Shown here: in pieces, positions 1 through 11,602 of the stretch
Position numbering within the stretch: the first letter of the stretch is position 1
How the letters are laid out: the number at the start of each line of letters is the position of its first letter
IMG/VR virus record: IMGVR_UViG_2778261227_000016
Location: 1 to 11,602 of that record
Strand: one strand, 5' to 3'
DNA: 11,602 nt
From: a virus
Taxonomy: Duplodnaviria; Heunggongvirae; Uroviricota; Caudoviricetes
Program-made: the position numbers and the translations under genes
The notes under the pieces: generated by a model
Seen by the model: the letters and a program-made list of their open reading frames with translations, nothing else
What the model was told of the DNA's origin: nothing
The model's database searches: none

Positions 1-516
1 ATGAAATTTAAAAAATGTCTTCTGCCTGTGGCAATGTTAGCGTCATTCACTCTGGCAGGATGCCAGTCAAATGCTGACGATCATGCTGCCGATGTTTATC
101 AAACCGATCAACTGAATACCAAACAAGAAACTAAAACCGTTAATATTATTTCCATTCTTCCCGCAAAAGTTGCCGTAGACAACTCCCAAAATAAACGGAA
201 CGCACAAGCCTTCGGCGCGCTTATTGGCGCAGTCGCTGGCGGTGTTATCGGCCACAACGTCGGGTCTGGCAGCAATTCCGGAACGACGGCAGGTGCAGTT
301 GGCGGCGGAGCTGTAGGCGCGGCAGCGGGTTCTATGGTGAATGATAAAACCTTAGTGGAAGGTGTTTCTTTAACCTATAAGGAAGGCACCAAAGTGTATA
401 CCTCTACCCAGGTGGGTAAAGAGTGCCAGTTTACGACAGGTTTAGCCGTTGTTATTACCACGACGTATAACGAAACGCGTATTCAGCCAAATACTAAATG
501 TCCTGAAAAGAGCTAA
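1..516 (+). CDS. yfgH: Host lipoprotein with glycine-zipper region (YfgH-like)
   Basis: ATG at 1; lipoprotein signal with lipobox LAGC (MKFKKCLLPVAMLASFTLAGC); Gly/Ala-rich glycine-zipper stretch GALIGAVAGGVIGHNVG...GAVGGGAVGAAAG; 171 aa matches the size I recall for E. coli YfgH, and the adjacent same-strand 179-aa gene matches YfgI. Symbol is from recollection, not a search. Confidence 0.55.
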   Translation: MKFKKCLLPVAMLASFTLAGCQSNADDHAADVYQTDQLNTKQETKTVNIISILPAKVAVDNSQNKRNAQAFGALIGAVAGGVIGHNVGSGSNSGTTAGAVGGGAVGAAAGSMVNDKTLVEGVSLTYKEGTKVYTSTQVGKECQFTTGLAVVITTTYNETRIQPNTKCPEKS

Positions 517-531
517 TAATCAGGAGGAGTC

Positions 532-1071
532 ATGAAGAAAGTTTTTCTTTGCGCCATCTTGGCCTCCTTAAGCTATCCGGCTATCGCCTCATCATTGCAG
601 GATCAACTCTCTGCTGTAGCAGAAGCTGAACAGCAAGGTAAAAATGAAGAGCAAAGGCAGCATGACGAATGGGTCGCGGAGCGCAACAGGGAAATCCAGC
701 AAGAGAAGCAACGTCGCGCAAATGCCCAGGCCGCCGCTAACAAAAGAGCGGCAACGGCAGCGGCAAATAAGAAAGCTCGTCAGGATAAACTGGACGCCGA
801 AGCCTCTGCGGACAAAAAACGCGATCAAAGTTATGAAGATGAGCTACGCAGCTTAGAGATTCAGAAACAAAAACTGGCGCTGGCAAAAGAAGAAGCCCGC
901 GTTAAGCGAGAAAACGAATTTATCGATCAGGAACTGAAGCACAAAGCTGCGCAAACCGATGTGGTGCAATCTGAAGCTGACGCCAACAGAAATATGACTG
1001 AAGGCGGTCGCGATCTGATGAAAAGCGTGGGCAAAGCAGAAGAGAACAAATCGGACAGCTGGTTTAATTAA
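532..1071 (+). CDS. yfgI: Host secreted charged/coiled-coil protein (YfgI-like)
   Basis: ATG at 532 preceded by AGGAGG (521-526); N-terminal signal peptide MKKVFLCAILASLSYPAIA; K/E/Q/A-rich low-complexity body; 179 aa, 15 bp downstream of the yfgH-like gene on the same strand, as in the E. coli yfgH-yfgI pair (recollection). Confidence 0.5.
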   Translation: MKKVFLCAILASLSYPAIASSLQDQLSAVAEAEQQGKNEEQRQHDEWVAERNREIQQEKQRRANAQAAANKRAATAAANKKARQDKLDAEASADKKRDQSYEDELRSLEIQKQKLALAKEEARVKRENEFIDQELKHKAAQTDVVQSEADANRNMTEGGRDLMKSVGKAEENKSDSWFN

Positions 1072-1110
1072 TCGATGTTAGTAACTTCAAGCCTATGATT
1101 CTTGAAGATA

Positions 1111-1145
1111 AAAAACCCTCTGTAGTAACAGAGGGTTTTGTTCAT
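1111..1145 (+). terminator. Rho-independent terminator after the yfgI-like gene
   Basis: Perfect 7-bp stem CCCTCTG (1116-1122) / CAGAGGG (1129-1135), loop TAGTAA, followed by TTTTGTTCATTC; an A-run on the 5-prime side makes it potentially bidirectional. Confidence 0.7.
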
Positions 1146-1172
1146 TCATAGTGCAGGGATTAAAATCATTCC

Positions 1173-1209
1173 CACTCAATTATTTACGGATACCATAACC
1201 AATTGAGTG
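1173..1209. repeat. 9-bp perfect inverted repeat CACTCAATT / AATTGAGTG with 19-bp spacer in the host-prophage junction
   Basis: CACTCAATT at 1173-1181 and its reverse complement AATTGAGTG at 1201-1209, between the host terminator and the spanin stop codons; candidate att-arm or recombinase-binding element. Confidence 0.3.
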
Positions 1210-1290
1210 ATAACATTTTTAAAAAGATGAATTTTTCCCGTACCGTTTTATATACCGTCACCGGAAATCAGTACCATGAAAAATGCCATG

Positions 1291-1773
1291 CTATCTGTTC
1301 ATGGTGTCGTACTGTTTTTCGCAGACTCTTCCGGCTTCGGCTGCCCGGTCAGCATACTCTGCCAGTTGTCTGTTTCTCTCGAGAGATTTGCTGAGCACGT
1401 CGGCAAGCAAAACTCCGGTGTCTGCGGCTGACGACCCAGCGCCGACAATGGCGTTATAGTGCCTGAGCTGCTCACGGATGGCAACGAGCTGTTGCTGCAA
1501 CCGGCCAGCGCGAGCGGCAGCATCAAGAGCATCATTGCGCGCCTGGTCGATCCTCTGCTGCGCTTCACGTTCATTGATCGCTTTCTCCTGTTCGTAGTGC
1601 TGACGAACTATCTCATCTTCGGTTTTGCGGTCTTCTTTCGCCTGTGCATACCCGGCATCGTACTGACGACTGCCGTGTACACTCCAGGCAACAACTCCTG
1701 ATATGGCCAGAACAGCAAGCGCCGCCATTATAATCAACTGTTTACGGTATGCTTTTACGAATGCCCAGATCAT
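1291..1773 (-). CDS. Rz-like inner-membrane spanin (i-spanin)
   Basis: 160 aa; N-terminal TM helix ([18 protein letters not shown]) then a charged coiled-coil-like periplasmic region ([50 protein letters not shown]); ATG at 1773 overlaps the endolysin stop as ATGA (1773-1770); contains an embedded lipoprotein ORF in another frame. Confidence 0.75.
1299..1574 (-). CDS. Rz1-like outer-membrane lipoprotein spanin (o-spanin), embedded in the Rz-like gene
   Basis: ATG at 1574 with AGGAGA about 8 nt upstream on the minus strand; lipobox LAGC after a hydrophobic run ([13 protein letters not shown]); Pro/Ser-rich mature region; lies wholly inside the i-spanin gene in a different frame, the classic embedded Rz/Rz1 architecture. 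Confidence 0.7.
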   Translation of the reverse strand: MNVKRSRGSTRRAMMLLMLPLALAGCSNSSLPSVSSSGTITPLSALGRQPQTPEFCLPTCSANLSRETDNWQSMLTGQPKPEESAKNSTTP

Positions 1774-2399
1774 ACAGCCAGCACCTTACTGGCAGTGACG
1801 TACCGCGAGCGCCGGTCGTCGATGCCATTCCGGCCACCATTGATAATCAGAGTTACACGTGCAATATCTCCGGGATACTTCATGCAGCCTTTGCTGGAGA
1901 AGAACCACGCCGCGCTACGAGCCGCGTATTCGTCCTGCGTCAACAGCTCAGGATTCTCCAGCAGGTCCACTTTTAGGCCGTTTCCGCAGTCACGATAGTT
2001 ATTCAAACCGGTAATCTGGATAAGCCCGCGCCCACGGTAATTCCAGCCATCGCCGGGAGCATTGTTACCCATGCGTTTGCTGTATACCAGATTTGCGATC
2101 GCGCGCTGGCGCTCAAGTGGCAATGGTGGTTCACCAGCACGGCGACCAAGTGCATTAGCCTGCACCTGAGTGAGACGCCCAGCCCGAACGAAGTTAGCCA
2201 GTCCGCTGACACTGTAGTTGAAATTCTCCTGCAACCTGGTGAAACCACCAGACTCATGCCCGACCTGAGCAATAAACATTGCCTGATCTTCTGCTTTGCT
2301 GATACCAAACTCTTTCATCGCAGAAGTTATATGCGAGAACCAGCGTGCGGCCAGCGCCTCGCTAATACCAGCAGCTCGCTGGAATTGTTTAATCTCCAT
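1770..2399 (-). CDS. Endolysin, glycoside hydrolase family 19 (chitinase-like) type
   Basis: Start placed at the internal ATG 2399-2397 ([11 protein letters not shown]...) with GAGG Shine-Dalgarno just upstream; the 77-residue upstream extension in the ORF track is rejected. Contains the GH19-like motif [10 protein letters not shown] and [12 protein letters not shown]; about 209 aa; sits between holin-like genes and the spanins. Confidence 0.8.
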
Positions 2400-2697
2400 G
2401 TTTAGACCTCGATACTTTGAAAATTTGAACGACGTTACCGCGCGTTTTAATAACCGCAGCGAGCATGACAGCGTTGATAATGACCTCAGATAAATCCACA
2501 GCCATTGGCGTGCGTAACCAGATTGCATAGACGACACGAACAGGAATACTTGCCGCAGCAACAATAAGGAAATAAGCAAGCCACCCTCCCCATCTTCGAT
2601 GTTGAGAGCCGTTACGCCGGAATGTGACAACGCGAATTGCTATGCCAGTACAAATGACTGCATTGGTGATAAGCAAAAAAAACTCATGCGTTACCAT
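2389..2697 (-). CDS. Small membrane protein in the lysis cassette (second holin or antiholin candidate)
   Basis: 102 aa; ATG at 2697 with GGGAGA upstream; two or three hydrophobic helices ([16 protein letters not shown]; [23 protein letters not shown]); its 3-prime end overlaps the endolysin start by 11 nt. Confidence 0.5.
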
Positions 2698-3088
2698 CGT
2701 CTTTTCTCCCCGGAATTAACTCGCGTGGATTATCGGAACGGTGATAGAGCCATATACCAATACGCACAGCAACAATTGCTGACACGAATGCGCCAGCTGA
2801 GAAAACAATCCCTTTTTCAAAAGAGTCCTGCGTGATGGTAGGGATCAGGCTGGCTATGCCGATAAGAATTGATGCTGCTGGTTTATAAAAAAGAAGGCCG
2901 CAGAGAAAGCTAAGCATCGACAAGAGTACACGACGACGAATAGGATACTCTACCGCAGAGGTAACAAAAATCACCGCCCCAGCCAAAGCCCCCAAAGCAA
3001 CCTCAGGAGGAACTCCTGCTATCACCGCCGCCAGAGAACTCATGCTAAGCCACTGATTTAAAGTTTCACTGGTTAGTTGAGCTGACAT
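2684..3088 (-). CDS. Holin-like multi-pass membrane protein
   Basis: ORF-track start at 3097 is GTG; I prefer the in-frame ATG at 3088-3086 (MSAQLTSE...) with GGTGGA about 7 nt upstream. About 134 aa with 3-4 hydrophobic helices and a charged C-terminal tail ([18 protein letters not shown]); first gene of the lysis cluster. Confidence 0.5.
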   Translation of the reverse strand: MSAQLTSETLNQWLSMSSLAAVIAGVPPEVALGALAGAVIFVTSAVEYPIRRRVLLSMLSFLCGLLFYKPAASILIGIASLIPTITQDSFEKGIVFSAGAFVSAIVAVRIGIWLYHRSDNPRELIPGRKDDGNA

Positions 3089-3192
3089 GTTTTCCACCGT
3101 TTACTGTGCATAAAGACCCCCATTAGTTGGTGATCACATCATACACAATAAACCATATATGGTTAAACCTGACTAAGATTGCTCTTAACGAA

Positions 3193-3209
3193 ATTACCCG
3201 AAAGGTGAT
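3193..3209. promoter_or_regulatory. Dyad motif copy a: ATTACC-cgaaa-GGTGAT (candidate operator)
   Basis: In the divergent intergenic region between the holin-like gene and the acyltransferase gene, 38 nt upstream of the acyltransferase ATG; shares both half-sites with copies at 6703, 7083 and 8122. Confidence 0.4.
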
Positions 3210-3246
3210 ATCATTGACGTATCATATGATTTTGTGAAAAAAAATT

Positions 3247-4302
3247 ATGCTAGAAGAGAAAAAAAGCCACGCCATTGATTATGTAAAGTGTATTGGTATT
3301 GTTCTTGTTATATTTGGTCATTACCCAAATACAATTATCAATATACTAAAGCCATACATGTATCACATGCCTCTATTTTTCTTCTTGGGTGGGATTCTTT
3401 TTAATACAAAAAAAGGAAGTATAAAGCACTATAAAAACTTAGCAATTAAATATCTACTATACATAATTATGTCGTATGTTTTTTTGGGATTGACTGTTAA
3501 GTTAATGCATTATTTGTTTGAAACTCAAGACAAATTAATTTACGTTAACAATCTTTATGATTCTGTGATGTTTGCACTGAAAAGCAATTTTCACAACAAT
3601 CCGTTATTTATGGTTGGATGGTTTTTATTGAGCTATATGCTCGTTCTTGTAGTTGCATATCCATTTTACAAAATAATTGAGACGTATTTAAACGAGACGA
3701 CAGCGAAAGTTTTTTCTTTTACGATTGGACTCGCTATTGGATACGTGGCGATTACATATGTATCACCAATGTACAAAGAAAGCAAGATGTTCTATTTTAA
3801 CACTCTATGTCAGGTGATGGTTGGTTTGTCATTCTTCATGATCGGCTACGCCGCCAAAAATGTGATATGGAAATTTCTAAATCCATATACTACATTTACC
3901 TTGTTTTTATCCGTTATTTTCTTTCGTCAGTCTGGATTAATCACGAATTTATATATGTCATGGAGCACTTACGCAGATGGTTTTGTCATGAGCCTAGTTG
4001 GTGCGTTAATTGGAATTTATATAATATTTTTCTTTGCCGACCTGTTTTCAAAAGCTGGCGACTATAAATTAATGCGTATGGTTGGCAGTGAAAGTAAGGC
4101 TATAATGACGTTTCATATGTTAAGTTTCACGATAGTTGACATTATTTTCTCGCTACTAGGTTTCTATACAGTTGATAAAAAGCAGATACTCAATCACTTT
4201 ACATCAGCTTATTCCCTTCCTTTGAATATATTAATCGCAATATTCCTGTCTATTTTATTAGGGAAAGCATTAAGGAAGTTATCTAAAGGCGTATACGCAT
4301 GA
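3247..4302 (+). CDS. Acyltransferase family 3-like integral membrane protein (candidate O-antigen/LPS O-acetyltransferase; AT-rich accessory gene)
   Basis: 351 aa, about 10 hydrophobic helices; N-terminal motif DYVKCIGIVLVIFGHY resembles the conserved first-helix Asp/Arg...His motif of acyltransferase-3 (Oac/OafA-type) enzymes; strongly AT-rich (17 of 60 G+C in 3301-3360); opposite strand to and directly beside the tailspike gene. No obvious Shine-Dalgarno before the ATG. Confidence 0.5.
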   Translation: MLEEKKSHAIDYVKCIGIVLVIFGHYPNTIINILKPYMYHMPLFFFLGGILFNTKKGSIKHYKNLAIKYLLYIIMSYVFLGLTVKLMHYLFETQDKLIYVNNLYDSVMFALKSNFHNNPLFMVGWFLLSYMLVLVVAYPFYKIIETYLNETTAKVFSFTIGLAIGYVAITYVSPMYKESKMFYFNTLCQVMVGLSFFMIGYAAKNVIWKFLNPYTTFTLFLSVIFFRQSGLITNLYMSWSTYADGFVMSLVGALIGIYIIFFFADLFSKAGDYKLMRMVGSESKAIMTFHMLSFTIVDIIFSLLGFYTVDKKQILNHFTSAYSLPLNILIAIFLSILLGKALRKLSKGVYA

Positions 4303-4320
4303 AGCCCCTTTTGGGGCTTC
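4301..4320. terminator. Stem-loop between the convergent acyltransferase and tailspike genes (bidirectional terminator candidate)
   Basis: Perfect 8-bp stem GAAGCCCC (4301-4308) / GGGGCTTC (4313-4320) with TTTT loop, between stop codons at 4300-4302 (+) and 4329-4331 (-); no long U-tract on either side. Confidence 0.5.
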
Positions 4321-4328
4321 TAAATGAA

Positions 4329-6599
4329 TTACGGAACTCGCGTTAGTACGTTATTATTCCAGTAACATTCACCACTCGCCAGACCGGTAGCTGAAGTAGG
4401 AAGAGTGAGTTTCATTGAGAGGTTAGTCAACTCAATCTTGTCGGTGTCATAAGACCCAAGCCGCAGTCTGTTCGAGCTTAACAATCTTGTGCTATCATTT
4501 GAAAACGAAAAAGAGGTACTATTTATCCTTACATTACCAATTGTTGTTGCAGACGCACCACTTGGAAATCCTCCATTAAAATTATCAAAAATATCATTCA
4601 GAGATCCTGATACTGAAACTCCAGAAACACCGTTCGTCACAGTTACAATTTGCTGTTGTGCATCACAAGAATCTGTTAATAAATTGCCAATAAGAGTACC
4701 TGCTGTAATTGAAATGTGGTTACCTATAATCTTGTTATCACCATGTGTTATATCAACGATATTGGTGCACGCCCCGATATGCTGGATATTGATATGGTTG
4801 CCACGTAACTCACCACTTGGTTGAGCGTTATTGGGTCCTTTAAGGTTAACATCGACACGGCATACGCCATTAAACATTATGTTGATTTTGTTGTTGTACC
4901 CTCTTCTTACTCTCAGTGGGCTGTCAATCGTGCCGTAGTTGGCAGAATTCATTGCGGTGAGCTCAACATCAATATCCGCTGAGCGATCCAGCAATACCAA
5001 CCCCTCGTCTAACTCCTTACCCGACACTGATCCCAACCCGCAGTTTAGCGCGTAGATATCTTTGAAACTACCGAACGAAATATCTGTAGCATAGCTTGGT
5101 GTCACCATTTCTCTGACGTTTCTTATCACTCGATCACAGTTCTCAGCGGAACAATTATAGTAGTGAACGTCTGTTGCAGTAGTCCATTCGCCAACACCAT
5201 TTTCACGACCAACAAATTCAAATGCTGATGAGCAACTTTCAACTTTTGCACCTTCAATTCTTATATTATCAACGCCGTATTCCCAGTTAAACGCCTTCCC
5301 GCCTGCTGAGTATTGTGATGACGAACCTCTGCGGCAGTTACGTATCACGCCACCAATCGACAAAACGTTCCTGCATTTACTACCGCTGATACCATTTTCA
5401 CCTTGCACATCAGACGTCGGATAACCAATATTCCCCCCATCTATATGTGGATTAATGAAACGTACATTTTCAACAGGATTACTATAAGTCCCCAGCACAG
5501 CAATCACTCCACCAATAGTTGATTTGGCAGTTAGCGTAATAAATGATGGCTTCAGCCATTCCATAGTCACATTACTAGGAACAACGATGTTATCAGAAAT
5601 TGGATATACCATTTCTTCAGTTATGATAACGCGAACACCAAATTTTGATGCTGCATTAACCGCCCCCTGAAGTCCATACAAAGTATCCGTATCAGATGGC
5701 GTAACACCAAAATCCTCTGGTGTTATATCGAATGCAGAGCGAACCCACTTCAGAGCACCACTACCAGCGACAACACCTCCATCATCTAAATCAGAGGTCG
5801 CCTTTGCGATAAACTCACCGCCACCCAACAAGGATCCAGAATGCCAGCCTTTCAACAAAATCCTCTGGCCTTCAAACTCCGGAAAAATAGAACGCAACTC
5901 ATTGAAACTATTACATTGCCCAATGCGCTTGAAACCATCAGGCTTTGCTAACTCTATAAGAACGTCTGAGGCTGACCCAGAAGGTGGTGTTATAACAATA
6001 ACGTTACCACTGTTATCAAAAGCTGGCATTTTATTGCGTCTGCCATCAACGTCAGGAAGTTGGTTTATTGGCTCAGGTACGCGAAGAGTTCTGCTAAAAT
6101 TTCCTGATGCGAGGCTATCCACATAATTTTTTGTTGCAGCATCCTGCGGTCTTACTGGATCACGTAAATTTCTGATGTAATTATTCATCGCATCATAATA
6201 GTTTGCAGCAAACGATGGCTTACGAAGCGCCAGTCTGAACCAATTACGAGTTTGCTGAATCAGCATAGTTAGTTTATCAAATGCATCCTCATGCACCTCA
6301 GCAAAAAACTTACCCTGGTTACGCAGATCTGTCTCCTGCGTAACCAGGAGCTCTCGAGAGATAGATATCTGATGACCGTTTGCCAATGCCTTCGACAAAA
6401 TTACATTGCCACCATTATATCCTCCAGCCCCGGTAACAGAGTAATCAGTATCCAGTTTCAACACCGTGATGTTTTCATTGAGGTCAGCAATCTGAACGGT
6501 CAAGTCTGACTTTTTGAAAATTCTGAATGTATACGGAAATGATGTCGTTACGCCGTTACCAGTGTATTCGTTGTGATCAACTTCGGTTGAGACCGTCAT
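4329..6599 (-). CDS. Tailspike / tail fiber protein with beta-helix-type receptor-binding (depolymerase-like) body
   Basis: 756 aa; ATG at 6599 with GGAGA about 8 nt upstream; N-terminus MTVSTEVDHNEYTGNGVTTSFPYTFRIFKKSDLTVQ... resembles the conserved particle-attachment N-domain of podophage tailspikes (recollection); central and C-terminal region rich in Gly/Asn/Ser/Thr/Val repeats typical of right-handed beta-helix folds; the 3-prime third is visibly more AT-rich than the 5-prime part. Confidence 0.8.
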   Translation of the reverse strand: MTVSTEVDHNEYTGNGVTTSFPYTFRIFKKSDLTVQIADLNENITVLKLDTDYSVTGAGGYNGGNVILSKALANGHQISISRELLVTQETDLRNQGKFFAEVHEDAFDKLTMLIQQTRNWFRLALRKPSFAANYYDAMNNYIRNLRDPVRPQDAATKNYVDSLASGNFSRTLRVPEPINQLPDVDGRRNKMPAFDNSGNVIVITPPSGSASDVLIELAKPDGFKRIGQCNSFNELRSIFPEFEGQRILLKGWHSGSLLGGGEFIAKATSDLDDGGVVAGSGALKWVRSAFDITPEDFGVTPSDTDTLYGLQGAVNAASKFGVRVIITEEMVYPISDNIVVPSNVTMEWLKPSFITLTAKSTIGGVIAVLGTYSNPVENVRFINPHIDGGNIGYPTSDVQGENGISGSKCRNVLSIGGVIRNCRRGSSSQYSAGGKAFNWEYGVDNIRIEGAKVESCSSAFEFVGRENGVGEWTTATDVHYYNCSAENCDRVIRNVREMVTPSYATDISFGSFKDIYALNCGLGSVSGKELDEGLVLLDRSADIDVELTAMNSANYGTIDSPLRVRRGYNNKINIMFNGVCRVDVNLKGPNNAQPSGELRGNHINIQHIGACTNIVDITHGDNKIIGNHISITAGTLIGNLLTDSCDAQQQIVTVTNGVSGVSVSGSLNDIFDNFNGGFPSGASATTIGNVRINSTSFSFSNDSTRLLSSNRLRLGSYDTDKIELTNLSMKLTLPTSATGLASGECYWNNNVLTRVP

Positions 6600-6702
6600 G
6601 TTAAATCTCCAGATAGTCGCAGCACCCGTTGCGCCGCATATCCGGTCATTCTATTACCTGAAAAACCACATATGGATAGATAACCCATAAATACGAACAG
6701 AT

Positions 6703-6719
6703 ATTACCTTTCAGGTGAT
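6703..6719. promoter_or_regulatory. Dyad motif copy b: ATTACC-tttca-GGTGAT (candidate operator)
   Basis: In the divergent region between the tailspike start (6599, minus) and the LexA-box promoter of the antirepressor locus; identical half-sites to copy a. Confidence 0.4.
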
Positions 6720-6755
6720 TCGCAAAACGTGCTGGATAGCAAGCAAATTATTTGA

Positions 6756-6775
6756 TACTGTATAAATATACAGTT
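6756..6775 (+). promoter_or_regulatory. LexA (SOS) box overlapping a promoter upstream of the antirepressor locus
   Basis: TACTGTATAAATATACAGTT matches the E. coli LexA consensus TACTGT-(AT)4-ACAGTA: CTGT 6758-6761, an 8-nt A/T-only spacer, ACAG 6770-6773. Overlaps a -35-like TTGATA (6752-6757); the first ATG with a Shine-Dalgarno (GGAGA 6783-6787) is at 6795. Confidence 0.65.
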
Positions 6776-6794
6776 ATTGCATGGAGAAGATAAG

Positions 6795-7052
6795 ATGCAG
6801 CAGTATCACTATCCACTGGAAGACGGATTTACCGAAAGGATTCACACGCCGGGAGGCGTCAGGTCACTAGTGGAGGGATCGCACTTGATGAAATTACTCC
6901 GGGATCTCGATAAGGATGGATTTAATGTCGATGGCCCACTTGCCGAACTGACTGCACTGATTAACTACGTCACCAGCTCACAGATGTCTATGCGGGATCT
7001 GCAAACACATCTCGACTATTGTGCCGAACAATTACGAAAACAAACCAGATAA
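6795..7052 (+). CDS. Small protein paralogous to the C-terminal domain of the downstream antirepressor
   Basis: ORF-track start at 6777 is TTG; I prefer ATG 6795 (MQQYHYPLEDG...) with GGAGA upstream; 85 aa. Residues HTPGGVRSLVEGSHLMKLLRDLDKDGFNVDGPLAELTALINYVTSSQMSMRDLQTHLDYC align by eye with the C-terminus of the 7365-8051 product (HSPSGVLGLTENSLLMNLLNQLQDDGHDVSGAAAELTTMFCYIVGVSKCLRDIQTHAEYI), about 40 percent identity. Confidence 0.5.
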   Translation: MQQYHYPLEDGFTERIHTPGGVRSLVEGSHLMKLLRDLDKDGFNVDGPLAELTALINYVTSSQMSMRDLQTHLDYCAEQLRKQTR

Positions 7053-7082
7053 GGTTTGCAATTACCAAATGGAGTGCTTATA

Positions 7083-7099
7083 TTTACCTTTGCGGTAAA
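7083..7099. promoter_or_regulatory. Dyad motif copy c: TTTACC-tttgc-GGTAAA (candidate operator) overlapping a promoter-like element
   Basis: Perfect palindrome arms ATTTACC / GGTAAAT; immediately downstream of -35-like TTGCAA (7055-7060) and -10-like TATATT (7079-7084), i.e. at the -10/+1 position typical of repressor operators. Confidence 0.4.
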
Positions 7100-7191
7100 T
7101 TTACATCACACTCCTCTTGTGCCATAGTAATCGGGCACTGGCAAAATCCAGTGCCGGGATTGGCGTCCCGAGTTACTACAGAGGCACATAT

Positions 7192-7211
7192 GCCGCATAA
7201 GCGGTTTTTTT
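7192..7211 (+). terminator. Weak intrinsic terminator / attenuator-like hairpin in the antirepressor leader
   Basis: Short stem GCCGC (7192-7196) / GCGG(T) (7201-7205), loop ATAA, followed by a run of seven T (7205-7211); lies in a roughly 310-nt untranslated leader that also holds an 8-bp-stem hairpin (7134-7155) and a GAAA-tetraloop hairpin (about 7251-7266). Confidence 0.3.
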
Positions 7212-7364
7212 ATGTGTAAAGCGCACCTATTCTATGGTGGGCTGTGTGGGGGCACCGAAAGGTGCGCCGGGTCCTTTGTAGCCGGTTACGCCAACCCTGC
7301 ACAGTTCACCACCAACCGATTGGCGTCGGTAGTGGTGATTAACCTAACTACAAAGGTGATCGCT

Positions 7365-8051
7365 ATGACTGCTAACGTAACCCCATCTGTTTTTCATTTT
7401 GAATCAGAAGCAACCATTCGAGCCATTGTTATTGATGGAAATCCTTGGTTTGTTGCCAAAGACGTTATTAAAGCTCTTCAACTGACAAACCCCACTATGT
7501 CAATAAAATCTCTTGATGATGATGAAAGGGCTAAATTTAACTTAGGCCGTCAAGGCGAAACCAATATTATCAACGAGTCAGGCCTCTACACACTGATCCT
7601 CCGCTGCCGCGATGCGGTGACACCAGGCACTACCCCCTACCGCTTTCGTAAATGGGTTACAGGTGAGGTTCTTCCTCAGATCCGCCGCACCGGAAGTTAC
7701 ATTAAAAACTCGCTCCCGCAGGAAGAACGCATAAAGATGGTTGCCGACCAGGTAGCCAGCGCCACAGCATCAGCAGTGATGCAGGCAATGAAGGTAGAGA
7801 ACAAAACCTACAGCGCCCCACTGAAGCCCGGCTACCGCAGCCTGATTCATTCGCCGTCTGGTGTTCTCGGCCTGACGGAGAACTCACTGCTGATGAATCT
7901 GCTGAACCAGTTACAGGACGACGGGCACGACGTATCGGGCGCGGCGGCGGAGCTGACCACCATGTTCTGCTACATCGTCGGTGTGAGCAAATGCCTGCGT
8001 GATATCCAGACACACGCGGAGTACATCAACGACAAAGCAGGGTTCTTCTGA
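7365..8051 (+). CDS. Phage antirepressor with N-terminal Bro-N/AntA domain
   Basis: Start placed at ATG 7365 (MTANVTPSVF...) with AAGGTG upstream; the Cys/Gly-rich upstream extension in the ORF track (from 7212, directly after a T-run) is rejected. Bro-N signature IRAIVIDGNPWFVAKDVIKAL...ESGLYTLILRCRDAVTPGTTPYRFRKWVTGEVLPQI; 228 aa. Confidence 0.8.
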   Translation: MTANVTPSVFHFESEATIRAIVIDGNPWFVAKDVIKALQLTNPTMSIKSLDDDERAKFNLGRQGETNIINESGLYTLILRCRDAVTPGTTPYRFRKWVTGEVLPQIRRTGSYIKNSLPQEERIKMVADQVASATASAVMQAMKVENKTYSAPLKPGYRSLIHSPSGVLGLTENSLLMNLLNQLQDDGHDVSGAAAELTTMFCYIVGVSKCLRDIQTHAEYINDKAGFF

Positions 8052-8121
8052 CGGGCGGCGGCACAGGGATGTGCCTTTAAATAATTCTGTACAGATTGCA
8101 GACTGGGGGTGAATAGCGTAC

Positions 8122-8138
8122 TATTACCTTAAAGGTAA
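8122..8138. promoter_or_regulatory. Dyad motif copy d: ATTACC-ttaaa-GGTAAA (candidate operator) upstream of the two-gene module
   Basis: About 45 nt upstream of the 8181 ATG; overlaps a weak promoter-like element (-35-like TTGCAG 8096-8101, -10-like TACTAT 8119-8124). Confidence 0.4.
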
Positions 8139-8180
8139 ACCTGTTTTTATTTTATACCTGTAACTTACCGGAGATTAAAG

Positions 8181-8507
8181 ATGACAAAACTTGGATTCGT
8201 GATGAGAGGTCCGGTAAGAAGCGGAACTCATGCAAAGCGTAGCAAGAGTCGTATTTTTACTGGTAAGGTTGTAGCACGTAAATCAGCTATTGGCTCGTTC
8301 AATAGTGAAAATGCGGCATTGCGCCATATTTTTATCAGCACAAAGCCAAGAGCATCCGCTGATGTGCATACAATGACTATTCCTATCACAAAGAATATAA
8401 AGCGGATAAAAAAGCTCTCATCTGCAGAATCAAAAGAGATATCTTTCCGCCAGCTTAACTCATTAGAAACGCATATGAAGGAAGAGGAATTCGATGTTTT
8501 TGAGTGA
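8181..8507 (+). CDS. Small basic protein with acidic C-terminal tail; putative antitoxin/partner of the downstream gene
   Basis: 108 aa; ATG 8181 with GGAG (8170-8173); Lys/Arg-rich N-terminal half (KRSKSRIFTGKVVARKS), acidic C-terminus HMKEEEFDVFE; its stop overlaps the next ORF start by 14 nt (translational coupling); AT-rich. Confidence 0.45.
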   Translation: MTKLGFVMRGPVRSGTHAKRSKSRIFTGKVVARKSAIGSFNSENAALRHIFISTKPRASADVHTMTIPITKNIKRIKKLSSAESKEISFRQLNSLETHMKEEEFDVFE

Positions 8508-9006
8508 GTATAGCGGGAAGGTTATACCTACTGGTGAGTTTAAAACTGATGACTTTCTGATTTCGCTAAAAGATGCTTTTAAACAACACTGGCGTCATGG
8601 TCATCATCCTGATCTGGGAAAAGATACTCTTTTTGAAAGACCAGACGAAGTATTAGGTTTCCATCTCAGAAAGGTTCATGTCAATATTGGTGAATATGCA
8701 TCATATTCATACTCATGTACTGAACAGTGTTGGGATGAGTGGTCATATGGATTGATTGATGAACAAGGAAATTACAGGCCAAAACCAACCAGTAACGCAT
8801 ATCTCATATATGCAGTCAATGAAATAAGAGATGCAGCCTTACTAGCTTATTGGGACCCGCCCGCACACACCAAAGCTAACGCAAAAGTTTGGATGGATTC
8901 CGTATTGAATTTCACAAAATTATTTCATGAACGAACGAATACAGCTCCACTTAGTAGAAATGTTTATCCGTGGGATTATTCGTACAAATCCAAAAAGCCT
9001 GCATAG
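8494..9006 (+). CDS. Putative toxin, YafO-like (type II toxin family) by motif resemblance; function unverified
   Basis: 170 aa; ATG 8494 with GAGGAA upstream; motifs GFHLRKVHVNI, AYLIYAV and LLAYWDPPAHTKANAKVWMDSVLNFTKLF resemble the HIHL / LVY / LLxxILxPxxHxxA pattern I recall for YafO-family ribosome-dependent mRNA interferases. No HMM search was possible. AT-rich (20 of 60 G+C in 8521-8580). Confidence 0.4.
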   Translation: MFLSEYSGKVIPTGEFKTDDFLISLKDAFKQHWRHGHHPDLGKDTLFERPDEVLGFHLRKVHVNIGEYASYSYSCTEQCWDEWSYGLIDEQGNYRPKPTSNAYLIYAVNEIRDAALLAYWDPPAHTKANAKVWMDSVLNFTKLFHERTNTAPLSRNVYPWDYSYKSKKPA

Positions 9007-9087
9007 TAGTTTTTTATGGACGAAACAAAAGTCAGTGCTACACTCATTGACGCCACATTGAGGTTGATTATAGATGGAAATTTCACA

Positions 9088-9249
9088 ATGAAAAAAGCAT
9101 TTGCTGCACTGTTCGTTTTGTTGTCTCTGGTAGCTTCAACTCAGGCCTTTGCCGGTCGTTGTCAGCACGACAGCGATACTGCCGCTGACGGCTCCCGCTG
9201 CGGTGGGCGTTCTGCGGATTCCCGCCCGGGTGGCGGTGGCATTCGTTAA
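9088..9249 (+). CDS. Small secreted peptide (signal peptide plus about 31-aa Cys/Gly-rich mature peptide)
   Basis: Start placed at ATG 9088 (MKKAFAALFVLLSLVASTQAFA-GRCQHDSDTAADGSRCGGRSADSRPGGGGIR); typical Sec signal peptide with AxA cleavage site; two Cys in the mature part; the ORF-track start at 9016 lacks a Shine-Dalgarno and would put 24 residues before the signal peptide. Confidence 0.4.
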   Translation: MKKAFAALFVLLSLVASTQAFAGRCQHDSDTAADGSRCGGRSADSRPGGGGIR

Positions 9250-9272
9250 AAACAAGGCCGAGAAAGCGGCCT
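9246..9272 (-). terminator. Rho-independent terminator ending the minus-strand virion/membrane-protein unit (possibly bidirectional)
   Basis: 6-bp GC-rich stem AGGCCG (9255-9260) / CGGCCT (9267-9272), loop AGAAAG; on the minus strand the hairpin is followed by TGTTTTTAA (complement of 9246-9254); lies between the + peptide stop (9247-9249) and the minus-strand 98-aa gene stop (9281-9283). Confidence 0.55.
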
Positions 9273-9280
9273 GTGACATG

Positions 9281-9577
9281 TCACGTTCCTTTTCTGAATG
9301 ATAGCCGTTCGAAAAATGATGACATTCCACCGCAGACAATAGCAAAGATGATCCCACCAAAGAAGAGAAGGCCAGCCTGCCACCACTCCCACCGCCATAC
9401 ATCCACAGCGCCAATCATACCAACAATCGCTCCAACAAACGGAATATAACTCACGACAAAAGCAACGGGAGCTGCAATTACCCAGTGCAACCCCCACCAT
9501 GATTCAAGCCCAGCCATAATTGCTGCCAACTGAAAAAGACCAACGACGATATAAACAATGAATCCTATAGCTTGCAT
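9281..9577 (-). CDS. Small three-helix membrane protein of unknown function
   Basis: 98 aa; ATG 9577 with AGGTGA about 5 nt upstream; hydrophobic helices (IGFIVYIVVGLFQLAAIMAGL; VIAAPVAFVVSYIPFVGAIVGMIGAV; AGLLFFGGIIFAIVCGGM), Trp-rich loop WRWEWWQ; the overlapping ORF-track entries 9136-9414 and 9246-9500 are rejected. Confidence 0.55.
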   Translation of the reverse strand: MQAIGFIVYIVVGLFQLAAIMAGLESWWGLHWVIAAPVAFVVSYIPFVGAIVGMIGAVDVWRWEWWQAGLLFFGGIIFAIVCGGMSSFFERLSFRKGT

Positions 9578-9589
9578 GTAGTCACCTAT

Positions 9590-9763
9590 TTACCCATTAA
9601 AAATCAGAGGCCTCCCCTCAATAAGGCTTGCAACAAGAACTACTCCCTGCACAACAAAGATGAACCAGCAAATAGCTTGAGTCTGAGGGTTAAGAAAATA
9701 TTTGTAGCGGTCAATAAATAACAATCCACCAGAAATTATCACACTCAAAATAATTAAAAACAC
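9590..9763 (-). CDS. Unlisted small hydrophobic ORF (57 aa, GTG start) between the large virion gene and the 98-aa membrane gene
   Basis: Hand translation of the minus strand: (GTG)FLIILSVIISGGLLFIDRYKYFLNPQTQAICWFIFVVQGVVLVASLIEGRPLIFNG, stop TAA at 9592-9590; AAGGAAG precedes the GTG and overlaps the large gene's stop; two predicted TM helices; fills a 195-bp gap and ends 13 nt before the next gene's ATG. Absent from the ORF track, presumably below its length cutoff. Confidence 0.35.
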   Translation of the reverse strand: MFLIILSVIISGGLLFIDRYKYFLNPQTQAICWFIFVVQGVVLVASLIEGRPLIFNG

Positions 9764-9772
9764 AACACTTCC

Positions 9773-11602
9773 TTATTGCGGAGTGACATCCTGAGGTCGC
9801 CACCAGTATGTCTGGTTAAACTCTTTCTTCGAACGTTGCTCCATTTTACGCAAATATCCTGGTGAAAAATACTCCTGCATCTGGTTAAAGATCATGTGAT
9901 CGAGAGCCGCCTTCAAGTACCAGAGATTCGCACCAGGCATCAAACCTTTCCCCAGCTTCACCAGATCACCACCAGTCTGCTCACTCTTCCCTTCCACAGC
10001 ATTTAACGGTATGCCCTGAGCAATCTTCACTACGTCATCAACCAGACCAGCTACCGGGCCAAGCATCGACGCCAGCGCGCCGCTTCCGTACCTAGTGTGA
10101 TCTGACAATAAAAAGTCACCATAAAGGCCAAGACCACCACCTTTCAGTAGAGCACCAAGCCAGAATTTTGCGGCATCTTCTCCTGTCATCTCTCGAGGAT
10201 TACGACCAGACGCAAGGTCGTTAAGTTGTTGCGACAAAGCGCCAAGAATGGTCGTACTGGCAATAAACGTCGCAATATATGCCGCACGCCCACCAGCAGA
10301 CGGCATACCCATAGCGCGTGACCAGTGACGCATAACAACCGAGATAGGGAACGATTTAAACAGGAAAACACTTCTCGTTAATTCACCTTTCCATGTTCCA
10401 CGCTGAAGACCAGACCCTACGAACATCTGTTCACGTGCGCCCGGTGTAATAACAGCCATATCAACTTCTTCAGTTACGGCACCGAGCAGTTTACGCATTG
10501 CCTCAAATTTCACACGTTCAGGCTCACCAAGATGTTTAACTGCTGAATCAGGGATACGCATAATGCTTTCCGGTGTCAGCATCGTATTATTACCGTTCCC
10601 CCAGTCCTCCTGTTGCGCCAGCTTCCATACGCTCCAGTCTGTGTCAGTAATCCCTTTGCTTTTCAGGATACGAAAATCAGAGTCATCGAGGCTACGAAGG
10701 TCTGGTGTCCGTGACACTACTTCTCCTAGGCTTCCCATCATAGTTACGCCATAGGCGCGCTTGTGCGCATCTGACCATGCTGTAAGCCCACTGGCACGCA
10801 TTACCGCCGTTGCCGCCCAACGAGACACAGACGGCCCCATATTATCCATCGCCCAGCGGTTAACGCTGCCAAGTAGAGATTCCATCGCCAGACCAGCTCG
10901 GCGCGCCCGCGCAAGCTCAGTACGGTTCGTTGGGTCCATAGCTTCAAGCTGGTTGCGGAATAACTGGTTCATTGGAAGGTTGGTAACCTTCGCAGACAGA
11001 TACATGGTTCCAAGATCAGAGAACGATGACAGCAACGCGGATCCGAGTCTGCTGGCAACCAGCCAGTTGCGGATATTGTCAGACCATCGCGCGATGTGCG
11101 GATTCGCTACAGGCTGTGTCTTTCCGGAAATAAAGTTGTACAGGTTCTCTGTTTTGTTCGCCAGCCGCTCGACGCTACCGGTTTTACTCGGGTTAGCTGT
11201 TGCCGTTTCAGCCTTCACCTGATCAAGAAGGGAACGGAAAACATGATCGGGGTTTGGGCCATATGTTTCCACCAGAGCAATATCTTTACTGATCCCTTCC
11301 AAGTGACCGACCATGATTTCCCATAGAGAGCGATCGCCATAAAGTTGCTGATATTGCAGATAGGAATCTGCATCTTTGAAATGTATCTGTCGTGATGCAT
11401 TACCACGGTTAGAACGTGCGCCGGAAATTCGCATTCCGGTATCAGTAAGCTTATTCAGCCCACCAGTAGCGATCGTGTTATAAGCCTCTCCAAGAAATGC
11501 AGACAACTCAGCATCGTTCATCAGTTGTGAACCGCCCCGGGAATCCTGGAGACTAAACTTCCTGAGAAAGAGGTAAACAGGATGACTAAAAATACTCGTT
11601 TT
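9773..11602 (-). CDS. Large phage virion/ejection-type structural protein, partial (N-terminus beyond window end)
   Basis: The ORF-track entry starts at ATG 11521, but the frame stays open upstream to 11602 (hand translation ...KTSIFSHPVYLFLRKFSLQDSRGGSQL-MNDAELSAF...), so the gene probably starts outside the window; at least 609 codons; no enzymatic motif recognised; Gly-rich C-terminal segment (LKGGGLGLYGDFLLSDHTRYGSGALASMLGPVAGLVDD); same strand as and directly upstream of two small membrane-protein genes. Confidence 0.6.
   Translation of the reverse strand, partial: KTSIFSHPVYLFLRKFSLQDSRGGSQLMNDAELSAFLGEAYNTIATGGLNKLTDTGMRISGARSNRGNASRQIHFKDADSYLQYQQLYGDRSLWEIMVGHLEGISKDIALVETYGPNPDHVFRSLLDQVKAETATANPSKTGSVERLANKTENLYNFISGKTQPVANPHIARWSDNIRNWLVASRLGSALLSSFSDLGTMYLSAKVTNLPMNQLFRNQLEAMDPTNRTELARARRAGLAMESLLGSVNRWAMDNMGPSVSRWAATAVMRASGLTAWSDAHKRAYGVTMMGSLGEVVSRTPDLRSLDDSDFRILKSKGITDTDWSVWKLAQQEDWGNGNNTMLTPESIMRIPDSAVKHLGEPERVKFEAMRKLLGAVTEEVDMAVITPGAREQMFVGSGLQRGTWKGELTRSVFLFKSFPISVVMRHWSRAMGMPSAGGRAAYIATFIASTTILGALSQQLNDLASGRNPREMTGEDAAKFWLGALLKGGGLGLYGDFLLSDHTRYGSGALASMLGPVAGLVDDVVKIAQGIPLNAVEGKSEQTGGDLVKLGKGLMPGANLWYLKAALDHMIFNQMQEYFSPGYLRKMEQRSKKEFNQTYWWRPQDVTPQ

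What the first reader, a model, noticed from the sequence alone, without database searches (positions are those of the whole stretch)
3098..4320. AT-rich acyltransferase-3 gene between tailspike and lysis genes on the opposite strand: candidate serotype-converting O-acetylase
Seen in sequence: a 351-aa polytopic membrane protein with an acyltransferase-3-like N-terminal motif; very low G+C (17 of 60 in 3301-3360) compared with neighbours; flanked by a strong stem-loop (4301-4320) and its own upstream region carrying dyad copy a. Established knowledge: temperate phages such as Sf6 (oac) and phiV10 carry O-antigen acetyltransferases next to the tailspike gene that modify the receptor and block superinfection. 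Inference: this gene alters host LPS or another surface glycan.
Basis: partly seen in the sequence, partly recalled or inferred. Interest (0 to 1): 0.5.

Follow-up and report, generated by a model that had tools for sequence, protein, structure and literature searches.

The report
Prophage sugar-acetylase linked to its tailspike
This is an intact membrane acyltransferase gene in an E. coli prophage that always travels with the receptor-binding part of the phage tailspike, so it most likely modifies the cell-surface sugar the phage binds and blocks re-infection; this is a known strategy carried out here by an uncharacterised branch of the enzyme family.

Summary

It is not detectably related to phiV10 or Sf6 Oac, to any PHROG, or to any sequenced phage. 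It belongs to a separate AT3 branch with no characterised member, in which Lys replaces Arg at both CoA-binding motifs while His25 is invariant.

The main new result is linkage to the tailspike. Window 3262-5942 (gene, hairpin and tailspike receptor-binding domain) is 98% identical to a P22-like prophage whose backbone is otherwise unrelated. Over 300 locus pairs, acyltransferase identity tracks the receptor-binding domain (median 84% against 34%) and not the tail type.

The gene is under purifying selection (dN/dS about 0.05). It most likely masks the tailspike's glycan receptor, probably O-antigen. The acceptor sugar and host serogroup remain unknown, and no function was tested. The upstream dyad belongs to the phage backbone, not to this gene. 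Verdict: a new member of a known kind, of moderate interest.

The parts
3247..4302 (+). AT3-only membrane acyltransferase gene (351 aa, 32.5% G+C, 26 Lys and 3 Arg)
3098..3246 (.). Divergent intergenic region between the holin-like gene (-) and the acyltransferase gene (+); 3098-3215 is phiV10-type backbone
   Evidence: blastn to phiV10 ends at window 3215. Alignment with phiV10, L018 and phiv142-3. Matches to E. coli prophages and phage Tyrion cover only the first ~113 bases of the finding.
3151..3164 (.). Perfect 14-bp palindrome AACCATATATGGTT ('dyad copy a'), a backbone element and candidate operator
   Evidence: Conserved upstream of phiV10 oac and in phiv142-3, which lacks an acyltransferase gene. 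It overlaps the -35 hexamer and spacer of a minus-strand promoter-like site (3166 to 3138) that faces the lysis genes.
3185..3214 (+). Sigma-70 promoter-like site TTAACG-18-TATCAT with TG extended -10, 33 nt upstream of the ATG; candidate promoter of the gene
   Evidence: Consensus scan, 9 of 12 matches. This is a pattern match only; function is not shown.
4301..4320 (.). 8-bp G+C-rich hairpin in the 26-nt gap between the convergent acyltransferase and tailspike genes; overlaps the TGA stop codon
   Evidence: Fold z = -5.2 and -5.0 on the two strands. No T-run. Identical in the P22-like prophage, so it is part of the shared cassette.
4329..5957 (-). Tailspike receptor-binding part (aa 215-756), functional partner of the acyltransferase
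   Evidence: 97% aa identity to aa 116-657 of the P22-type tailspike in L009. Absent from 5,426 complete E. coli genomes. Best match in a sequenced phage is 40% identity.
5958..6599 (-). Tailspike N-terminal anchor (aa 1-214), phiV10-type backbone
   Evidence: 68% identity to the phiV10 tail fibre N-terminus. Multiple PHROG tail-protein matches to the N-terminus. The anchor length agrees with the ~205 aa used in PMC10408124.
3262..5942 (.). 2,681-bp mobile cassette (acyltransferase from about codon 6, hairpin, tailspike receptor-binding domain) shared with P22-like prophages
   Evidence: blastn 98.2% identity to L009 and L010, with unrelated flanks.

Best explanation
The gene encodes a stand-alone (AT3-only) transmembrane acyltransferase that the prophage expresses in the lysogen. 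By analogy with characterised AT3 enzymes, acyl-CoA (probably acetyl-CoA) enters a pore formed by the ten helices from the cytoplasm. Lys14 in TMH1 and the lysines at the cytoplasmic end of TMH3 (K60, K63, K68) would hold the CoA phosphates, and invariant His25 at the outer end of TMH1 would catalyse transfer to a hydroxyl of a surface polysaccharide. The acceptor is most likely the glycan that the adjacent tailspike binds and cleaves, probably the host O-antigen. Acylation would then make the lysogen a poor receptor for this phage and for others with the same receptor-binding domain (seroconversion and superinfection exclusion). The gene and the receptor-binding domain form one 2.7-kb cassette that recombines into phiV10-like, P22-like and siphovirus-type tails. 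Shown here: family membership, fold, residue conservation, purifying selection, linkage to the tailspike and co-transfer with it. Inferred: donor, acceptor, expression in the lysogen, and the exclusion phenotype.

For: It is functional. dN/dS is 0.05. The exact protein lies in 32 blocks of the assembly index, and 24 contigs carrying it were read.

It is coupled to the tailspike. Ten of 11 contexts from six genera have a tailspike next to the gene or within a few genes. In 17 of 21 independent IMG/VR family members, a convergent 616-915-aa ORF with a recognisable tailspike anchor follows directly. Window 3262-5942 is 98.2% identical to P22-like prophages that share nothing else with the window. 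Over 300 pairs, the 19 pairs with homologous receptor-binding domains have median acyltransferase identity 83.6% (minimum 48%). The other 281 pairs have median 33.7% (maximum 52%). Tail or anchor type has no effect (33.7% against 34.2%, p = 0.72).

There is precedent. The same slot in phiV10 holds oac, which acetylates O157 antigen and blocks phiV10 binding (PMC11854483). Sf6 Oac and OafB act the same way (PMC9558356). PMC10408124 notes modification genes behind the receptor-binding protein in these two genera.
Against: There is no biochemical or phenotypic evidence. There is no detectable homology to any characterised O-antigen acetylase: phiV10 Oac gives E 1.8, tblastn against 50,697 phage records finds nothing, and PHROGs and NCBIfam give no match. 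The literal AT3 motifs R-X10-H and RXXR are not met, because Lys replaces Arg. The tailspike's target is unknown: its domain is absent from typed phages and from complete E. coli genomes, and its weak relatives include Klebsiella 'EPS depolymerases'. Adjacency alone could produce co-transfer without any functional matching. The promoter is only a consensus match, and the scan found no plus-strand candidate upstream of the P22-like copy.
Confidence: 0.68

Rival explanations
1. Same enzyme and same logic, but the acceptor is a capsular or other exopolysaccharide (K-antigen, O-antigen capsule, colanic acid) rather than LPS O-antigen, and the tailspike is a capsule depolymerase.
For: Apart from one 40% match, the receptor-binding domain's sequenced-phage relatives are mostly Klebsiella, Serratia and Erwinia proteins annotated as EPS depolymerase or amsF at 25-40% identity. 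PMC10408124 reports that some Uetakevirus receptor-binding proteins, such as that of phiv142-3, occur across many O-serogroups, which implies receptors other than O-antigen.
Against: In Uetake- and Lederbergviruses the receptor-binding protein normally correlates with the host O-serogroup (PMC10408124). Characterised cargo in this slot is O-antigen-directed. The depolymerase similarities are weak and partial.
Confidence: 0.2
2. The enzyme acylates a glycan unrelated to phage adsorption (enterobacterial common antigen as WecH does, peptidoglycan, or periplasmic glucans as OpgC does). It would benefit the host, for example through lysozyme or serum resistance, and its position next to the tailspike would be only a convenient moron insertion site.
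For: AT3-only enzymes with these acceptors exist (PMC9558356). One family member (L022, Enterobacter cloacae) survives in a decayed prophage remnant with no tailspike, so the gene can be kept without its partner.
Against: Acyltransferase sequence tracks the receptor-binding domain and not the backbone or host genus, which is not expected for a conserved acceptor such as ECA or peptidoglycan. The linkage persists down to about 30% identity across three tail types.
Confidence: 0.07
3. The gene is an inactive passenger. The Arg-to-Lys changes at both CoA-binding motifs would have inactivated it, and it persists only through linkage to the tailspike.
For: The literature calls the TMH1 Arg 'absolutely conserved' and essential and the RXXR motif important (PMC9833829; PMC12423673). 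Neither Arg is present here.
Against: dN/dS is 0.05. There are 23 invariant columns, including His25. Lys14 is itself conserved in 30 of 31 family sequences and 54 of 60 close representatives, and Arg reappears at that position in more distant relatives. Lys is the normal residue at this position in two sister TmAT families. The ORF is intact in every copy examined.
Confidence: 0.03

Closest known systems
phiV10 Oac (PhiV10p26, YP_512280.1), O157-antigen O-acetyltransferase
   Same: Same genome slot (between the holin-like gene and the tailspike), same strand arrangement (convergent with the tailspike), same AT3-only size class (338 against 351 aa), same phage type, and the same upstream backbone sequence including the dyad.
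   Different: No detectable pairwise similarity (BLASTP E 1.8), and it does not match this family's HMM. phiV10 Oac has the canonical R-X10-H and an RANR motif, whereas this protein has K-X10-H and no RXXR. The partner tailspike receptor-binding domains are unrelated.
Sf6 Oac / S. flexneri Oac family (AT3-only seroconverting acetylases of P22-like phages)
   Same: AT3-only enzyme encoded beside the tailspike of a temperate podophage. A 98% copy of the window gene occupies this kind of position in a P22-like prophage. The proposed mechanism, acetylation that blocks the tailspike endoglycosidase, is the one described for Sf6 (PMC9558356).
   Different: tblastn against all phage records, which should include Sf6, gives no match. 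The Arg residues reported as critical in the RXXR motif (PMC9833829) have no Arg counterpart here.
OafA / OafB (Salmonella AT3-SGNH O-antigen acetyltransferases; OafB is encoded by prophage BTP1)
   Same: AT3 membrane domain with the catalytic TMH1 His. Prophage-encoded protection against the phage's own tailspike (PMC9558356; PMC9833829).
   Different: No fused SGNH domain here. Lys replaces Arg14, and Arg71 and Arg74 have no Arg counterparts.
HGSNAT and GWT1 (solved TmAT-fold structures)
   Different: 10-12% sequence identity, eukaryotic, with extra domains and different acceptors. This is a fold-level relationship only.
Epsilon15/phiV10-type seroconversion slot and receptor-binding-domain swapping between Uetake- and Lederbergviruses (PMC10408124)
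   Same: The tailspike junctions at aa 215 (phiV10-type) and aa 116 (P22-type) match the published anchor lengths of about 205 and 124 aa. The paper notes that modification genes can sit behind the receptor-binding protein.
   Different: Here the modification gene and the receptor-binding domain are shown to move as one unit and to co-vary across three tail architectures. I did not find this stated in the papers I read.

Membership tests
Acyltransferase-3 (AT3, Pfam PF01757) / TmAT superfamily | Matches the PF01757 HMM at or above the gathering score | tested here: met
   47.7 bits against cutoff 31, E 1.5e-12, profile positions 2-320 of 326.
Acyltransferase-3 (AT3, Pfam PF01757) / TmAT superfamily | Core 10-TMH TmAT fold | tested here: met
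Acyltransferase-3 (AT3, Pfam PF01757) / TmAT superfamily | Catalytic His at the outer end of TMH1 (His25 in OafB) | tested here: met
   His25 is invariant in 31 of 31 family members and 60 of 60 close representatives.
Acyltransferase-3 (AT3, Pfam PF01757) / TmAT superfamily | TMH1 Arg eleven residues before the His (R-X10-H, or DxxR) | tested here: not met
   The sequence is D11-Y-V-K14...H25. Lys occurs at this position in 30 of 31 family sequences and in 54 of 60 close representatives. The change is conservative, and Lys is usual here in Cas1_AcylT and TraX (PMC12423673).
Acyltransferase-3 (AT3, Pfam PF01757) / TmAT superfamily | RXXR motif on the cytoplasmic face of TMH3 | tested here: not met
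   There is no Arg in residues 58-72; the whole protein has Arg only at 227, 277 and 343. Lys is at 60, 63 and 68, and K68 is Lys or Arg in 28 of 31. Equivalence to RXXR rests on a weak BLASTP alignment to the phiV10 RANR motif.
Acyltransferase-3 (AT3, Pfam PF01757) / TmAT superfamily | TMH2 FxxxxG motif and TMH6 Gly | tested here: met
   F44 and G49 are invariant, and G200 is invariant within helix 182-202.
Phage seroconverting O-antigen O-acetyltransferases (Oac of Sf6 and phiV10) | AT3-only architecture encoded by a temperate phage beside its tailspike | tested here: met
   Single-domain 351-aa protein. phiV10-like prophage context, convergent with the tailspike.
Phage seroconverting O-antigen O-acetyltransferases (Oac of Sf6 and phiV10) | Sequence homology to a characterised Oac | tested here: not met
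   BLASTP against phiV10 Oac gives E 1.8. tblastn against 50,697 phage records gives no match at E <= 1e-3. No PHROG match.
Phage seroconverting O-antigen O-acetyltransferases (Oac of Sf6 and phiV10) | Adds O-acetyl groups to the host O-antigen | not testable with these tools
   Needs NMR or MS of LPS from strains with and without the gene.
Phage seroconverting O-antigen O-acetyltransferases (Oac of Sf6 and phiV10) | Expression blocks adsorption or plating of the cognate phage | not testable with these tools
   Only indirect support: the acyltransferase co-varies with the tailspike receptor-binding domain.

The most novel reading that the evidence does not exclude
This AT3 branch and tailspike receptor-binding domains may form a co-adapted two-gene 'recognise and mask' cassette that moves as a unit between podovirus and siphovirus tails in Enterobacterales. 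If so, the acyltransferase sequence would predict the tailspike's glycan specificity and the reverse. This particular cassette would then mark an E. coli surface-glycan acylation variant and phage receptor type that no typed phage or complete genome yet represents. A further possibility is that the all-lysine CoA site reflects recruitment from a low-G+C donor, or a donor other than acetyl-CoA.
Probability: 0.4. Interest if true: 0.5.

Novelty: new member of a known kind. Interest (0 to 1): 0.38.

Why it matters
If the enzyme works as proposed, lysogens carrying it display a chemically altered O-antigen or capsule. That affects serotyping, vaccine and antibody recognition, and the host range of therapeutic or diagnostic phages that use the same receptor-binding domain. 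The tight co-variation of acyltransferase and receptor-binding domain gives a practical rule for pairing uncharacterised tailspikes with the enzymes that defeat them. It also offers many natural pairs for studying how AT3-only enzymes choose their acceptor, which the AT3 review lists as an open question (PMC9558356). The Lys-for-Arg pattern shows that the Arg described as 'absolutely conserved' in TMH1 is not universal within PF01757.

Tried and rejected
- NCBIfam and PHROGs gave no match for the protein.
- tblastn against all phage records gave no match.
- megablast of the gene and of the tailspike receptor-binding domain against 5,426 complete E. coli genomes found only the 5' backbone stretch or nothing. 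I therefore could not infer the host O-serogroup.
- A sequence search of the PDB gave no match at E <= 10.
- I considered that the dyad was the gene's own operator and rejected this as a gene-specific feature. It is conserved in phiv142-3, which has no acyltransferase gene, and it overlaps a promoter-like site that faces the lysis genes.
- I considered that the hairpin was a canonical intrinsic terminator. This is not supported because there is no T-run.
- I considered that K-X10-H marks an isolated, aberrant clade and rejected it. Lys is common throughout this AT3 branch and alternates with Arg.
- A promoter scan upstream of the P22-like copy found no plus-strand candidate, so how that copy is expressed is unresolved.
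- dN/dS for pairs at or below 62% identity could not be computed because dS was saturated.
- Names for wider clade members were only generic: 'acyltransferase family protein' or 'fucose 4-O-acetylase-like'.

Full report
**Observation.** The window carries an ORF at 3247-4302 on the + strand that encodes 351 aa. Independent gene callers give the same product in six public assemblies. The gene is 32.5% G+C, against 52.4% for the neighbouring lysis genes and 45.2% for the window. Leftward on the minus strand lie two holin-type genes, a GH19 endolysin and an Rz-like spanin (1291-3097). Rightward, converging on the ORF, is a 756-aa tailspike (4329-6599). The 26-nt gap between the two convergent stop codons holds the hairpin GAAGCCCC-TTTT-GGGGCTTC (4301-4320). 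It folds far better than shuffled sequence on both strands (z about -5, 0 of 200 shuffles) but has no T-run, so it is not a textbook intrinsic terminator.

**Genomic setting.** The window is one end of a phiV10/epsilon15-like (Uetakevirus) prophage. Backbone homology to phiV10 covers 1164-3215 and 6066-8062, plus a 62-bp stretch at 9227-9288 and 9770-11528. Window 1-1163 is host DNA: in the assemblies it continues into ppk-ppx-yfgF. A 39.7-kb contig (L006) has the integrase joined at window 1164. In phiV10 the same slot holds oac, which acetylates O157 antigen and blocks phiV10 binding (PMC11854483). TL-2011b (O103 host) and PAS61 (O146 host) carry other acetylases there, and phiv142-3 carries only a small unknown gene. 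The slot is therefore a known site for seroconversion cargo.

**Catalytic motifs.** The literature defines AT3 by an R-X10-H motif in TMH1 and an RXXR motif in TMH3 (PMC9833829). The TmAT paper adds DxxR, FxxxxG and a TMH6 Gly. His25, F44xxxxG49 and G200 are invariant here. The TMH1 Arg is Lys14 (30 of 31 family members). No Arg occurs near the start of TMH3, where K60, K63 and K68 sit instead. The whole protein has 26 Lys and 3 Arg, in keeping with its A+T-rich coding. An exhaustive profile search found 94 cluster representatives at E <= 1e-30 and 13,944 at E <= 1e-3. In that set Lys is the rule in this branch (54 of 60 closest) and alternates with Arg further out, while H25, H40, F44, G49, W125, G200 and H290 persist. 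I read this as a tolerated Lys/Arg exchange at the CoA-phosphate sites, not as inactivation. dN/dS against a 78% homologue is 0.05, although dS is close to saturation.

**Relationship to known phage acetylases.** There is none detectable. BLASTP against phiV10 Oac gives E 1.8. tblastn against 50,697 phage records gives nothing. PHROGs and NCBIfam give nothing. phiV10, TL-2011b and PAS61 acetylases do not match the family HMM. Named relatives carry only generic labels and come from Enterobacter, Hafnia, Proteus, Photorhabdus, Mixta, Kosakonia, Vibrio, Oligella and Paraburkholderia. All the family genes I measured have 30-34% G+C whatever the host.

**Linkage to the tailspike.** A 98% copy (P0001) lies in P22-like prophages beside dacD, next to a tailspike with a P22 head-binding N-terminus. 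The two tailspikes are 97% identical from aa 215 (window) and aa 116 (P22-like) to the C-terminus, and unrelated before that. At the DNA level window 3262-5942 (2,681 bp) is 98.2% identical, with unrelated flanks. This stretch comprises the gene from about codon 6, the hairpin and the receptor-binding domain. The junctions agree with published anchor lengths for the two genera (PMC10408124).

**How general the linkage is.** Ten of 11 contexts retrieved by exact-protein look-up have a tailspike next to the gene or within a few genes. These tailspikes come with phiV10-type, P22-type or siphovirus-type (tape-measure plus Tail_spike_N) tail modules. In an independent IMG/VR sample, 17 of 21 family members are followed at once by a convergent 616-915-aa ORF with one of these three anchors. 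Over 300 pairs from 25 loci, the 19 pairs with homologous receptor-binding domains have median acyltransferase identity 83.6% (minimum 48%). The other 281 pairs have median 33.7% (maximum 52%). Anchor type makes no difference (33.7% against 34.2%, p = 0.72). The pairs are not independent, so the Mann-Whitney p of 2e-13 is indicative only. Cross-architecture sharing recurs in several lineages, for example L035 with L039 and L018 with L014.

**Interpretation.** The enzyme most likely acylates the glycan that its partner tailspike recognises, which would protect the lysogen from phages bearing that receptor-binding domain, as shown for phiV10 Oac, Sf6 Oac and OafB. O-antigen is the most likely acceptor, because these phage genera are typically O-antigen-specific. 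A capsule or other exopolysaccharide cannot be excluded. The receptor-binding domain has no close typed relative (40% identity at best), and its weak relatives include EPS depolymerases. Simple physical linkage could explain co-transfer of neighbouring genes. However, the adjacency persists down to about 30% identity and across three tail types, which argues for selection on the pairing. Expression is inferred from orientation and from one promoter-like site at 3185-3214.

**The dyad.** AACCATATATGGTT (3151-3164) is real and has two degenerate copies in other intergenic regions. It lies in the phiV10-type backbone part of the intergenic region. It is conserved in phiV10 and in phiv142-3, which has no acyltransferase gene, and it overlaps a minus-strand promoter-like site that faces the lysis genes. 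It is therefore not evidence about regulation of this gene in particular.

**Verdict.** The gene is a new member of a known kind (a phage seroconversion acyltransferase) from an uncharacterised AT3 branch. The added finding is that it is part of a mobile cassette containing the tailspike receptor-binding domain.

Noticed in passing
window 7135-7316 (+): Rfam gathering-level matches to isrK (7135-7211, 74 bits) and C4 antisense RNA (7230-7316, 79.5 bits), directly 5' of the Bro-N/anti-repressor gene. This looks like a P1/P7-type c4-ant immunity module. The long ORF starting at 7212 overlaps these RNAs and is probably over-extended; gene callers start Ant near 7365.
   Followed up: partly
window 3151-3164, 6664-6677, 7043-7056: Three copies of a dyad (AACCATATATGGTT and two variants with 2 mismatches each), each in an intergenic or promoter region: lysis genes/acyltransferase, tailspike/orf 6777, and about 80 nt upstream of isrK. 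They are conserved in phiV10-like phages and may be operators of one phage regulator. Support is 3 sites against 0.69 expected, with 6 of 200 shuffles reaching 3.
   Followed up: partly
window 1-1163; L020 (TL-2011b NC_019445) 301-1371: Window 1-1163 is host chromosome (yfgH/yfgI-like lipoprotein genes, downstream of ppk-ppx-yfgF in the assemblies), and the prophage junction is near 1164. The TL-2011b phage record includes the same two genes and annotates the first as 'DNA methyltransferase', which looks like host flank carried in the record and mis-annotated.
   Followed up: partly
L013 430-6762: The 78% homologue sits in a three-gene glycan-modification cluster next to an IS-truncated tailspike: AT3-only (351 aa), a SASA/sialate-O-acetylesterase-like protein (393 aa) and an AT3-SGNH protein (605 aa). 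This may be a multi-enzyme seroconversion island.
   Followed up: no
L022 6001-7038 (Enterobacter cloacae CP162154.1): A 31% family member, read on 22 contigs, lies in a decayed prophage remnant (a holin gene but no tailspike) on the chromosome. The acyltransferase can apparently be kept after its phage is lost.
   Followed up: no
window 8181-9006 (+): ORF 8494-9006 (170 aa, PHROG 1651) has a sub-threshold YafO-toxin match (19.7 bits against cutoff 25), and its TL-2011b homologue is annotated as a YafO-family toxin. The overlapping upstream ORF 8181-8507 could be its partner.
   Followed up: no
window 6314-6348: A perfect 13-bp inverted repeat, CCTGGTTACGCAG-N9-CTGCGTAACCAGG, lies inside the coding sequence of the tailspike anchor domain. 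Its purpose is unknown.
   Followed up: no

Follow-up and report, generated by a model that had tools for sequence, protein, structure and literature searches.

The 11,602-nucleotide stretch of viral DNA analysed here (the window) spans the lysis/tailspike end of a prophage of phiV10/epsilon15 type (Uetakevirus) that adjoins yfgI, and its gene order is collinear with that of phiV10-type phages. Approximately 10% of the window is intergenic. We compared it with seven relatives, namely phiV10, phiv142-3, SPC32H, epsilon15, the PCN033 prophage, Tyrion and Klebsiella phage BUCT711, whose hosts are E. coli, Salmonella, Enterobacter and Klebsiella. The cassettes for the tailspike and oac are variable, and the prophage of the window carries an IS insertion at 11528 and so may be defective. 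The features that bear on the analysis, including four copies of a 17-bp dyad treated as candidate operators a to d, are as follows.

3138–3166, − strand: late-type promoter block of the lysis cassette, TTAACC, then CATATATGGTT, 7 nt and TATGAT
3193–3209: candidate operator a, ATTACCCGAAAGGTGAT, with one imperfect half-site (GGTGA); 17.8 bits
6648–6677, − strand: late-type promoter block of the tailspike gene, CATATGTGGTT, 7 nt, TAATAGAAT
6703–6719: candidate operator b, ATTACCTTTCAGGTGAT, with one imperfect half-site (GGTGA); 19.3 bits
6756–6775: LexA box before the small ant gene, TACTGTATAAATATACAGTT; one mismatch to the searched pattern, 0.00 expected
6795–7052, + strand: small antirepressor Ant, 85 aa, the partner of Rep; 87% identity to SPC32H Ant and a match to phrog_450
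7056–7084, + strand: promoter of the C4/Bro-N module, TTGCAA (7056–7061), 17 nt, TATATT (7079–7084); found by promoter scan
7083–7099: candidate operator c, TTTACCTTTGCGGTAAA; 20.7 bits; its first two bases are the last two of the −10 hexamer
7122–7316, + strand: leader RNA of the Bro-N gene; Rfam c4-a1b1, isrK-like and C4
7365–8051, + strand: Bro-N protein, 228 aa; Pfam Bro-N at 2.9e-20
8096–8124, + strand: promoter-like pair of the two-gene module, TTGCAG (8096–8101), 17 nt, TACTAT (8119–8124); below the scan threshold
8123–8139: candidate operator d, ATTACCTTAAAGGTAAA; 23.6 bits; its first two bases are the last two of the −10 hexamer
8181–9006, + strand: two-gene cargo module, a 108-aa protein followed by an overlapping 170-aa YafO-like protein

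The initial annotation had described four WTTACC-N5-GGTRAW dyads, all intergenic, and all four are present in the window sequence and lie between genes, with site d falling one base to the right of the position first given for it (8123–8139 rather than 8122–8138). Each is of the ATTACC-N5-GGTAAT type with a fixed, A/T-rich spacer of 5 nt. A chance origin had been considered unlikely, and this was borne out by 200 dinucleotide-preserving shuffles, in which ~0.01 copies of the degenerate 17-mer were expected against the four observed. When TTACC-N5-GGTAA was searched with up to one mismatch, there were five matches compared with 0.29 expected from shuffles of the window; the fifth, at 2950–2964 inside the holin-like gene, scored 8.5 bits, which is chance level, and was excluded from the count. 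Scoring with a weight matrix built from the relatives alone placed sites a–d as the top four of the window (17.8–23.6 bits), the next-best score of 8.5 bits being close to the median best score of the shuffled window. Given the intergenic share of the window, placement of 4/4 sites between genes has P ~1e-4.

Isolated ATTACC half-sites had also been reported at 6653–6658 and 7061–7066, and both were found. The window contains 14 ATTACC hexamers compared with ~5.7 expected, so isolated copies are unremarkable by count alone. Both are nevertheless kept in relatives, the first within the late-type −10 region of the tailspike promoter block and the second beside a −35 hexamer. We rejected their reading as degenerate dyads, since the opposite halves do not match and the late −10 and −35 contexts explain them better.

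When complete prophages and host DNA were scanned, as the initial annotation had proposed, the motif proved to be enriched between genes and specific to the prophages. Perfect dyads with the 5-nt spacer occur in 8–11 copies per ~39 kb genome in the seven relatives, while any other spacer from 0 to 12 nt gave 0–1 copies per related genome, and 50 kb of host DNA contained not a single perfect copy. Within the PCN033 prophage 12/14 sites fall in the 8.4% of the sequence that is intergenic (P = 9e-12), and in relatives with tabulated gene positions the dyad is nearly always intergenic. Alignments showed that the window sites share their positions with orthologous intergenic sites of Uetakevirus relatives, among which the half-sites are near-invariant while the spacers and flanks drift. 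Dyads also flank the rep/cro switch of the relatives, with two or three separating rep from the cro-like gene and a further pair on the PL side. At the PL promoter of PCN033, TTGACA-17-AATCAT is followed directly by TACC..., so that the operator begins inside the −10 hexamer. Dyad pairs recur at 62 bp in the relatives; in the window, neither site c nor site d has a partner operator at that distance upstream.

Sites c and d are in the same register as PL, and relatives keep this register despite differing hexamers and cargo. Both start at the last two −10 bases, in agreement with the proposal that they lie at −10/+1 of promoter-like pairs. Operator c is kept in phiV10, phiv142-3, PCN033 and Tyrion with a layout as at PL of PCN033, and the promoter of the C4/Bro-N module is likewise kept in relatives. 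Downstream, the leader contains c4-a1b1 targets at 7122–7174 (44.3 bits, just under the Rfam gathering score of 46.7), an isrK-like RNA at 7135–7211 that ends in a terminator (74.2 bits; gathering score 50) and a C4 antisense RNA at 7230–7316 (79.5 bits; gathering score 45). Residues 146–224 of the Bro-N protein form a second Ant-type domain (phrog_450 at 6e-36), and its C-terminus has 41% identity to the small Ant and a match at 1.9e-13 to chain E (Ant) of PDB 5D50. The layout of operator d is repeated in PCN033, phiv142-3 and Klebsiella phage BUCT711 before different cargo genes, with better hexamers in relatives at the promoter position (TTGGCG-18-TAATAT and TTGACG-16-TAAGAT). The cargo behind site d matches phrog_5933 and phrog_1651, both of unknown function; the YafO-like protein has a weak match to Pfam YafO_toxin that is below cut-off (E = 9.5e-4), and its PCN033 ortholog is named 'YafO family toxin' by PGAP.

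The classic −10/+1 operator position proposed for c and d holds, and sites a and b have no recognisable overlap with a core promoter and lie ~65–70 bp upstream of late-type promoters. Operator a, with its centre ~70 bp upstream of the inferred lysis transcription start, separates the lysis cassette, which starts at 3097 on the − strand, from oac, which starts at 3247 on the + strand. Operator b, with its centre ~67 bp upstream of the inferred tailspike start, separates the tailspike gene (start 6599, − strand) from small ant (start 6795, + strand). Three late-type promoters share CATATRTGGTT-N7-TAnnAn, with Rep-type dyads at fixed distances of ~65–80 bp upstream; measured to the shared motif itself, the upstream distance is 32–44 nt for sites a and b and for the dyad that precedes the head-gene operon of relatives. 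The half-sites of operator b are invariant across the eight genomes save one base, GGTGA in the window and phiV10 and GGTAA in the other six, with a spacer that varies, and the LexA box ahead of small ant is also kept in all eight. The position of operator a is kept in phiV10, SPC32H, epsilon15 and Tyrion, with an unchanged distance to the lysis promoter block. Alignment with the relatives showed operator a to be absent from PCN033 and phiv142-3, both of which are without oac here, yet these two relatives still keep the lysis promoter. This absence, together with the location of sites a and b off the core promoter, means that simple occlusion fails for a and b. Site a also falls inside the spacer of a predicted oac promoter, where repression would be odd because oac is a lysogenic-conversion gene; a conserved oac promoter around site a was discarded as a candidate, since the −35 predicted in the window is not kept in relatives.

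The proposal that the dyads serve as operators of a phage regulator whose gene lies beyond the window gained support, as the prophage scan turned out as predicted, with rep expected ~30 kb away. The same annotation had called the regulator unknown, which does not stand, because the dyad is already annotated as a repressor-binding site in epsilon15 and the structure of the repressor family has been solved (SPC32H Rep, PDB 5D50). The epsilon15 RefSeq record (NC_004775.2) marks seven dyads 'protein_bind: repressor, lysogeny', among them the site b ortholog at 19895–19911, features that may themselves be predictions. Rep is encoded by all complete relatives, and the repressor of the closest of these matches SPC32H Rep (PDB 5D50) with E = 4e-42. 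The Rep–Ant lysis/lysogeny switch of SPC32H was reportedly worked out by Kim and Ryu in 2013 and by Kim et al. in 2016 (PDB 5D50, 5D4Z). According to published accounts, the N-terminal HTH domains of the Rep tetramer pair on palindromic sites, and the tetramer bound to palindromic DNA is broken by Ant (PMC9638917). In phage ZX5, overexpression of an identical repressor lowered holin and endolysin transcripts by >99.9% (PMC9782041). Full-text literature searches for the dyad or for the Rep operator of SPC32H returned no operator sequence.

From the sequence comparisons, we consider it very likely that the four dyads are operators of Rep, the master repressor of epsilon15/phiV10/SPC32H-type (Uetakevirus) prophages. 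In a lysogen, Rep would occupy ATTACC-N5-GGTAAT dyads across nearly all intergenic control regions of the prophage. At sites c and d, where the operator extends from the last two −10 bases over the transcription start, bound Rep would exclude RNA polymerase and thereby silence the C4 RNA and Bro-N/Ant gene, and the YafO-like pair, respectively. At sites a and b, Rep most likely helps to hold the lysis and tailspike late promoters off, by looping to the core promoter or by blocking an activator. Upon induction, DNA damage would free the LexA box at 6756–6775, the small Ant would be made, Rep would be removed from the DNA, and all four sites would open at once.

The Cro-like early protein (76 aa, epsilon15 gp39 type) could instead be the main reader of the dyads and would through them switch off early and accessory transcription in the lytic cycle. 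Cro and CI of lambdoid phages use common operators, and the HTH of the Cro-like protein (AGTTSHYIQTHLTG) is invariant across the genus, as is the dyad. The N-terminal HTH of Rep is equally invariant, so there is no co-variation signal that separates Rep from Cro as reader. The epsilon15 record, however, gives the sites to the repressor, Rep is reported on palindromic sites (PMC9638917), and a lysogen needs its lysis, tailspike and antirepressor units silenced, which together make reading mainly by the Cro-like protein improbable. The Cro-like protein of these phages may nonetheless share the dyads with Rep, and sharing is more likely than use by Cro alone. Marginally less probable again is that the dyads are activator sites for middle/late transcription, recognised by a gp49-type 'transcriptional regulator', an AlpA-like or PerC-like protein. 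Such a role would suit sites a, b and the head-gene site, whose distance of 32–44 nt from the late-type motif is typical of an activator, but not the overlap of the dyad with the −10 and start at PL, the post-replication promoter, c and d, nor its filling of the rep/cro switch region, all of which are repressor positions.

Every dyad can fold as a hairpin of 6–7 bp (−4.2 to −6.2 kcal/mol), and the dyads might accordingly be RNA hairpins, or else host-factor sites, or non-regulatory remnants of chance or recombination. These hairpins are weak and without a U-tract, and the fold of site d does not improve on that of its shuffles (z = −0.65), on which grounds we ruled out the hairpin/terminator reading. 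Furthermore, the spacer is fixed in length and free in sequence, conservation of the half-sites is at the level of DNA and covers both strands, and perfect copies of the motif are missing from the 50 kb of host DNA, the motif being kept in phages of four host genera; the probability of this group of explanations is, in our view, very small.

Binding by Rep remains the reading we favour. The dyad is an already catalogued site, and the finding is correct and largely ordinary; no new kind of system is revealed by it. Its value is that a regulator is assigned to four sites that otherwise lack explanation, and that two accessory units, one made up of the C4 RNA and the Bro-N/Ant gene and the other of the YafO-like pair, would be expected to be silent in the lysogen and on at induction. 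The rule ATTACC-N5-GGTAAT, with its 5-nt spacer, could also be used to annotate Rep-controlled units of Uetakevirus prophages in E. coli, Salmonella, Enterobacter and Klebsiella. Beyond this, research value is limited to a possible feedback loop through the second Ant and to the operators placed upstream of late promoters. The C4 RNA driven from the site c promoter and the second Ant domain on the downstream Bro-N protein are apparently new parts, and this second domain suggests positive feedback. It is conceivable, although short of probable, that these belong to an undescribed commitment circuit in which Rep at site c represses C4 and Bro-N/Ant, and Rep operators upstream repress late promoters at a distance. 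In such a circuit, the small Ant, triggered through LexA, would release a second antirepressor that is gated by RNA, giving a double-negative, positive-feedback loop, while the Rep tetramer would repress the late promoters from afar by looping or anti-activation.

Among characterised systems, epsilon15 has the same 17-bp ATTACC-N5-GGTAAT dyad, genome type and gene order as the window, and carries an unannotated dyad at the position of site a (24704–24718). The window differs in having one imperfect half-site (GGTGA) at each of sites a and b, and in having the Bro-N/C4 module and the YafO-like pair, both missing from epsilon15, where nothing therefore corresponds to sites c and d. SPC32H shares the LexA-box ant system, with a small Ant 87% identical to that of the window, and has dyads in matching places, whereas the window has an extra Ant-type domain fused to Bro-N under predicted control by Rep and C4 RNA. 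This arrangement resembles immI of phage P1, where the C1 operator Op51 at promoter P51b is followed by c4 antisense RNA, icd and ant: in both, a promoter covered by a repressor operator leads into a C4-family antisense RNA with a1/b1 targets and then an antirepressor gene. The asymmetric P1 C1 operator ATTGCTCTAATAAATTT had no match in the window with up to three mismatches, no ORF fits an icd gene in the 48 bases between C4 (7316) and the antirepressor start codon at 7365, and the antirepressor is a Bro-N/Ant fusion, unlike P1 ant. The Rep dyad holds the place of the C1 operator, and the C4 module would thus work like immI without being P1 immI. The use of one repressor at many genome-wide sites is shared with P1 C1 and with gp71 of mycobacteriophage L5 and its 'stoperators', but the Rep dyads are symmetric and at promoters while the L5 and P1 sites are asymmetric and within transcribed regions. 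Unlike those of lambda, the Rep dyads number more than ten and are dispersed; like OL and OR, they overlap −10 or −35 elements at early promoters and are grouped as pairs or triplets at the switch.

The initial annotation described a recurrent 17-bp dyad in the window and proposed it as a candidate operator set for an unknown phage regulator. All four copies exist and all four are intergenic, each being single rather than paired, although the last lies at 8123–8139 and not at 8122–8138:

3193–3209, site a
6703–6719, site b
7083–7099, site c
8123–8139, site d

Matches to the degenerate 17-mer are expected 0.01 times in shuffled sequence, and when the window was scored with a weight matrix built from relatives alone, sites a–d were the top four (17.8–23.6 bits), with the next-best match at 8.5 bits, approximately the best score of a shuffled window. 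The set of operators is thus real, and the initial annotation read it correctly, but its regulator is not unknown, as by sequence the motif is the already catalogued repressor site of the genus Uetakevirus. Seven of these dyads are annotated in the epsilon15 RefSeq record as 'protein_bind: repressor, lysogeny', and the one at 19895–19911, in the interval separating gp19 from the tail fibre gene, is orthologous to site b.

A motif scan of prophage and host, as proposed in the initial annotation, bore this out. Using seven complete relatives (phiV10, phiv142-3, SPC32H, epsilon15, the PCN033 prophage, Enterobacter phage Tyrion and Klebsiella phage BUCT711) we detected 8–11 perfect copies of TTACC-N5-GGTAA per ~39 kb genome, or 13–18 with up to one mismatch allowed, while half-sites with any other spacer tried (0 to 12 nt) gave 0–1 perfect copies, and 50 kb of adjoining host chromosome held no perfect copy. 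The consensus is aATTACCwwWwwGGTAATw, with the central base A/T almost without exception. Of the 14 sites in the PCN033 prophage, 12 are intergenic, though intergenic DNA makes up 8.4% of it (P = 9e-12). The remaining two probably sit in a mis-called N-terminal extension of terS and are themselves intergenic, since the annotated start lies upstream of the operator pair in phiV10 (L001 41–715) and PCN033 (L005 27579–28253), while a shorter terS starting right after the pair is annotated in epsilon15, SPC32H and phiv142-3. Dyad locations were common to all genomes scanned:

between rep and the cro-like gene, two or three dyads (spacing 48 bp or 17+30 bp)
at PL (leftward early promoter), two dyads spaced by 62 bp
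after the replication genes, a pair 62 bp apart
immediately before terS, a pair (18 bp)
before the head-gene operon, a single dyad
between ant and tailspike, a single dyad
before the lysis cassette, a single dyad
beside int, a single dyad

These centre-to-centre spacings are the fixed ones that recur in phiV10 (L001), PCN033 (L005) and further relatives (L002, L004, L007, L008), and the recurring pair spacings fit a tetramer on two dyads.

From ~1164 to 11528 the window is 92–96% identical, across shared parts, to phiV10/epsilon15-type podoviruses (Uetakevirus), and it also matches prophages adjoining yfgI in many E. coli genomes. The attachment core of phiV10/epsilon15/ZX5 is attgagtgggaatgatt (PMC9782041), and its reverse complement at 1164–1180 marks the prophage end beside yfgI. 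The gene order is:

1–1071, host genes yfgH and yfgI
1291–3097, − strand, lysis cassette
3247–4302, + strand, acyltransferase gene oac (Pfam Acyl_transf_3)
4329–6599, − strand, tailspike
6795–7052, + strand, 85-aa ORF
7365–8051, + strand, Bro-N protein
8181–9006, + strand, two-gene module
then small membrane ORFs
9773–11521, − strand, virion protein gene, running into a mobile-element terminus at ~11528

Homology to phage genomes ends at 11528, where TGAACCGCCCCGGG... starts, followed by ATGACTAAAAATACTCGTTTT; 11528–11602 looks like part of an IS3-family element (IS629/IS3411 type), comprising its inverted repeat and its first ORF. Such an element looks to sit within the virion protein gene, and the prophage may therefore be defective.

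The 194-aa repressor of the closest complete relatives matches SPC32H Rep (PDB 5D50) over its full length (E = 4e-42). Rep is described as binding palindromic DNA in the form of a tetramer, which the small tetrameric antirepressor Ant takes apart (PMC9638917; PMC9986798), and in phage ZX5 overexpression of the identical repressor cut holin and endolysin transcripts by >99.9% (PMC9782041). The rep gene is outside the window; however, the 85-aa ORF is 87% identical to SPC32H Ant, and as the window thus carries Rep's specific partner, the prophage very likely has, or had, a Rep-type repressor. Ahead of this ORF is a near-perfect LexA box, TACTGTATAAATATACAGTT, at 6756–6775. Kim and Ryu reportedly found in 2013 that LexA controls ant expression. 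Box and ORF together form the trigger through which SOS acts on the Rep switch.

In PL of PCN033, TTGACA-17-AATCAT is directly followed by TACCTCAACGGTAA; the first two bases of the operator are the final two of the -10 hexamer, and the operator spans the start site. Sites c (TTGCAA-17-TATATT, then TACC...) and d (TTGCAG-17-TACTAT, then TACC...) share this register exactly, and it is constant in relatives despite changes to the hexamer (TATTAT in Tyrion, TAATAT in PCN033, TAAGAT in Klebsiella BUCT711) and to the downstream cargo. The layout is the classic occlusion position, and the putative repression by Rep of the units behind c and d is the well-supported part of the mechanism. The module behind site d comprises two overlapping genes, of 108 aa then 170 aa, the latter product being weakly YafO-toxin-like with a PCN033 ortholog named YafO family toxin by PGAP; it fills a cargo slot whose promoter bears a Rep operator and where other relatives carry different genes.

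Sites a and b overlap no recognisable core promoter, and each lies 32–35 nt upstream of a conserved − strand block, CATATRTGGTT-N7-TA(T/A)nAn:

3138–3166, − strand, late-promoter-like block, lysis cassette
6648–6677, − strand, late-promoter-like block, tailspike
L001 3311–3327 (phiV10), example in a relative
L005 24563–24579 (PCN033 prophage), example in a relative

Five of the seven complete genomes carry three copies, before the head-gene operon, tailspike and lysis cassette, and two copies each are present in phiv142-3 and BUCT711, where the lysis-cassette upstream regions differ. These are exactly the locations where late transcription must restart past an opposite-orientation cassette, and the block, which has a good -10 but lacks a -35, resembles a late promoter that depends on an activator. 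Every copy has a Rep dyad 32–44 nt upstream, except that of the PCN033 lysis cassette. With a start site assumed 7 nt past the -10, operators a and b are centred at approximately -70 and -67, and the operator–block distance is free of indels in five genomes (site a) and eight genomes (site b) while the intervening sequence drifts, a constancy which argues for functional coupling. We infer that Rep may keep the late promoters off from a and b; a loop reaching the core promoter could do this, and so could obstruction of an activator or of the alpha C-terminal domain. In favour of looping, two of the late -10 regions, out of three, hold a GGTAAT half-site, the one noted initially at 6653–6658 among them. 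Against this simple picture, site a is absent from PCN033 and phiv142-3, which both keep the lysis promoter and both lack oac, and in the window it also lies inside the spacer of a predicted, unconserved oac promoter.

A Cro-like protein may share the dyads with Rep, its HTH being as invariant as that of Rep across a comparison which cannot tell the two proteins apart. Were the dyads activator sites, this would agree with the positions of a and b only, and would be at odds with the rep/cro switch region and the sites overlapping a -10. RNA hairpins, host-factor sites or chance are disfavoured by the strict spacer rule, by weak hairpin folds, by the lack of a perfect copy in the 50 kb of host DNA scanned and by conservation of the dyad across four host genera. 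With Rep operators as the preferred reading, interest is confined to local wiring, namely a Rep-controlled C4/Bro-N-Ant unit, a Rep-controlled cargo slot and upstream operators at late promoters.

Rfam searching of the interval from the site c promoter to the Bro-N start codon identified:

7122–7174, a1/b1 target sites (c4-a1b1)
7135–7211, isrK-like RNA with a terminator at its end
7230–7316, C4 antisense RNA (79.5 bits)

The C-terminal domain of the Bro-N protein (residues 146–224) is an Ant homologue (phrog_450, 6e-36; PDB 5D50 chain E, Ant, E = 1.9e-13) with 41% identity to the window's small Ant, so two domains of Ant type are present in the prophage and are controlled differently. The fusion also occurs in PCN033, phiv142-3 and Tyrion, and is truncated in phiV10. 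A positive-feedback loop is plausible, in which LexA cleavage would allow small Ant to be made and Rep to be released from DNA, whereupon the site c promoter would become active and a second, C4-RNA-gated Ant-domain protein would reinforce the decision. The leader at 7122–7316 and its gene share the layout of P1 immI. A P1 C1 operator was sought at the C4 module and not found, and the space is too short for icd, which P1 immI has; in the window, the Rep dyad occupies the place of the C1 operator of P1 immI.

Follow-up and report, generated by a model that had tools for sequence, protein, structure and literature searches.

Two homologous antirepressor genes with separate predicted gates, a LexA box and IsrK/C4 RNAs, in an epsilon15-like Escherichia coli prophage

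Organization of the locus

The locus described here is the antirepression region of an epsilon15-like (Uetakevirus) E. coli prophage and harbours two antirepressor genes. It was analysed within a stretch of 11,602 nucleotides, referred to as the window, and sits between the tailspike gene and the virion/ejection genes, as does ant of Salmonella phage SPC32H. The first gene encodes a small protein of 85 aa and the second a protein of 228 aa, in which a Bro-N domain precedes a C-terminal domain homologous to the small protein. Both reading frames had been picked out in an initial annotation of this DNA and are present as described. The 312-bp gap between them accommodates an operator-like palindrome, a separate candidate promoter, an IsrK-type RNA with its terminator and a C4 RNA (Table 1). 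The window ends short of the immunity region and the rep gene of the prophage itself lies outside it; a Rep homologue is carried by close relatives. For comparison, 14 related loci were surveyed, and four further E. coli/Salmonella loci were retrieved via the Bro-N protein itself.

Table 1. Coordinates of genes, RNAs and sites at the locus, numbered from the first nucleotide of the window
Feature	Position	Strand	Remarks
Operator-like palindrome TTACCTTTCAGGTGA (TTACC-N5-GGTRA)	6704–6718	.	tailspike/ant divergent intergenic region
-35-like hexamer TTGATA, ant promoter	6752–6757	+	read from sequence; overlaps SOS box
LexA (SOS) box TACTGTATAAATATACAGTT	6756–6775	.	exact match, conserved position
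ant, SPC32H-type small antirepressor, 85 aa	6795–7052	+	Shine-Dalgarno GGAG 6783–6786
Operator-like palindrome TTACCTTTGCGGTAA	7084–7098	.	abuts isrK promoter -35
Candidate promoter PisrK	7100–7128	+	promoter scan
IsrK-type RNA	7135–7211	+	Rfam isrK RF01394
Decoy C4 target b1	7160–7166	+	hairpin loop in IsrK-type RNA
Decoy C4 target a1	7176–7184	+	in IsrK-type RNA
Intrinsic terminator of isrK	stem 7192–7205, T-run to 7211	+	terminator scan
C4 antisense RNA	7230–7316	+	Rfam C4 RF01695
C4 element a' CCUUUGUAG	7273–7281	+	hairpin loop
C4 element b' ACGCCAA	7288–7294	+	single-stranded
Downstream C4 target b2 UUGGCGU	7320–7326	+	complement of b'
Downstream C4 target a2 CUACAAAGG	7348–7356	+	contains Bro-N gene Shine-Dalgarno sequence
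Second antirepressor, 228 aa, Bro-N + Ant-homologous C-terminal domain	7365–8051	+	
Bro-N domain	aa 18–104, nt 7416–7676	+	Pfam PF02498
Ant-homologous C-terminal domain	aa 147–224, nt 7803–8036	+	

A small antirepressor of the SPC32H type downstream of a LexA box

The 85-aa protein is ∼87% identical over its full length to the Ant protein (∼86 aa) of SPC32H, the identity to the annotated SPC32H ant gene being 86.7% by tblastn. It matches PDB entry 5D50_E, 'Anti-repressor protein', with a phmmer E value of 1.4e-46 (residues 2–84 against 3–85) and belongs to PHROG 450 (E 7e-48); Pfam has no family for the small Ant and returned only a weak, sub-threshold match to DUF724. By these sequence comparisons, the protein is an ortholog of the crystallised SPC32H Ant, the known LexA-controlled inducer of epsilon15-like phages. 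Ant is produced after self-cleavage of LexA and inhibits the repressor (reviewed in PMC7380047), and only for the SPC32H Ant is it known that the protein forms a tetramer, binds Rep and detaches it from DNA (PMC9638917). In SPC32H the small Ant stands alone, without a Bro-N gene. By analogy with this ortholog, the initial proposal of a minimal repressor-binding module expressed first on SOS induction appears essentially correct. The companion idea of a satellite of a 'full-length Ant' does not hold, as the small protein is the characterised antirepressor.

The SOS box reported upstream of ant is indeed there. Compared with the E. coli LexA consensus TACTGTATATATATACAGTA, it agrees at 18 of 20 positions (manual count), and its CTGT-N8-ACAG core at 6758–6773 is perfect. 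A single match to the strict pattern TACTGT-N8-ACAGT is present in the window, where chance predicts 0.01. When CTGT-N8-ACAG is searched with up to one mismatch, no enrichment is seen in the window (6 hits, 4.0 expected), so that weight is placed on the exact match and its conservation, and the loose count is not used as evidence. The position of the box, ∼20 bp 5' of the start codon of the small ORF, is kept in related loci: an exact CTGT-N8-ACAG stands at the equivalent place in 10 of the 14 surveyed, and the box of the prophage aligns with that of SPC32H, at an equal distance upstream of ant. Direct comparison of SPC32H with SPC32N reveals only two nucleotide differences, one of which changes ACAG to AAAG in the homologous SOS box. 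The orthology to SPC32H Ant, the review literature (PMC7380047) and this change in SPC32N support the original suggestion of a LexA-gated antirepressor, and LexA presumably binds the box.

A -35-like TTGATA overlapping the box, likewise part of the first description, is confirmed, and a TTGnTA-like hexamer is seen in all five aligned phages. The predicted ant promoter displays no convincing -10 hexamer and was not called by the promoter scan. The palindrome of the divergent tailspike/ant region lies ∼34 bp upstream of the -35-like hexamer, and all 14 surveyed loci, SPC32H included, keep an operator-like site here.

A second protein with a Bro-N domain and an Ant-like domain

The Bro-N domain of the 228-aa protein scores 73.1 bits against a gathering score of 25.6. 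BLASTP aligns residues 2–79 of the small protein with residues 147–224 of the large one, with 32 identities in 78 positions (41%) and an E value of 3e-16, and profile–profile comparison of the two families yields a probability of 99.6% (E 9.8e-25, 79 columns). The similarity thus withstands statistical alignment; the early estimate of about 40% identity stands, but the matching segment comprises ∼78 residues rather than the last 60 or so. The C-terminus of the Bro-N protein also matches 5D50_E (E 1.9e-13), and the protein is assigned to PHROG 130, 'anti-repressor Ant' (E 1e-55), and to PHROG 450 (E 6e-36). Many residues of the C-domain are invariant in the family. An AlphaFold2 model based on a 23-sequence alignment is confident for the N-domain (pLDDT ∼84–90) and poor for the Ant-like C-domain (pLDDT ∼43–61). 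A Foldseek search of the PDB with this model produced nothing at E ≤ 0.001 and did not recover 5D50, the only matches being weak SKI/Dachshund-like ones to the N-domain. The homology therefore relies on sequence and profile statistics. Binding of Rep by the C-domain is putative, this domain being only 41% identical to Ant.

Within the phage collection, the Ant-like C-domain is confined to epsilon15-like phages, and its fused form is found only in company with the small Ant. Mosaicism is evident in the Bro-N N-domain, with 69% identity between E. coli phages whose C-domains are 97–100% identical. The Bro-N protein is 81% identical overall to ORF4 of phage ZX5, the two being nearly identical from residue 72 on. 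Overexpression of ZX5 ORF4 lowered the prophage titre 1000-fold, from 10^9 to 10^6, and reduced the repressor mRNA by 75% (PMC9782041). In the viable phage phiV10 the gene is broken into two frameshifted pieces and is therefore dispensable. The original phiV10 record labels its product 'putative anti-immunity protein'.

Many gene callers extend the Bro-N ORF to a 279-aa form that starts at ATG 7212. This form was rejected: it has no Shine-Dalgarno sequence and crosses the tail of the isrK terminator and C4, where related loci show indels of 1 nt and of other lengths that are not multiples of three.

Promoter, IsrK-type RNA and C4 RNA between the two genes

The motif TTACC-N5-GGTRA is enriched in the window, with 11 strand-hits against 0.99 expected, and none of 200 shuffles contained as many. 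A perfect palindrome occurs ∼51 nt upstream of the isrK +1 in 10 of the 11 module-bearing loci, its half-sites invariant and its spacer variable. In phiV10 and SPC32H, three copies of the motif stand between rep and the cro-like gene. From the locations of these sites, we infer that the protein that binds them is Rep. The same motif occurs in phages with Rep proteins that share just 42% identity (E. coli group against SPC32H), so another binder, such as a Cro-like product, is possible.

Adjacent to this palindrome, PisrK consists of a -35 hexamer TTTACA (7100–7105), a 17-nt spacer and an extended -10 with TG at 7120–7121 and CATAGT at 7123–7128. Its predicted start, ∼7135, is the first nucleotide of the isrK model. 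Identical hexamers were called independently in the Klebsiella prophage locus L017, hence in a second genus, and CTTGTGCCATAGT is nearly invariant in the alignment of this region across relatives. The IsrK-type RNA is recovered at full length with 74.2 bits (gathering score 50), and the c4-a1b1 family RF03163 (7122–7174) scores 44.3 bits, just under its gathering score of 46.7. The scan shows no terminator from PisrK to the isrK terminator, and none in the stretch that follows the ant stop codon up to isrK, so that transcription from the ant promoter probably continues into the intergenic region. The isrK terminator is followed on the same strand by the Bro-N gene. The initial annotation had the LexA box driving the Bro-N gene as well, and all the elements that intervene, namely the palindrome, the promoter, IsrK with its terminator and C4, had been missed. 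A direct role of LexA at the Bro-N gene was rejected, since there is no second exact SOS box anywhere in the window.

The C4 RNA matches all 87 positions of its Rfam model with 79.5 bits (gathering score 45) and folds with a minimum free energy of -45.2 kcal/mol, leaving a' and b' unpaired. Watson–Crick complementarity is perfect over 9 nt for a'/a2 and over 7 nt for b'/b2, and a2 includes the AAGG of the Bro-N gene Shine-Dalgarno sequence, 8 nt before the ATG. Both RNAs exceed their Rfam gathering scores in 11 related loci. Across these 11 loci, 97.7% of cells are paired between C4 and a2/b2, with compensatory changes in seven of 16 pairs, and slid controls reach 25–49%. Between C4 and the IsrK decoys a1/b1 the figures are 98.2% and nine of 16 pairs; none of 500 shuffles scored as high, and sliding the partner here too gave far lower pairing. 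Compensatory substitutions are thus three-way, linking C4 with the IsrK decoys and with the Bro-N gene targets, and matched 1-nt deletions are also among the changes.

The C4 of P1 is processed from an operon transcript by RNase P. At the present locus a tRNA-like 3' end, UCACCACCA, is visible in the C4 sequence, and the RNA may be processed similarly. Within C4, an AUG towards its 5' end (7234) starts a reading frame of 15 codons, closed by a UAG (7279–7281) inside a'; in our reading, this AUG may be the counterpart of the first orf45 start of Gifsy-1. No conserved coupling ORF of the orf45 type was found, and the frames across C4 vary between loci, with an in-frame fusion in L017 and a separate small ORF in ZX5. 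Only 48 nt separate C4 from the antirepressor gene, and they contain no ORF. The locus may work in an isrK-like fashion without the orf45 step.

Distribution of the dual arrangement

A duplicated domain split off into its own gene had been considered unusual. Within this phage group the arrangement is found in 11 of the 14 surveyed loci, and the four loci retrieved via the Bro-N protein have it too; in those 11, which span nine genera, the full isrK/C4/Bro-N module has intact ORFs. SPC32H and two other loci lack the module. Most of the relatives thus have the dual form, and SPC32H, with the small gene only, is an exception. The two antirepressor genes of Klebsiella prophages are kept apart by a strong terminator and an inserted gene. 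Close relatives differ in C4/target sequence, with at least four a-classes and at least three b-classes, and several of these classes are found in E. coli phages with almost the same small Ant. The isrK–C4 cassette also precedes an unrelated antirepressor in Stx2a phages. The ZX5 locus has small ant, isrK and C4; its record annotates the small Ant as 'hypothetical protein' and the C4 region as 'ash family protein'.

A two-gate model and its alternatives

The probable explanation of the locus is that its two antirepressor genes, which have one homologous domain in common, are gated separately: Ant by LexA and the Bro-N::Ant-domain gene by IsrK and C4. The first gate corresponds to known biology. 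LexA would occupy the SOS box at the ant promoter until DNA damage removes it, and the 85-aa Ant then produced would take the non-cleavable Rep off its operators, by analogy with the SPC32H ortholog. The second gate is visible in sequence and covariation, and its function, including the release and the target of the Bro-N protein, is putative. The Bro-N gene would be transcribed from its own PisrK, with the Rep-operator-like palindrome against the -35. Most PisrK transcripts would stop at the IsrK terminator and those that read through would carry C4, whose a' and b' would pair with a2 and b2 and mask the Shine-Dalgarno sequence of the Bro-N gene. C4 of P1 acts likewise at icd/ant. The short IsrK-type RNAs, through the decoys a1 and b1, would free the gene for translation, much as anrP is activated by IsrK in Gifsy-1. 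Events probably run as follows: SOS induction yields Ant, Rep is released and PisrK opens; IsrK would then outnumber C4, and the second antirepressor would follow as a delayed, thresholded wave. Because a/b specificity classes are many, C4 is suggested to be also a trans-acting immunity determinant that silences the gene in incoming relatives of the same class.

The two gates may also be coupled by RNA. The ant stop codon lies 83 nt before the isrK +1, and transcription from the ant promoter meets no terminator before that of IsrK, in the window as in most relatives. An ant mRNA made on SOS induction would therefore have an IsrK-like 3' UTR containing a1 and b1. A single SOS transcript might then provide both Ant and a C4 sponge RNA that unlocks the second antirepressor, linking LexA to antisense immunity of the P1 type. 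This extension is regarded as doubtful; if true, it would constitute a protein-plus-RNA feed-forward switch.

The probable passage of ant transcripts into the intergenic region, and the presence of two homologous genes 312 bp apart on the same strand, would also fit a simpler reading: a single LexA-driven operon, co-producing on SOS induction the 'real' Bro-N antirepressor and, as its minimal module, competitor or modulator, the 85-aa protein. Between the genes, however, lie an intrinsic terminator (7192–7211), a separate conserved promoter and an antisense RNA over the Bro-N Shine-Dalgarno sequence, and the Klebsiella prophages add a strong terminator and a whole gene. With the small protein, moreover, a characterised antirepressor that is the sole one in SPC32H, such an operon is very improbable. 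Hardly better is the prospect that the Bro-N module is passenger cargo acquired by recombination, with no role in the switch and an Ant-like C-domain that is a relic. Absence from SPC32H and two other loci, the frameshifts of phiV10 and the mosaic N-domain would agree with this, but the whole module is retained with intact ORFs in the 11 loci and the many invariant residues of the C-domain and the ZX5 overexpression phenotype argue for function. The three-way compensatory evolution of C4 and its targets points to ongoing selection.

A further alternative, possible yet on balance rather unlikely, is that the Bro-N::Ant-domain protein looks outwards as an anti-immunity or cross-talk factor comparable to the Ant of P1 or P22, with C4 acting mainly as a trans-acting immunity determinant against the gene in incoming phages of the same a/b class. 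On infection or induction, the protein would then inactivate Rep proteins of related prophages, resident or co-resident. The multiplicity of a- and b-classes, also among E. coli phages with nearly identical small Ant, would be in keeping with such a role, and the C4/target classes resemble the pattern of immunity specificity of P1 and P7. Dispensability in phiV10 and the anti-immunity label of its record point the same way, as do the trans-acting antirepressors documented in Salmonella prophages (PMC3121763). The cassette in Stx2a phages also fits, since before an unrelated antirepressor isrK–C4 behaves as a portable immunity front end. Against this, overexpression of the ZX5 ortholog acted on the lysogeny of its own phage, and the operator-like site at PisrK couples expression to the repression state of the phage itself. 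An outward role is compatible with the two-gate explanation, and the two are not mutually exclusive.

Significance

Two annotations are corrected by this analysis: a characterised antirepressor labelled 'hypothetical protein' in public records, and a C4 RNA called as protein, either within the 279-aa extended ORF or as 'ash family protein'. SPC32H, the structural model of the switch, emerges as a stripped-down exception: a second antirepressor, putatively RNA-gated and sharing a homologous domain, is harboured by most relatives, in E. coli, Salmonella, Klebsiella, Enterobacter, Citrobacter and other genera. Being compact, the locus lends itself to the study of how SOS control is integrated with immunity by antisense RNA. 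Between them, the paralogs may split the labour into induction and commitment, or into action on the phage's own repressor and on that of a neighbour. Superinfection compatibility among epsilon15-like prophages, E. coli O157 phages included, may depend on the C4 specificity class.

Comparison with known systems

The Ant/Rep/LexA switch of SPC32H was reportedly worked out by Kim and Ryu in 2013 and Kim et al. in 2016, with PDB entry 5D50. The locus resembles it in the ∼87% identical Ant, the genomic slot, the distance of the SOS box and the position of the upstream operator-like palindrome. In SPC32H, by contrast, a terminator hairpin directly follows ant, and isrK, C4 and the Bro-N gene are missing; the Rep of the E. 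coli group is only 42% identical to that of SPC32H. The initial annotation had looked to Tum and Fels-2 for precedent, and the closest precedents are instead SPC32H Ant together with P1 c4 and Gifsy-1 IsrK. Tum of phage 186 and GfoA, GftA and GfhA of Gifsy prophages are likewise LexA-repressed small proteins that inactivate a non-cleavable repressor (PMC3121763, PMC7380047). Their families are absent from the Pfam, PHROG and PDB search results for the 85-aa protein, and on these searches they are functional analogues, probably of another family.

With the immI region of P1 and P7 the locus shares a C4-family RNA upstream of an antirepressor gene in the same orientation, an upstream (a1/b1) and a downstream (a2/b2) target for each of a' and b', a downstream target that covers a ribosome-binding site, and specificity classes that vary by compensatory change. 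It differs in that there is no icd-like leader gene: the C4 target site precedes icd in P1, whereas here it precedes the antirepressor gene itself, with a2 falling on the Shine-Dalgarno sequence of that gene. The product fuses a Bro-N domain to an Ant-like domain and is not demonstrably related to P1 Ant, an intrinsic terminator separates a1/b1 from C4, and a LexA-gated paralog lies immediately upstream. The immI promoter of P1 is under C1 at Op51, and here a palindrome of the primary-repressor type, with Rep as its putative binder, abuts the promoter.

[quoted passage not shown] 2016, PMC4825925). The isrK–orf45–anrP region has the same succession of an isrK-family RNA, a leaky terminator, a processed RNA and an antirepressor gene, the processing being presumed for the present locus. 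Gifsy prophages also carry separate LexA-controlled small antirepressors (PMC3121763). Unlike the situation in Gifsy-1, the LexA-gated and RNA-gated antirepressors are here adjacent paralogs, with no AntQ-type antiterminator upstream. ORF4 of ZX5 (vB_EcoP_ZX5) is an ortholog of the Bro-N protein at the same locus; the ZX5 study treated it as the antirepressor of the phage and does not mention LexA (Li et al. 2022, PMC9782041). The locus is thus composed of a LexA–Ant module, as in SPC32H, and an IsrK/C4–antirepressor module, as in P1 and Gifsy-1, linked by the shared Ant domain. What is new, and modestly so, is the joining of these two known modules.

The small antirepressor and its promoter

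Both open reading frames (ORFs) that the initial annotation had placed at this locus, encoding an 85-aa protein (small Ant) and a 228-aa Bro-N protein, are present (see table). When small Ant was compared with all PDB sequences, one entry was matched over the whole length: chain E of 5D50, 'Anti-repressor protein' (E 1.4e-46), which is the characterised Ant of Salmonella phage SPC32H. By tblastn, small Ant is 86.7% identical to the annotated ant of SPC32H and its variant SPC32N, and the corresponding epsilon15 ORF shows 83% identity. The possibility that small Ant is an orphan fragment of the larger gene was rejected on the strength of the full-length match to 5D50_E and to annotated ant genes; by every sequence-level criterion, the module belongs with SPC32H Ant in one family. 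The antirepressor is described as being produced after LexA self-cleavage and as inhibiting the repressor through protein–protein contact (Kim & Ryu 2013, as reviewed in PMC7380047).

The LexA (SOS) box claimed for this locus was likewise found. By our own count, 18 of its 20 positions agree with the Escherichia coli consensus and the CTGT and ACAG arms are both perfect. Shuffled sequence would yield 0.01 matches to TACTGT-N8-ACAGT, and the window has one; a loose SOS pattern with one mismatch allowed shows no enrichment within the window. No clear -10 hexamer was found in the ant promoter. The box keeps its position in the phages phiV10, ZX5 and Tyrion as well as in prophages from several further genera, and an exact CTGT-N8-ACAG is present in 10 of 14 surveyed loci and in four additional ones. 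Direct comparison of the SPC32H and SPC32N genomes revealed two nucleotide differences, one of which (...ATACAGTG to ...ATAAAGTG) lies inside the homologous box. The 2013 SPC32H study reportedly traced the clear plaques of SPC32N to a point mutation that alters the LexA site at the ant promoter.

Features of the antirepressor locus (window positions)
Feature	Position	Sequence	Remarks
LexA (SOS) box	6756-6775	TACTGTATAAATATACAGTT	read from sequence
Small Ant ORF	6795-7052		85 aa
Operator-like palindrome	7084-7098	TTACCTTTGCGGTAA	abuts PisrK -35
PisrK (promoter-like), -35	7100-7105	TTTACA	17-nt spacer
PisrK, extended -10	7120-7121, 7123-7128	TG, CATAGT	
c4-a1b1 target motif (RF03163)	7122-7174		Rfam 44.3 bits, slightly under gathering score 46.7
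isrK (RF01394)	7135-7211		Rfam 74.2 bits, gathering score 50
b1	7160-7166		IsrK hairpin loop; match to b'
a1	7176-7184		in IsrK; pairs with a', one G-U pair
Intrinsic terminator	7192-7205 (stem) plus T-run		3' end of isrK; only one between the two genes
C4 antisense RNA (RF01695)	7230-7316		Rfam 79.5 bits, gathering score 45
a'	7273-7281	CCUUUGUAG	C4, unpaired
b'	7288-7294	ACGCCAA	C4, unpaired; matches b2 and b1
b2	7320-7326		match to b'
a2	7348-7356	CUACAAAGG	contains Shine-Dalgarno, 8 nt before Bro-N ATG
Bro-N ORF	7365-8051		228 aa

The Bro-N protein and its kinship with small Ant

The proposed similarity between small Ant and the C-domain of the larger protein passed the statistical alignment test that the initial annotation had named as its possible refutation: small Ant residues 2-79 align by BLASTP with Bro-N protein residues 147-224 at 41% identity (E 3e-16), and profile–profile comparison of the two families gives a probability of 99.6% (E 9.8e-25). 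The Bro-N protein is a confidently modelled Bro-N domain fused to an Ant-homologous domain, which matches 5D50_E (E 1.9e-13) and whose structure model fell short of adequate confidence. The Bro-N protein family is common across Enterobacteriaceae. In the phage collection searched, only 32 records, all of them epsilon15-like, contain the Ant-like domain, and its fused form is never seen without small Ant alongside; two more distantly related members of the family, from genomes of E. coli and Salmonella, lie in the same architecture. Small Ant and its C-domain paralog are about 40% identical in every genome, and cross-genus identity is 60–87% for small Ant and 54–78% for the C-domain. Divergence of this degree speaks for an ancient duplication after which neither copy was lost.

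A close ortholog, ORF4 of phage ZX5, is 81% identical to the Bro-N protein overall and near-identical from residue 72 on. Its overexpression reduced prophage titre from 10^9 to 10^6 and repressor mRNA by 75%, in a study that did not consider LexA (PMC9782041). In the ZX5 record small Ant is listed as 'hypothetical protein', and the C4 region is given as an 'ash family protein'. The Bro-N gene of phiV10 (L001, 5180-5442) is broken across two frames, its annotation consisting of a 194-aa protein and a 29-aa ORF; because it is frameshifted in this viable phage, the second antirepressor appears dispensable for viability.

RNAs between the two genes

The 312-bp gap between small ant and the Bro-N gene contains three Rfam matches. 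The C4 fold leaves a' and b' unpaired, and the complementarity between a' and a2 is perfect. Gene callers have put protein ORFs over C4 (window 7212-7364; L009, a related locus, 2150-2263; L017, a Klebsiella prophage, 4296-5111), and calls across it include a 279-aa extended Bro-N form in many database entries, the ZX5 'ash family protein' and, in K. pneumoniae ATCC 13883, a 271-aa form that stays in frame. As the frames vary among loci and the indels are not multiples of three, these ORFs are most likely artefacts. The Gifsy-1 'orf45' and the region of the C4-spanning ORFs may be the same.

Co-evolution of C4 and its targets

The module was compared in 11 loci, which include phages phiV10, ZX5, Tyrion and a Klebsiella phage, and prophages of Citrobacter, 'Ca. 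Erwinia', Superficieibacter, Scandinavium, Kluyvera and Klebsiella. Across these loci the three copies of each a/b element vary in concert. The b element falls into three classes (ACGCCAA/TTGGCGT in six loci, AGACCAA/TTGGTCT in four and GTCTCAA/TTGAGAC in one) and the a element has at least four forms, one of which has lost a single nucleotide at matching places in all three copies (a', a1 and a2). For C4 with a2/b2, 97.7% of cells are paired (25–49% with the partner slid) and 7 of 16 pairs are compensatory, a pair number reached by 1 of 500 shuffles; for C4 with a1/b1 the values are 98.2% (35–50%), 9 of 16 and 0 of 500. For either pairing, no shuffle was as high in paired-cell percentage or covariation score. 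Further a/b combinations occur in four additional E. coli and Salmonella loci. Taken together, the concerted changes, the pairing statistics and these combinations indicate that the antisense interactions are under selection, diversifying as immunity specificity would.

In the set formed by L019-L022 and multiple alignment A5, E. coli prophages with near-identical small Ant differ in C4 a/b class: a2 is CTAAGTGG in L019-L021 versus CTACAAAGG in the window. In the Salmonella locus L022 the TTGGCGT/TTGGTCT motif is absent at the b2 position, the one b site compared there. The differing classes suggest several immunity groups.

PisrK and operator-like palindromes

The predicted start of PisrK, at ~7135, is the first isrK nucleotide, and identical hexamers were called in a Klebsiella prophage. 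The palindrome TTACC-N5-GGTRA is strongly over-represented in the window (11 strand-hits versus 0.99 expected). In 10 of the 11 loci a perfect copy stands ~51 nt upstream of the isrK +1; its half-sites are invariant, and its spacer varies freely. In phiV10 and SPC32H a triplet lies between the repressor gene and a divergent cro-like gene, a cluster lies beyond the repressor gene, and single sites are spread over further intergenic regions, among them the ones upstream of the integrase gene, on the oac/holin side and between tailspike and ant. The motif is identical in E. coli and Salmonella phages whose small Ants are ~87% identical, despite their repressors (Reps) being only 42% identical (L007, 33739-34335, versus L006, 32087-32671). 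It looks like a genus-wide operator, and we infer that the copy abutting PisrK is a putative operator, serving either the phage repressor or its Cro-like partner. In that case PisrK would be shut in the lysogen; the promoter is probably repressor-controlled. More copies are found at 3194-3208 (oac/holin-side intergenic) and 8124-8138 (just upstream of the ORF at 8181), and one with a single mismatch at 2950-2964.

Prophage setting

The window is an epsilon15-like (Uetakevirus) prophage: its order of lysis genes, O-antigen acetyltransferase, tailspike, ant/Bro-N locus and virion/ejection genes is that of phiV10 and an E. coli prophage. The left end (1-1071) carries two ORFs of 171 and 179 aa with signal-peptide or lipoprotein-like starts, which may lie outside the prophage. 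Positions 1291-6599 hold a lysis cassette (DUF2514 spanin-like protein, GH19 endolysin, holins), a 351-aa membrane protein in the position of phiV10 oac (O-antigen acetyltransferase) and a 756-aa tailspike. Given this succession, one end of the prophage probably lies within the window. An overlapping gene pair, 8181-8507 (108 aa, PHROG 5933) and 8494-9006 (170 aa), lies downstream of the Bro-N gene. The 170-aa protein bears the PGAP label of a type II toxin of the YafO family in prophages nearly identical to this one; against Pfam YafO_toxin it scores only 19.7 bits, with a cut-off of 25. The pair may be a toxin-antitoxin or defence moron behind an operator-like site.

A proposed induction circuit

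In Gifsy-1, a short IsrK trans-activates antirepressor translation, and the region downstream of isrK gives a processed RNA, STnc1160, with complementarity to IsrK (PMC4825925). The circuit proposed here as the most likely builds on the parts, their order, complementarities and co-evolution observed at these loci, on an IsrK action like that in Gifsy-1, and on LexA control and a Rep-dismantling activity that small Ant would share with its orthologs. In the lysogen, LexA would close the ant promoter and the repressor PisrK, and C4 would silence any read-through message. Upon DNA damage, Ant would be made and would take the repressor off its operators; PisrK would then fire, and terminated IsrK would exceed C4, which would come only from read-through. 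The second antirepressor would be translated in a delayed wave, which may reinforce commitment or act on related repressors.

With only 83 nt and no terminator between the ant stop codon and isrK in the window, the IsrK decoy may form the 3' end of the SOS-induced ant mRNA itself. L017 weakens this reading, since ant and PisrK are kept apart there by a terminator plus an inserted gene. In Klebsiella prophages, additional genes stand between these two elements (L017, 3511-4048; L004, 3846-4103), the L017 insert comprising a strong terminator and a 166-aa membrane-like ORF.

Comparison with known systems

As far as the searchable literature shows, tandem LexA-gated and C4/IsrK-gated antirepressors with a shared homologous domain are undescribed, and it is likewise unnoted that the dual arrangement is the common state and SPC32H a reduced one. 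In SPC32H a terminator hairpin directly follows ant, unlike in the window. The RNA module belongs to the C4 and isrK families and precedes an antirepressor, an arrangement shared with P1/P7 and Gifsy-1, and C4, with its a'/b' and paired targets, has the same design as P1/P7 c4. The locus lacks icd, and it has no conserved leader of the orf45 type. In the Stx2a-converting phage F723 (L018, 1903-2809), a 224-aa 'antirepressor protein' with no similarity to the window's Bro-N protein detectable by BLASTP (E 0.23) lies behind an isrK-C4 cassette that is ~85% identical across the C4 and b2 stretch; about 140 Stx phage records carry the cassette. Because the same isrK-C4 precedes an unrelated antirepressor in Stx2a phages, the cassette is portable, the riboregulator travelling independently of the protein that it controls.

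Follow-up and report, generated by a model that had tools for sequence, protein, structure and literature searches.

The window, an 11,602-nt stretch of DNA, spans a junction between an Escherichia coli chromosome and a prophage. The chromosomal part (positions 1 to ~1163) carries yfgH and yfgI, genes shared by 5,422 of 5,426 genomes, and a 17-nt core, attgagtgggaatgatt, follows on the minus strand at 1180-1164. This sequence has been reported as the attP/attB core of phages phiV10, epsilon15 and vB_EcoP_ZX5, located at the 3' end of guaA (PMC9782041). The prophage is a podovirus of the Uetakevirus (phiV10/epsilon15) type integrated at guaA, and the phages that match it most closely are phiV10, TL-2011b, ZX5 and Enterobacter phage Tyrion.

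The antirepressor gene ant and the RNA module in front of it are flanked by a tail-fibre gene (4329-6599) and a virion structural gene (9773-11521), both on the minus strand. The Ant protein matches the Pfam Bro-N domain (2.9e-20) and PHROG 130, "anti-repressor Ant" (1.2e-55); for the flanking small proteins, NCBIfam gave no matches. The ATG of ant is preceded by a good Shine-Dalgarno sequence, and the coding sequences of relatives are annotated from the same ATG. Across window positions 6600-8100, vB_EcoP_ZX5 shows ~95% DNA identity over 85% of the region. Overexpression of the annotated antirepressor of this phage, ORF4, has been reported to decrease lysogeny approximately 1000-fold (PMC9782041). 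Just upstream of the leader lies a small paralog gene under SOS control, with a LexA box at 6758-6773, and no terminator was found before position 7135. DNA resembling the leader is present in 941 of the 5,426 complete E. coli genomes, but in the sampled E. coli RefSeq matches no annotation is present under it. ARAGORN detected no tRNA or tmRNA in the leader. The features of the leader and of the regulated gene are listed in Table 1.

Table 1. Features of the ant leader and of ant in the window; RNA motifs are given in RNA letters.
Feature	Position	Strand	Remarks
Upstream promoter-like site, TTGCAA-17-TATATT	7056-7084	+	Predicted start inside the dyad; position analogous to P1 P2c4; putative function
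Operator-like dyad, TTACCTTTGCGGTAA	7084-7098		Perfect TTACC-N5-GGTAA; abuts the -35 of the IsrK promoter
IsrK/C4 promoter	7100-7128	+	-35 TTTACA, 17-bp spacer, extended -10 TGcCATAGT; predicted start ~7135
IsrK small RNA (c4-a1b1 element)	7135-7211	+	isrK, RF01394
IsrK stem-loop 1	7135-7154	+	Position from Rfam; arms GGCACTGG/CCAGTGCC, hairpin located at 7134-7155
IsrK stem-loop 2	7155-7170	+	Loop bears a1
a1, UUGGCGU	7160-7166	+	Loop of IsrK hairpin 2
b1, CUACAGAGG	7176-7184	+	Linker just 3' of IsrK hairpin 2
IsrK intrinsic terminator, GCCGC-AUAA-GCGGU + U7	7192-7211	+	Motif location and terminator scan
C4 antisense RNA	7230-7316	+	RF01695; 17-bp outer stem enclosing two hairpins
C4 outer stem, 17 bp	7235-7251 with 7295-7311	+	Rfam consensus/fold
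C4 inner hairpin 1, GCACC-GAAA-GGUGC	7252-7265	+	Motif location
C4 inner hairpin 2	7266-7286	+	Loop bears b'
b', CCUUUGUAG	7273-7281	+	C4 loop 2
a', ACGCCAA	7288-7294	+	C4 junction
a2, UUGGCGU	7320-7326	+	Complement of a', 7 nt; just 3' of C4
b2, CUACAAAGG	7348-7356	+	Exact complement of b', 9 nt; overlaps the ant Shine-Dalgarno sequence; ends 8 nt before the ATG
ant Shine-Dalgarno sequence, AAGGUGA	7353-7359	+	Overlapped by b2
ant, antirepressor, 228 aa	7365-8051	+	Bro-N domain and C-terminal antirepressor domain; the regulated gene

The promoter-like element and the dyad copy that had been noticed in the leader beforehand are both present, as two promoter-like sites and a perfect dyad. The hexamers of the upstream site recur at equal positions in those of the related loci in which the small upstream gene is present. 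Sites of the form TTACC-N5-GGTAA, allowing at most one mismatch, number five in the window against 0.29 expected, and the dyad is found at -51 from the IsrK +1 in 24 of 87 distinct upstream regions; this placement is seen in the Uetakevirus-like subgroup. There, the half-sites are conserved while the 5-nt spacer varies, a pattern expected of an operator. Furthermore, a -10-like hexamer 7-8 nt 5' of the IsrK +1, with a -35 element another 17 nt upstream, recurs in otherwise unrelated upstream sequences, in support of a transcription start at ~7135.

A covariance-model scan, one of the checks proposed for the leader, yielded two Rfam matches above the gathering score (GA) in the whole window, isrK (RF01394; 74.2 bits, GA 50) and C4 (RF01695; 79.5 bits, GA 45, model positions 1-87 of 87, E 1.1e-14), both full length, on the plus strand and with E ~1e-14. 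A permissive scan of positions 6950-7450 on both strands (E<=1) added only c4-a1b1 (RF03163), which matches 7122-7174 with 44.3 bits (2.4 below its GA of 46.7; E 4.9e-10) and overlaps the 5' half of isrK; neither sar nor any other antisense family appeared. The three hairpins singled out in the original prediction, namely an 8-bp-stem hairpin, a short hairpin followed by TTTTTTT that was also detected by the terminator scan, and a hairpin with a GAAA tetraloop, are indeed present in the sequence. However, they are not independent elements but parts of two catalogued RNAs, corresponding, respectively, to stem 1 of IsrK, the IsrK terminator and the first inner hairpin of C4. The 17-bp outer stem of C4, its second hairpin and the complementarities between the a and b sites had been missed.

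When folded in isolation, the segment 7135-7211 adopts three hairpins in the minimum free energy (MFE) structure, whereas the MFE fold of 7230-7316 is the Rfam consensus of C4 (-45.2 kcal/mol), with a' and b' unpaired. The fold of the RNA 7135-7380 has z = -4.5 relative to dinucleotide shuffles; together with the two full-length Rfam matches and the strong covariation described below, this bears out the view of the leader as structured beyond chance. The pairing between b1 and b' includes one G-U pair. Evaluated from the window sequence alone, the duplexes between the a and b sites have energies of -10 to -14 kcal/mol, with 13 to 68 of 1000 shuffles being equally good, which is too weak on its own; the case therefore rests on comparative data. 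Further C4 targets were sought, and candidates at ~980-1125 on the minus strand were rejected as chance matches given their wrong order and spacing of 130 nt, the b-like word there simply belonging to an arm of the hairpin that terminates transcription downstream of yfgI.

For the comparative analysis, IMG/VR was scanned with an exact pattern for the IsrK stem-1 motif, which yielded 120 loci. Rfam was run on 20 loci, of which 16 came from the scan and the others were phiV10, Tyrion, APSE-7 and Gifsy-1; in 19 of the 20, C4 lies 20-65 nt 3' of isrK, and in the remaining one the contig ends soon after isrK. A C4 covariance model was built from 21 sequences. In this seed alignment, 97.3% of the cells are paired, compared with 34-48% in slid controls, and double (compensatory) changes occur in 16 of the 27 pairs. 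Likewise, stems 1 and 2 of IsrK are paired at 95.5% across 89 sequences, against 22-45% in slid controls, so that the folding and covariation check suggested for the leader came out far above the control level for both RNAs. The model detected 102 copies of C4 in the loci in addition to that of the window, and 100 of these 103 have the IsrK pattern at most 200 nt upstream on the same strand. The arrangement downstream is also conserved among 92 distinct loci. The a2 site lies 0-7 nt beyond the 3' end of C4 in nearly all of them, with a single outlier at +85, and the first ATG is found 6-11 nt downstream of b2 in 83. The terminator hairpin of IsrK with its T-run is kept in 88 of the 92 loci, and a conserved flanking helix encloses it without disrupting the terminator stem.

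The 92 loci comprise 18 types of a', 52 b' loops and 68 combinations of the two, and this diversity permits the pairing partners to be compared across loci. With a match defined as a run of at least 7 nt and non-cognate pairs of different type as controls, a' matches a1 in 98% of the cognate pairs versus 0.5% of the non-cognate ones, and a2 in 98% versus 0.4%; for b', the respective values are 93% versus 5.5% with b1 and 98% versus 16.9% with b2. Thus, the three a sites change together, and so do the three b sites. The matches of b' are longer with b2 than with b1 (9.4 versus 8.2 nt on average), so the real target generally pairs better than the decoy. Two close relatives of the prophage exemplify the concerted changes. 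In Tyrion, all three a sites are switched (UUGGCGU to UUGGUCU and ACGCCAA to AGACCAA) with the b type of the window, and in phiV10 all three b sites are switched (CUACAAAGG to CUAAAAGG; CUAAAAGG/CCUUUUAG) with the a type of the window; these switches parallel P1/P7 heteroimmunity in their logic. In approximately 40 of 88 other loci, the ORF that comes first after b2 encodes an Icd-like protein of 62-65 aa, and in the rest a Bro-N, Rha or SfsB-like regulator; in the window, it is the 228-aa Bro-N Ant.

The order and strand of the RNA elements in the window are the same as in the immI region of P1/P7. The P1 GenBank record lists the C1 operator Oc4, P2c4, P1c4, a1, b1, c4 (77 nt), a2 and b2, in this order, with four nt between c4 and a2 and eleven nt between b2 and icd. 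The P1 C4 has the same three-helix fold as that of the window, loop 2 bearing b' and the junction bearing a', and in both cases a2 is located a few nt past C4 and b2 at the ribosome-binding site of the first gene. The two tandem promoters of P1 with their adjacent operator correspond to two promoter-like sites next to an operator-like dyad in the window, and in both regions the antirepressor is the final regulated product. There are, nevertheless, several differences. P1 has icd, whereas in the window icd is missing and b2 falls on the Shine-Dalgarno sequence of ant itself, leaving no icd-dependent coupling step; the antirepressor is a Bro-N protein as opposed to Ant1/2; the putative operator is a TTACC-N5-GGTAA dyad rather than a C1 site; and the phage is a podovirus prophage integrated at guaA. 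In the window, the a1b1 element amounts to a complete IsrK that ends in a strong terminator (74 bits with isrK), as opposed to 35 bits in P1. In Rfam, P1 scores 68.8 bits with C4, 51 bits with c4-a1b1 and 35 bits with isrK, the last being sub-threshold, although full length; IsrK and the a1b1 element of P1 are therefore homologous.

In P1, C4 is released from the leader transcript by cutting and base-pairs, either in trans or in cis, with a pair of short sites where ribosomes bind the ant mRNA; the 5' end of P1 C4 is processed by RNase P. By analogy with the mature ends in P1, the mature C4 of the prophage would extend over ~7236-7313 and be excised from the leader transcript. As quoted by Weinberg et al., Citron and Schuster proposed that a1/b1 compete with a2/b2.

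The same pair of RNAs precedes a Bro-N gene in the APSE phages of Hamiltonella, where isrK and C4 have been annotated in tandem (Rouil et al., 2020, PMC7313666). There, as in the window, both RNAs directly precede the Bro-N gene without icd, and a'/b' are annotated in the GenBank record. In contrast to the window, the APSE locus belongs to another host and another phage genus (Sendosyvirus), has only ~70% leader identity and lacks a LexA-controlled paralog upstream.

The isrK-orf45-anrP-isrJ locus of the Salmonella prophage Gifsy-1 is homologous to the module of the window. As in the window, a homologous IsrK (79 bits in Rfam), a terminator, read-through and a C4 precede the antirepressor gene, and the a type is that of the window (UUGGCGU/ACGCCAA); in phage Gifsy-1 (L004), isrK occupies 1495-1571, C4 1597-1680 and anrP starts at 1735. 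In contrast to the window module with its tail-fibre and virion neighbours, the Gifsy-1 locus belongs to a lambdoid prophage and has the Q antiterminator as its neighbour. The published start of orf45 (+107) is a conserved AUG within the 5' end of C4, and orf45 spans C4, a2 and b2 up to an AUGA overlap with anrP; in place of this 45-codon ORF, the stop of which overlaps the anrP start, the window has a 15-codon remnant. It has been noted that orf45's nucleotide sequence is conserved and the protein is not, and that an ~80-nt RNA, STnc1160, is processed from orf45, its role being left unknown in that study (Hershko-Shalev et al., 2016, PMC4825925). From the sequence comparison, "orf45" itself appears to be C4, and orf45/STnc1160 has the features expected of a C4 RNA. 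The strings "phage P1", "bacteriophage P1", "icd", "RNase P" and "Rfam" are all absent from the text of PMC4825925, and we found no work in the searchable literature that names both STnc1160 and c4-a1b1.

Several of the Gifsy-1 experiments bear on this assignment. The pairing between a1 and a' has been tested by compensatory mutations (PMC4825925), and the compensatory pairs, G28A/C162U and G31A/C159U, map to a1 and a'. With the a' mutations C159U and C162U, the translation of anrP rises from 4 units to 926 and to 484 units, respectively (PMC4825925, Table 1), and IsrK supplied in trans increases translation ~140-fold, with the a1 mutants G28A and G31A being inactive (PMC4825925). These data on a' mutants and on IsrK in trans fit with C4 being a repressor and IsrK a competitor. 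Two further results are not predicted by a simple scheme in which C4 represses and IsrK titrates: G28A in cis increases the basal translation of anrP, from 4 to 93, and constitutive STnc1160/orf45 makes IsrK toxicity stronger rather than weaker (PMC4825925). Binding of IsrK to Hfq and trans-activation of the antirepressor have been shown for Gifsy-1 only (PMC4825925).

Taken together, these observations make it highly likely that the region 7056-7364 is an RNA switch of the P1 immI type that controls the translation of Ant in a Uetakevirus-like E. coli prophage. Very probably, ant is gated post-transcriptionally by a small RNA derived from its own leader, and the joint variation of the a and b sites, along with the experiments on P1 and Gifsy-1, suggests that C4 represses antirepressor synthesis and sets the immunity specificity. 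We propose the following scheme. Transcription would start at ~7135 from the sigma-70 promoter alongside the operator-like dyad, and the majority of the transcripts would end at the IsrK terminator, giving a 77-nt IsrK RNA, whereas read-through transcripts would cross C4 into ant. C4 would fold into its long stem with two inner hairpins, leaving two sites single-stranded, b' (loop 2) and a' (junction). The pairing of b' with b2, on the ant Shine-Dalgarno sequence, and of a' with a2 would block ribosome binding and keep Ant off in the lysogen. IsrK, which carries copies of the target sites, would be a decoy, its a1 and b1 pairing with a' and b' in competition with the real target and so relieving repression. 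The short a and b sequences would then define the specificity, i.e., the immunity type, of each phage. Against this scheme, the c4-a1b1 model scores below its gathering threshold, and both icd and an intact orf45 are absent from the window; given the latter, the translational coupling and Rho termination of P1 and Gifsy-1 may not apply here.

One alternative follows the model put forward for Gifsy-1, in which the read-through isrK-orf45-ant mRNA folds into an inactive form, IsrK in trans opens the ribosome-binding site of the small ORF (orf45), ant is reached by translational coupling, and the C4 region is mRNA as opposed to a separate repressor RNA. This model has experimental support at the homologous locus (PMC4825925). 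In agreement with it, the MFE fold of the whole leader of the window pairs a1/b1 of IsrK with a'/b' of C4, similarly to the published "structure A", and the conserved AUG of the orf45 start is present within the 5' end of C4, at 7234. However, the ORF that begins there consists of only 15 codons and terminates at UAG 7279-7281, inside loop b' and 84 nt before the ATG of ant, so that stop/start coupling is impossible. Moreover, ORF lengths from the conserved AUG vary widely among the loci, the alternative in-frame ATG at 7212 lacks a Shine-Dalgarno sequence and its frame is closed in phiV10, and the co-variation of a2/b2 with a'/b' (98% of the loci) is left unexplained. We thus regard this explanation as unlikely for the present prophage.

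The original prediction held that a cis-acting attenuator or a small RNA may gate ant. Gating by RNA is very probable and the intrinsic terminator is real, but a simple cis attenuator is disfavored. In its pure form, the attenuator reading states that the terminator at 7192-7211 and regulated read-through alone decide the expression of ant, the downstream hairpins being mere mRNA structure. The terminator-like site is indeed conserved in the leaders, as described above, partial read-through has been demonstrated in Gifsy-1 (PMC4825925), and Weinberg et al. allow that C4 might sometimes act in cis. Yet, no antiterminator pairing in competition with the terminator stem is seen in the MFE or the centroid folds, the flanking helix surrounds the terminator and does not compete with it, and the reading accounts neither for the joint variation of the three a sites and of the three b sites nor for the position of b2 on the Shine-Dalgarno sequence. 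In Gifsy-1, furthermore, transcription changed 8-fold, compared with ~140-fold for translation (PMC4825925). Attenuation as the sole mechanism is accordingly quite improbable.

The original prediction also drew a comparison with the antisense RNA sar of phage P22, and this part does not hold. The sar RNA of P22 is an opposite-strand transcript across the arc-ant junction. The two systems are alike in that RNA pairs at the translation start of an antirepressor gene, or close to it, and keeps the gene silent, but in the window the regulator gene lies upstream of its target, on one and the same strand, and pairing involves two short discontinuous sites. No minus-strand promoter-like site was detected in 6500-7600, and an antisense RNA of the sar type was rejected.

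The view that the leader holds no convincing ORF is likewise sustained: although an ORF from ATG 7212 is open and in frame with ant up to 8051, and a fused orf45-anrP has been reported for S. dysenteriae (PMC4825925), it is extremely improbable that the leader is coding, be it for a longer Ant of 279 aa extended at its N terminus or for a small leader peptide, and that the RNA structure is incidental, as the frame is open across C4 in just 58% of the loci and for only 12 nt in the closest relative, phiV10, the substitutions obey base pairing, ATG 7212 directly follows the U-run, and the coding sequences of relatives are annotated from ATG 7365. Neither the extension from ATG 7212 nor the peptide from AUG 7234 is conserved.

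The module in the window is an ordinary member of families that are already in Rfam and is not a new kind of system: the mechanism was described for P1/P7 in 1990 and was probed in Gifsy-1 in 2016 (PMC4825925). For annotation, the 310-nt leader becomes two non-coding RNA genes, isrK/c4-a1b1 and C4, and the sites targeted. With regard to phage biology, prophages of the phiV10/epsilon15 type would hold their antirepressor off by the logic of P1 immI reduced to its shortest version, in which the direct target of C4 is the Shine-Dalgarno sequence of ant. Two bodies of literature that stand apart in the papers searched, on c4/a1b1 of P1 and on IsrK/orf45/STnc1160 of Salmonella, would thereby be linked as dealing with the same module.

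More tentatively, IsrK, C4 and the target might constitute a tunable circuit of sponge, antisense RNA and target, in which the output is set by read-through of the IsrK terminator and by read-in from the SOS-controlled paralog; we consider this possible but rather doubtful. A hint of action between prophages comes from one contig (L046), on which a1 of one module fits the a' type of a second C4 on the contig and not that of its own C4, the a' type of the second C4 being deduced from a score identical to that of the C4 of another locus (L014). If the circuit exists, DNA damage would be coupled to the translation of Ant via the ratio of IsrK to C4, and free recombination of the a and b "address" sequences (18 x 52 types seen) could allow IsrK or C4 to act across prophages that share a cell. 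As a corollary, orf45/STnc1160 of Gifsy-1 would be C4, and the work on IsrK and the work on P1 c4 would describe one mechanism.

The C4 antisense RNA of this leader has a counterpart in phage Gifsy-1 (NC_010392; L004 in our set of related loci), where Rfam identifies a full-length C4 match at 1597-1680 with a score of 69 bits. Within the Gifsy-1 isrK locus, this match coincides with the published 'orf45' and with the processed sRNA STnc1160, and the AUG of orf45 is the conserved AUG of the C4 5' end. The published Gifsy-1 compensatory mutants fall in a1, the IsrK copy of the target, and in a', the complementary site of C4. No link between IsrK/orf45 and c4/a1b1 of phage P1 was found in the searchable literature.

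Additional pairings are predicted around the IsrK terminator and the a2 target. The sequence CACAUA directly 5' of the terminator hairpin (7185-7190) is complementary to UAUGUG directly after the U-run (7211-7217), and a pairing at the same position is found in 87 of the 88 loci. A helix of at least 6 bp is formed in 81% of the loci by the cognate arms vs 48% for non-cognate pairs. That this helix would enclose the IsrK terminator in read-through transcripts has moderate support, and the helix may serve in processing or insulation. Furthermore, 7327-7339 (CGGUAGUGGUGA) is an alternative partner for the outer-stem 3' arm of C4 (UUCACCACCAACCG). This candidate pairing, within region 7306-7339, can be drawn such that a2 would be presented in a hairpin loop, resembling the display of a1 in hairpin 2 of IsrK; by raw count, a2 lies between complementary arms of at least 3 bp in 82 of 92 loci.

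Several loci carry more than one copy of the system. One viral contig (L046, IMGVR_UViG_2660238469_000004) encodes two isrK-C4 modules, at 7101-7334 and 9737-9963, another (L061) likewise has two modules, and L012 has two C4 copies. In the first module of L046, the IsrK a1 (GUGAGAA) is mismatched to its own C4 a' (UUCCUAC) and matches the a' type UUCUCAC. We infer this latter type for the C4 of the second module because its match shares score and GC content with the C4 of another related locus (L014). The pattern hints at cross-talk or recombination between the modules.

The region upstream of the leader contains a small gene, the 85-aa product of which is 41% identical to the C-terminal domain of Ant over 78 aa; both proteins match phrog_450. 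No plus-strand terminator was found between this gene and the IsrK promoter, which suggests that SOS-induced transcription could proceed from it into isrK-C4-ant. Among the related upstream regions, 10 of 87 have a LexA box at about -377. The dyad TTACC-N5-GGTAA is present in five copies in the window, vs 0.29 expected, located 5' of the O-acetyltransferase gene, of the 85-aa gene, of isrK and of the gene at 8181-8507; these look like a putative operator regulon of one phage repressor. Positions 1-1180 are the junction of host chromosome and prophage, and the att core is identical to the published attP core of phiV10, epsilon15 and ZX5.

Features around the isrK-C4 module and at the host-prophage junction
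Feature	Position	Strand	Remark
yfgH	1-516		E. coli core genome
yfgI	532-1071		E. coli core genome
Bidirectional terminator hairpin	about 1110-1133		downstream of yfgI
guaA 3'-end/att core attgagtgggaatgatt	1180-1164	minus	after terminator hairpin
Dyad TTACC-N5-GGTAA	2950-2964, 3194-3208, 6704-6718, 7084-7098, 8124-8138		at most 1 mismatch
LexA box CTGTATAAATATACAG	6758-6773		near-consensus; between -35-like TTGATA and start of 85-aa gene
85-aa gene	6795-7052		directly 5' of leader; stand-alone paralog of Ant C-terminal domain

Sequence similar to the leader was detected in 941 of 5,426 complete E. coli genomes (RefSeq), with no annotation under the match in any sampled record. The gene with the b2-covered ribosome-binding site differs among the related loci (L005-L124): the first ORF after b2 encodes an Icd-like protein of 62-65 aa (NCBIfam phage_ICD_like) in about 40 of 88 loci, and a Bro-N Ant or a regulator of either Rha-family or SfsB/Ner-like type in others. 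Given this variety of genes under b2, the isrK-C4 cassette appears to behave as a portable translational gate.

Follow-up and report, generated by a model that had tools for sequence, protein, structure and literature searches.

In the yafNO toxin-antitoxin system of E. coli K-12, the antitoxin gene precedes the toxin gene, and PF13957, the Pfam family of YafO toxins, is listed among the 13 RelE/ParE families with the BECR fold (PMC11980606, Table 1). YafO inhibits growth via endoribonucleolytic cleavage of mRNA (PMC2757953, as cited in PMC8546651), and whether YafO itself depends on the ribosome is a matter of dispute (PMC8546651). The YafO family has about 1,000 members in Pfam and no solved structure. 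In Salmonella, the prophage mTmII carries a yafO/ydaS-like gene pair, for which a toxin-antitoxin function and a possible link to phage resistance were proposed without a test (PMC9836087).

A related gene pair was analysed in a stretch of 11,602 nucleotides (the window: positions 1 to 11,602 of IMG/VR record IMGVR_UViG_2778261227_000016), which belongs to an epsilon15/phiV10-like (Uetakevirus) prophage located beside yfgI, in the yfgI-guaA region of E. coli. The pair consists of a gene for a 170-aa protein with distant homology to YafO-family toxins (the toxin) and an overlapping upstream gene for a 108-aa protein (the partner). The two probably form a bicistronic, translationally coupled cassette of the type II toxin-antitoxin kind, carried as interchangeable prophage cargo and encoding a YafO-type toxin with its cognate antitoxin. 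The features of the locus are as follows:

8124-8138 (no strand): perfect palindrome TTACCTTAAAGGTAA (TTACC-N5-GGTAA), probable repressor operator of the phage backbone, from copy counts.
8141-9009 (+ strand): exchangeable cassette, composed of a 40-nt leader and two overlapping genes, delimited by blastn break-points.
8170-8173 (+ strand): Shine-Dalgarno sequence GGAG of the partner, 7 nt 5' of the ATG at 8181, read from the letters.
8181-8507 (+ strand): putative antitoxin ORF, 108 aa, from the ORF list.
8484-8488 (+ strand): Shine-Dalgarno sequence GAGGA of the toxin, within the partner coding sequence, 5 nt 5' of the ATG at 8494.
8494-9006 (+ strand): putative toxin ORF, 170 aa, from the ORF list.
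8494-8507 (+ strand): 14-nt overlap ATGTTTTTGAGTGA, from the toxin ATG to the partner TGA, the basis of the proposed coupling.
9088-9249 (+ strand): 53-aa signal-peptide protein, MKKAFAALFVLLSLVASTQAFA followed by GRC..., a backbone gene outside the cassette.

The two ORFs, their 14-nt overlap and both Shine-Dalgarno sites were re-derived from the sequence, and all were as described in the original prediction. The overlap of the toxin ATG with the partner TGA points to translational coupling. Both ORFs and the 14-nt overlap (ATGnnnTnGAnTGA) were found at 11/11 loci examined (from Escherichia, Salmonella, Serratia, Citrobacter and metagenomes, entered either via the toxin or via the partner) and at 9/9 loci in the detailed analysis. 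Most aligned relatives keep the partner Shine-Dalgarno region (ACCGGAGAT); two relatives differ from it at one or two positions. Look-ups from toxin to partner and from partner to toxin always returned the pair, with the partner directly 5' of the toxin; the joint conservation that had been named as a check of the original prediction was therefore borne out with either gene as query, and the recurrence of the pair is far beyond chance. The neighbours of the cassette vary (Bro-N, pRha or AlpA upstream; the 53-aa peptide or Rap1a downstream). In RefSeq, the three genes are likewise annotated in E. coli chromosomes with 99.7% identity. With two small, adjacent and co-oriented genes that are coupled and co-inherited, the pair conforms to the general arrangement of type II toxin-antitoxin loci.

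By homology, the 170-aa product is genuinely, though distantly, related to the YafO-family toxins (RelE/ParE, BECR superfamily). Its own match to PF13957 (19.7 bits, E 9.5e-4, profile positions 7-100 of 101) lies below the gathering threshold of the model (25 bits). The model was matched by 13/13 close relatives of the protein (best E 2e-5), and precomputed PF13957 matches exist for at least one close relative and for several members of the wider family. TL-2011b gp44, 33% identical to the 170-aa protein (E 2e-27), scored 26.3 bits, above the threshold. Profile-profile comparison was carried out with hhalign, using an alignment of 41 family sequences (A5) and a canonical YafO alignment composed of K-12 YafO and four plasmid YafO-family toxins (A6): the two matched with 97.4% probability (E 1.3e-11, 110 columns) over YafO residues 17-131, i.e. 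nearly the whole of YafO, with ~21% identity in the aligned columns. The match of the widened family to K-12 YafO alone was weaker (E 3e-4), the 13 close relatives gave nothing significant against K-12 YafO alone, and BLASTP found no match between TL-2011b gp44 and YafO. The exact protein (WP_000479990.1) is named 'type II toxin-antitoxin system YafO family toxin' by RefSeq/PGAP. The suggestion that the downstream ORF is YafO-like is upheld by the PF13957 matches of the relatives, the profile-profile alignment and the RefSeq name; by the same name, the toxin had already been assigned to a family, which speaks against calling the locus an undescribed system.

The residues that are invariant in A6 (G32, G39, D41, H62, T80, L86, Y88, H109 and F128, YafO numbering) align to G36, G42, D44, H62, T99, L104, Y106, H125 and F144 of the 170-aa toxin, and in the 41 members of A5 these nine positions show either no variation or at least 90% conservation. 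Because K/R43, D44, H62, T99, Y106 and H125 are invariant in both the clade and canonical YafO, they constitute a candidate active site. YafO H60 corresponds to K60 in the 170-aa toxin and to H in the TL-2011b clade. Relative to K-12 YafO, the toxin contains an insertion of ~25-30 aa (roughly residues 64-97), inside which W80 and W83 are invariant. An AF2 model of the toxin reached a pLDDT of 90.2 with the wider alignment (only 49 with the 13-sequence alignment, before the family was widened). No significant structural match of the toxin to solved toxins was obtained, and sequence searches of the PDB with the family profile, YafO and YafN returned no relevant structure. When genome contigs were scanned with the toxin alignment, two Psychrobacter matches were discarded as spurious (they lie inside other genes) and one true locus was retained.

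The partner corresponds to phrog_5933 (function unknown, E 3e-73) and was matched by no Pfam, NCBIfam or PADLOC model. Only 14 matches at E<=1e-3, ~10 of them full-length, were found among 1.84 billion representative proteins, and the partner would represent a tiny undescribed family, putatively a new antitoxin family. It is less conserved than the toxin in 35/36 pairs (mean pairwise identity 46.5% versus 72.4%). Three segments can be distinguished: a conserved basic N-terminus (residues 1-25, MTKLGFVMRG..KRxK), a variable middle (residues 26-78) and a conserved C-terminal tail (residues 79-108, SSAESKEISFRQLNSLETHMKEEEFDVFE), with column conservation of 0.71, 0.42 and 0.80, respectively. Such conserved ends around a variable middle resemble the evolution of antitoxins. 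The charge distribution that had been read from the sequence agreed with the counts: there are 10 K/R and no D/E in residues 1-35, and 6 D/E and 1 K/R in the last 14. The accompanying likeness to antitoxins that bind DNA was not sustained, as no DNA-binding domain was detected in the partner and the only upstream palindromic operator is part of the phage backbone. A counterpoint to the antitoxin reading is the overall charge of the partner, which is strongly basic (pI 10.6), whereas most type II antitoxins are acidic.

The last 34 aa of the partner align in register, and to the very C-terminus, with those of the 139-aa and 153-aa partners of sister toxin clades (E 1.1e-3 and 5.5e-3, respectively), which are otherwise unrelated to it. 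A tail of ~34 residues common to unrelated partners fits a toxin-neutralising element, and in the partner it shows an amphipathic pattern (I86, F89, L92, L95, M99, F104, F107) with an acidic end. In agreement with the original prediction, the partner is not of the Phd/YefM type: PF02604 gave no match to it even at E<=1 and matched K-12 YafN with 31.5 bits. BLASTP found no match between the partner and YafN. With hhalign, partner residues 78-107 were aligned to YafN residues 67-95 with 31% identity (weak, E 0.061), and a profile of nine partner tails gave E 0.1 against YafN with the register unchanged. In composition-preserving shuffles of the last 35 aa against YafN, p was ~0.03 in 4/6 partners and ~0.44 in the two from Serratia. 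Homology of the partner tail to that of YafN is thus treated as a weak lead.

The cassette boundaries were taken directly from blastn: homology to sister phages ends at 8139/8140 and restarts at 9010, and 8141-9009 is the sole stretch missing from the sister phages TL-2011b and phiv142-3. The G+C content of the cassette is 39.0% (antirepressor ORF, 51.5%; whole window, 45.2%), and the G+C counts by which the block had been called AT-rich relative to its flank are exact (20/60 in 8521-8580 versus 32/60 in 7861-7920). The acyltransferase gene of the window is more AT-rich than the cassette (32.5% G+C), and the tailspike gene has 42.7% G+C. The slot beside the antirepressor is variable, as had been proposed: its flanks were found in ~516 E. 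coli genomes, of which 69 hold the cassette, and the cargo in the slot differs between genomes. The cassette is present in ~1.3% of complete E. coli genomes (69/5,426), and flank-bearing prophages are present in ~9.5%. As the cargo elsewhere includes a second YafO-type pair and unrelated genes, the slot is a reasonable place to seek defence or competition genes.

The palindrome TTACCTTAAAGGTAA lies directly 3' of a weak -35/-10 candidate (TTGCAG, 8095-8100; TACTAT, 8118-8123), whose hexamers were read by eye and are absent from the list given by the consensus promoter scan. The window contains two perfect copies (0.00 expected), and the whole phiv142-3 genome contains 10 perfect and 5 one-mismatch copies (0.59 expected), including copies on both sides of the repressor gene. 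The palindrome also precedes the antirepressor and a small Ant-like ORF; it is situated in DNA common to phages with other cassettes, and was observed 5' of the cassette in every related locus. The antirepressor leader carries a C4 antisense RNA (Rfam RF01695), and the cassette is immediately downstream of the antirepressor. From this distribution, the palindrome is probably the operator of the phage immunity repressor, and would govern transcription into the cassette. There is no clear sign of classical autoregulation, because the operator is a backbone element that also stands before unrelated cargo. The palindrome was also considered as the antitoxin's own operator; this was rejected since its position is external to the cassette, since it is also found ahead of unrelated genes, and since a phage that lacks the cassette has many copies of it. 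A likeness to the MqsA palindrome (ACCT-N3-AGGT) was rejected too: the sites have only TTACC and GGTAA in common, and not the inner T and A.

From homology, we infer that the 170-aa toxin arrests growth by cutting mRNA. The 108-aa product would be made first and in excess through coupling and would act as the cognate antitoxin by binding and blocking the toxin with its conserved C-terminal tail of ~34 residues; its fast-evolving basic N-terminal two thirds may serve in nucleic-acid binding or as a disordered degradation handle. Transcription would enter from the backbone promoter, and TTACC-N5-GGTAA covers the -10/+1 region of this promoter. If this palindrome is the immunity repressor operator, expression of the cassette would probably be tied to the lysis-lysogeny switch and not to antitoxin autoregulation alone. 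The cassette would probably serve to stabilise the prophage and/or to protect against other phages by abortive defence. None of the PADLOC-DB 2.0 defence models matched any of the three proteins at E<=1, a result that counts against the proposed anti-phage module; NCBIfam likewise assigned none of the three to a family. A literature search (RefSeq accessions, phage YafO systems) returned no experiment on, or study of, the family or its close homologues. Overall, what had been observed in the sequence is confirmed and its interpretation is supported in part.

The position of the operator also suggests a phage-cycle effector in place of an addiction or defence pair, a reading that we consider unlikely. 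With the immunity repressor on its promoter, the cassette would be silent in the lysogen, and it would be switched on with the antirepressor at induction or infection; the YafO-like RNase would then remodel or shut off the mRNA of the host or of a competitor phage, with the basic 108-aa protein timing or targeting the RNase. The sole recognisable promoter is indeed in the backbone, with the palindrome abutting its -10, and the in-cassette leader is just 40 nt long, without a promoter in the scan. The same palindrome stands before the antirepressor and the Ant-like ORF and flanks the phiv142-3 repressor gene (15 copies versus 0.59 expected). However, we infer both the binding of the repressor to the palindrome and the repression thereby, and basal transcription or read-through from the ant operon is possible. 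A general mRNA-cutting RNase would also harm phage gene expression, and a small upstream partner, coupled to the toxin and evolving fast in its middle, is the architecture of a classical toxin-antitoxin pair. A bolder proposal, in which we place little confidence as a whole, joins repressor control to the tail: a portable C-terminal antidote of ~34 aa (hydrophobic-S...S-x-x-[ILV]-S-x-R ... acidic/aromatic end) would be common to YafN and at least five unrelated partner families, mounted here on a basic, mostly unstructured N-terminal part that lacks a DNA-binding domain; transcription would be controlled by the phage immunity repressor via its operator TTACC-N5-GGTAA, spread over the genome, and the RNase/antidote pair would be an output of the lysis-lysogeny switch at induction or infection instead of a self-regulating addiction module.

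The remoteness of the similarity to YafO (~21% identity over aligned columns), the ~25-30-aa insertion in which W80 and W83 are invariant, the Pfam score under the cut-off, the lack of a significant structural match to solved toxins and the atypical charge of the partner would suit a YafO fold that is not a growth-inhibiting RNase (e.g. a ribosome- or RNA-binding accessory factor) beside an unrelated partner, with no toxin-antitoxin system at all. This is quite improbable, given that the canonical YafO invariants (G, G-[KR]-D, H62, T, Y, H125, F) are invariant in 41 members, that the toxin is strongly constrained across genera (mean identity 72%) and that an operon structure of the toxin-antitoxin type is kept in every clade. 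Very improbable is a three-gene system with the trailing 53-aa secreted peptide as a functional component. The peptide gene is on the same strand, 81 nt past the pair, and the promoter scan found none for the gene itself. Its block (9010-9285), however, is 97% identical in TL-2011b, phiv142-3 and EC.W1-9, all with other cargo, and homology resumes at 9010; the pairs of Salmonella, Serratia and Citrobacter are followed by Rap1a (opposite strand) or by ORFs of 135-154 aa, and the peptide is absent. By sequence comparison, the peptide gene (phrog_14503, 'membrane associated protein'; an alternative start at 9016 gives 77 aa, 9016-9249, + strand) is a backbone gene found 3' of whatever cargo fills the slot, and its inclusion in the predicted module is not retained.

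The preferred reading is thus a known kind of type II toxin-antitoxin pair with, putatively, a new antitoxin family, located in a cargo hotspot of the prophage. No new category is added, as toxin-antitoxin modules carried as phage cargo and antitoxin swapping are both well known. If confirmed, the pair would extend the YafO family, which is small and little understood, by a branch that is carried by prophages and amenable to experiment. It would also bring in an antitoxin family connected to the other YafO partners by no conserved feature except a short tail at the C-terminus, a convenient case for mapping YafO neutralisation.

Compared with K-12 yafNO, the cassette has the same order (antitoxin gene, then toxin gene) of small, tightly packed genes, and a homologous toxin in which the invariant positions G, G-[KR]-D, H, T, Y, H and F are kept. 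The pI of each toxin is close to neutral (6.4 and 7.0), and both partners end with acidic residues followed by F-x-x-F (MKEEEFDVFE and MTDDDFNDFKE). In contrast, the toxin has 170 aa instead of 132, without significant pairwise similarity to K-12 YafO; YafN is acidic and carries the Phd/YefM domain, whereas the partner is basic and lacks it. The K-12 genes are separated by a 2-nt gap and belong to the dinB-yafNOP SOS operon, while those of the cassette overlap by 14 nt in a prophage cargo slot. The YafO-family toxins of plasmids (Klebsiella, Enterobacter, E. coli IncF) are likewise preceded by an abutting or overlapping gene for a non-Phd 'hypothetical protein', one of which ends ...IDEDVFANFSFH, with acidic residues followed by F-x-x-F. 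These toxins (136-152 aa) are nearer to K-12 YafO (30-38% identity), and their partners are longer (175-205 aa, some with a signal-peptide-like N-terminus) and encoded on plasmids, not on phages. By its description, mTmII also combines a prophage-borne yafO-like gene with a non-YafN neighbour; it differs in being SfI/SfV-like and in its YdaS-like helix-turn-helix partner.

In phage P1, C1 operators are scattered at the heads of many transcription units, and the immI region resembles the setting of the cassette (not the cassette itself) in its C4 antisense RNA in the antirepressor leader and its single, scattered palindromic operator; the operator sequence and the type of phage are different. 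The TL-2011b pair gp45/gp44 occupies the identical slot, from the Bro-N antirepressor to the 53-aa peptide, behind the same palindrome. The YafO-like toxins of phages (TL-2011b, Klebsiella prophages, EC.W1-9 and a siphovirus tail-region cassette) are 33-48% identical to the 170-aa toxin, each with an overlapping small ORF upstream in every toxin clade examined (overlaps of 26, 8, 11 and 14 nt). Their partners differ in length (59, 63, 139 and 153 aa, versus 108 aa) and have unrelated N-terminal parts, and they have in common a C-terminal motif, hydrophobic-S-x(3-5)-S-x-x-[ILV]-S-x-R ... acidic end. Wherever an upstream gene was annotated or called beside another YafO-family toxin, its product was a non-YafN partner (175-205 aa on plasmids, 59-153 aa in phages), so the pairing described here, which had been put forward as a possible new combination, is one of many.

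The 108-aa and 170-aa ORFs are likely to form an uncharacterised type II toxin-antitoxin system, in which a YafO-type RNase would be neutralised through the C-terminal tail of a partner from a new antitoxin family, the pair being carried as swappable prophage cargo. A putative role in prophage stabilisation or abortive defence is plausible. The observations behind the original prediction were confirmed and its interpretation was supported in part. Both ORFs, their overlap of 14 nt (ATGTTTTTGAGTGA) and both Shine-Dalgarno sites were found on the sequence as described:

8181-8507, + strand: 108-aa partner ORF (ORF call)
8494-9006, + strand: 170-aa toxin ORF (ORF call)
8170-8173: Shine-Dalgarno of the 108-aa ORF (GGAG)
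8484-8488: Shine-Dalgarno of the 170-aa ORF (GAGGA)

The G+C counts reported earlier were reproduced exactly, and the block is AT-rich (39 % G+C versus 51.5 % for the antirepressor gene), although further cargo in the window exceeds it in AT content. The partner has the proposed basic N-terminus (10 K/R and 0 D/E in residues 1-35) and acidic tail (6 D/E in the last 14 residues), and is strongly basic overall (pI 10.6).

The 170-aa protein is classed by sequence comparison as a distant YafO. Taken alone, it matches nearly the whole Pfam YafO_toxin model at 19.7 bits (E 9.5e-4), under the gathering score of 25; its close relatives (66-82 % identity; Escherichia, Enterobacter, Salmonella, Serratia, Raoultella) match the model in 13 of 13 cases. 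Protein gp44 of the related phage TL-2011b (33 % identity, E 2e-27) exceeds the cut-off. A wider search brought the family to 41 usable members from several clades, and their profile was aligned with canonical YafO (K-12 YafO plus four plasmid YafO-family toxins) at 97.4 % probability (profile-profile comparison, E 1.3e-11, 110 columns); together with the Pfam matches of the relatives, this bears out the suggested YafO likeness. YafO is an endoribonuclease toxin classed with the RelE/ParE BECR-fold families (PMC11980606), and its ribosome dependence is disputed (PMC8546651). The claim of an undescribed system does not hold for the toxin, since RefSeq already names the identical protein (WP_000479990.1) 'type II toxin-antitoxin system YafO family toxin'. 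The anti-phage suggestion found no counterpart among known defence-system models: PADLOC gave no match for the 108-aa, 170-aa or 53-aa protein.

Pfam, NCBIfam and PADLOC have no model that matches the 108-aa partner; its PHROG, 5933, has no assigned function. When 1.84 billion representative proteins were searched exhaustively with HMMER, only 14 matched at E<=1e-3, about 10 of them full length (104-116 aa). The pair is strictly co-inherited: the partner lies directly upstream at every toxin-homologue locus examined, a 170-aa gene directly follows at every partner locus examined, and the 14-nt overlap is identical at all of them, so that the predicted co-conservation was recovered starting from either gene. 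The genes around the pair vary by locus: one flank carries Bro-N, pRha or AlpA, and the opposite flank carries the peptide, Rap1a or other ORFs. The partner has diverged much more quickly than the toxin: pairwise identities average 46.5 % for the partner and 72.4 % for the toxin, and the partner value was lower in 35 of 36 comparisons. The first 25 and the last 30 residues of the partner are conserved; the stretch between them varies and contains indels. Judged from its sequence, the partner is an orphan with antitoxin-like behaviour.

Homology to the related phages TL-2011b and phiv142-3 ends at 8139/8140 and restarts at 9010, which delimits the exchangeable unit:

8141-9009: both genes with a 40-nt leader (homology break-points)

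The trailing 53-aa peptide, proposed as a module member, falls outside the module on this mapping: its gene (9088-9249) belongs to backbone sequence with 97 % identity in phages carrying other cargo, and in other genera no such gene follows the pair. The antirepressor-peptide slot is a cargo hotspot: its flanks occur in ~516 of 5,426 complete E. coli genomes, 69 of which carry this cassette (interval 33-834 of locus L027 was also examined). Other occupants include a TL-2011b-type YafO pair, a DUF2335 membrane-protein pair (108-aa + DUF2335 in phage EC.W1-9), small hypothetical ORFs and a DUF4760 protein. A toxin homologue was present in only two of 50,697 phage records and a partner homologue in none. 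The relatives from Salmonella, Citrobacter and metagenomes have a Rap1a-like gene (PF18602, type VI immunity-like family; L008 4557-4940, L028 3373-3795 and L030 3346-3729) beside the cassette on the opposite strand, at the place taken in the window by the peptide and a 98-aa membrane ORF.

The cargo break-points fall directly 3' of a palindrome, TTACC-N5-GGTAA, of which no copy is expected in the window by chance:

8124-8138: perfect palindrome TTACCTTAAAGGTAA, bordering the cassette on the outside, immediately 3' of a weak -35/-10 candidate
7084-7098: second copy, before the antirepressor leader
6704-6718: one-mismatch copy, before the small Ant-like ORF

Nearly all aligned relatives retain the half-sites TTACC and GGTAA, with differing spacers. 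In these Uetakevirus prophages the palindrome stands where many transcription units begin. The complete phiv142-3 genome, which lacks the cassette, has 10 perfect and five one-mismatch copies (0.59 expected), nearly all of them between genes at the start of a transcription unit; the repressor gene is flanked by copies on both sides. This distribution resembles that of the P1 C1 operators, which are scattered over the genome. The palindrome probably serves as the phage immunity repressor's operator; if so, the cassette would be wired into the lysis-lysogeny circuit. Antitoxin autoregulation, if present, leaves no trace visible in the sequence.

The E. coli genes yfgH and yfgI take up bases 1-1,071 of the window; everything after them belongs to one end of a Uetakevirus (epsilon15/phiV10-like) prophage. 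The order is Rz, GH19 endolysin, holins, acyltransferase, tailspike, small Ant-like ORF, Bro-N antirepressor, the 108-aa and 170-aa ORFs and the 53-aa peptide gene, followed on the opposite strand by injection and internal-protein genes. The acyltransferase gene (3247-4302), between holin and tailspike, is the most AT-rich cargo (32.5 % G+C) and occupies the same position as the phiV10 O-antigen acetylase. Members of the genus use the guaA 3' end as their integration site, and antirepressor activity was shown experimentally for a Bro-N protein of one of them (PMC9782041).

A perfect LexA-box-like sequence (CTGTATAAATATACAG, 6758-6773), conserved with small changes in Salmonella and Klebsiella relatives, lies ~20 nt before an 85-aa ORF (ATG 6795) that consists of the antirepressor C-terminal domain only (phrog_450) and may encode a small antirepressor under SOS control. 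The same domain is common to the Bro-N gene, whose 3' end (7818-8074) is 96 % identical to that of the differently oriented second Ant gene of TL-2011b (4155-4411, opposite strand). Rfam models for isrK (74.2 bits, 7135-7211) and C4 antisense RNA (79.5 bits, 7230-7316) matched the Bro-N leader, and the 279-aa ORF at 7212-8051 is therefore over-called; the RefSeq start is at ~7359 (230 aa). A hairpin at ~7133-7156 shows compensatory changes in Serratia relatives. The leader resembles the RNA arrangement of the P1/P7-type immI region.

Compared with canonical YafO, the 170-aa family retains the invariant positions and differs mainly by a ~25-30-residue insertion with invariant W80 and W83. In sister toxin clades, the overlapping upstream ORFs (59, 63, 139 and 153 aa) have unrelated N-terminal parts and a common pattern in the last ~34 residues; the tail of the window's family aligns end to end with those of the 139-aa and 153-aa partners (E 1.1e-3 and 5.5e-3), as expected for a toxin-binding segment on interchangeable N-terminal regions. 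The tails of the partner (MKEEEFDVFE) and YafN (MTDDDFNDFKE) are alike and were aligned by hhalign in the same register, a likeness kept only as a lead because its statistics are weak (E 0.06-0.1, shuffle p ~0.03). As predicted, the partner is not of the Phd/YefM type, the domain that Pfam detects in K-12 YafN being absent from it. Unannotated 175-205-aa proteins, some with a signal-peptide-like N-terminus that would be odd for a cytoplasmic antitoxin, just precede the YafO-family toxins (136-152 aa) of IncF plasmids (L021-L025). The pairing, put forward as a new combination, is rather one of many, since the plasmid toxins likewise have non-Phd partners and a yafO-like gene beside a gene other than yafN was recorded earlier in a prophage, without experiments (PMC9836087).

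Follow-up and report, generated by a model that had tools for sequence, protein, structure and literature searches.

Two small predicted membrane-protein genes in an exchangeable slot behind the last ejection-protein gene of a Uetakevirus prophage

Introduction

What do two short open reading frames encode, and what could their products do, when they are packed between the stop codon of a large virion gene and the terminator that follows it? We address this question for one such locus within a window of 11,602 nucleotides (the whole stretch of DNA that was analysed, to which all positions refer). Small membrane proteins or lipoproteins are known as cargo in or beside phage structural operons, where they vary between relatives and act at the envelope; they include exclusion proteins such as T4 Imm and HK97 gp15, which are small inner-membrane proteins, and the lambda-type morons lom and bor. 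Classical morons carry their own promoter. In P22, an inner-membrane protein encoded beside the ejection-protein genes blocks the ejection conduit (PMC10883804). The original prediction for this locus placed two small membrane proteins, one of them an unlisted 57-aa ORF, in a P22-like phage, and named the P22 superinfection-exclusion protein SieA, holin-like proteins and injection-associated proteins as candidate identities.

Results

Phage identity and layout of the locus

The P22-like context has to be replaced, as we identified the phage as a Uetakevirus prophage of E. coli (epsilon15/phiV10 group). By its profile match, the large virion gene belongs to the epsilon15 gp17 / T7 gp16 'IVP-D' ejection-protein family, an assignment previously made for epsilon15 gp17 (PMC4819975), and its homologues are 824 aa long. 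An IS3-family element interrupts the large gene in the window, with the 5' side cut at 11529, and because of this break late-operon expression of the window's own copy is doubtful. The features of the locus are as follows.

9773..11528, minus strand: large virion gene, 3' part (~585 codons of 824 aa); phrog_684, E=5e-272, profile positions 245-831
9775-9773, minus strand: stop codon TAA of the large virion gene, read from the sequence
9768..9775, minus strand: stop codon TAA fused to the Shine-Dalgarno TAAGGAAG of orf57, read from the sequence
~9289-9769, minus strand: exchangeable cassette of orf57 and orf98, ~480 bp; flanks shared with phages carrying other inserts
9763-9590, minus strand: orf57, 57 aa, GTG start; predicted two-helix membrane hairpin
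9578..9589, minus strand: inter-ORF spacer, 12 nt; holds the orf98 Shine-Dalgarno AGGTGA (9587-9582)
9577-9281, minus strand: orf98, 98 aa, ATG at 9577; three hydrophobic segments
9272-9247, minus strand: intrinsic terminator; 6-bp GC-rich stem, 6-nt loop, then TTGTTTTT

The predicted order of elements, in which the orf57 Shine-Dalgarno overlaps the large-gene stop and is followed by orf98 and a terminator, was confirmed, with all coordinates read from the sequence. The orf57 Shine-Dalgarno is strong, with 6 nt between AAGGA and the GTG at 9763, and only 9 nt separate the large-gene stop from the orf57 start. The terminator hairpin (AGGCCG-CTTTCT-CGGCCT, 9272-9255) runs directly into its T-tract and adjoins the stop codon of a convergent gene on the plus strand; the 46-nt region at 9285-9240, which includes a further small hairpin, has a folding energy of -12.4 kcal/mol. 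A scan that detects only near-consensus sigma70 sites found no sigma70-like promoter on the minus strand between 9763 and 11528. Orf57 and orf98 form the final unit of the late operon for internal-virion (DNA-ejection) proteins, and the terminator closes this unit.

Comparative evidence that orf57 is a gene

Comparisons between relatives identify orf57 as a genuine protein-coding gene for a small membrane protein. We found homologues of 53-58 aa in 22 clusters, with identity down to 50 %. The original prediction had staked the ORF on conservation of its reading frame and synteny in related prophages, and frame, position and length are all kept across six enterobacterial genera. The start codon varies among GTG, TTG and ATG at an unchanging site that a conserved Shine-Dalgarno precedes; five genera retain TAAGGAGG-like motifs as this Shine-Dalgarno, with spacers that vary in sequence and length. 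Ten pairwise comparisons covering five genera gave dN/dS values of 0.16-0.32 in the orf57 frame, versus ~0.5-4.6 in the two other frames, and orf57 and orf98 are both intact in every complete IMG/VR locus (38/38).

We weighed these data against the alternative that orf57 is not a gene, in which case it would be an ORF that arose by chance in AT-rich spacer DNA, or else a stretch that read-through adds to the C-terminus of the large protein. Its omission by PGAP, its GTG start and its low GC content (37-39 %, versus ~50 % in the large gene) would all fit a chance ORF; coding rich in Phe, Ile and Leu could also lower GC. Against this stand the dN/dS values, which are well below 1 in the orf57 frame only, the conservation of length, Shine-Dalgarno and start site across genera, and the rarity of such an ORF in shuffled sequence: of 5000 shuffles, 42 gave one of 57 aa or more that fills the 195-nt gap. 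Read-through might be suspected since the large gene, orf57 and orf98 share one frame in the window, with a single TAA between the large gene and orf57. A spacer that differs by 1-2 nt breaks this in-frame relation in K. oxytoca and in one relative from a metagenome, and stop-codon read-through or fusion to the large gene was therefore rejected. A non-coding RNA was likewise rejected, given the coding-type substitution pattern and the lack of any Rfam family match within 9240-9800. The view that orf57 is not a gene is already contradicted by the conservation data, and we give it next to no chance.

Hydropathy analysis of orf57 identified two hydrophobic segments, and its AlphaFold2 model is a helical hairpin (helices 2-20 and 26-49, pLDDT 76). 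The loop, DRYKYFL, and C-terminal residues of the protein are conserved.

orf98 and its family

Orf98 is, by the same kind of evidence, a genuine gene for an integral membrane protein. It matches phrog_3075 end to end (residues 1-98 on profile positions 1-98 of 98, E=8.4e-53), a family without functional annotation, and its dN/dS is 0.02-0.23 in pairs with estimable dS. The sole indel among close relatives, of 1 nt, sits in the spacer between orf57 and orf98, outside both ORFs; this spacer measures 12 nt in 33 loci, 13 nt in four and 4 nt in one.

Three hydrophobic segments were found by hydropathy, and the AlphaFold2 model (pLDDT 88) contains helices at residues 2-28, 32-42, 46-59 and 65-97. 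The family alignment shows a Gly-rich helix, G49xxxG53xxG56, and an invariant motif, WxWWQAxLLFFGG, and the C-terminal tail is charged. A fold search of the model against the PDB returned no match with E<1; pore domains of K+ channels ranked highest, without significance, and we leave them uninterpreted. The wider family, collected by profile, comprises 693 cluster representatives and is absent from Pfam. It includes fusions to DUF805, RDD and MORN domains, which provide no functional lead.

Hydropathy and structural models thus agree on membrane proteins for both genes, with weak predictions of topology, and the claim of two small membrane proteins stands, as two conserved genes with two (orf57) and three (orf98) hydrophobic segments.

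An exchangeable cassette at the ejection-protein stop codon

We surveyed the slot behind the large gene in 80 viral contigs from IMG/VR with large-gene C-termini at least 95 % identical, in which slot contents begin 9-12 nt past the large-gene stop. Homology breaks off sharply at ~9770 and ~9288, and the match to phiV10 ends just past the large-gene stop. Approximately 38-40 of the 80 loci carry orf57 and orf98, and 31 an unrelated 46-aa ORF of the phiV10 p21 type; in a further eight, a 41-aa hydrophobic ORF (one TM segment by eye) precedes a 126-aa lipoprotein, which in one other locus stands alone, directly in the slot. The terminator is kept in loci with other cassettes, because homology resumes at ~9288.

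In epsilon15 the slot is filled by another small ORF, gp18 (64 aa, phrog_29212). Both gp18 and phiV10 p21 (46 aa, phrog_7892) start at or a few nt after the gp17/IVP-D stop and are followed by a terminator. They resemble orf57 in being small, in having two hydrophobic stretches (p21 carries two predicted TM helices in the phiV10 annotation) and in coming from the same genus. They differ from the cassette in the window in that each is a single gene and not a pair, and we detected no similarity among orf57, p21, gp18 and orf98.

We additionally identified each gene in other company. In Salmonella, Citrobacter and K. oxytoca, orf57 is accompanied by lipoproteins or by a TM protein of 92 aa. Orf98 homologues of 51-59 % identity directly follow IVP-D genes in Kosakonia and Salmonella, the Kosakonia IVP-D gene being only 25 % identical to the 824-aa family, and one member of the orf98 family sits among RecT and SSB genes in a replication region, away from IVP genes. 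Orf57 and orf98 assort independently of each other. The cassette displays a moron-type trait, as it is replaced between near-identical phages, with at least four alternative contents and sharp boundaries. These comparisons mark the slot behind the large gene, the last one for an ejection protein, as a recombination hot spot, which hosts small hydrophobic ORFs and lipoproteins that are unrelated to one another.

Discussion

Accessory inner-membrane proteins and exclusion

We infer that orf57 and orf98 share a transcript with the large gene and are coupled to it in translation, and because of this their products would appear late in the lytic cycle and enter the inner membrane. Weak predictions suggest a hairpin for orf57, with the basic loop DRYK in the cytoplasm, and an N-out/C-in topology for orf98. 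Both may be accessory, dispensable envelope proteins, comparable to moron cargo, and not fixed structural partners, because the unit is swapped between large genes that are at least 95 % identical, and because the orf98 family occurs both beside very divergent IVP-D genes and in a replication region. The low GC of orf57 is consistent with such cargo; the GC of orf98 (0.45-0.53) is normal, which counts against it. So does the observation that every lineage keeps a small hydrophobic ORF or lipoprotein at the IVP-D stop, which could reflect a function that is required but of low specificity, in lysis or in the handling of ejection proteins. A terminator closes the cassette, and the scan for near-consensus sites detected no promoter of its own, such as classical morons carry.

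As accessory proteins, orf57 and orf98 might act at the inner membrane against the delivery of incoming phage DNA, or otherwise protect the infected or lysogenic cell. We tentatively favour this reading of late-operon accessory inner-membrane proteins that are plausibly exclusion-like, by analogy to the small exclusion proteins and not as homologues of SieA, at a likelihood that we would put somewhat short of even. Counting against exclusion, neither experiment nor homology ties the two proteins to any exclusion protein, and no promoter was found for expression from a repressed prophage, whereas P22 sieA has one. Searches of orf57 and orf98 with PADLOC, Pfam and NCBIfam returned nothing significant, and we found no characterisation of these genes in the literature on epsilon15 gp18, Uetakevirus exclusion and small membrane exclusion proteins.

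The more specific suggestion that one of the two proteins is SieA itself failed on similarity, motif and orientation. SieA shares several traits with the products of the cassette: it sits in the inner membrane and has three predicted TM segments, and its gene adjoins the last ejection-protein gene, gene 16, which is IVP-D (PMC10883804). The overall neighbourhood is also the same, sieA lying between gene 16 and the ant/immI region and tailspike. However, SieA is 162-164 aa long, as against 57 and 98 aa here, and SieA proteins are described as ~160-200 aa long with a conserved cytoplasmic motif, FxRYPxEAxxFNK (PMC10883804), which is absent from orf57 and orf98. For orf98, BLASTP against P22 SieA produced no alignment (E<=100), and for orf57 just a trivial match of eight residues (E=32). 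In the P22 record, sieA is on the strand opposite gene 16, with its own annotated promoter, and it is expressed from the prophage; orf57 and orf98 are co-directional with the large gene, with no sigma70-like promoter upstream. SieA homology was rejected on the negative BLASTP and motif searches.

A helper of the ejection protein

The near-constant presence of small ORFs in the slot raises another explanation, namely that the ejection proteins need the small hydrophobic ORF at the IVP-D stop as a helper: a membrane-side chaperone, an immunity factor that keeps the hydrophobic IVP-D from harming the membrane of the producing cell, or a minor component of the virion or ejectosome. Sequence would then matter little beyond a small membrane hairpin. 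Almost every Uetakevirus lineage that we examined has a small hydrophobic ORF 9-12 nt past the IVP-D stop, be it orf57, p21, the 41-aa ORF or epsilon15 gp18, the one complete exception being the 126-aa lipoprotein; tight coupling would co-express such a protein with IVP-D, and the conserved loop and C-terminal residues of orf57 suggest a specific contact. Yet the four types of small ORF are without detectable similarity, and they are swapped between large genes of at least 95 % identity, which speaks against a co-evolving partner. The locus with a lipoprotein directly in the slot, and the occurrence of orf98 away from any IVP gene, point the same way. We consider a needed helper unlikely.

A broader form of the helper idea, to which we assign only a slim chance, is that in epsilon15-like podophages the codons right after IVP-D may always encode a small, translationally coupled membrane protein, drawn from at least four unrelated families of obligate, low-specificity 'self-immunity' or handling factors. 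Such a factor might keep the membrane-inserting ejection protein off the inner membrane of the producing cell, or hand it to the procapsid. If true, this would be a previously unrecognised step in ejection-protein assembly.

Lysis timing

Proteins as small as these, with two and three TM segments and a presumed late expression, could also be lysis-timing proteins, whether holin-, antiholin- or pinholin-like, which modulate membrane integrity late in infection. The charged C-terminal tail and glycine-zipper-like motifs of orf98 would suit such a role, as would a weak match to Phage_holin_5_2 (E=0.012). This match scores 16.3 bits against a Pfam cut-off of 29.2 bits, and only 4 of 25 family members match at all, weakly; no holin family exceeded its cut-off for orf57 or orf98, and the fold search gave no significant match in the PDB. 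Furthermore, the window has its complete lysis cassette elsewhere, at 1291-3097 and ~6 kb away, with genes for a membrane protein, holin, endolysin and Rz/Rz1. The lysis genes of epsilon15, phiV10 and phiv142-3 follow the tail-fibre gene, and the ORFs at 1291-3097 correspond to them. Membership of a holin family was rejected, as the hits are below threshold and inconsistent and the genes lie outside the lysis cassette; the earlier holin-like suggestion thus reduces to one sub-threshold Pfam match, and we regard a role in lysis timing as distinctly improbable.

Annotation and distribution

The slot offers a defined and readily testable set in which podophage factors that are new, and that serve superinfection exclusion or ejection, may be sought. 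Should orf57 and orf98 be plain accessory genes without measurable effect, the result is an annotation correction only. In that respect, orf57 is a concrete case of a small membrane protein under purifying selection that escapes annotation.

The description of orf57 as unlisted was accurate for the annotations that we checked, in three RefSeq and two phage records. PGAP leaves a 195-nt gap at orf57 in the three RefSeq E. coli records inspected, the record of Klebsiella phage BUCT711 does not annotate it, and the phiv142-3 record has a 118-aa extended call for orf98 that runs over the orf57 end. The protein itself is present in NCBI, as 57-aa 'hypothetical protein' entries from E. coli, Citrobacter, Klebsiella, Salmonella and Enterobacter. 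Finally, we identified the cassette in ~4 % of complete E. coli genomes (212/5426).

Layout of the small genes behind the large virion gene

The original prediction placed two small membrane proteins, of two and three helices, behind the large virion gene, and on re-reading the sequence all of its coordinates were correct.

Minus-strand features from the large-gene stop to the terminator
9775-9773, minus strand: large-gene stop TAA, from the sequence
Overlapping this stop, minus strand: Shine-Dalgarno TAAGGAAG, with AAGGA then 6 nt to the GTG at 9763
9763-9590, minus strand: orf57, 57 aa, GTG start
9577-9281, minus strand: orf98, 98 aa, 12 nt past orf57 and behind AGGTGA
9272-9255, minus strand: terminator hairpin, then TTGTTTTT

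The predicted overlap of the orf57 Shine-Dalgarno with the stop was borne out, TAAGGAAG running over the TAA, as was the terminator after orf98, which lies within a 46-nt stretch (9285-9240) with a folding energy of -12.4 kcal/mol. By hydropathy, we identified two hydrophobic segments in the 57-aa protein and three in the 98-aa protein, in agreement with the helices proposed. AlphaFold2 predicts a helical hairpin for the former (pLDDT 76) and helices at 2-28, 32-42, 46-59 and 65-97 for the latter (pLDDT 88).

Identity and state of the prophage

The phage had been taken for P22-like; the window region instead aligns at 97-98 % identity with temperate podophages of the epsilon15/phiV10 group (genus Uetakevirus), its nearest relatives being Escherichia phages HEMP4 and phiv142-3, plus many E. 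coli prophages. The minus strand is the phage forward direction, along which the C-terminal part of the large gene is followed by orf57 and orf98, the terminator, a convergent plus-strand block (a small secreted protein, a YafO-like protein, a 108-aa ORF and a Bro-N/Ant antirepressor), tail fibre and lysis genes and, at the left end of the window, host DNA (yfgH/yfgI). The large protein has a match in phrog_684 ('virion structural protein') and is homologous to epsilon15 gp17, which Hardies et al. placed, with P22 gp16, in the ejection-protein family of T7 gp16, IVP-D (for 'internal virion protein D') (PMC4819975). The window holds two conserved small-membrane-protein genes at the very end of an ejection-protein operon.

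From 11529 to 11602 (plus strand) the window carries the left end of an element of the IS3 family that is IS1203/IS629-like and is present thousands of times in E. coli genomes. With the large gene broken by it near codon 242 of 824, the prophage is probably defective in this copy, and orf57 and orf98 may here be cut off from the late promoter. The frames of both small genes are intact. Strain S1-CAM-04-C, in which the large gene is annotated as full-length, has this region at 99.8 % identity. Where window positions 1-1100 match E. coli chromosomes, yfgH/yfgI are among the genes annotated there, and two plus-strand ORFs (1-516 and 532-1071) come before the lysis ORFs of the phage; one prophage-host junction therefore probably lies within the window.

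Conservation and annotation of orf57

orf57 is a gene. We identified homologues of 53-58 aa, at identities down to 50 %, in E. coli, Citrobacter, Klebsiella, Salmonella, Enterobacter and viral metagenomes, and in every locus inspected the start lies 9-11 nt past the stop of the 824-aa gene. The Shine-Dalgarno is conserved across relatives (TAAGGAAG, TAAGGGGG, TAAGGAGG, TAGGAGAG), with a spacer that varies in sequence and length, and the start codon is GTG, TTG or ATG at an unchanged position. Conservation of the frame in homologous prophages had been proposed as a check, and orf57 was intact in all 38 complete occurrences among 80 IMG/VR contigs (57 aa in 37, 60 aa in one); in pairwise comparisons across five genera its dN/dS was 0.16-0.32 in frame, versus ~0.5-4.6 in the other two frames. 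Differences between genera cluster at third codon positions, and the sole indel among close relatives falls in the 12-nt orf57-orf98 spacer. A 57-aa ORF fills the 195-nt gap by chance in 0.8 % of shuffles. That orf57 is not a gene is essentially excluded.

The large gene, orf57 and orf98 share one frame in the window, with single TAA codons between them. This shared frame is lost in K. oxytoca and in one metagenomic relative, so read-through of the large gene is not the explanation for orf57. The dS of orf57 between genera (0.55-1.4, from a small sample of about 37 synonymous sites) is below that of the large gene (1.75-2.5; 0.64 in one close pair) and of orf98 (about 1.8) when the same genomes are paired, which may mean that the segment was exchanged more recently, that AT codon bias is strong or that a constraint on the nucleic acid overlaps it.

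The annotation gap at orf57 is real: as anticipated, the ORF is unlisted, being absent from the PGAP annotation of the three RefSeq records inspected and from the BUCT711 record, while the phiv142-3 record has a 118-aa extended form of the orf98 gene in its place. One extra T in the orf57-orf98 spacer of relatives leads gene callers to lengthen the 98-aa gene to 114-122 aa, upstream and in another frame across the end of orf57 (phiv142-3, 6315-6671; the relatives' proteins P0007, P0010, P0012 and P0013). This extension is probably a mis-annotation that helps to hide orf57.

The orf98 family

orf98 matches phrog_3075 (function unknown) end to end. Klebsiella, Dickeya, Kosakonia, Yersinia and Salmonella have homologues whose identity reaches about 46-50 %, and dN/dS is 0.02-0.23 over those pairs with an estimable dS. 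The family profile gathers 693 cluster representatives among 1.84 billion proteins, some of them fused to DUF805, RDD or MORN domains. Q16 and P46 are invariant, as are a ladder of small residues (G49xxxG53xxG56A) and WxWWQA with LLFFGG behind it. The domain was not found in Pfam or NCBIfam, and a fold search against PDB gave no significant match.

An exchangeable cassette behind the ejection-protein gene

The interest of the pair comes from the hot-spot pattern of the slot directly behind the large-gene stop. We surveyed 80 viral contigs in which the large-gene C-terminus is ≥95 % identical to that of the window, recording content from 9-12 nt past the stop.

Occupants of the slot
orf57 then orf98: 38 complete loci and 2 truncated at contig ends
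phiV10 p21-type protein, 46 aa, unrelated, two TM helices per the phiV10 record: 31 loci
Hydrophobic ORF of 41 aa, unrelated, one TM by eye, with a 126-aa lipoprotein behind it: 8 loci
Lipoprotein directly: 1 locus

Homology to the window is lost at about 9770 and returns at about 9288, just ahead of the common terminator, indicating that orf57 and orf98 form a discrete unit of ~480 bp. With a coupled ribosome-binding site at one end and a terminator at the other, this unit is exchangeable as such, and we regard the two as almost certainly real membrane-protein genes in a cassette. A fourth small ORF, again unrelated, is gp18 of epsilon15; it has two hydrophobic stretches, overlaps the gp17 stop and is followed by a terminator. 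No similarity was detected among the small slot proteins (orf57, p21, gp18 and others). orf57 is AT-rich, at 37-39 % GC versus about 50 % in the large gene.

The two genes assort independently among relatives. Behind orf57 lies a lipoprotein gene in Salmonella, Citrobacter and a metagenomic phage, and one for a 92-aa TM protein in K. oxytoca. orf98 homologues (51-59 % identity) stand directly behind IVP-D genes in Kosakonia and Salmonella, the Kosakonia IVP-D gene being only 25 % identical to the 824-aa family; in Yersinia a reverse gene intervenes, and one family member lies among RecT/SSB genes. In the metagenomic relative L100, the gene behind orf57 (4257-4579, plus strand) is called as 79 aa, and an upstream ATG in the DNA adds a lipobox (LTGC); it probably encodes a lipoprotein of ~107 aa with its own AT-rich upstream region, another kind of slot cargo.

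Proposed role

Judged from sequence, the pair is a putative new, uncharacterised small phage-encoded membrane cargo at the operon end. Late in infection, both genes would be transcribed together with the IVP-D gene and coupled to it in translation, and their products would be inserted in the inner membrane. The way the slot contents are exchanged, the separate assortment of the two genes and the presence of lipoproteins in that slot suggest accessory envelope proteins, which most plausibly would hinder other phages in delivering their DNA or in some other way protect the infected cell or the lysogen; we hold this overall reading tentatively. The main rival is a helper that the ejection proteins require but whose sequence may vary; it draws on the retention, in almost every lineage, of some small hydrophobic ORF fused to the stop codon of IVP-D, and we consider it unlikely. 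A lysis-timing role appears quite improbable: the holin-like assignment suggested earlier fails on profile score and on location, the lysis cassette being elsewhere.

For the accessory envelope proteins, an exclusion-type function in particular is conceivable, if doubtful. P22 SieA (162-164 aa) has three TM segments and a cytoplasmic motif, FxRYPxEAxxFNK, and blocks the gp20/gp16 conduit (PMC10883804). The two ORFs had been put forward as SieA candidates; neither is similar to SieA, and the motif is absent from both. The neighbourhood parallels that of P22 (ejection proteins, small membrane proteins, ant region, tailspike). In the P22 record, however, sieA lies on the strand opposite gene 16 with its own promoter, whereas orf57 and orf98 are co-directional with the large gene; our scan upstream of them found no sigma70-like promoter. 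By strand and position, the place of sieA is taken not by either ORF but by the plus-strand gene at 9088-9249 (longer ORF 9016-9249). This gene encodes a 53-aa protein with an N-terminal signal-peptide-like segment, named 'transmembrane anchored protein' in relatives (phrog_14503/3117); it converges on the orf98 terminator and is conserved behind several different cassettes.

Other plus-strand features

We additionally identified two RNA matches above the Rfam gathering score, to the Hfq-binding RNA isrK (74 bits) and to C4 antisense RNA (79.5 bits), directly upstream of, and overlapping, the start of the Bro-N/Ant ORF.

Plus-strand RNA and gene features
7135-7211 and 7230-7316, plus strand: isrK and C4 RNA matches (Rfam)
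7212-8051, plus strand: Bro-N/Ant ORF
8181-8507, plus strand: 108-aa ORF, phrog_5933
8494-9006, plus strand: 170-aa protein

Together the RNAs and Bro-N/Ant look like a P1/P7-type antirepressor control module. The 108-aa ORF and the 170-aa protein form an overlapping gene pair; the latter is named a YafO-family type II toxin by PGAP in relatives, its Pfam YafO_toxin match being sub-threshold (E=9.5e-4, 19.7 bits versus a 25-bit cut-off), and the two may represent a toxin and its antitoxin inside the ant operon.
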